A program made the translations under genes and the position numbers. 32,000 nt of DNA from an uncultured Erysipelotrichaceae bacterium. GTDB taxonomy: Bacteria > Bacillota_I > Bacilli_A > Erysipelotrichales > Erysipelotrichaceae. The stretch covers positions 205,441-237,440 of the forward strand of contig CAYNZZ010000001.1 in NCBI GenBank assembly GCA_964401865.1, written 5' to 3'. Shown piece by piece: positions 1 to 32,000 of this stretch; position 1 is the stretch's first letter, and each line of letters begins with the position of its first letter. The notes beneath the pieces were generated by a model. It made no database searches. It was not told the DNA's origin and saw only the letters and a list, made by a program, of their open reading frames with translations.

Positions 1-1
1 C

Positions 2-895
2 ATAATGTCATTTATGATTGTTGCGATGATATGGGTTATGATACCGAGATCACTAGTAAGTGCCAATCGTATCTTTGAAGTATTAGATAGTGAAAACAGC
101 ATTGTCGATAAAGAAAAGACCGTTGCTTTACCAAATGAAAATGGTTCTTTGGTCTTTAAAGATGTTTCGTTTAAGTATCCACATGCTGAGGAATATGTCT
201 TGAAAAATATTTCCTTTGAAGCTAATCCTAAAGAAACAGTGGCTTTTATCGGTTCGACTGGCAGCGGCAAATCGACTCTTATCAAATTGATACCGAGATT
301 ATTTGATGTCAGTGATGGCGTGATTACTTATGATGGAATTGATATTCGCGATCTTAAGCAGGAAGAATTGAGAAATCGAATTGGTTATGTGCCACAAAAA
401 GTTGTACTGTTTACTGGTGATATTGAATCAAACATTAAGTTTGGGCGTGAAGTAGATGCCAAACATCTTAAAGAAGCCATTGAAGTATCACAATCTAAAA
501 ATATTATCGAAGAAAAAGAAGAAGGTTTAAAAAGCCCTATTGTTCAAGGTGGAACAAATGTTTCTGGCGGTCAAAAACAACGCCTATCAATCGCTAGAGC
601 TTTGGCTTCAGATGCAGGAATATACATTTTTGATGATTCTTTTTCAGCTTTAGATTATCAGACCGATAAGAAATTAAGAGCTTCATTAAGCAAGATGATA
701 GAAAAAACCAATTCCATTGTCTTGATCGTTGCTCAAAGGATATCGACTATCAAAAATGCCGATCGTATTATCGTTTTATCAGAAGGCGAAATAGTTGGTA
801 GCGGAACTCATGAAGAGTTAATGAAAAGCTGTGCTGTCTATCAGGAAATAGCTAAGTCACAGTTGAGTGAGGAGGAATTAGCTTATGCGTCATAA
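2..895 (+). CDS. ABC exporter half-transporter, C-terminal nucleotide-binding part (5' end outside window)
   Basis: The frame is open from the window edge. Walker A is GSTGSGKST, the signature is VSGGQKQRLSIARAL, and Walker B is IYIFDDSFSALD with Asp in place of the catalytic Glu. The stop overlaps the next gene's start (885/895). Confidence 0.9.
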   Translation: MMSFMIVAMIWVMIPRSLVSANRIFEVLDSENSIVDKEKTVALPNENGSLVFKDVSFKYPHAEEYVLKNISFEANPKETVAFIGSTGSGKSTLIKLIPRLFDVSDGVITYDGIDIRDLKQEELRNRIGYVPQKVVLFTGDIESNIKFGREVDAKHLKEAIEVSQSKNIIEEKEEGLKSPIVQGGTNVSGGQKQRLSIARALASDAGIYIFDDSFSALDYQTDKKLRASLSKMIEKTNSIVLIVAQRISTIKNADRIIVLSEGEIVGSGTHEELMKSCAVYQEIAKSQLSEEELAYAS

Positions 896-2705
896 TGGTT
901 CAGGTAAGATGCCTAAGACTAAAGCCAAGGATTTTAAAAAGACTGTTTATGATCTTTTGACATATTTGCGCCCATACTATTTTAAGATTATTTTTGTTTT
1001 GTGTATTACGATAATTGGAACTGTCTTGACTATTGTTGGACCAAAGATTTCCGGTCAAGCTACTACTAAATTATTCGAGGGTGTAGTATCAAAGGCGCAA
1101 GGTGGCGCAGGTATTGACTTTGACGGAATATTTAAAATTCTAATTGCTTTACTATGTATATATGTTGCTGGTTTACTTATCACGTATGTTTCTAACTGGA
1201 TATTGTCAGGTGTTTCCACGTCTATTTCTTATAATCTGAGAAAAGATATCAGTGAAAAAATCAATCGCTTGCCGTTAAAATATTTTGATAAGCAGACACA
1301 TGGCGAAGTATTATCAAGAGTTACAAATGATGTTGATAATATCTCACAGAATCTTAATTCGACAATTCAACAGATTTTAAGCAGTGTCGTAACTGTGGTT
1401 GGTGTTTTGGCAATGATGTTGTCGATTTCATGGAAATTAACTATCATCGGCTTATTGGTTATTCCAAGTTCGGGATTGTGTGCAGCTTTTATTGTTAAGA
1501 AATCGCAAAAATATTTCTATAAGCAGCAAGAATACTTAGGCCATGTCAATGGCCATATTGAAGAAATGTATTCTGGTCATTTGGTTATTAAGACTTTCAA
1601 TTACGAAGATAGAGCTATCGAAGACTTCGATAAGATGAATGAAGAATTATTTGCATCAGCGCATAAATCACAATTCTTATCAGCGGTTATGCATCCAATT
1701 ACTGTATTTTTGGGTAATATTGGTTATGTAGCGGTATGTCTTGTGGGCGGTTTTGAAGTTATTGCAGGCAATATTCCTCTAGGCGATATTCAAGCTTTCA
1801 TTCAGTATGTGAGACAATTAAATCAGCCAGTTAGCCAAGTCGCACAAATAATGAATGTCATTCAATCAATGACAGCTTCCGCTGAAAGAGTATTTGAAAT
1901 ATTAAATGAAGAGGAAGAGATAAAAGATACTGAAAACCCAGTTTCTATTTATGATGAAAATGGTAACTTAAATATTAAGGGCAATGTAACATTCGAAAAT
2001 GTAAGGTTTGGATACGATCCCGATGAAATTATTATTAAGAATTTCTCGATGTATGTAGCACCTGGCAAGCAGGTAGCGATTGTTGGTCCGACGGGAGCCG
2101 GCAAGACTACTCTAGTAAAACTATTAATGCGTTTTTATGAATTAAATGGCGGTTCAATCTATGTTGATGGTCAAAACATCAATGACTATACAAGAAAAGA
2201 TTTGCGTTCATTATTTGGTATGGTTTTACAAGATGCTTGGTTATACTCCGGAAGTATAAAAGACAATATTAAATATGGTAAACCTGATGCGAGTGATGAA
2301 GAGGTTGTTCAAGCCTGCAAAATGGCACATGTTGATCATTTTATCAGAACTTTAGATAATGGATACGATACAGAGATATCTGAAGAGACAAGCGCAATAT
2401 CGCAAGGTCAAAAACAACTACTAACTATCGCAAGAGCCTTTTTAAAAAATCCTAAGATTTTAATTCTTGATGAAGCGACATCCAGTGTTGATACGAGAAC
2501 TGAACAATTGATTCAAAAAGGTATGGAAGCTTTAATGAAAGGCAGAACTTCATTTGTCATAGCTCATCGTCTATCGACAATCAAAAACTCTGATCTTATC
2601 ATCGTGCTAAATGAGGGTGATATTGTTGAAGTCGGAAATCATGAGGAATTATTAGAAAAGAATGGTTTTTATTCTAAACTATATAACTCACAATTTGAGG
2701 GCTAA
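885..2705 (+). CDS. ABC exporter permease/ATP-binding protein (type I exporter half-transporter, partner of the upstream gene)
   Basis: 606 aa with an N-terminal multi-TM exporter domain. Walker A is GPTGAGKTT, the signature is the atypical ISQGQKQ, Walker B is ILILDEATSSVD and the H-loop is AHRLST. SD GAGGAGG (869-875) lies 9 nt before ATG 885. Confidence 0.92.
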   Translation: MRHNGSGKMPKTKAKDFKKTVYDLLTYLRPYYFKIIFVLCITIIGTVLTIVGPKISGQATTKLFEGVVSKAQGGAGIDFDGIFKILIALLCIYVAGLLITYVSNWILSGVSTSISYNLRKDISEKINRLPLKYFDKQTHGEVLSRVTNDVDNISQNLNSTIQQILSSVVTVVGVLAMMLSISWKLTIIGLLVIPSSGLCAAFIVKKSQKYFYKQQEYLGHVNGHIEEMYSGHLVIKTFNYEDRAIEDFDKMNEELFASAHKSQFLSAVMHPITVFLGNIGYVAVCLVGGFEVIAGNIPLGDIQAFIQYVRQLNQPVSQVAQIMNVIQSMTASAERVFEILNEEEEIKDTENPVSIYDENGNLNIKGNVTFENVRFGYDPDEIIIKNFSMYVAPGKQVAIVGPTGAGKTTLVKLLMRFYELNGGSIYVDGQNINDYTRKDLRSLFGMVLQDAWLYSGSIKDNIKYGKPDASDEEVVQACKMAHVDHFIRTLDNGYDTEISEETSAISQGQKQLLTIARAFLKNPKILILDEATSSVDTRTEQLIQKGMEALMKGRTSFVIAHRLSTIKNSDLIIVLNEGDIVEVGNHEELLEKNGFYSKLYNSQFEG

Positions 2706-2736
2706 TTAAATTATAAAATTAACATTTTAGACTATT

Positions 2737-2809
2737 AAAAATAAACCTTATTTGTAGTTACTCCTTAAAGTCCGATTTATGAGAGCACTACATTGATAGG
2801 TTTATTTTT
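2737..2809 (+). terminator. Long nested hairpin / probable intrinsic terminator after the exporter operon
   Basis: Perfect 12-bp inverted repeat AAAAATAAACCT (2737-2748) / AGGTTTATTTTT (2798-2809), with a nested TGTAGT (2753-2758) / ACTACA (2787-2792) pair and a T-run following. The 49-nt interior is unusually long for a simple terminator. Confidence 0.45.
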
Positions 2810-2919
2810 TCTTTGATATGAAAACAGATAAATAAGCATTATGGTGATGAAATTCAAAGTGTTTGTTGTTGGTGTTATGTAAAAAGCCAGTATTATTGGC
2901 AGTAATAGATTTTTTGTGT

Positions 2920-3648
2920 TTAAAATGATGAAAAAGTATATTCGTATATGTCAGAACGATATAAAGACACAGTATATTGAATTGGAACAGAAGTATTTTT
3001 TATATTTACATATCTAATCGAAGTGCTGCATAGAAGAGCTTTGGAAGAAGTTTGAAGCAATTCTAACTCTTCTTTTTTTCCTTCTAGAGCCTTTAGACGA
3101 GTATTGAAACCGACGATTGTATAACCGCATTCTTTCAAATAAATATCTAACGAGCCGTCTAGAGCACCTAAATTAAAATTAGGAATGAAATGTTGAGGCA
3201 TATATGTATATTGGATGGCGATAGGTGTGTTATCGCCGGTTCTAAGCCTGGTGATGAAGTACATATAATCCGAAGCTTTGATGTTTAATTCCTTTGCAAC
3301 CTTCAGATTGTCCTTGCCTCTTAACAGTTCAAAACCAATGAGTCGTGAACCGGGTGTTAAACCGATATTGCGCATATCATCACTAAAACTCATCTTCTTT
3401 TTGATGTTTCTGTTTACTGGGCGATTAGAAACAAAAGATCCTTTGCCTGGTGTGCGTACAATAAAACCAGTAAGGGCGAGATTGGCAAGTGTGGCGTGAA
3501 CAGTTTGACGACTGAAACCAAATTTTTCAGCCAGTTCAATCTCTGAAGGAATTTTGTCGCCAACTTTTAAATGTCCATCTCTAATCTCTTGAATAATATA
3601 ATTTTCAAGGATTTGCTTCTTTGATTTTTTTTCTTTCAAGTCATTCAC
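2920..3648 (-). CDS. GntR family (HutC subfamily) transcriptional regulator
   Basis: Winged-helix motif IPSEIELAEKFGFSRQTVHATLANLALTGFIVRTPGKGSFV plus a C-terminal UTRA-like effector domain. The track start at 3705 adds a hydrophobic 19-aa extension that lies inside the operator region. I therefore prefer GTG 3648; TTG 3639, preceded by AAAGGTG, is an alternative. Confidence 0.85.
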   Translation of the reverse strand: MNDLKEKKSKKQILENYIIQEIRDGHLKVGDKIPSEIELAEKFGFSRQTVHATLANLALTGFIVRTPGKGSFVSNRPVNRNIKKKMSFSDDMRNIGLTPGSRLIGFELLRGKDNLKVAKELNIKASDYMYFITRLRTGDNTPIAIQYTYMPQHFIPNFNLGALDGSLDIYLKECGYTIVGFNTRLKALEGKKEELELLQTSSKALLCSTSIRYVNIKNTSVPIQYTVSLYRSDIYEYTFSSF

Positions 3649-3695
3649 CTTTACACAATTATAGCATGTGAAAACTATTATATGTAAAAAGAAAT

Positions 3696-3730
3696 AAATG
3701 TACATAATTATACATTTAAATGTATATACA
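3696..3730. promoter_or_regulatory. Overlapping TGTA/TACA dyads, candidate HutC-type operator in the divergent GntR/PTS promoter region
   Basis: TACATTTAAATGTA (3711-3724) is a perfect 14-bp palindrome and TGTATATACA (3721-3730) is a perfect 10-bp palindrome. AAATGTACA..TATACATTT (3696-3717) is a 9-bp inverted repeat with one mismatch. HutC-subfamily operators are typically TGTA-N-TACA-like dyads. Confidence 0.5.
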
Positions 3731-3833
3731 AAACGATAGAAAAGTTATATTATTTAATTAGCAAAAGGAGCCATAGAGGAGGTGCAAATGTAAACGGTTC
3801 CATAATTAAGTTTATAAAAAGAAGGAGAATAAT

Positions 3834-4583
3834 ATGGATTTTTTTACAGCATTAGTTATTAGTATAATTACTGGTTTGTCTTATTTGCTACGCCGTATTA
3901 TGGGTGATTGCCAATTAGAAAGACCTCTAGTATTAGGACCTGTCATCGGTTTGATTTTAGGCGATTTGCCAACAGGTTTATTTGTAGGTGCATCATTAGA
4001 ATTAGTATTCATGGGTGCTCAAGCTATCGGTGGCTCAGTGCCGTCTAATGTCGCTATTGGCAGCGCACTAGGTACTGTTGTAGCTATTACAAGTGGTACT
4101 GGTTTAGAAGGTGCGATTTTAGTTGCGACTCCAGTAGCAGTTGTAGCCTCTACTTTTGAAACAATCGTTAAAGCCGGTTGTGCGGTATTTGCAGGCGGAG
4201 CAACAAAAGCTGCTGAAAATGGAAATGAGACTGGTATTAAAGTTATGTTCCATCTTGGAAATTTAGCTCATTTCTTGGCTTACTTCATTCCAACATTCTT
4301 AGCATTATTCTATGGTGTTGAATTAGTTACTCAACTAATGAATTCGATTCCTGCTGATATTATGGCTGGTATCTCGGCAATGGGCGCTCTACTTCCGGCA
4401 CTTGGATTTGGCTTGTTGTTGAACAATTTAAGTACAAAGGATTTCATGCCTTATTTCTTCATCGGTTTTGCACTTGCTGCATATATCCCGGCATTTGGTG
4501 TTATGGGAATTGCATTTATCGGTGTAGCATATGTTGCGATTTATGCTTTCAACAAGATTAAAGTTGCGAAAGGAGAAGAATAA
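3834..4583 (+). CDS. PTS mannose/fructose/sorbose-family transporter subunit IIC
   Basis: 249-aa polytopic membrane protein with the typical IIC-Man N-terminus (LERPLVLGPVIGLILGD, GASLELVFMG). SD AGAAGGAGA lies upstream. It is followed 2 nt later by the IID gene. Confidence 0.92.
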   Translation: MDFFTALVISIITGLSYLLRRIMGDCQLERPLVLGPVIGLILGDLPTGLFVGASLELVFMGAQAIGGSVPSNVAIGSALGTVVAITSGTGLEGAILVATPVAVVASTFETIVKAGCAVFAGGATKAAENGNETGIKVMFHLGNLAHFLAYFIPTFLALFYGVELVTQLMNSIPADIMAGISAMGALLPALGFGLLLNNLSTKDFMPYFFIGFALAAYIPAFGVMGIAFIGVAYVAIYAFNKIKVAKGEE

Positions 4584-4585
4584 TC

Positions 4586-5395
4586 ATGTCAGAAAATAAA
4601 AAAGTTCTTACTAAATCCGATATAACCAGACTTTTCATTCGCTCTAATGCGATTCAAGGAGCATTTAACTTCCAAACTATGCAAGGTATGGGCTTTGGTT
4701 GGGCTATGCTTCCAATTATTGATAAATTATATCCTAATAAAGAAGACCGTATTGAAGGTTATAAAAGACACATTGGTTATTTTAACTCTCATCCATGGCT
4801 TGTAGGTCCAATCTTTGGAATTACTGCATCAATGGAAGAAAGAAAATCTTTGGGCGAAGATGTATCCGAAGAAAATATTCAAGCTGTTAAAGGTGCTTTA
4901 ATGGGGCCTTTAGCTGGTATTGGCGACTCTTTACTTTGGGGTACTTTAAGACCTATCTTCGCTGGCGTTTGTGCTTCTTTGGCTTTGGCAGGAAATACTT
5001 TGGCACCATTGATTTTTGTTATCGGAATGAATATCATCCACTTCGCTTTACAATACTGGGGTGTATCAATTGGTTATAATTTCGCTGACACATTCATGGA
5101 TAAGATGGAAGATCTACAAATCAAAGTGTGGATGGAATCGGCTACAATTTTAGGCTTGCTAGTAGTTGGCGGATTAACAGCTACTTGGCTAAATATCACT
5201 ACAAAACTTTCTTATACAACAGGTGATGCTGTTATTTCATTGCAGAGTACTCTGGATTCAATTTTGCCTAAACTCCTTCCTTTGCTATGTGTACTGGGTG
5301 TATACGGATTATTACGTAAAGGCAAGAGTGCTACATTTGTTATGGTGCTAATCTGTATCTTAGCATTTGTATTGGGCTTCTTTGGCATACTATAA
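4586..5395 (+). CDS. PTS mannose/fructose/sorbose-family transporter subunit IID
   Basis: 269 aa with the IID hallmark N-terminal region LFIRSNAIQGAFNFQTMQGMGFGWAMLP and YFNSHPW, and C-terminal TM helices. Confidence 0.92.
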   Translation: MSENKKVLTKSDITRLFIRSNAIQGAFNFQTMQGMGFGWAMLPIIDKLYPNKEDRIEGYKRHIGYFNSHPWLVGPIFGITASMEERKSLGEDVSEENIQAVKGALMGPLAGIGDSLLWGTLRPIFAGVCASLALAGNTLAPLIFVIGMNIIHFALQYWGVSIGYNFADTFMDKMEDLQIKVWMESATILGLLVVGGLTATWLNITTKLSYTTGDAVISLQSTLDSILPKLLPLLCVLGVYGLLRKGKSATFVMVLICILAFVLGFFGIL

Positions 5396-5422
5396 TGCAC
5401 GCAAAGAGGGAAATAATGATTT

Positions 5423-5905
5423 ATGGGTTTAGAATTAGTTAGATGTGATGACCGCTTGATTCATGGTCAAGTAGTAATTGGATGGACTCGTTCAAGAGGT
5501 ATCACAACCATTGTGGCCGTTGATGATAAGACGGCTAGTGATAAGTTTCAAATGCAACTTATGAAAATGGCTACTCCACCGGGAGTAAAGCCAATCTTTT
5601 TGAGCGTTGAAGATGCGATTAAGAAGATTAAAGATGGCGAATTTGAAAAATCAAAATACATGATTTTAGTAAAAACGCCCAAAACTATAAATGACTTAAT
5701 TAGTGGTGGTGTCAATATCAAAGAGGTTAATGTTGGAAATCAACGTTCAGGAGAAGGAAAGGTCAAATTATTGAATTTTGTCTATTCAACAAGCGATGAA
5801 ATAGCTGAATGGAAAAAATTAAACGATAATGGAATTAAGTTATATGGTCAAACACTTCCTGATACACCAAGCTTTGATATGAATGAGATTGCAAGTAAGT
5901 TATAA
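5423..5905 (+). CDS. PTS mannose-family subunit IIB
   Basis: 160 aa. RCDDRLIHGQVVIGW contains the phosphorylatable His motif of IIB-Man. Overall it resembles the IIB domain of ManX. Confidence 0.9.
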   Translation: MGLELVRCDDRLIHGQVVIGWTRSRGITTIVAVDDKTASDKFQMQLMKMATPPGVKPIFLSVEDAIKKIKDGEFEKSKYMILVKTPKTINDLISGGVNIKEVNVGNQRSGEGKVKLLNFVYSTSDEIAEWKKLNDNGIKLYGQTLPDTPSFDMNEIASKL

Positions 5906-7521
5906 TGCAATACAATGCACTGGAACAAAGATACAATTTAAGTCGATATAGTGTTGCGGGTAAAAACGGAATGGTATGTTCAAGCTCGGCTTTAGCTTCA
6001 CAAGCTGGGCTTGACATGCTAAAAAAAGGTGGAAATGCAGTCGATGCAGCAATTGCCACAGCAGCATGTTTATCGGTTGTTGAGCCGGTTAGTAACGGCC
6101 TTGGTGGTGATGCTTTTGCGATTGTTTATCTAAAAGACGATGATAAATTATATGGTTTAAATGCATCGGGATATAGTCCTAAAAATATATCAATTGATGC
6201 TGTTAAAGCTTTAGGATATGAACAAATACCTAAACATGGTTGGCTTCCGATTGTAATACCTGGTCAACCTATGGCTTGGGCAAAACTGAACGAACGTTTT
6301 GGAAAATTGCCGCTTACTGAAGTGCTGAAGCCAGCTATTGATTATGCTGAAAATGGTTATCCTTTATCGCCGGTTGTCAGCCATTTGTGGCAAAAATATG
6401 TCAGCAGAAATAAAGAAGAATTTGAAAAGGATCCGGCTTTTAATGAATGGTTTAAGATGTTTACTAAGAATGGCGAACCGTATCAATTTGGTGAGATAGT
6501 CAAGTTTAAGGATTTAGCAAAATCATTGCGTTTAATTGGTGAAACAAATGCCAGAGCTTTCTATGAGGGTGAAATTGCACAAAAGATTGTCAAGCAATCA
6601 GCTCGTGATGGAGGCTTTATTACTTTAGATGATTTAAAGGAATATAAAGCCGATTGGGTTGAGCCGATTAAACTTAACTATCGAGGTTATGATGTTTATG
6701 AGCTTCCCCCTAACGGTCAGGGTATTGTGACATTGATGGCTCTAAATACGTTGTCTAATTTTGACTTTAATAAAAAAGATGATGTTATAACTTATCACCG
6801 TCAATTTGAAGCTATGAAGATGGCTTTTGAAGATGCATTTAAGTTTGTTAGTGATCCTAGATTTATGAAAGAAGATTACCATTCATACCTTGAAAGCGAT
6901 TATGGCAAATATAAGGCTGAATTAATTAATGATAAAGCCTATACACCAAGTGATGGCGAGCCTTCTAAAAGTGGTACTGTCTATTTGTGTACTGCTGATA
7001 AAGACGGCAACATGGTTTCATACATTCAAAGCAATTATATGGATTTCGGTAGTGGTATCGTCATTGAAGATTACGGTATTGCCATGGAAAATCGTGGATA
7101 TGATTTTTCTTTGAATCCTGGCAGCATTAATGCACTAGGTGGAAGAAAACGTTGCTATCACACGATTATTCCGGGTTTTTTAGCAAAAGATGGCAAAGCT
7201 ATTGGTCCGTTTGGGGTTATGGGCGGTTATATGCAACCGCAAGGTCATGTTCAAGTTCTAATGAACTACATCGATTTTAAACTAAGTCCTCAAATGTGTT
7301 TAGATGCGCCTAGATGGCAATGGAAGAAGGGCAAGGAATTTATTGTTGAACCTTCGTTTGATGCTAAAATTGTCGATGAATTAAGAGCGTTAGGGCATGA
7401 AATAACAGTGGCTGAAGATAATTTCTCTTTTGGTCGTGCTGAGTTTATCACAAGACTTGATAATGGAATATATGTTGGGGCGACAGAGTCAAGAACTGAT
7501 GGTTCAGTTGCTACTTATTAA
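5905..7521 (+). CDS. Gamma-glutamyltransferase family protein (Ntn hydrolase), no signal peptide (YwrD-like, predicted cytoplasmic)
   Basis: 538 aa. The predicted autoprocessing/nucleophile Thr lies in KSGTVYLCTADKDGNMVS. GGT motifs GLGGDAF and GVMGGYMQPQGHVQVL are present. The ATG overlaps the IIB stop (TAATG at 5903-5907). Confidence 0.88.
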   Translation: MQYNALEQRYNLSRYSVAGKNGMVCSSSALASQAGLDMLKKGGNAVDAAIATAACLSVVEPVSNGLGGDAFAIVYLKDDDKLYGLNASGYSPKNISIDAVKALGYEQIPKHGWLPIVIPGQPMAWAKLNERFGKLPLTEVLKPAIDYAENGYPLSPVVSHLWQKYVSRNKEEFEKDPAFNEWFKMFTKNGEPYQFGEIVKFKDLAKSLRLIGETNARAFYEGEIAQKIVKQSARDGGFITLDDLKEYKADWVEPIKLNYRGYDVYELPPNGQGIVTLMALNTLSNFDFNKKDDVITYHRQFEAMKMAFEDAFKFVSDPRFMKEDYHSYLESDYGKYKAELINDKAYTPSDGEPSKSGTVYLCTADKDGNMVSYIQSNYMDFGSGIVIEDYGIAMENRGYDFSLNPGSINALGGRKRCYHTIIPGFLAKDGKAIGPFGVMGGYMQPQGHVQVLMNYIDFKLSPQMCLDAPRWQWKKGKEFIVEPSFDAKIVDELRALGHEITVAEDNFSFGRAEFITRLDNGIYVGATESRTDGSVATY

Positions 7522-7603
7522 AGTTTGGCTGTAACTAACCTTTAGACAGATTACAACCAATCCAGAAAAAGATAATAAAAAGAAATTAATAATGGCAATA
7601 AAA

Positions 7604-7624
7604 AGAGGACTGGTCAAGTCCTCT
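7604..7624. terminator. Shared hairpin terminator between convergent genes
   Basis: AGAGGACT (7604-7611) / AGTCCTCT (7617-7624) form a perfect 8-bp stem with a 5-nt loop. The flanks are an A-run on the left and TT(A)n on the right, so the U-tract is better on the minus strand. Confidence 0.6.
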
Positions 7625-7637
7625 TTAAAAAAGATAT

Positions 7638-8165
7638 TTATTGAGAAGTGATATAATCTAAATATTCTTTTCTAATAGTATTTAGTTTTTCATAGATATT
7701 CAAATAAGAATCCTTATAATCATCATCAATAAAGATTATTTCTTTTTTTAACTCTCCATTGATATAGACTGCACTTCCATCTTCATAAAGGCGTAAATAT
7801 GTATCATCTTTTGTGTTTATCAAAAGAAGACAATTACTGGAATTTGAAACGTTGGCAGTATCTTTAATAGAATATGTATTTAATTTATCTAACTCATTGA
7901 GAATATCTATTCTAGCCGCTTCAATTCTCTCATTATAGCCAGTTACATCAAAAGCCAATTCTTTATCGTCGGGTATTGGGATATATTGACTGTCTAAAAG
8001 TATAGATTTATTTAGCCATTTTCTTGTAGGATAATCAGGATTGTAGTATATTCGTATATCATTTCTATTTTCTTTTTTAAAACTAGAAAATGATATTTTA
8101 TTTGAACTACACGCAAAGAGAAGTAGCAAAACGATTAAAATAATTTTTTTATTTGTATTGCTCAT
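7638..8165 (-). CDS. Lipoprotein of unknown function
   Basis: 175 aa with a signal peptide and lipobox (LLLLFAC-SS). SD AAGAGGT lies upstream. I recognise no domain. Confidence 0.7.
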   Translation of the reverse strand: MSNTNKKIILIVLLLLFACSSNKISFSSFKKENRNDIRIYYNPDYPTRKWLNKSILLDSQYIPIPDDKELAFDVTGYNERIEAARIDILNELDKLNTYSIKDTANVSNSSNCLLLINTKDDTYLRLYEDGSAVYINGELKKEIIFIDDDYKDSYLNIYEKLNTIRKEYLDYITSQ

Positions 8166-8201
8166 TTTTACCTCTTTCTATTTTTGAAATATTAATAATA
8201 A

Positions 8202-8227
8202 AAGCACAAGTCAAAAGACCTGTGCTT
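8202..8227 (-). terminator. Intrinsic terminator (minus strand) between the leader ORF and the lipoprotein gene
   Basis: The minus-strand RNA AAGCACAGGUC-UUUU-GACUUGUGCUU gives an 11-bp stem with one G-U pair, followed by UUAUUAUU. Confidence 0.6.
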
Positions 8228-8273
8228 AAATTAATTCTCCGTTTTTATATCTATGAGGGTTATATTTAAACAT
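8226..8273 (-). CDS. Candidate 15-aa leader peptide MFKYNPHRYKNGELI
   Basis: Below the ORF-track size cutoff. A strong SD, AGGAGG (8280-8285), lies 6 nt before the ATG at 8273. Its own promoter-like elements are TTAACA (8317-8322), a 16-nt spacer and TATAAT (8295-8300). The stop codon overlaps the terminator stem. Confidence 0.3.
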   Translation of the reverse strand: MFKYNPHRYKNGELI

Positions 8274-8337
8274 ATTAATCCTCCTTACAATTTAATTATA
8301 CAATGAAAAACCGATATGTTAATGCAAGACTGACTAC

Positions 8338-9114
8338 CTACTTTAAAATATAACCGAAAACAGTATCTAATCCATTATCATCAAATTCAAATTCAATGAT
8401 ATAGGCGTCGTCAGATTCTAGTGTCCAAACTTTGATAGTATGATTGTTTTCTGCATTATCGACGAATGTTTTTTCTATTAAAGCACAATTTGAACCATCG
8501 ACAGCCGACATTCTTACAATGCTTGGATAAGCGTTTGGAATAGGATTGAAATCATTTTCTGAACTTAGTGCTTTATATAACAATGTATCTTTATAAGCGA
8601 TTCCGATTTTCTTTCCTAAAATATACCCACCATCATAATAGTATGTTTTAACATCTTCATCTTTAAGTAGTCCATCTATATCAAATAGGTTAAGGATAAA
8701 CCGATAATCTTTATAATATAAAGTATCAACCAATTGATTACAATCACACCATAGTCCGGCATAACCGTATTGACCCATGTTTAGATCAGTACATACTGCA
8801 CACATATTGCGATTGACAGGATAGAATTCTTTGTTTTGAAGTTCTTTAAAAGCTGTTAGTTCTAAGTATTCATAATTTCTATCATATAAAATTTCAGGCA
8901 TATCCTGCCATTTTTGATCAAGCTTAATAAAACTGTTATTATCATAACCACAATAAGCATTATCGATATTTTTGTAGCCTTCACAACCTTCAGGAATCTT
9001 TTCTACTTGAGGTTCCTCTGTTTTAATTGGTTCTACATCTTCGGTCTTTACTGGATTAGTATTTGAACAAGCTGATAGTAAGAATAATACTAATATTATT
9101 ATCAATCTTTTCAT
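8338..9114 (-). CDS. Cys-rich lipoprotein of unknown function
   Basis: 258 aa with a signal peptide and lipobox (FLLSAC-SN). The mature part carries several Cys, including CAVC and CDC. I recognise no domain. Confidence 0.7.
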   Translation of the reverse strand: MKRLIIILVLFLLSACSNTNPVKTEDVEPIKTEEPQVEKIPEGCEGYKNIDNAYCGYDNNSFIKLDQKWQDMPEILYDRNYEYLELTAFKELQNKEFYPVNRNMCAVCTDLNMGQYGYAGLWCDCNQLVDTLYYKDYRFILNLFDIDGLLKDEDVKTYYYDGGYILGKKIGIAYKDTLLYKALSSENDFNPIPNAYPSIVRMSAVDGSNCALIEKTFVDNAENNHTIKVWTLESDDAYIIEFEFDDNGLDTVFGYILK

Positions 9115-9196
9115 AATGTCATAACTTCTCCTTTTGAGTATATTTATTATACAATAAAAATAGAAGCAACAACTTTAACATGAAAGGAAAAACAGA

Positions 9197-9340
9197 ATGA
9201 AAAAAATACTTTTATTATTGATATCTAGTTTGCTTGTTATTACACTTACTTCTTGTGGCAATAAAACTAATGATTCAGGTGCAAATATAACTCCGAGCAA
9301 TAAACCGGTTCAAACTCATCATCCTGATCCTCATCATTAA
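9197..9340 (+). CDS. Small (47-aa) lipoprotein with His-rich C-terminus
   Basis: Not in the ORF track (<60 aa). The sequence is MKKILLLLISSLLVITLTSC-GNKTNDSGANITPSNKPVQTHHPDPHH, with a lipobox LTSC. SD AAAGGAAA lies upstream and a terminator follows. Confidence 0.5.
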   Translation: MKKILLLLISSLLVITLTSCGNKTNDSGANITPSNKPVQTHHPDPHH

Positions 9341-9370
9341 AACTTTAAAATATAAGATAAGTATCGAATA

Positions 9371-9405
9371 AAAACAGGCGAATTAAAACTCGTCTGTTTT
9401 TATTT
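9371..9405 (+). terminator. Intrinsic terminator after the small lipoprotein gene
   Basis: ACAGGCGA (9374-9381) / TCGTCTGT (9390-9397) form an 8-bp stem with one G-U pair. An A-run precedes it and TTTTTATTTT follows. Confidence 0.6.
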
Positions 9406-9485
9406 TGTCAACAGTCTGGAAAGGAACGAAGATTTCTTCTTTTTTTATAATTGCGTTATAATTTATATGTATATTTGGAGGTTTT

Positions 9486-10655
9486 GTGAAAAGATATAAT
9501 TTTAAAAAGGTACTTTTAAAAGATGATATTTTAGACAATGGATACATTGTTACAGACAATGGAAAAATTATAGAAATCGGCATAAATAAAGATAATAATT
9601 TTGATGGTGATATGGCGATAGCCGGGATTTTTGATATCCATAGTCATGGTTCGCATGGCTTTTCAGCTACAACGACTTCAAAAGAAGATATACTTTCCTA
9701 CACCAAAGCAATTGCCTCGACTGGTGTTACATCAGTTTTGGCTACTACACAGGAATTAGACAGCCTTTCTTTGATTGCTGACATAATTGATAAAGATGAA
9801 AGACAAGGCGCTAGAATCATTGGCATTAACGCTGAAGGCCCATTTCGCAATGAAAAATACATGGGTGCGTCAAAGGGCTTTTTGTGGCCTAAACCTAGCA
9901 TTGAATATAGTAAAAGAATGTTAGAAAGTGCTAGAGGTCATTTGCTGTATATGTCAGTTTCCTCGGAATTAGAAAAAATGGATGAGATAATTCCATACCT
10001 GGTTAAAAATGGCGTTAAAGTAGCTGGTGGACATACTGATGCGACATTTAAAGAGATGAATGAAGGTATTAAATTAGGGGTCAGTTCCATTTCGCATTTT
10101 GGTAATGCTATGCGGAAGATTCATCAAAGAGAAGGCGGAGCGATTGTGGCTTGTCTATTAGATGATGATATTTATTTGGAAATAAATCCCGATCATGTAC
10201 ATCTATCTAAGGAGATAATGGACTTATTTTTTAAAGTAAGAGGCATGGGTAAATATATTTTAATCTCTGATTCTTCCGAAGTTGCCGGTATGCCAAAGGG
10301 TACATATTTTGCCAGAGGGAAAAAACGTTTTGTGAACGAAGAAGGTGATGTCACAACCGATGACGGAACGATATCGGGAAGTGGGCATCCAATCATATAT
10401 GGCATTAGAAAACTGATTTTAGAAGATAATTATAATCCGGTTGATGTAGTGAATATGGCAACTTTAAATCCATGCAAATACATGGGTATTGATGATAAAA
10501 AAGGTAGTATCGAAGTAGGAAAAGATGCTGATATTGTTATTTTGGGTAACAATTATCAAGTGAAAAAGACAATCGTTGAAGGAGAAATAGTTTTTGATAT
10601 TGATGATAATGAGATATTGTTTAATCAAGCGATGAAGAATTTATGTACAGATTGA
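9486..10655 (+). CDS. nagA: N-acetylglucosamine-6-phosphate deacetylase family amidohydrolase (NagA-like)
   Basis: 389 aa. It has the metal-binding motif DIHSHG, NAEGPF (compare HLEGPF), GHTDAT, HFGNAM (compare HLFNAM), and a C-terminal GSIEVGKDADIVIL beta-sandwich. The start is GTG, preceded by GGAGG. Confidence 0.78.
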   Translation: MKRYNFKKVLLKDDILDNGYIVTDNGKIIEIGINKDNNFDGDMAIAGIFDIHSHGSHGFSATTTSKEDILSYTKAIASTGVTSVLATTQELDSLSLIADIIDKDERQGARIIGINAEGPFRNEKYMGASKGFLWPKPSIEYSKRMLESARGHLLYMSVSSELEKMDEIIPYLVKNGVKVAGGHTDATFKEMNEGIKLGVSSISHFGNAMRKIHQREGGAIVACLLDDDIYLEINPDHVHLSKEIMDLFFKVRGMGKYILISDSSEVAGMPKGTYFARGKKRFVNEEGDVTTDDGTISGSGHPIIYGIRKLILEDNYNPVDVVNMATLNPCKYMGIDDKKGSIEVGKDADIVILGNNYQVKKTIVEGEIVFDIDDNEILFNQAMKNLCTD

Positions 10656-11446
10656 TAGTTGCGGACATTGATGGCACACTGGTTAATAATAGCGATGCAA
10701 TGTCGAAGGAGTGTACCGATTATCTTAATAGGCTCCATGAAAATGGTTATCTTTTCGCTATTGCATCTGGGCGATATGTCATTGATATTTTAAGAAATAT
10801 TAAAGGATGGAAGTTAAATTTTGTGCCTGAGCTTTTGATAGCTTTAAATGGGGCTATGTATTTTGATAATATCGCTAATAAATCGTTCACTTTATCAAAG
10901 TTAAAAAGAGAATGGGTAAAAGAAATTTTGGATATAATGGATGTCTTTAAACTCAATCCTTATGTAGTCAACAACGGAATAATGTTATGTCATCACATTG
11001 ATGACTATGTTATTAGATCATCAAAACGCAATGACAGACAATTAAAGATAGCTAAAAGCTATGAAGATTACTATGACGAGCAGTACAAAGTATTATTTGA
11101 AATCAAAGCTGGTGACTATGAAAAGATTGATGAATATTTGTCCAAGTTTAATTTTAAAGATTATAAATATGTAAAGACACAGGATACAATGGTGGAATTT
11201 GTGAGAAAAGATACCGATAAAAGTATAGCTTTATGTCAATTCTGCAATATGCATGATATTGATATGAAAGAAGTCGTTGCCTTTGGAGATGGGCAAAATG
11301 ACATCGGAATCATTGAGTCTGCCGGACTGGGTGTGGCATTAAAAAACGGCGACAGAGATTTGTTGAAGGTCGCCGACATTGTTACGAAATATTCAAATGA
11401 TGAAGATGGTTTTTTAAAAACTCTTAAAGAAATTATTTGTATTTAA
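10643..11446 (+). CDS. Cof-type HAD-IIB family hydrolase (sugar phosphatase-like)
   Basis: 267 aa with HAD motif I (IVADIDGTLV) and motif IV (FGDGQNDIGIIESAG). It overlaps the 3' end of the nagA-like gene by 13 nt, consistent with an operon. Confidence 0.85.
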   Translation: MYRLIVADIDGTLVNNSDAMSKECTDYLNRLHENGYLFAIASGRYVIDILRNIKGWKLNFVPELLIALNGAMYFDNIANKSFTLSKLKREWVKEILDIMDVFKLNPYVVNNGIMLCHHIDDYVIRSSKRNDRQLKIAKSYEDYYDEQYKVLFEIKAGDYEKIDEYLSKFNFKDYKYVKTQDTMVEFVRKDTDKSIALCQFCNMHDIDMKEVVAFGDGQNDIGIIESAGLGVALKNGDRDLLKVADIVTKYSNDEDGFLKTLKEIICI

Positions 11447-12692
11447 GGTTTCTCAAATCATTACTGCGCTTAATCTTTTTAAGCTCGGTATAAATCTGAT
11501 TAAGTTTTGCTTCATAAGGATTTCGATCATTGAAATATAGTAGGTCGAGATCCTTTATTTCGTTGGGTAAATATTGAATCTTATGAAATAAATCATATCT
11601 TGAATAATCATATTTATCTTCTTCGCTCAGACCGCTTTGGTTATATTTTAAATAATTCGGCATATCATAGTTACTTTTTTCAGCTATCTCTTTGGCTTTA
11701 AAGATAGCGTCAATTCCACTTTTTGATTTTGGTGATAGACAAAGATCTATTATATGTACACCCAAGGGGATAATAGCTTCGGGGAAACCTATTTCATCAG
11801 CACTTTTGCACGCATTGATAGTTCTAGCGATTAAAGGAGGATTGGCAAGACCGATATCTTCGTAAGCGATTACCAAAAGCCTGCGAATGATACTTTTTAA
11901 ATCGCCGCTTTGCGCCAAAATGCTTAGGTAATAAAGAGCGGCATTGGGATCGGAACCTCTAATGCTCTTTTGAAAGGCACTTAAAAGATTGTAATAGCCA
12001 TCAGCATTTTTATCTATTGCCTTGTTTGGAATCTTTGATATTTCTTCGATTACATTTCGGTCGATCAATTTATTTTCCGAGGCAATAGCACATAGTTCTA
12101 AAGTGTTTAAGACATAGCGAATATCGCCACCGGAAATGCTGATTAGCATTTTGACAGCTTCATCATCTATCTTATACTCATTATTCAATCCCTTTGGCGA
12201 TTTTATAGCATGAGAAATTGCTTTTTTGATATCTTCATCACTCAAAGCTTTTAATTCAAAAAGATGAAGACGCGATCTGATGGCTGGATTGATACTATGA
12301 TAAGGATTAGTGGTCGTTGCACCAATTAAAGTAATTGAACCATCTTCGATATAAGGCAATAAGAGATCTTGTTTGTCCTTGTTTAAACGATGAACTTCAT
12401 CTAATATCAGTATTAGGCCATGATTCATACTGGCTTCAAAGAATATGGCATCAAGCTCTTTTTTATTACCGGTCACGGCATTGAAAAAGCGACATGGTTT
12501 ATTTAATGCTTTGGCAATAACTTGAGCCAAACTTGTTTTGCCAATACCGGGCGGACCAAAAAAGATACATGAAAAGAAGCGTTTCTCGTTTAAACACTTA
12601 CGAATAATCCCTTTTTGACCGACCAGATGTTCCTGCCCGATGATATCATCTAGACTTTCGGGTCTCAGTCTTGAAGCTAATGGTTCACGCAT
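11433..12692 (-). CDS. rarA: Replication-associated recombination protein A (AAA+ ATPase RarA/MgsA)
   Basis: 419 aa with LRPESLDDIIGQEHL, Walker A GPPGIGKTSLA, Walker B ILILDEVHR, and the C-terminal MgsA domain (AFQKSIRGSDPNAALYYL). Confidence 0.93.
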   Translation of the reverse strand: MREPLASRLRPESLDDIIGQEHLVGQKGIIRKCLNEKRFFSCIFFGPPGIGKTSLAQVIAKALNKPCRFFNAVTGNKKELDAIFFEASMNHGLILILDEVHRLNKDKQDLLLPYIEDGSITLIGATTTNPYHSINPAIRSRLHLFELKALSDEDIKKAISHAIKSPKGLNNEYKIDDEAVKMLISISGGDIRYVLNTLELCAIASENKLIDRNVIEEISKIPNKAIDKNADGYYNLLSAFQKSIRGSDPNAALYYLSILAQSGDLKSIIRRLLVIAYEDIGLANPPLIARTINACKSADEIGFPEAIIPLGVHIIDLCLSPKSKSGIDAIFKAKEIAEKSNYDMPNYLKYNQSGLSEEDKYDYSRYDLFHKIQYLPNEIKDLDLLYFNDRNPYEAKLNQIYTELKKIKRSNDLRNLKYK

Positions 12693-13345
12693 TTAATTTC
12701 CTTGTCAATAATTTCGATGGCATCATCGATATGTTCGCAAATCTTGTAAGCCAGTTTTCTTTTTTCATCTTCAATAAATACTAAATCAGGAATTAAAATA
12801 CATCTAACACCTGCTGAATTTGCAGATATTAATCCATTACGCGAATCTTCAAAAATAATAGCCTCTTCTTTCTTAATACCTAATTTGTCTATTGTCTTTA
12901 AATATATTTCCGGATCTGGTTTACTATTTGTAACTTCATCGCCACACACCAAAAAATCAAAATATTGATCAATTCCGGCGTTTACCAATGCTTTGGTGGC
13001 TAACGGGCGATATGTTGATGTCGCGATGACCATAGGGATATGATTTTGTTTTAAATAGTTTAATAGTTCTTTAACGCCTTTCATTAAAGGGATAGGTTCG
13101 GCGTAAAGCGATTCGCCTAAACATTTATTGATTCTTTGGCGATATAACTTGATATCAAAATTTTCTCCTAGTGTGTTTGAGAGTAATTCGTCAATTTTTT
13201 TAGAATTTAAACCAATGGTTTTGAGGAGTAATTCCATATCGATCGGGTAATTGTATTCTTTAATCATTTCTTGGGCTTTATTCAGATATACTCTTTCACT
13301 ATCTAGTAACAAGCCGTCCATATCAAATATAATTGCTTTTAACAT
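12677..13345 (-). CDS. HAD-IA family phosphatase (beta-phosphoglucomutase-like)
   Basis: 222 aa with motif I (IIFDMDGLLLDSE), motif II (ATST) and motif III/IV (K..EDSRNG). It overlaps the rarA start by 16 nt. Confidence 0.85.
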   Translation of the reverse strand: MLKAIIFDMDGLLLDSERVYLNKAQEMIKEYNYPIDMELLLKTIGLNSKKIDELLSNTLGENFDIKLYRQRINKCLGESLYAEPIPLMKGVKELLNYLKQNHIPMVIATSTYRPLATKALVNAGIDQYFDFLVCGDEVTNSKPDPEIYLKTIDKLGIKKEEAIIFEDSRNGLISANSAGVRCILIPDLVFIEDEKRKLAYKICEHIDDAIEIIDKEIKCVNH

Positions 13346-13547
13346 AAATATATTATAACTTTCTTTGAGAAGCTCTGCTATTAAACTTTTGAGAAATTAA
13401 ACCGATAAAATTTGAAAAAGTACAAAATTATTTTATTAAAAGAACTATAGGTCGATAAAACTGCGGTTTTATCGCAAATGTAATCGCTTTACATAGACTA
13501 TTTTAAAGCCATCTTGTATAATTAAGTGCTGAAAAGAGGTGCGATAA

Positions 13548-14360
13548 ATGGATATAGAGGTATTAAAAAAACACGCTACAAATATTCGTAAGAAAATAGT
13601 TCAAATGGTTTTTGATGCACAAAGCGGTCATCCGGGAGGATCTTTAGGAGCTGCTGACATCTTGACTTATTTGTATTTTGAACAAATGGATATCAATGGC
13701 GAAAACATTAATAGTATTAATAGAGATCGTTTTGTATTATCTAAAGGACATACAAGTCCTGCACTATATGCGACATTAGATGAAAGAGGTTTATTAAACG
13801 AAGATTTAACCACATTCAGACAAATTAATTCAAAGCTTCAAGGTCATCCTAATATGAACTATGTTGCAGGAGTAGATATGTCAACTGGTTCTTTAGGCCA
13901 AGGGTTATCCTGTGCTGTCGGTATGGCGCTCGCTAATAAATTAGATAATAAGTCATATAAGGTTTATGCGTTAGTTGGTGATGGCGAAAGTGAAGAAGGA
14001 ATGATTTATGAAGCCATGATGGCTGCTAGTCACTATAAATTAGACAATTTATGTGTAATATTTGATATCAATCACTTACAAATTGATGGTTGCGTTGAGG
14101 ATGTAATGAATCCGCTGCCATTAAATGAAAAAGCTAAAGCATTCGGCTTTAATGTTGTTGAGTGTAATGGTCATGATTTTTCATCATTAAAAGAAGCATT
14201 TTCACACTTTGGTGAAGTTGAGGGTAAACCAACAGCCATTATTGCCAATACTACAAAAGGTAAAGGCGTGTCTTTTATGGAGAATAATGCAGCATGGCAT
14301 GGAAGTGCCCCTAAATTAGAAGAATACAAGATTGCAATGAGCGATCTTGAAAAGGAGTAG
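13548..14360 (+). CDS. Transketolase, N-terminal (TPP-binding) subunit
   Basis: 270 aa with GHPGGSLGAADILTYLY, SKGHTSPALYA and GDGESEEG motifs. SD AAGAGGTG lies upstream. Confidence 0.93.
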   Translation: MDIEVLKKHATNIRKKIVQMVFDAQSGHPGGSLGAADILTYLYFEQMDINGENINSINRDRFVLSKGHTSPALYATLDERGLLNEDLTTFRQINSKLQGHPNMNYVAGVDMSTGSLGQGLSCAVGMALANKLDNKSYKVYALVGDGESEEGMIYEAMMAASHYKLDNLCVIFDINHLQIDGCVEDVMNPLPLNEKAKAFGFNVVECNGHDFSSLKEAFSHFGEVEGKPTAIIANTTKGKGVSFMENNAAWHGSAPKLEEYKIAMSDLEKE

Positions 14361-14364
14361 ACCG

Positions 14365-15288
14365 ATGTTAGAAGAAACAAGAAATGCTTATGGCAAAACA
14401 CTTGCTAAATTGGTAAGTGAAGATAAAAATATTGTGGTATTAGATGCTGACTTATCAAAATCAACCAAGACATACGAAGCATATAAAGTTGATCCAAATC
14501 GTCATATCAACGCCGGTATTGCTGAATGTAATATGATGGGTATGGCTGCCGGTTTGGCGGCTAGCGGCAAGACAGTATTTGCTTCTAGCTTTGCAATGTT
14601 TGCGTGTGGTAGAGCGTTTGAAATTATTAGAAATTCAATTTGTTATCCAAGGCTTAATGTCAAAGTCTGTGCAACTCATGCCGGATTAAGTGTTGGCGAA
14701 GATGGTGCATCACATCAAACGGTTGAAGATATTGCTATTATGCGTGCTATTCCAAATATGCAAGTTTTCTCACCGGCCGATGCTATTGAGACTAAAGCGA
14801 TTATTGAATATGTAGCTAAAATCAACGGTCCTTGCTATGTAAGAATGGGCAGAGGAAAAGTTGAATCGGTATATGAAGAAGGACACAAGTTTAATATCGG
14901 CAAAGTTGATGTTCTGAAAAAAGGTAAAGATATTTGTTTGTTCGCTACCGGTTTAATGGTTTCTGAAGCTATGAAAGCTAGTGAAGACCTTAAAGAAGAA
15001 GGCATTGATGTTACGGTTGTCAATGTATCTAGTATCAAACCTATTGATGCTGAAGGAATAATTGAACAAGCTAAAAAACATTCTATTTGTTTTGCGTTAG
15101 AAGAACATTCAATTATTGGCGGTTTATATGGAGCTATTGCCGAAATTATTGCACCTTTAAATATCACGAAACTATATCCTATCGGTGTCAATGATACTTT
15201 TGGTGAAAGTGGAAAAGCTAAAGATGTTTTAGAGAAGTATGGTATCTGTGCTTCAAATATCGTCAAAGTTGTAAAAGAAAAAAAATAG
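14365..15288 (+). CDS. Transketolase, C-terminal (pyrimidine-binding) subunit
   Basis: The sequence includes GIAECNMMGMAAGLA and SVGEDGASHQ. The track start at 14347 lacks an SD, whereas ATG 14365 lies 7 nt after AAGGAG, so I prefer it. Confidence 0.92.
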   Translation: MLEETRNAYGKTLAKLVSEDKNIVVLDADLSKSTKTYEAYKVDPNRHINAGIAECNMMGMAAGLAASGKTVFASSFAMFACGRAFEIIRNSICYPRLNVKVCATHAGLSVGEDGASHQTVEDIAIMRAIPNMQVFSPADAIETKAIIEYVAKINGPCYVRMGRGKVESVYEEGHKFNIGKVDVLKKGKDICLFATGLMVSEAMKASEDLKEEGIDVTVVNVSSIKPIDAEGIIEQAKKHSICFALEEHSIIGGLYGAIAEIIAPLNITKLYPIGVNDTFGESGKAKDVLEKYGICASNIVKVVKEKK

Positions 15289-15294
15289 TTTGTT

Positions 15295-15326
15295 AAGCTC
15301 GACTCATGTGCGGGCTTTTCTTTTTG
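15295..15326 (+). terminator. Intrinsic terminator after the transketolase genes
   Basis: AAGCTCG (15295-15301) / CGGGCTT (15311-15317) form a stem with one G-U pair, followed by TTCTTTTT. Confidence 0.6.
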
Positions 15327-15330
15327 TTTA

Positions 15331-15359
15331 TTGACATATAATATAAAGGATTTTATATT
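15331..15359 (+). promoter_or_regulatory. Sigma-A type promoter for mgtE
   Basis: TTGACA (15331-15336), a 17-nt spacer, and TATATT (15354-15359), about 65 nt upstream of the ATG. Confidence 0.55.
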
Positions 15360-15424
15360 TAGTTTGAAAGAGAAGTGGTATTAATTCCCTAATATCATTT
15401 TGTTACTAAAAAGGGGGATTTTAG

Positions 15425-16756
15425 ATGTTAGAAAAAATAATTGAATATATTGCCAATAATGATTTAACAGGTTTAAAGGCTTATTTACAAGAGCTTAATG
15501 ATGCGGATATTTCTGAATGCTTGGATGAACTTTCAAAAGAAGATGTTGCACTGGTATTTAGACTTTTAAATAAAGAACAAGCGGCTAGCGTCTTTTCAAG
15601 AATGGAAAGCGATACACAAGAGAAACTAGTTGAGATTCTATCAGACAGTGAAATCGGTGAAATTGTCAATAAGCTATTTATTGACGATGCAGTTGAGTTA
15701 GTAAATGAGATGCCTGCTAATTTGGTAACTCGTATTTTGCAGAATACTGATAAATCAAAAAGAGGATATATCAATAAGATTTTGCAGTATCCAGAAGATT
15801 CTGCCGGTTCTTTGATGACAATCGAATATGAAGAAGTCTTAGAGAACATGACCGTAAGAGATGCCTTTGAAAAGATTAGAGAAACAGGCATGGGTAAGGA
15901 AACCGTTTATATTGTTTATGTCTTGGATCTTCAAAGGCATTTGATTGGTGTTACGACAGTTAGAAGATTATTATTGTCAAAGATGGACACATTAATTTCT
16001 GATATCATGGAAACCAATGTCATCACTATCAACACTCATCAAGACAAAGAAGAAGTAGCAAGAATGTTTGATAAGTATGATTTTATTGCCATGCCGGTTG
16101 TCGATTTAGAAAATCGTATGGTTGGTATCATTACAATTGATGATGCTTTAGATGTAATGAGTGAAGAGAATGAAGAAGACTTTGAAATTATGGCCGCTAT
16201 GTCGCCAAGCGAAGATTCTTACTTTAAAACTTCGGTATGGGAGCACACTAAAAATCGTATTGTATGGCTTTTAATTCTGATGCTTTCAGCAACAATTACT
16301 GGCAGCATTATTACACATTATCAAAATGCCTTTGCTTCACTCCCTATTTTAGTATCATTTATTCCAATGATTATGGATACGGGCGGTAACTGTGGTTCGC
16401 AATCTTCAACAATGATAATTCGTGGTTTGGCAACCGGAGAAATCGAACTTAAAGATGTATTGAAAGTATGGTTTAAAGAAACAAGAATTGCTTTGCTTGT
16501 CGGTTTGATTTTGGCAGTTGTGACTGGCGTGAGAGTTGTAATTCAATATCAAAATCCTCTATTAGCTTTAGTTCTTGGTATTACTTTAATATGTACTGTT
16601 GTATTGGCTAAATCGTTAGGCTGCACTTTGCCGATGCTGGCTAAAAAATTAAAGCTTGATCCAGCTATTATGGCTTCACCTTTGATTACTACTGTTGTCG
16701 ATACGACATCAATTCTTATTTATTTTAATGTTGCCGTGTTGTTTTTAAGCATTTAA
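15425..16756 (+). CDS. mgtE: Magnesium transporter MgtE
   Basis: 443 aa with an N-domain, tandem CBS domains and a C-terminal 5-TM MgtE domain (PMIMDTGGNCGSQSST). Confidence 0.93.
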   Translation: MLEKIIEYIANNDLTGLKAYLQELNDADISECLDELSKEDVALVFRLLNKEQAASVFSRMESDTQEKLVEILSDSEIGEIVNKLFIDDAVELVNEMPANLVTRILQNTDKSKRGYINKILQYPEDSAGSLMTIEYEEVLENMTVRDAFEKIRETGMGKETVYIVYVLDLQRHLIGVTTVRRLLLSKMDTLISDIMETNVITINTHQDKEEVARMFDKYDFIAMPVVDLENRMVGIITIDDALDVMSEENEEDFEIMAAMSPSEDSYFKTSVWEHTKNRIVWLLILMLSATITGSIITHYQNAFASLPILVSFIPMIMDTGGNCGSQSSTMIIRGLATGEIELKDVLKVWFKETRIALLVGLILAVVTGVRVVIQYQNPLLALVLGITLICTVVLAKSLGCTLPMLAKKLKLDPAIMASPLITTVVDTTSILIYFNVAVLFLSI

Positions 16757-16771
16757 ATAAATAAAATGAGG

Positions 16772-16812
16772 CAAATATTGCCCAAGGAATTCGTGCCTCC
16801 GGGCAATATTTG
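16772..16812. repeat. Perfect 12-bp inverted repeat (hairpin) just after mgtE
   Basis: CAAATATTGCCC (16772-16783) / GGGCAATATTTG (16801-16812) with a 17-nt loop and no U-tract after it. Confidence 0.6.
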
Positions 16813-16848
16813 TGGGATAAAAACCTGGTTTTTGAAATTCCTTCTTGC

Positions 16849-16867
16849 ATATATATATATATATATA
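16849..16867. repeat. (TA)9 dinucleotide microsatellite inside a promoter-like region
   Basis: An uninterrupted alternating A/T run. It overlaps TTGCAT (16845-16850) and TATAAT (16864-16869) upstream of the FxLYD gene. Confidence 0.95.
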
Positions 16868-16896
16868 ATGAATGAAATAAAAGGAGGAATTGAAAA

Positions 16897-17391
16897 ATGG
16901 CAAAAGAAAAGCCCGCGACAAAAAAGTGTAAAAAGTGTCAAACAGAAATACCATACAATGCTAAAAAATGTCCGCATTGTCTAAGTAAACAAGGGATGGC
17001 ATTGTGGTTGAAAGCTCTGATAGTTATTATTATTGTTTTTGGAATAGCAGGAATCAGTGGAGGAACTACAGGTACTAGCGGTTCAAATGTCAACAATAAT
17101 GGCAATGTTCAACAAGAAACGGTTAAGAAAGATAAATTTACAATCGAAGGCGATACAACTTCAGACTACGATGGTTTTGCACTATATATTGAAGGTGTTA
17201 TCAAAAATAATACAGATAAAGACATGAGTTATGTGCAAGTTACATTTAATTTATATGATGCTGAAGGAAATCAAATCGGAACAGCGCTTGATAACATAAA
17301 TAACCTAAAAGCCGGAGGAACATGGAAATTCAAAGCTATGGGTATTGAAAATGCTACTTCATATGAGTTAGCAGAAATTACCGGTTTTTAA
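16897..17391 (+). CDS. Zinc-ribbon / FxLYD domain-containing membrane protein
   Basis: 164 aa with an N-terminal CKKC...CPHC zinc ribbon, one TM helix and an extracytoplasmic domain carrying the FNLYD (FxLYD) motif. SD AAGGAGG lies upstream. Confidence 0.8.
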   Translation: MAKEKPATKKCKKCQTEIPYNAKKCPHCLSKQGMALWLKALIVIIIVFGIAGISGGTTGTSGSNVNNNGNVQQETVKKDKFTIEGDTTSDYDGFALYIEGVIKNNTDKDMSYVQVTFNLYDAEGNQIGTALDNINNLKAGGTWKFKAMGIENATSYELAEITGF

Positions 17392-17413
17392 TAAAAGTAA
17401 ATAATAGAAATTA

Positions 17414-17457
17414 AAATAGGGTACACAAGATCATTGATCTAAATGGACTCTATTTTT
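17414..17457 (+). terminator. Probable terminator after the FxLYD gene
   Basis: AAATAGGGT (17414-17422) pairs with ACTCTATTT (17447-17455). AGATC/GATCT (17428-17440) is nested inside, and a T-run follows. Confidence 0.45.
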
Positions 17458-17506
17458 ATATTTGTGCTCTTTAAGGTTGAGTTTACGGCTTTAAAATTAT
17501 AAAATT

Positions 17507-17932
17507 TTGAATATGAATAGATTATTAGAATTATTTAAGAAGTATAAAGAACCCATTTTATATATTGTATTTGGTGGTTTTACTACTGTTGTCAATTTGG
17601 TATCTTATGCAATATTCACAAGGCTCTTAGATATTAATGATTACATTGCGATTTTCTTGTCTTGGGCATTAGCGGTATTTTTTGCTTATATTACTAATAA
17701 AATATGGGTGTTTGAATCTAGAAGTACTAATCCAAAACAATTACTAAAAGAAATAGTTTCTTTTACTTCGGCTAGAGTAGCTACTTTGGGATTGGAATAT
17801 GTCATTATGTTTGTAGGTGTTGATTTATTGCACTTTAATGATATGCTGGTAAAGGTAATTGCTCAATTTGTGGTTATTGCTTCAAATTATGTCTTTTCCA
17901 AGTTATTTATTTTCAAAAAGGATGAAAAATGA
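17507..17932 (+). CDS. GtrA family membrane protein
   Basis: 141 aa with 4 TM helices and the GtrA-like pattern (FGGFTTVVNLVSYAIF ... NYVFSKLFIFKK). The start is uncertain: TTG 17507 or ATG 17513. Confidence 0.85.
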   Translation: MNMNRLLELFKKYKEPILYIVFGGFTTVVNLVSYAIFTRLLDINDYIAIFLSWALAVFFAYITNKIWVFESRSTNPKQLLKEIVSFTSARVATLGLEYVIMFVGVDLLHFNDMLVKVIAQFVVIASNYVFSKLFIFKKDEK

Positions 17933-18366
17933 TATTAGTTGTACAATGTGTTACCAGTGCTTCGTGTATTGTCGAAGAAAAGATAACTGGCAAAATAGAT
18001 AAAGGCTATATGGTGTTAGTTGGTATTGGCAATGATGACGATAAAGCAACATGCGAGAAAATGGCGAAGAAATTGAGCAAACTTCGTGTTTTTGAAGATG
18101 AAGATGGCAAAATGAATTTAGATATCCATAATATTGGCGGCGAAATATTATCAATATCTCAATTTACTTTGTATGCCGATACTAAAAAGGGTAATAGACC
18201 AAGTTTCATCAATGCAAGAACTGGCGAAGAAGCAATATCCTTATACGAGTATTTTAATGATTGCCTAAGAAGCGAAGGGATAAATGTTGAGGTCGGAGTG
18301 TTTGGTGCCTATATGGAAATTGAGTTAGTCAATGATGGGCCAAAGACATTTATATTGAGGAGTTAG
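17929..18366 (+). CDS. dtd: D-aminoacyl-tRNA deacylase
   Basis: 145 aa with VVQCV, SQFTLYADTKKGNRPSF and NDGPKTF motifs. The ATGA overlaps the gtrA-like stop. Confidence 0.93.
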   Translation: MILVVQCVTSASCIVEEKITGKIDKGYMVLVGIGNDDDKATCEKMAKKLSKLRVFEDEDGKMNLDIHNIGGEILSISQFTLYADTKKGNRPSFINARTGEEAISLYEYFNDCLRSEGINVEVGVFGAYMEIELVNDGPKTFILRS

Positions 18367-18369
18367 CTT

Positions 18370-19215
18370 ATGAATATAGTATATGGAAGTGAAATATCTA
18401 AAAAGATGAAAGATAAGATTAAAAGTGAAATTGAATCTTATAGTCATTTTAGAAAACCACATATTGTAGTTATAATGGTTGGTAATAATCCGGCGTCAGC
18501 CTCTTATGTTCGTGGTAAAGAAAAAGCATGTGCTGAAGTAGGAATGTTATTTACCTTATGGAAATTAAATGAAAATATTAGTGAAGAAGAATTGATTGAT
18601 CAAATTAATCAATTTAATTATAAAGATGATGTTGATGGCATATTAATACAACTTCCTTTACCGAAGCATTTAAATGAGAGAAAAGTATTGGAAACAGTTC
18701 TTCCCAGTAAAGATGTTGATGGTTTAACAACTCATAATATGGGTAAACTATTTCTAAATGAAGAAGGTTTTTATCCTTGCACACCGCTTGGAGTAATTGA
18801 AATATTAAAAGAAATGAATGTTGACTTATGCGGTAAAAATGTCGTGATAATCGGTAGAAGTATGCTTGTTGGTTTGCCACTAGCCAGACTTTTAATATCG
18901 AAGAATGCCACTGTTACTGTATGTCATTCCAAAACCAACAATCTTAAAGAGATATGCAAAAACGCCGATGTCCTAATACCGGCTATTGGCAAAGCGAAAT
19001 ATATTGATCATAAATATATTAAAGAAGGAGCTTATGTCGTAGATGTGGGAGTTAATCGTCTTGACGGTCATCTGTGTGGCGATGTAGATTTTGATGATGT
19101 TAAGGATATGGTAAGTGCAATTACTCCGGTGCCAAAAGGAGTCGGTCCTATGACAATAGCTTATTTATTAGAAAATACTATGCAAGCGTATCGCAAGAAT
19201 ATGGGGGTCAAATAA
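18370..19215 (+). CDS. folD: Bifunctional methylenetetrahydrofolate dehydrogenase / methenyltetrahydrofolate cyclohydrolase
   Basis: 281 aa with SASYVRGKEKAC, GILIQLPLP, GRSMLVGLPLA and PVPKGVGPMT motifs. Confidence 0.95.
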   Translation: MNIVYGSEISKKMKDKIKSEIESYSHFRKPHIVVIMVGNNPASASYVRGKEKACAEVGMLFTLWKLNENISEEELIDQINQFNYKDDVDGILIQLPLPKHLNERKVLETVLPSKDVDGLTTHNMGKLFLNEEGFYPCTPLGVIEILKEMNVDLCGKNVVIIGRSMLVGLPLARLLISKNATVTVCHSKTNNLKEICKNADVLIPAIGKAKYIDHKYIKEGAYVVDVGVNRLDGHLCGDVDFDDVKDMVSAITPVPKGVGPMTIAYLLENTMQAYRKNMGVK

Positions 19216-19430
19216 TGATTGAGAATTATAAATTAAATGACATCGTACAAATGAAAAAAGATCATCCGTGTAAGAAGTCTCATTATTGGCGTATCATCAG
19301 AATGGGAGCGGACATTAAGATAAAATGTTTAGGTTGCGATGCGGTAGTTATGATGGAGAGAAGAGAATTCGAACGCAAGTGCAAGAAACTTATTGAAAGT
19401 GCGCCTGAAGAAAGCAAACAATTTATTTAG
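19215..19430 (+). CDS. DUF951 family protein
   Basis: 71 aa with the HPC...W.IIRMGADIKIKC.GC pattern typical of DUF951. The ATGA overlaps the folD stop. Confidence 0.85.
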   Translation: MIENYKLNDIVQMKKDHPCKKSHYWRIIRMGADIKIKCLGCDAVVMMERREFERKCKKLIESAPEESKQFI

Positions 19431-19433
19431 CAT

Positions 19434-19473
19434 AAATCTATCGAGTATAAGAGCATACTTGGTAGATTTTTTT
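19434..19473 (+). terminator. Strong intrinsic terminator of the folD-DUF951 operon
   Basis: AAATCTATCGAGTAT (19434-19448) / ATACTTGGTAGATTT (19455-19469) form a 15-bp stem with two G-U pairs and a 6-nt loop, then a T-run. It abuts the stop codon of the convergent recombinase gene. Confidence 0.8.
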
Positions 19474-20068
19474 ATTTGCCATGTGCCCATCTTAAAAAAG
19501 TATCTTGAGAAATATTTAAGCATTTTGCTGCTTCTCTTGAACTGATTGTTTTATTTTCCCATTCTTTTTTAAGATCATAGAAATTATTTGGAATTTCCTT
19601 TCGCGGTCTACCAAATTTAACTCCTCTAAGTTTGGCAGCCACGATACCTTCTTTTTGTCTTTGAAGAATATTTTCACGCTCTGTTTCAGCAACATAAGAC
19701 AATATTTGTAATACCAAGTCGGCAACAAAGATACCTGTTAAATCACCATTTGATTTATTAGTATCTAAAAGAGGCATGTCTAAAACAACCATGCGCACTC
19801 CTTTTTCCTTGGCAATAATGCGCCATTGTTGGAGTATTTCTTCGTAATTACGACCTAATCGATCGATAGATTTAATTACTAAAGTGTCGCCTTGGCGGAT
19901 TTTTCTAAGCATTTTTTGGTATTGGGGACGATTAAAGTCTTTCCCACTGAGTTTATCAATATAGATATTATTTTTTAAAACTGGATATTCATTTAAAGCG
20001 ATTAGTTGTCTATCTTCATTTTGTTCTTTAGTAGATACTCTGGCATATCCATATACTTTAGAATTCAT
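19472..20068 (-). CDS. Small serine recombinase (resolvase/invertase family)
   Basis: The N-terminal catalytic motif is VYGYARVSTKEQNEDRQ, with DRLGRN further in, the E-helix (VAETERENILQRQKEGI), GRP and a C-terminal HTH. The track start at TTG 20092 is unlikely. ATG 20068 lies 6 nt after GAGGAG and gives 198 aa. Confidence 0.9.
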   Translation of the reverse strand: MNSKVYGYARVSTKEQNEDRQLIALNEYPVLKNNIYIDKLSGKDFNRPQYQKMLRKIRQGDTLVIKSIDRLGRNYEEILQQWRIIAKEKGVRMVVLDMPLLDTNKSNGDLTGIFVADLVLQILSYVAETERENILQRQKEGIVAAKLRGVKFGRPRKEIPNNFYDLKKEWENKTISSREAAKCLNISQDTFLRWAHGK

Positions 20069-20232
20069 ATTTAACTCCTCTATTGCAGTCAAAAAATCAT
20101 AGTTTTATTAAAACCGTGATTTAACAAATTGATTTATTATCTATTGTTTGAGTAAATGATATTTTAGTTCATCTTAAAGTTAAAAAATAATTACATAAAC
20201 TAATCGAATCATTACATATTCCGACTGATAAT

Positions 20233-20268
20233 GTAGAATTTATCGTTCTATAGTAGAATTTATCGTTC
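20233..20268. repeat. Two copies of a 16-bp direct repeat, GTAGAATTTATCGTTC, with a 20-bp period
   Basis: The copies at 20233-20248 and 20253-20268 are identical. They lie immediately upstream of a TATAAT at 20277-20282 in the recombinase-adhesin intergenic region. Confidence 0.9.
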
Positions 20269-20280
20269 GGAAGGGATATA

Positions 20281-20482
20281 ATAATTTGTACACAAGGGTG
20301 ATGGGTTTTTGAGCAGTTTTTGTACAAAAAGAAGAAGAAAATTCATACTTGTGCAATGCAATAATGTTGCACGAAATGTTCTGATTTTTAAAGCGATGAT
20401 AAAGAATGATATCGACAAGGGGGAGGCAGCAGTATGACTTATAAAGGTAACCACAAGTTTATGTACAAATTGTTTTGTACAT
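20281..20482. promoter_or_regulatory. Cluster of four TGTACA-core dyads (consensus about TTTGTACAAA), a candidate recombinase or regulator binding/crossover site set
   Basis: TGTACA occurs at 20287-20292, 20321-20326, 20462-20467 and 20476-20481. TTTTTGTACAAAAA (20317-20330) is a perfect palindrome. ATGTACAAA-ttgt-TTTGTACAT (20461-20482) is a perfect 9-bp-arm dyad inside the adhesin signal-peptide codons. Confidence 0.5.
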
Positions 20483-23400
20483 TTCTTTGCGTTTGTTTAC
20501 TAGGGACAAATGTAACTGGAGCTTTAGCTGAATCAACAGTGAAACCTGTAGTTTATTCTGAAGACGGAATTGTAGATGATTCGCCGTCAATAGATGAACA
20601 AAACACAGAAGATAATACATTTGAAATTGCCAATGAGCAGGAAGAAACTAAGAATACAGAAAATGTTACTGATGATGAAACGGAAATTGAAAACAATCCT
20701 CTTTACATTGTTTCGTATGAATTGTTAGATACGCAAGAATTTTTGGTTGATTATGATGGAGAATTATATTTAAGTTTGCCAGGTGCAGACAAACAAGACT
20801 TAAGTGAAGAATTGATAATCGAAATGCTTCCTAAAGAAGTGAAAGCTACTCTATCAAATGATGAAGAAAAAGTTCTTTCTATAACTTGGGATCTTTCTGA
20901 TTTTTTTGGTGATAATGTCGAAATGGCAAGTGATAAAACTTATCGTTTTGTTGCTTCAATCGATAGCGAATATGCTTATAAAGAAAACTTAGAACAACCA
21001 TATGTTTTATTTACTTTTGGTGGCGCAGAAACATATGATGATAATGGTTATACTGGCACTCGTATACCAATAACTGGTAATAAAGATGAAGTGCTTAAAC
21101 AACATCAGGTAAAGGGTATGACGCCAAAAGGTTCGGTTATAGATTTATTTGATTATAGTTTTAGTGAGACATTAACAGACGACGATCTTTTACCAAATGG
21201 TGCTAAATTTGAAAATTACAGTACCTTAATAAATGAAGGTGCATTGTTGCTATTTGGTGGTTCAGCTATGCGTGAAGCAGGTTTTTGGAACTTAGGTTCA
21301 GGAGCAGCACGCCCATGGGGTAAAGCAAATTTAAATATGAACGGAATCGTTAAGCGCGTGCTTGAGAATGGCTATCCATATATTAATTTAGATGATGCAC
21401 GTAGTGAACTTCCGAACGCGACAGGAACAGAAGCTGATGATTGGGGTAAAGAAATATTTATGGATATTGCCAATTTAAATCATGCGGAATTTGAAGGTGC
21501 CGGTGTAGATGCTGCTAGAGCTTTATCAACAAAATTATTGAATAGTCGTGGTTTGACCGTTGGAGCAGATGGAAAAGTTAGTGGAACATGCAAAAAAGCA
21601 TCACTACAATATTTGTTTGATGCCGATGTAGAAACTGATGGTAAAGAGTCATATAAAAATGTAACAGGTTTATTCCAAATGGATGAAAATGGTTACTACT
21701 ATTATGACGCTCGTAAAAACTTTGCTGAATTTAATCAATCTACCTCTGCAACAAGTGATGGTTCGTTTACCTTATATGACGGACCTGCAGTATGGCGTAC
21801 TGATAGCGGATATAATCCAAACACAAATACATTTGACGGCGATAAGAGTTTAGGAAATTTCTTCCCATTTGATAAAGCGTCAAAAGTTTTTGATTCCATT
21901 CAAACTGCGGATAAAAACGGAAATCCTACTAACATTCTTTCTAGTTCTGATAAAATTACAAATTTATCTAATGAAGTACGAGCTAATCACTATTTCGGAA
22001 TGAAAATGACTCTGAATTTTACTCAACCAGAAAATGGTAAGTTGAATATGGGTTCATCTGGAAAACAAGATATGATATTTGAATTCTCTGGAGATGATGA
22101 TGTTTGGATTTTCGTTGATGATGTGCTAGTTATTGATTTGGGCGGAATACATAGTGAGCTATATGGCACTATTAACTTTAGTACCGGCGAAGTTATTACT
22201 GGACAAAGCTGGCGAACTAATGGTTTACCAAATGACCCAGGAAATATGGAAGGCGATCGCAAGACAACTCTTTATGAACTATTCGTTGATGCTTTAGGTC
22301 AAGAGGGAGCTGATGCTATTCGTTGGACAAATAATGGTGCTGGTCAAAAAGTATTTTCAACTGGTACTATGCATAACATAAAATTATTCTATTTAGAGCG
22401 TGGCAATTACGATTCAAGCTTATCAATGCGTTTTAATCTTCAACCACAACTATATCACAGCATTAAGAAAGCCGATCAAAACGGCAATCCACTCGAGAAT
22501 GTTGAATTTGAGCTATATGCTGCTGAAGCGAAAAATGGTAATAGTACCGATATTGCTGACTATGAAATAATTGGCGAAAAAATTGGTACATTGATTACAG
22601 GCAAAGATGGTACTTCATCATTTGTTAGAACCGATGGTTCACCTTTTAGCTTTATTGATCGTTATCATCAGACTGGAGTATTGCATTACATCCTAAAAGA
22701 AACTAAGACCGCTGCTGGTTATCGCAGTTTACCAAAAGATATTGTATTAAGATTTGATCCTAATAATTCTATGCTTGTTGTTGCTAATCGTTATCAAACT
22801 GGTGCTTATGCAAGTTTCTTTTCTAACATACGTGAAACAGGAGAAGTAACTTATGGTCAATTTGATACTGGTACAGGTGCGATTGTTCCAAGTGATAGTG
22901 TTTTACAAGCAAATAATAAGAAGAATGGTTTAATTATTGCGGTTCCGATGCTTTTGCAAGGTAGTATGTCAAATGGTAAATGGGTAGCGCTTTATGGAAG
23001 CAATGCTGATGGTTATGGGGCAATTGTGCCAAGTGAACGTAGTGCAGAAGCATGGCGTAAAGCAATACTTAAAGCAGCGTTATATCAAGCTAGTGATGAA
23101 CGTTGGCCAGAATGGTATATTACATATAATGATAATGATGAAAAACTAGAAGGTTTATTACAAGATTTGCCAGGTCGTTCTGATAGATATCTGCTTACTA
23201 ATAAAAATGGCGATATGAAAATGGTATATGGTATTATCGAAAAAAGTGCATTGAATAAATTAGGAATCACTGGTAATAATTCTGCCGAATTGTATGACGC
23301 TCTTGAAAAATATGTATCTGATGCAGTTGCAAACGGTATAAATAATGGGCAAGATATTGATAAAGTAATCGATGAAATTATTAAAAAACTTGATATAAGT

Positions 23401-24678
23401 TCGGCCAATTTTGATAATCGTGATTTTTCGTTCCTTAATACCGATCAGTTCCAAAGAGAATTTCGTTCGATAATTCATATTCCAAATGAGCGTCGCGAGC
23501 TTCGTGTTTTGAAGGTTGATGAAGACGGCAAGGGAATTAATGGTGTTGAATTTACATTAGTTGCACCTGATGGAACAGAAATCAAAGGCACTACTGCCAA
23601 TATTGACGGGCAAGATGGTATGCTTATTTTTAGACCTGATGTAAATACTGCAAATGGATATGCTGAAGTTAAGTGGGCAGATGTTAATTCAAAATATGTC
23701 TTAAAAGAAACAAATGTTCCACAAGGATATGAGAAAAATGAGACAAAAATACCGGTAATTGTAGGCATTTACTCAATCTATGCCGATGCCGGAAGTAAAG
23801 AAGACGGAGTAACTGTCATGGCAGGTGTCGGTAAGTTGGCACAAACAATGGTTAAGTACGCAGCTGACGACATTGTGAATATCACTTTAAGAGATATTAC
23901 TGCGATAGCCCAAGTACAAAAAACAGGTAATTTTAATTTAGATGGCTGGCAAGATGAAAAACTTGCAGGAACTAATATTTCAAGAAGTATGAATTTGCAT
24001 TATGGTATAAATGCGGTGGTTGATTATGGATTGCATGATGAAGATGGTGGTCAAAATATGTATCCGTTCTTTACGACTGATGAAGGCTTTTTGAGAACTC
24101 GCATTATTCAAAATACTTATGCATTACAAAATGCTCAGTATCATAATAGCAACAATAAAGCTAATTGGGATAATTTGGATGGTATGGATTTAACTAATTT
24201 GTTCAGTTTGCAGAATACTGTTGTTGTAACTAATAAAAAAGCGGTTTCAGAAGATAACGGAAGTTTGAAAATCAGTAAGTTGGTATCCGGTTCTAATTTA
24301 AAAGATAGCGATTATGCTAAGAATTTTAGCTTCACAGTTGAGTTAAAGAATAGTGATGGCAGTCCGCTTGACGGAGAATACTATTACTATGGCGAACAAC
24401 GTGCCGGTTATATCAGTGATGGTGAAACTCTTTCTTTAGGACACGATGAAGCATTGACTATTCTTGGTTTACCAAATGGCACAAAATGGGCAATTAGAGA
24501 AAAAGCCGAAAACGGTTGGTCGCTGTTGTCGGGTAATGAAATTTCTGGAACGATAGAAACAAATAAAATTTCTTTAGCCGCTTTCGTCAACTATAAAGGT
24601 ATCAAAGAAGATAAACATGATAATAAACATAATCCGGTAATTGTTCCAAATACTGGAGTTAAAAAACAAACAAAGTAA
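20434..24678 (+). CDS. Large secreted surface/adhesin-like protein with a fibro-slime (PA14-like) domain and SpaA/CnaB-type prealbumin-fold domains
   Basis: 1414 aa. SD GGGGGAGG lies 7 nt before the ATG. The signal peptide is MTYKGNHKFMYKLFCTFLCVCLLGTNVTGALA-E, followed by an acidic linker. Fibro-slime signature: FFPFD ... FEFSGDDDVWIFVDDVLVIDLGGIH ... GNYDSSL (about nt 21850-22440). CnaB-like repeats: NVEFELY...LKETKTAAGY and GVEFTLV...LKETNVPQGY. The C-terminal domain ends in VPNTG. Confidence 0.9.
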   Translation: MTYKGNHKFMYKLFCTFLCVCLLGTNVTGALAESTVKPVVYSEDGIVDDSPSIDEQNTEDNTFEIANEQEETKNTENVTDDETEIENNPLYIVSYELLDTQEFLVDYDGELYLSLPGADKQDLSEELIIEMLPKEVKATLSNDEEKVLSITWDLSDFFGDNVEMASDKTYRFVASIDSEYAYKENLEQPYVLFTFGGAETYDDNGYTGTRIPITGNKDEVLKQHQVKGMTPKGSVIDLFDYSFSETLTDDDLLPNGAKFENYSTLINEGALLLFGGSAMREAGFWNLGSGAARPWGKANLNMNGIVKRVLENGYPYINLDDARSELPNATGTEADDWGKEIFMDIANLNHAEFEGAGVDAARALSTKLLNSRGLTVGADGKVSGTCKKASLQYLFDADVETDGKESYKNVTGLFQMDENGYYYYDARKNFAEFNQSTSATSDGSFTLYDGPAVWRTDSGYNPNTNTFDGDKSLGNFFPFDKASKVFDSIQTADKNGNPTNILSSSDKITNLSNEVRANHYFGMKMTLNFTQPENGKLNMGSSGKQDMIFEFSGDDDVWIFVDDVLVIDLGGIHSELYGTINFSTGEVITGQSWRTNGLPNDPGNMEGDRKTTLYELFVDALGQEGADAIRWTNNGAGQKVFSTGTMHNIKLFYLERGNYDSSLSMRFNLQPQLYHSIKKADQNGNPLENVEFELYAAEAKNGNSTDIADYEIIGEKIGTLITGKDGTSSFVRTDGSPFSFIDRYHQTGVLHYILKETKTAAGYRSLPKDIVLRFDPNNSMLVVANRYQTGAYASFFSNIRETGEVTYGQFDTGTGAIVPSDSVLQANNKKNGLIIAVPMLLQGSMSNGKWVALYGSNADGYGAIVPSERSAEAWRKAILKAALYQASDERWPEWYITYNDNDEKLEGLLQDLPGRSDRYLLTNKNGDMKMVYGIIEKSALNKLGITGNNSAELYDALEKYVSDAVANGINNGQDIDKVIDEIIKKLDISSANFDNRDFSFLNTDQFQREFRSIIHIPNERRELRVLKVDEDGKGINGVEFTLVAPDGTEIKGTTANIDGQDGMLIFRPDVNTANGYAEVKWADVNSKYVLKETNVPQGYEKNETKIPVIVGIYSIYADAGSKEDGVTVMAGVGKLAQTMVKYAADDIVNITLRDITAIAQVQKTGNFNLDGWQDEKLAGTNISRSMNLHYGINAVVDYGLHDEDGGQNMYPFFTTDEGFLRTRIIQNTYALQNAQYHNSNNKANWDNLDGMDLTNLFSLQNTVVVTNKKAVSEDNGSLKISKLVSGSNLKDSDYAKNFSFTVELKNSDGSPLDGEYYYYGEQRAGYISDGETLSLGHDEALTILGLPNGTKWAIREKAENGWSLLSGNEISGTIETNKISLAAFVNYKGIKEDKHDNKHNPVIVPNTGVKKQTK

Positions 24679-24688
24679 TTTAAATAAA

Positions 24689-24722
24689 ACAGGATGGCTA
24701 TGATATATGGCTATCCTGTTTT
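24689..24722. terminator. Bidirectional intrinsic terminator between the adhesin and DUF1836 genes
   Basis: ACAGGATGGCTAT (24689-24701) / ATGGCTATCCTGT (24707-24719) form a 13-bp stem with two G-U pairs and a 5-nt loop. An A-run lies upstream and TTTT downstream. Confidence 0.85.
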
Positions 24723-24737
24723 AGCATTGTATGATTA

Positions 24738-25250
24738 TTATTTATTAAAGATTTCATCTAATACGGCATATTCGGTATATATTTTACAAACCAATGTCTG
24801 AATGACACTATCCATCAATAGACGATGAGGTGTATTTCTTTCTTCCTGCACTAAATAATTTTTAGTTATTTTCTCGTGCAGAGCTTTATCAAATATTAAA
24901 GCGAATGAATTATAGGAAGCCATCAAATCGGCTTGTTTCATTGAAATTTGAATATCAATGAATTTAGTTATTTCTGAAAGAGTAAAAGATTTCTTTAACA
25001 GACAGACAATTATTAAATAAGCGACATGTTTGCGACTGTAGCGTTTCTTTTCCGGTGCTTTGACAATGGAATTCTTAACGTAATTATTTACTATACTTGA
25101 AGTAATTATTTTTTCATCGTTAAAGAACAATGGCCTTAACTGCTGATCGATGTAGTAAACGACTTGATCCATGTATAAGTCAAAATTAGGTAAATCATCC
25201 CACTTTGGAAATTGATATTTAGTTAAGGTTTCTTTGATATTTTCATTCAT
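24738..25250 (-). CDS. DUF1836 domain-containing protein
   Basis: 170 aa with FPKWDDLPNFDLYMDQVVYYI ... IVNNYVKNSIV.AP.KKRYSRKHVAYLI, matching the DUF1836 pattern. It sits in the usual divergent position next to a DegV gene. Confidence 0.8.
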   Translation of the reverse strand: MNENIKETLTKYQFPKWDDLPNFDLYMDQVVYYIDQQLRPLFFNDEKIITSSIVNNYVKNSIVKAPEKKRYSRKHVAYLIIVCLLKKSFTLSEITKFIDIQISMKQADLMASYNSFALIFDKALHEKITKNYLVQEERNTPHRLLMDSVIQTLVCKIYTEYAVLDEIFNK

Positions 25251-25361
25251 ATTTATAATTTAACATAATTATTTTCTTCATTCAATCTAGTATTTATCTC
25301 TAGATTACTTTACAATAGAAAGTACTAATGATAATTTTAATGAAACGATAGGAGAGAGCAA

Positions 25362-26204
25362 ATGTTACATATTGTATCAGATTCATCAATTTTATACAGC
25401 AAAAAAGAAGCCTTGGAAAAACTAAATGTTTATACAACTCCTTTAGCTGTAACAGTTAATAACCAGTGTTTTAGAGAATTTGAAGAAATTGATTCCGAGG
25501 AATTTATAGAGCTAATCAAAGAAGGAGCAGTACCGACATCGTCACAACCAGCCATTGGTGAAAAGATGGATATTTACGAAAAATTAAGCAAAGATAGTGA
25601 AGTATTGGATATAACGATGGCACAAGGACTATCGGGAACTTATGATTCAGCATGTACTGCTAAAAACAATATCAAAAACGAAGATAAGATACATGTGTAT
25701 AATTCAAGAACTTTATGCGGGCCTCATCAATGTATGGTGGAAAAAGCCAGCGAAATGTGTAAGCAAGGGAAAACAATTGATGAGATTATTAAAGTTTTAG
25801 ACAAAGCGAGAAATAGCGAAATATCTTTCTTGATTCCGTTTGATTTTTCCTTTTTGGCAAGAGGTGGAAGAGTTAGTGGTGCCGTTGGGAACATTGGTGC
25901 GTTGCTTAAGCTATTGCCGATTATGAAAAAGAGCGATGATGGTAAATGTCTAGAGAAATATGCCATTGTTAGAACAACGAAAAAAGCCATTAAAGACGTG
26001 ATTGCCGGATTAAAAGAAAAGATGTGTGACAGCACTTATCATTTTTATGTCGCACATGCATTTAATGAAGAAATAGCAAATAGTTTTGTGAGTGCGATTA
26101 AAGATGAATTTAATACAGAAAATGTCAAAAAACTATTGTTATCACCGGTTTTTATTACTCAAGGCGGACCAAAATGCATTGCTATCCAAGCGATTAAAAT
26201 TTAA
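25362..26204 (+). CDS. DegV family fatty-acid-binding protein
   Basis: 280 aa with VSDSS at the N-terminus, PTSSQPAIGE, SGTYDSA and a GG(R)VS loop. SD AGGAGAG lies upstream. Confidence 0.92.
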   Translation: MLHIVSDSSILYSKKEALEKLNVYTTPLAVTVNNQCFREFEEIDSEEFIELIKEGAVPTSSQPAIGEKMDIYEKLSKDSEVLDITMAQGLSGTYDSACTAKNNIKNEDKIHVYNSRTLCGPHQCMVEKASEMCKQGKTIDEIIKVLDKARNSEISFLIPFDFSFLARGGRVSGAVGNIGALLKLLPIMKKSDDGKCLEKYAIVRTTKKAIKDVIAGLKEKMCDSTYHFYVAHAFNEEIANSFVSAIKDEFNTENVKKLLLSPVFITQGGPKCIAIQAIKI

Positions 26205-26225
26205 AATATCTACAATAAAAGATTT

Positions 26226-26255
26226 ATAAATGCCTGTTTTATAACAGGTATTTAT
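26226..26255 (+). terminator. Hairpin terminator after degV
   Basis: ATAAATGCCTGTT (26226-26238) / AACAGGTATTTAT (26243-26255) form a 13-bp stem with one G-U pair and a 4-nt loop. The U-rich tail lies partly within the stem. Confidence 0.55.
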
Positions 26256-26373
26256 AAAAATAACAAATAGTTAGCGCTCGTAATCAAACAATATATTTGA
26301 AAAGGCTTTCAATTTTATTATTTTTTAGTAAAATAGAATTGTGGGTGGATTTAAACACCCTAAAGGAGACAAA

Positions 26374-27450
26374 ATGAAAAAACTTTTAATGATTTTATTA
26401 TCAGTATTCATGCTTCTTTCTTTCTCTGCATGTGGAAACAAAGACAATAATACTGACAATAACAAAGAAACTGATCAAACTGAAGTTGGTGGTGGAGATT
26501 TAGTAGTTTATTCACCTAACTCAGATGCTCTTATCGAAGTAATCGAAACATTCGGTGAAAAGTATAATGTTAATGTACAAGTTGTATCTGCTGGTACTGG
26601 TGAATGTTTAGAGAGAATTTCAGCTGAAAAGGACAACCCTCAAGCTGACATCATGTTCGGTGGTATGAACTACGCTAACTCTTTCAATGCTGACTATGTT
26701 CCATTATTTGAACAATATACTGCTAAAGGTGATGAAAATCTTCCTGAAGCTTACCAAAACTTTAATGGTATCACTACTCACTATTGCTTAGATGGTTCTG
26801 CAGCATTATTGGTTAATGTTGAAGAATATGAAAAATTAGGTTTAAGCATTGATGATTTCAAAGGTTATGCTGATTTAGTAAGACCTGAATTAAAAGGTAA
26901 AATTGCTATGGGTGACCCAGCTAACTCATCAAGTGCTTGGGCTGAATTAACAAATATGCTTCTTGTTATGGGTGAAGAACCATATGATGAAGCTGCTTGG
27001 GAATGGGTAAAAGAGTTTATCGCTAACCTAAATGGTATCCAACTTTCTTCTTCTTCAGCTATCTATAAAGGTGTAGTTGCTGGTGAATATGTTGTTGGTG
27101 TTTCTTATGAAGACCCATGTGTATCATTACTAGTTGATGGTGCTACAAATGTTAAACTTGTATATCCAGAAGAAGGTGCTGTATGGTTACCTGCTGGTAT
27201 TGCTATTATTAAAGATGCTCCAAACATGGATAATGCTAAATTATTAGTTGACTGGATTATTTCTGATGAAGGACAAGCTGAAATTGCTAAGACAACTGCA
27301 AGACCAGTTAATCCAAATATCGCTAACACAGCTAAAGAAATGACTCCATTTGCTGATATCAACGTTAAATACGAAGATATGGAACTATGCGGAACTAATA
27401 AAAAAGATTGGCAAGCACGTTGGACAGAATTATTTAACGCTGCTCAATAA
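26374..27450 (+). CDS. ABC importer substrate-binding lipoprotein (FbpA/AfuA-like family 1 SBP)
   Basis: Signal peptide plus lipobox MKKLLMILLSVFMLLSFSAC-GN. ATG 26374 lies after AAGGAG, and the track's GTG 26341 extension is unlikely. It is followed by a matching ATPase and a double-domain permease. Confidence 0.88.
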   Translation: MKKLLMILLSVFMLLSFSACGNKDNNTDNNKETDQTEVGGGDLVVYSPNSDALIEVIETFGEKYNVNVQVVSAGTGECLERISAEKDNPQADIMFGGMNYANSFNADYVPLFEQYTAKGDENLPEAYQNFNGITTHYCLDGSAALLVNVEEYEKLGLSIDDFKGYADLVRPELKGKIAMGDPANSSSAWAELTNMLLVMGEEPYDEAAWEWVKEFIANLNGIQLSSSSAIYKGVVAGEYVVGVSYEDPCVSLLVDGATNVKLVYPEEGAVWLPAGIAIIKDAPNMDNAKLLVDWIISDEGQAEIAKTTARPVNPNIANTAKEMTPFADINVKYEDMELCGTNKKDWQARWTELFNAAQ

Positions 27451-27487
27451 TATCTAAACAATATAAATTAGTTTGAGGAGTTAGAAT

Positions 27488-28609
27488 ATGAGTAAATATA
27501 TTAAAGTACGCAATGCTGTTAAAAAGTATGACGATCAGACAATCATTTCTAACTTATCGCTAGATATCAAGGAGGGTGAATTTTTTACCCTCCTTGGTCC
27601 ATCTGGCTGTGGTAAAACAACACTGTTAAGAATGATTGCAGGATTTAATAGCATTGAAGGCGGTGATTTTTATTTTGGCGAAACAAGAATCAATGATATA
27701 GATCCTGCCAAGAGAAATATTGGTATGGTTTTCCAAAACTATGCAATATTTCCGAATATGAATGTTGAAAAGAATGTGGCTTTTGGTTTAAAGAATCGTA
27801 AGTTGCCAAAAGAAGAAATTGAATCAAAAACAAATCAATTTTTGAAGTTGATGAAAATCGATGAATATCGCGACAGAATGCCAGAAAGACTTTCTGGTGG
27901 TCAACAACAACGTGTAGCTTTGGCAAGAGCGTTAGCGATTACTCCGGATGTTCTTTTGATGGATGAACCATTATGTAACTTGGATGCAAAACTAAGAGTT
28001 GAAATGCGTACCGTTATTAAAGAAATACAAAATAATGTCGGTATCACTACTGTTTATGTAACCCACGACCAAGAGGAAGCGATGGCAGTCAGCGATAGAA
28101 TTGCTGTAATGAATCATGGCGATATCCAACAAATTGGTACGCCAAAAGTTTTATATCAAAGACCAACAAATCTATTTGTTGCAACATTTATTGGACATAC
28201 AAATGTTTTGGATGGCAAATTGGTTGTTAAAGAGGGTAAACCTTACCTTCAATTAGCAGGTGGATGCGAAGTTTTGATGGATACGATTCAAGAAAGCGAA
28301 ATCAAAGAACAGGATGTTAAAGCAAGTATCCGTCCAGAAGAATTAATTGTTGATGCGACTGGTGGTGATGGACTTAAAGCCATTGTTGATGATGCTATAT
28401 TCTTAGGTTTAAACACACATTACTTCGTGCATTTAATTGATGGTGAAAAACTTGAAATAATTCAAGAATCGCAAATTGACTCGATGATCGAAAAGGGAAC
28501 TAGCATTAGTTTAAAGATTAAGACAGAAAAGATTAACGTTTTTGATAGCGAGGGTAATCATAATTTGGTTAAAGGCGTTATCAATGATTATGATGTCTAT
28601 AAGGGTTAA
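27488..28609 (+). CDS. ABC importer ATP-binding protein (FbpC/PotA/MalK-like, with a C-terminal regulatory/TOBE-like domain)
   Basis: 373 aa with Walker A GPSGCGKTT, Q-loop VFQNYA, signature LSGGQQQRVALARA, Walker B LLMDEPL and H-loop THDQ. Confidence 0.93.
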   Translation: MSKYIKVRNAVKKYDDQTIISNLSLDIKEGEFFTLLGPSGCGKTTLLRMIAGFNSIEGGDFYFGETRINDIDPAKRNIGMVFQNYAIFPNMNVEKNVAFGLKNRKLPKEEIESKTNQFLKLMKIDEYRDRMPERLSGGQQQRVALARALAITPDVLLMDEPLCNLDAKLRVEMRTVIKEIQNNVGITTVYVTHDQEEAMAVSDRIAVMNHGDIQQIGTPKVLYQRPTNLFVATFIGHTNVLDGKLVVKEGKPYLQLAGGCEVLMDTIQESEIKEQDVKASIRPEELIVDATGGDGLKAIVDDAIFLGLNTHYFVHLIDGEKLEIIQESQIDSMIEKGTSISLKIKTEKINVFDSEGNHNLVKGVINDYDVYKG

Positions 28610-28611
28610 TT

Positions 28612-30264
28612 ATGAATAAGGCAACAAACAAATTTTTCGATATTTGGAAAGTAGTATCGATATTTATCTTGTGTTTATATGGCTTGTTCCTAATATATCC
28701 ATTAGTTAAGCTTTTATATAATGCCTTCTTCTTTAATGGTGATTTTACATTAGAATATTTCCAAAATTTCTTTTCACAGAATTATTATGTTAAATCCATA
28801 TTTAACTCTTTGAAAGTAAGTATTTGTGCGACAGCTCTATCTTTGGCAATCGGTGTTCCTCTTGCTTATTTCTATCAGATGTATGAAATCAAGGGCAAGA
28901 CATTATTACAAGTATTAATTATCTTGTGTTCGATGTCGGCGCCATTTATCGGCGCATATTCTTGGATTATGTTGCTTGGAAGAAGTGGTGTTATCACTAA
29001 ATTCATCGAAAGCATTATTCCAATTAGAATGCCTAATATTTATGGTTTTAATGGTATATTGTTGGTTTTATCTCTACAATTATTCCCACTTGTATTCTTG
29101 TATGTATCAGGTGCATTAAAAAATATTGATAACTCTTTGCTTGAAGCAAGTGAAAATATGGGTTGTAGTGGATTTAAAAGATTCTTTAAAATTGTAATTC
29201 CTCTATGTATGCCAACAATTATTGCTTCTGCATTGATGGTATTCATGAGAGCATTTGCGGATTTTGGTACTCCACTATTGATTGGTGAAGGTTATCAAAC
29301 ATTCCCGGTAATTATTTATAACTCGTACTTTGCCGAAACTGGTGGTGATCATAACTTCGGTGCAGCTATTTCGGTTATTGCGATTGTAATCACAGCCGTA
29401 ATATTCTTAATTCAAAAGTATATTAATGGCAAGTTTACTTTCACTATGAGTGCATTACATTCAATTGAAAGAAAAGAAATTCATGGTTTACACAGTTTCT
29501 TTGTAAATCTTTATTCTTGGCTTGTAGTTGCTGTTGCTTTCTTGCCACAAGTGTATGTCATCTATACATCGTTCTTAAAGACATCAGGTAAGATATTCTT
29601 GGATGGTTATTCTCTTGATTCATATCGTTATGCCTTTACTCACTTGACTAAGGCAATACCTAATACCTTTATTATCGGTGGTACGGCATTAGCTATTATT
29701 ATTATACTTGCAATATTGATTGCATACCTGGTTGTAAGAAGAAATAACTTTGCGAATAAAGTTATTGATACTATATCGATGGTGCCATACATCATTCCTG
29801 GTTCAGTAGTTGGTATTGCGCTTGTAATGGCTTTTAATAAAAAACCATTAGTGTTGACTGGCACAATGATTATTATGGTTGTAGCCTTAGTTATTAGACG
29901 TATGCCATATACTATCAGATCATCAACTGCCACTTTGCAACAAATCTCTATCTCGGTAGAGGAGGCAGCAATTTCATTAGGTTCCAGCAAGCTTAAAGCT
30001 TTCTTTAAGATTACTGTTCCAATGATGGCTAATGGTATTTTATCTGGTGCAATTATGTCATGGGTTACAATTATTACCGAATTATCAACAGCTATTATCT
30101 TGTATAACTTAAATACGATTACGTTAACACTTGCGACTTACACATATGTTTCAAGAGGAAACTACGGTATAGCTGCTGCCTATGCAACAATTTTAACTGT
30201 AACTACGACAATATCATTATTGATATATATGAAGGTTACGGGCAACAAAGAAATATCTTTCTAA
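28612..30264 (+). CDS. ABC importer permease, fused double-domain type (FbpB/AfuB-like)
   Basis: 550 aa with about 12 TM helices and two EAA-type loops (LEASENMGCSGFKRFFKIVIP and EEAAISLGSSKLKAFFKITVP). Confidence 0.92.
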   Translation: MNKATNKFFDIWKVVSIFILCLYGLFLIYPLVKLLYNAFFFNGDFTLEYFQNFFSQNYYVKSIFNSLKVSICATALSLAIGVPLAYFYQMYEIKGKTLLQVLIILCSMSAPFIGAYSWIMLLGRSGVITKFIESIIPIRMPNIYGFNGILLVLSLQLFPLVFLYVSGALKNIDNSLLEASENMGCSGFKRFFKIVIPLCMPTIIASALMVFMRAFADFGTPLLIGEGYQTFPVIIYNSYFAETGGDHNFGAAISVIAIVITAVIFLIQKYINGKFTFTMSALHSIERKEIHGLHSFFVNLYSWLVVAVAFLPQVYVIYTSFLKTSGKIFLDGYSLDSYRYAFTHLTKAIPNTFIIGGTALAIIIILAILIAYLVVRRNNFANKVIDTISMVPYIIPGSVVGIALVMAFNKKPLVLTGTMIIMVVALVIRRMPYTIRSSTATLQQISISVEEAAISLGSSKLKAFFKITVPMMANGILSGAIMSWVTIITELSTAIILYNLNTITLTLATYTYVSRGNYGIAAAYATILTVTTTISLLIYMKVTGNKEISF

Positions 30265-30285
30265 AATATTGTTATAAGATTGATA

Positions 30286-30311
30286 AAAGTCAGCATTTAG
30301 TGCTGGCTTTT
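30286..30311 (+). terminator. Intrinsic terminator after the ABC importer operon
   Basis: AAAGTCAGCA (30286-30295) / TGCTGGCTTT (30301-30310) form a 10-bp stem with one G-U pair and a 5-nt loop, then a T-run. Confidence 0.7.
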
Positions 30312-30545
30312 AAGTTGGGTTTTATTCAGACACACTATTGGCTAATAATCACATTGATATGATGATTAGAAATAGTGATAGTGTAAACTTTCATGCAATA
30401 ATTTATAGATTGTCATATGAATATAGCATAGACTTCGATATACAGATATTCATACTGCTGAGATTATAAGGGCGAATTACTTAATGCGATTCACCTTTTT
30501 AAAAGAAAAGAAATTGTTCCTTCTCCAGGCGCATCGTTAAGAGAG

Positions 30546-31109
30546 ATGATTTTAAATGCTTTTATACATGCAGATTATTTTATCCGTTCTAATATAAAAA
30601 TTGAATTTTTTGAAGATTGTTGCAAAATTACTAGTCCAGGCGGAATATTTAATGCAACGATGGAAGAAATCATGAGAGGAACTCAAACATATCGCAATCA
30701 TAAACTGGTGAATATATTTGATAAACTCGGATTAATAGAAAATTTTGGGACAGGCATTCCAAGAACTATGGATGCATATTCTGATGAAGAAAGAAAACCG
30801 ATATTTGATGCAACCGATAATTTCTTTTATGTAACACTGCCTAATTTGAATTATAGAATAAATGACCAAATAAATGACCAAATAAATGACCAAATAAATG
30901 AGTTAGATTTAGCTATACTACAAACAATATTTAATAATCCGGGAATTAAGGTTATGGACATTCAAAGAAAGGTAGCCAATAACGATATATCGCTTACTGA
31001 AGATCAAATTAGAAATTCAATAAAAAGAAAGATTTATAAATATATTGAATATAAAGGTTCAAAAAAGACCGGTGGATATTATTTTAAAGATAAAGAGATA
31101 AATGGTTAA
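30546..31109 (+). CDS. C-terminal fragment of an AlbA_2/HATPase_c_4-family ATP-binding putative regulator ('RecG-like C-terminal' family); probable gene remnant
   Basis: REMILNAFIHADY ... ITSPGG ... YRNHKLVNIF ... IENFGTGIPR matches the HATPase_c_4 core, and a wHTH-like tail follows. The frame is open back to 30462 with no start or SD, and the roughly 200-aa N-terminal AlbA_2 domain is absent. Confidence 0.65.
   Translation: MILNAFIHADYFIRSNIKIEFFEDCCKITSPGGIFNATMEEIMRGTQTYRNHKLVNIFDKLGLIENFGTGIPRTMDAYSDEERKPIFDATDNFFYVTLPNLNYRINDQINDQINDQINELDLAILQTIFNNPGIKVMDIQRKVANNDISLTEDQIRNSIKRKIYKYIEYKGSKKTGGYYFKDKEING
30858..30901 (+). repeat. 12-bp tandem repeat ATAAATGACCAA, about 3.7 copies, in frame (INDQ repeats)
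   Basis: Copies at 30858-30869, 30870-30881 and 30882-30893 are identical, with a partial copy to 30901. The repeat encodes INDQINDQINDQINE. Confidence 0.9.
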
Positions 31110-31387
31110 ATAAGCACAGCTACAAGAAATTTTAAAAACGTAATAGTGACAAGAGTTTGAAACATATTTAAAAATGTCCGATTTTTAAGGGTTTGTTTGA
31201 ATTGAAATTTGTGTTTATTCAGTAAAAGGAAAACAAGAATAAATAAAGATAATAACGATGAAAGCTTTGGTATGTTATATTATGCGGACATTAAATCGTT
31301 TGGAAATAACATAGTGAAATAGAAAAATAATCTTACAGAGAGTTAAGATGTTGAACGGGTGTCCACTTATTCAACCTAAATTGGCAT

Positions 31388-31936
31388 ATGAAGCAAAGCA
31401 GAGAGAGTTTCATGAACTTTCTCTTTTTAGAGATTTTAAAAAGAAATTTGGAGGGAATTGCGGTAATGTTGAAAACACCTTTAGGAGATTTAGAGATAAA
31501 AATAGATAATAATGTTATTGATTATAAATATCTAACTGTTTGTACTAATGATTTTTGTAAGGATTTAAATGGTAGGTTTGCAATAATAGTACCCTTTCAA
31601 CCAGATAAAAGGAAACACGTGATAAGTTGCAGAATTTTGAACTATGAAAGTTCTGATGAAGATGGTGCTGAAAGTGGTGAAAATTTAGAATTATATAGTT
31701 TTTATAAAGGGACCGTGAAATTGTCTATCGGAATGGAAGGCGATACAAGTTACATTGCTGGAAAACGTATGTCGGATTATGATTATGATACTGAATATTT
31801 AGTTGATGGTGTACAGTATTGTTTGCTTCCAATAACACAAACGTCGGAATACGTTTTTGGAGTTGCCTGGTTAGATAAAGTAACCAAAGAAAACGACGTT
31901 CAAACTTGGTTCGGAGCTGATCCGACATTGTTTTGA
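31388..31936 (+). CDS. Hypothetical protein (orphan; start uncertain)
   Basis: 182-aa ORF in which I recognise no motif. The best SD (GGAGGG) precedes the internal ATG 31466 (Met27), which would give 156 aa. Confidence 0.5.
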   Translation: MKQSRESFMNFLFLEILKRNLEGIAVMLKTPLGDLEIKIDNNVIDYKYLTVCTNDFCKDLNGRFAIIVPFQPDKRKHVISCRILNYESSDEDGAESGENLELYSFYKGTVKLSIGMEGDTSYIAGKRMSDYDYDTEYLVDGVQYCLLPITQTSEYVFGVAWLDKVTKENDVQTWFGADPTLF

Positions 31937-31961
31937 AATATTAACAAATTGGAATTTAGTA

Positions 31962-32000
31962 ATGAATAAGCTTTGCATGTTAGTGATTTTGCTACCCTGT
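31962..32000 (+). CDS. 5' end of an ORF with a signal-peptide-like N-terminus (continues beyond window)
   Basis: ATG 31962 encodes MNKLCMLVILLPC... Only 13 codons are visible. Confidence 0.3.
   Translation, partial: MNKLCMLVILLPC

Follow-up and report, generated by a model that had tools for sequence, protein, structure and literature searches.

A probable promoter inversion switch run by an adjacent small serine recombinase and gating a giant surface protein

Introduction

The well-characterised invertible promoters come mostly from Bacteroides (Mpi and tyrosine invertases), from enterobacteria (Hin, FimB/E) and from Clostridioides difficile (RecV). In Hin-type systems, a small serine recombinase (about 190-200 aa) acts on inverted 26-bp dyads, in which a 2-bp core separates two 12-bp halves; in the Hin/hix system of Salmonella, a surface protein is switched when a segment bearing a promoter is inverted. 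Besides resolution, the β-recombinase can also catalyse inversion. Cell-surface proteins of Clostridia are likewise controlled by invertible promoters or leaders, which form part of the broader class of gut invertons (PMC2784873, PMC5903667, PMC11892184), and a Clostridia-dominated inverton group, group 139, has been linked to a tyrosine recombinase (PMC11892184).

Here we describe a locus found in a stretch of 32,000 nucleotides, hereafter the window, whose probable switch belongs to this already known class of invertible promoters. It resembles Hin, Gin, Cin and Pin in the size of the recombinase, in its 26-bp dyad sites, in their inverted orientation and, as regards Hin, in promoter inversion. 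The segment is however only 124 bp long, while that of Hin measures about 1 kb, and the recombinase gene lies outside it; the enzyme is nearer to Sin, Tn3 and γδ than to Gin, and the -35 box straddles the crossover core. To our knowledge, Fis and an enhancer are not expected in Firmicutes. The likeness to Mpi and the capsule promoters of Bacteroides fragilis lies in a serine recombinase flipping short promoter cassettes before surface loci of a gut commensal, but Mpi acts globally on many loci, whereas within the 32-kb window the motif is convincing only beside the gene, and the inverted-repeat sequences differ. The RecV-dependent cwpV and flagellar switches of C. difficile and the gut invertons detected by PhaseFinder likewise place surface-protein promoters or leaders on invertible DNA; RecV is a tyrosine recombinase, whereas the window enzyme is a serine recombinase. 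Finally, Sin is the closest solved relative of this enzyme, but unlike the Sin and β systems the window switch has no transposon or plasmid context and its inverted sites flank a promoter.

Results

The recombinase gene and its neighbourhood

The 198-aa product of the recombinase gene (Table 1) carries a resolvase N-terminal domain at residues 5-150 (Pfam PF00239, E 3.8e-33). In alignments with Sin and Tn3 resolvase, its GYARVSTKEQ stretch, a YxRVS motif, falls in the active-site region, and Ser12 of this stretch is presumed to be the catalytic residue. A weak excisionase-type HTH match, below the cutoff, was obtained at the C-terminus (residues 175-196, E 0.002), and a search of the protein for Pfam HTH_7 gave no match. 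Among solved structures Sin (Tn552 bin3) was the nearest (E 1.3e-28), followed by the Tn3 and γδ resolvases (range 1e-28 to 1e-22), while Gin structures matched more weakly (5e-16 to 1e-15); in this structure comparison the Hin/Gin/Cin/Pin enzymes were thus not the nearest sequence relatives. The Mpi family model of NCBIfam (NF009949) gave 56 bits, against an equivalog cutoff of 272 bits, which places the recombinase outside the Mpi family.

The gene is flanked by folD, DUF951, DegV, DUF1836 and ABC-transporter genes, in a synteny kept in all same-species strains, and no transposase, phage or plasmid gene lies within about 10 kb on either side. This is not the setting of a transposon or plasmid resolvase of the Tn3 or Sin type with directly repeated res partners, as chromosomal synteny is conserved and the partner sites are inverted. 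A terminator-like hairpin (19434-19469) is located 3' of folD and DUF951, and on the other side a 365-bp intergenic region separates the recombinase from a gene for a 1414-aa secreted adhesin-like protein, for which SpaA, DUF7601 and fibro-slime domains and a signal peptide were found. The first-pass annotation, which had reported a resolvase-family gene free of mobile-element neighbours between the folD-DUF951 terminator and an adhesin-like gene, is borne out on these points. The hairpin itself was considered as a fourth recombination site and ruled out, its half-site-like arms having the wrong polarity. The adhesin-like protein ends in ...VPNTGVKKQTK and has no hydrophobic tail, so that no canonical LPXTG sorting signal was found. 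The recombinase gene lies 154 bp from the nearest recombination site, a1; its own promoter is presumably located within this spacer, where a consensus scan proposed a candidate on the minus strand (TTAACT-16-TATCAT, 20183-20156).

Table 1. Features of the recombinase-adhesin locus, in window coordinates
Feature	Position	Strand	Remarks
Small serine recombinase gene, 198 aa	19472-20068	minus	PF00239, translation
Spacer, recombinase start codon to site a1	20069-20222		SNPs alone vary across 20 strains
Recombination site a1	20223-20248	plus	Outer half GACTGATAATGT 20223-34, core AG 20235-36, inner half AATTTATCGTTC 20237-48
Recombination site a2	20243-20268	plus	Core AG 20255-56, inner half AATTTATCGTTC 20257-68
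Predicted promoter, ON orientation	20254-20282	plus	-35-like TAGAAT 20254-59, 17-nt spacer, -10 TATAAT 20277-82
Proposed invertible segment, a2 x R	20257-20380		124 bp
Proposed invertible segment, a1 x R	20237-20380		144 bp
TTGTACA palindrome cluster	20286-20481		Copies 20286, 20320/20321, 20462, 20475; no part of the recombination sites
Right recombination site R	20369-20394	plus	Inner half GCACGAAATGTT 20369-80, core CT 20381-82, outer half GATTTTTAAAGC 20383-94
Fixed 5' leader outside the switch	20383-20433	plus	Same orientation in all strains
Shine-Dalgarno GGGGGAGG in the fixed leader	20419-26	plus	Read from sequence
Target gene, 1414-aa secreted adhesin-like protein	20434-24678	plus	Signal peptide, SpaA, DUF7601, fibro-slime domains

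Three dyad sites surround a short promoter-bearing segment

The intergenic region contains a perfect tandem repeat, GTAGAATTTATCGTTC-TATA-GTAGAATTTATCGTTC (20233-20268), and its degenerate inverted partner, GCACGAAATGTTCT (20369-20382), both overlooked in the first-pass annotation. These are the real recombination sites. They define three 26-bp dyads with a 2-bp core, AG in a1 and a2 and CT in R, so that the left and right sites are inverted relative to each other, as in Hin and Gin. Site a1 matches the family half-site GAACGAWAANNT followed by CT on the minus strand without mismatch and has the same dyad architecture as the sites found beside homologous recombinases; a2 is a tandem copy of a1, offset by 20 bp and overlapping it by 6 bp. 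On the plus strand, half-site and core together match site R with two mismatches, and the outer half of R is a poor match (6/12). Convincing copies of the motif occur in the 32-kb window only beside the recombinase gene; a lone half-site at 9424 was dismissed as a chance match. The recombinase would bind dyads in which a 2-bp crossover core separates two 12-bp half-sites (consensus GAACGAWAANKT).

Between the left and right sites, a TATAAT box positioned 20 nt from the core probably belongs to the adhesin promoter. The -35-like TAGAAT straddles the a2 core, and the predicted promoter reads toward the adhesin gene. TAGAAT agrees with the consensus at 3/6 positions only, which is why a generic promoter scan omitted this promoter. 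The arrangement has two hallmarks of invertons: inverted repeats enclose a short segment bearing a promoter, here a prediction from sequence, and a site-specific recombinase lies nearby, outside any mobile element.

A different anatomy had been proposed at first, in which inversion between 20281-95 or 20181-201 and an arm within adhesin codons 8-15 (20456-76) would separate the gene body from its Shine-Dalgarno sequence and ATG. Both imperfect repeat pairs exist as described, with 13/15 and 16/21 identical positions. In dinucleotide shuffles of 20069-20485, a 13/15 inverted repeat appeared in 20% and a 16/21 one in 37% of cases, and at least as many overlapping windows as in the region itself (3 and 8) were obtained in 7% and 1%, so that such repeats are, as a group, somewhat commoner here than in shuffled DNA. 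This excess comes from a cluster of TTGTACA (of 8 matches in the 32-kb window, 5 fall within 20286-20481): the heptamer is palindromic and any two copies therefore read as direct and as inverted repeats. Moreover, the proposed arms (20281-95/20459-73 and 20181-201/20456-76) lack the defined dyad and 2-bp core that a serine-recombinase site needs, they do not resemble the motif conserved beside homologous recombinases, and the 20 same-species assemblies are all collinear there, without any rearrangement. We therefore find this anatomy hardly credible. What stands of the first-pass annotation is its general idea of a chromosomal serine recombinase and invertible DNA before the adhesin gene, but the flipped segment is a different one, situated between these repeats: it would carry the promoter only and end short of the coding sequence. 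The TATAAT that had been expected to turn toward the recombinase in the OFF state does lie inside this segment, although it would not be flipped through the arms then proposed, and conservation of the arms along with the recombinase-surface-protein pairing fails for those arms and holds for the sites described here.

The module is conserved, and flipped, beside homologous recombinases

We compared 16 loci, namely the window and those of 15 GTDB relatives whose recombinases are 69-77% identical. All share a common module, in which about 100-120 bp bearing a -10 box separate a site from an inverted site. In about 15 loci of the relatives it directly follows the recombinase stop codon, the gene lying immediately upstream of the module and in the same direction, whereas in the window the gene is divergent from the switch; no inverted repeats were found upstream of the homologous recombinases, the module of the relatives being downstream of the gene. 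Half-site matches reached 1.1 per kb within 450 bp of the recombinase gene compared to 0.23 per kb elsewhere. The dinucleotide following the half-site was CT or AG in 35/39 cases, and the -10 hexamer was found exactly 20 nt from the AG core in every locus (16/16). Site architecture is therefore conserved family-wide and promoter geometry is fixed. Several loci also have a second, tandem site beside the crossover site. The genes downstream of the switch in relatives mostly encode large signal-peptide proteins, or form a pilus-type SpaA and Cna_B cluster.

The promoter points toward the downstream target gene in 5 of the 16 loci and toward the recombinase in the other 11. Cassettes thus occur in opposite orientations in related genomes, and the clearest case is provided by L034 and L037: their flanks are 82-83% identical, while their cassettes are 49% identical as found and 93% after flipping at the cores, with a core-to-core segment of 122 bp. 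Comparing the orientation of orthologous loci, as the first-pass annotation had suggested, accordingly revealed flipped cassettes between relatives, but all samples of the window species (20/20) were ON. Two relatives for which several contigs were inspected were OFF throughout (10/10 and 10/10), so that orientation polymorphism within one species was never directly seen. One contig, L137, was considered as an inverted junction and rejected: its match to the reverse-complemented left flank spans only 37 nt, which are joined to normal downstream DNA at a 6-nt microhomology.

A 20-bp unit relocates across the cassette

The same-species sample comprised 20 assemblies, including contigs L001-L007, L009, L013, L015, L110, L113, L125, L148 and L149; the run accessions of the contigs that carry the marker SNP described below are adjacent. 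Two main alleles were distinguished by their left and right unit counts, (2,0), as in the window, and (1,1). In the (1,1) allele, the 20 bp of a2 missing on the left recur at the right end as an exact reverse complement, and this inverted unit is inserted exactly at the R core in 7 other strains. When the window was inverted in silico, at 20257-20380 and then at 20237-20380, it became the allele of L001/L003/L005 with 1-2 differences, compared to 20-22 differing positions for the unmodified window; the alternative path starting with a1 x R yields an identical product. A marker SNP also follows the unit: L113, a (2,0) contig, has CGTTT in a1, and the (1,1) contigs L001 and L005 have the complementary AAACG in the right-most unit, which is the placement predicted by the inversion path.

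Over 1,204 bp of flanks, no difference separates the (2,0) sequences (window, L002, L004, L110 and L125) from the (1,1) sequences (L001, L003 and L005), and both alleles are present in two further lineages (L006 versus L009 and L013; L149 versus L007). Reciprocal relocation of the unit among near-identical strains is therefore recent, recurrent and fast compared to point mutation. Because the tandem site contributes the unit that relocates, it takes part in crossover and is not solely accessory, although tandem sites in the family recall the accessory sites of res.

One could argue that the 20-bp units are simply a variable-number tandem repeat shaped by slippage alone, without any inversion, and that the recombinase is unrelated, for instance a domesticated or relic resolvase. 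Alleles (1,0) and (1,2), which change copy number without conserving the total, exist in the same species and indicate that replication slippage also contributes to copy-number variation; the end of contig L015 is compatible with at least three left copies, and no OFF contig was seen in the species. But slippage accounts neither for the inverted copy on the opposite side nor for the marker SNP that travels with the unit, and the TATA spacer between the tandem units, also present in the inverted right-hand copy, is not a product of tandem duplication since a single-copy allele cannot generate it. Loss on one side is moreover coupled to gain on the opposite side in 13/16 complete alleles, even on flanks without SNP differences, and motif and polarity are conserved beside homologous recombinases whose cassettes are flipped in relatives. 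Slippage alone thus appears quite improbable.

It could also be that the switch is real in the family and (nearly) locked ON in the window species, the two main alleles being traces of rare past events. In favour of this, all 20 samples, on contigs spanning the switch, are ON, site R is degenerate with a poorly matching outer half, and the arrangement with its recombinase gene turned round is atypical. On the other hand, flanks without a single difference in 1.2 kb carry both alleles, which occur in three separate lineages; the recombinase has an intact ORF that is 99-100% conserved in every strain, and assemblies give the majority orientation only. We consider such locking unlikely and propose instead that switching is still ongoing, passage through OFF in this species being indicated by the relocation of the 20-bp unit. 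When JGI metagenome contigs were scanned for GTAGAACATTTCGTGCAAC, the junction predicted for OFF, the five matches obtained were all unrelated chance matches. Three contigs end between the two genes, L015 near 20262, L113 at 20325 and L148 near 20188; these ends were examined as a sign of mixed orientation, but they lie at differing places and are uninformative.

Discussion

Taken together, these results make it quite probable that the locus is a promoter inversion switch, run by the adjacent small serine recombinase and gating the giant surface protein. We infer that the recombinase catalyses the inversion and that AG/CT is cut with a 2-bp stagger at crossover. Exchange after cleavage of the core would flip a 124-bp (a2 x R) or a 144-bp (a1 x R) segment carrying the -10 box. 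The window would represent the ON state, with the promoter aimed at the adhesin-like gene, and the inverted state would be OFF for the adhesin, with the promoter aimed back at the recombinase gene. Flipping would create the inverted junctions TATAGTAGAACATTTCGTGC or CCCTTCCGAACGATAAATTCT, and OFF cells would be recognised by TATAGTAGAA joined to CATTTCGTGC, or CCCTTCC joined to GAACGATAAATTCT. With three sites, successive inversions would shift a 20-bp site unit across the cassette, from side to side. More than two crossover sites and several interconvertible arrangements are also found in the R64 shufflon and in Min of plasmid p15B; those systems shuffle coding segments, whereas here the extra site only decides which 20-bp unit lies on which side of the promoter, leading to two sequence-distinct ON forms.

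No description of the serine-recombinase module or of its site motif was found in the literature, and the motif strings are absent from the portions of the PMC11892184 supplements that we consulted. It is possible, though doubtful, that this is the first described case of a widespread family in gut Clostridia (Lachnospiraceae, Oscillospiraceae and Frisingicoccus relatives) that associates a Sin-like serine invertase with a promoter cassette whose -35 box lies across the core, and that gates giant adhesins and pilus loci. In the window species a third site would then give the switch several states, the 20-bp unit keeping a record that OFF has been visited.

If the switch operates as proposed, the reversed recombinase gene of the window would have the OFF promoter read the recombinase in sense, versus antisense in the relatives, and this sense reading could explain why the window species is seen ON and most relatives OFF. 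The compact signature of the module (recombinase, 26-bp sites with AG/CT cores, -10 box 20 nt from the core) enables reference-based searches and read-level phase calling where finders of short imperfect repeats would miss the sites, and the relocating 20-bp unit would be a natural marker of lineages that have been OFF. Surface variation in gut bacteria arises to a large part through invertible promoters, and in many uncultured Clostridia of the gut this module may control adhesin-like proteins of very large size.

Locus and gene content

The window has a G+C content of 33.7%. To the left of the recombinase gene lie folD, a 71-aa DUF951 gene and then a hairpin terminator; to its right, after 365 bp, lies the adhesin-like gene. 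The first-pass annotation had described a serine recombinase free of mobile-element neighbours beside an adhesin-like gene, and this description holds: no transposon-, phage- or plasmid-like genes were found within ~10 kb of the 198-aa ORF, and the neighbourhood is syntenic across every assembly of the species.

Features of the proposed switch locus (window positions)
Feature	Position	Strand	Description
Hairpin terminator	19434-19469		after folD and the DUF951 gene
Recombinase gene	19472-20068	minus	198 aa, Resolvase catalytic domain, E 3.8e-33
Site a1	20223-20248		GACTGATAATGT-AG-AATTTATCGTTC
Site a2	20243-20268		TCGTTCTATAGT-AG-AATTTATCGTTC
Predicted -35 hexamer	20254-20259		TAGAAT, 17-nt spacer
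Predicted -10 hexamer	20277-20282		TATAAT
Site R	20369-20394		GCACGAAATGTT-CT-GATTTTTAAAGC
Predicted Shine-Dalgarno	20419-20426		in fixed leader
Adhesin-like gene	20434-24678		1414 aa; signal peptide, SpaA, DUF7601, fibro-slime

The length of the adhesin-like protein varies among strains from 1413 to 1421 aa. Its C-terminus (24640-24678) reads ...IVPNTGVKKQTK, with a PxTG-like motif and no hydrophobic segment after it; despite its SpaA and DUF7601 domains the protein is predicted to lack a canonical sortase sorting signal. Elsewhere in the window, the gap at 9114-9486 contains a small unannotated ORF (9198-9342) for a lipoprotein-like peptide (MKKILLLLISSLLVITLTSCGN...), and a lone recombinase half-site at 9424, with one mismatch, is probably a chance match.

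Site alleles among strains

We compared contigs carrying this recombinase or 99%-identical variants (20 samples in total). The perfect tandem repeat GTAGAATTTATCGTTC-TATA-GTAGAATTTATCGTTC at 20233-20268 varies between strains, and alleles (x,y) were scored by counting 20-bp units to the left (x) and right (y) of the promoter segment. About nine contigs carry the window type (2,0), seven carry (1,1), two (1,0) and one (1,2). In the (1,1) contigs the lost left unit is found as an exact reverse complement directly after 20380; no contig scored differs in the orientation of the sequence lying between the repeats. Every site can be divided into two 12-bp halves around a 2-bp core, which gives two left sites with core AG (a1 and a2) and one right site with core CT (R).

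When 20257-20380 (a2 x R) and then 20237-20380 (a1 x R) were inverted in silico, the window became the (1,1) allele, and the reverse order gave an identical product. This product differed from contigs L001, L003 and L005 at 1-2 positions, against 20-22 for the unmodified window. The path is supported by a marker SNP: L113, of allele (2,0), has CGTTT in a1, and L001 and L005, both (1,1), carry its complement AAACG in the unit furthest right, as two inversions predict. The run accessions involved are adjacent. Slippage alone cannot account for the alleles, since the TATA spacer is not obtainable by tandem duplication of a single-copy allele and slippage cannot put an inverted copy on the opposite side; it is the probable origin of (1,0) and (1,2). 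Over the 1,204 bp of flanks, five (2,0) and three (1,1) contigs are identical, and both alleles were found in two further lineages, indicating that the allele change is recurrent.

Otherwise near-identical strains also differ in a G-tract within the cassette (GGG or GGGGG at window 20296-20298, ~14 nt 3' of the -10 box; compared with L003, L016 and L110) and in a G/T SNP of the Shine-Dalgarno region (CAAGGGGGAGG or CAATGGGGAGG).

Inverted repeats and the TTGTACA cluster

The two imperfect inverted repeats first taken as inversion arms exist (13/15 and 16/21 identical). At least one such repeat occurs in 20% and 37%, respectively, of shuffles of this AT-rich stretch, and the observed excess is modest, being matched in 7% and 1% of shuffles. 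It stems from a cluster of the self-complementary TTGTACA, with five copies in 20286-20481 against eight matches in the whole window. No rearrangement was seen at these arms in the contigs of the 20 samples, and the Shine-Dalgarno and ATG, supposed to flip, both fall outside the cassette. The earlier proposal of a recombinase-driven invertible switch at the adhesin gene holds in its general lines, but its anatomy is wrong.

The TTGTACA cluster is kept in all strains, and a dimeric regulator could use it as its operator. Two copies lie inside the cassette just 3' of the -10 box and two within adhesin codons 9-16; one in-cassette copy is part of a 14-bp palindrome, TTTTTGTACAAAAA, at 20317-20330.

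A similar layout beside homologous recombinases

Homologues of the recombinase number thousands in gut Clostridia. About 15 of the GTDB representative loci with recombinases 69-77% identical have a comparable arrangement immediately 3' of the recombinase stop codon: an AG-core site, ~100-120 bp and a CT-core site (in L032, GAACGATAAAGT-CT-AATTTATCGTTC). The density of half-site matches within 450 bp of the gene is ~5x that elsewhere. Scored with no core imposed, the half-site is followed by CT or AG in 35/39 cases, and paired sites have opposite polarity. All 16 loci have a -10-type hexamer, in most cases TATAAT, at a distance of exactly 20 nt from the AG core, and the -35 position, across the core, is occupied by a hexamer TAGAC(T/A). 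The promoter points toward the downstream gene in 5/16 loci (L022, L030, L034, L038 and the window) and toward the recombinase in 11/16. Between L034 and L037 the flanks are 82-83% identical and the cassettes 49% identical as found, rising to 93% after a flip at the cores; this comparison of sequences is the clearest evidence of cassette inversion. A tandem second site is also present in L018, L022, L033 and L036, so that three-site layouts recur.

Most downstream genes in relatives code for large signal-peptide proteins (660 to >1,500 aa); the alternative is a pilus-type cluster that includes a BTAD regulator, a signal peptidase and SpaA/Cna_B proteins. In several relatives (L020:5902-6204, L031:5934-6215, L033:5846-6106) the switch is followed first by a gene not for an adhesin but for a conserved ~90-aa protein with the motifs ...YLSDL... 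and ...EWNDAV.YIT; the large protein of the L024 group comes after two ORFs of 71 and 78 aa.

Many homologous recombinase genes are preceded by a conserved element, CCTCCTTTAAAATTGTA (L103:4934-4995; aligned in L017, L020, L021, L024 and L028), which is absent from the upstream region of the window recombinase. In L103 it pairs with downstream sequence overlapping the recombinase's own Shine-Dalgarno (AAATTTAAAGGAGG), which suggests possible translational control. At L137:1233-1290, a single low-coverage contig of a relative of L024 lacks the usual 45 nt on the right of site 2; in their place it has an inverted copy (31-37 nt) of the left outer flank, final recombinase codons included, which meets normal sequence at the microhomology ACCATG. 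The pattern suggests template switching (a quasipalindrome event) or a chimeric assembly. Downstream of the Frisingicoccus caecimuris recombinase (80% identical; L099:5598-5925, also L097, L098 and L146) only a degenerate site remnant remains, GAGATAATGA-AG-ACATAG..., followed by what appears to be a minus-strand tRNA gene. Some strains have a prophage integrase immediately 3' of this recombinase, a copy that may be orphan or trans-acting.

A probable promoter inversion switch

The locus is best read as a switch that works by promoter inversion. In the window state (ON) the predicted promoter would drive transcription through site R and then a fixed leader into the adhesin-like gene, and inversion would redirect it to the recombinase gene (OFF). 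Serine recombinases make a staggered cut at the central dinucleotide, which fixes site polarity, and the non-palindromic 2-bp core would fit this standard mechanism.

Contigs of the 20 same-species samples are all ON, with no OFF cassette among them. Assemblies show only the majority orientation and leave minority states invisible. In JGI contigs, every hit to the predicted OFF junction was a chance match. In each of two relatives, 10/10 sampled contigs are OFF. The window arrangement is atypical, its recombinase gene being divergent from the switch and 154 bp from a1, whereas in relatives this gene lies directly upstream and co-directional. Because of this difference, the OFF promoter would run antisense into the recombinase gene in relatives and read it in the sense direction in the window species, which, speculatively, might bias the latter toward ON.

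In function the switch recalls Hin/hix and the Mpi promoters of Bacteroides; in sequence its enzyme is less close to Gin than to the Sin, Tn3 and gamma-delta resolvases, and its Mpi-model score of 56 bits is below the required 272. The switches of C. difficile use the tyrosine recombinase RecV (PMC2784873, PMC5903667), and the main inverton group that a recent survey found in Clostridia was linked there to a tyrosine recombinase (PMC11892184). No published account of the module or site motif was found in the literature covered, which is incomplete. The window locus is part of a conserved Clostridial module, seemingly undescribed so far, and the invertible promoter ahead of the giant adhesin-like gene is probably real and active.
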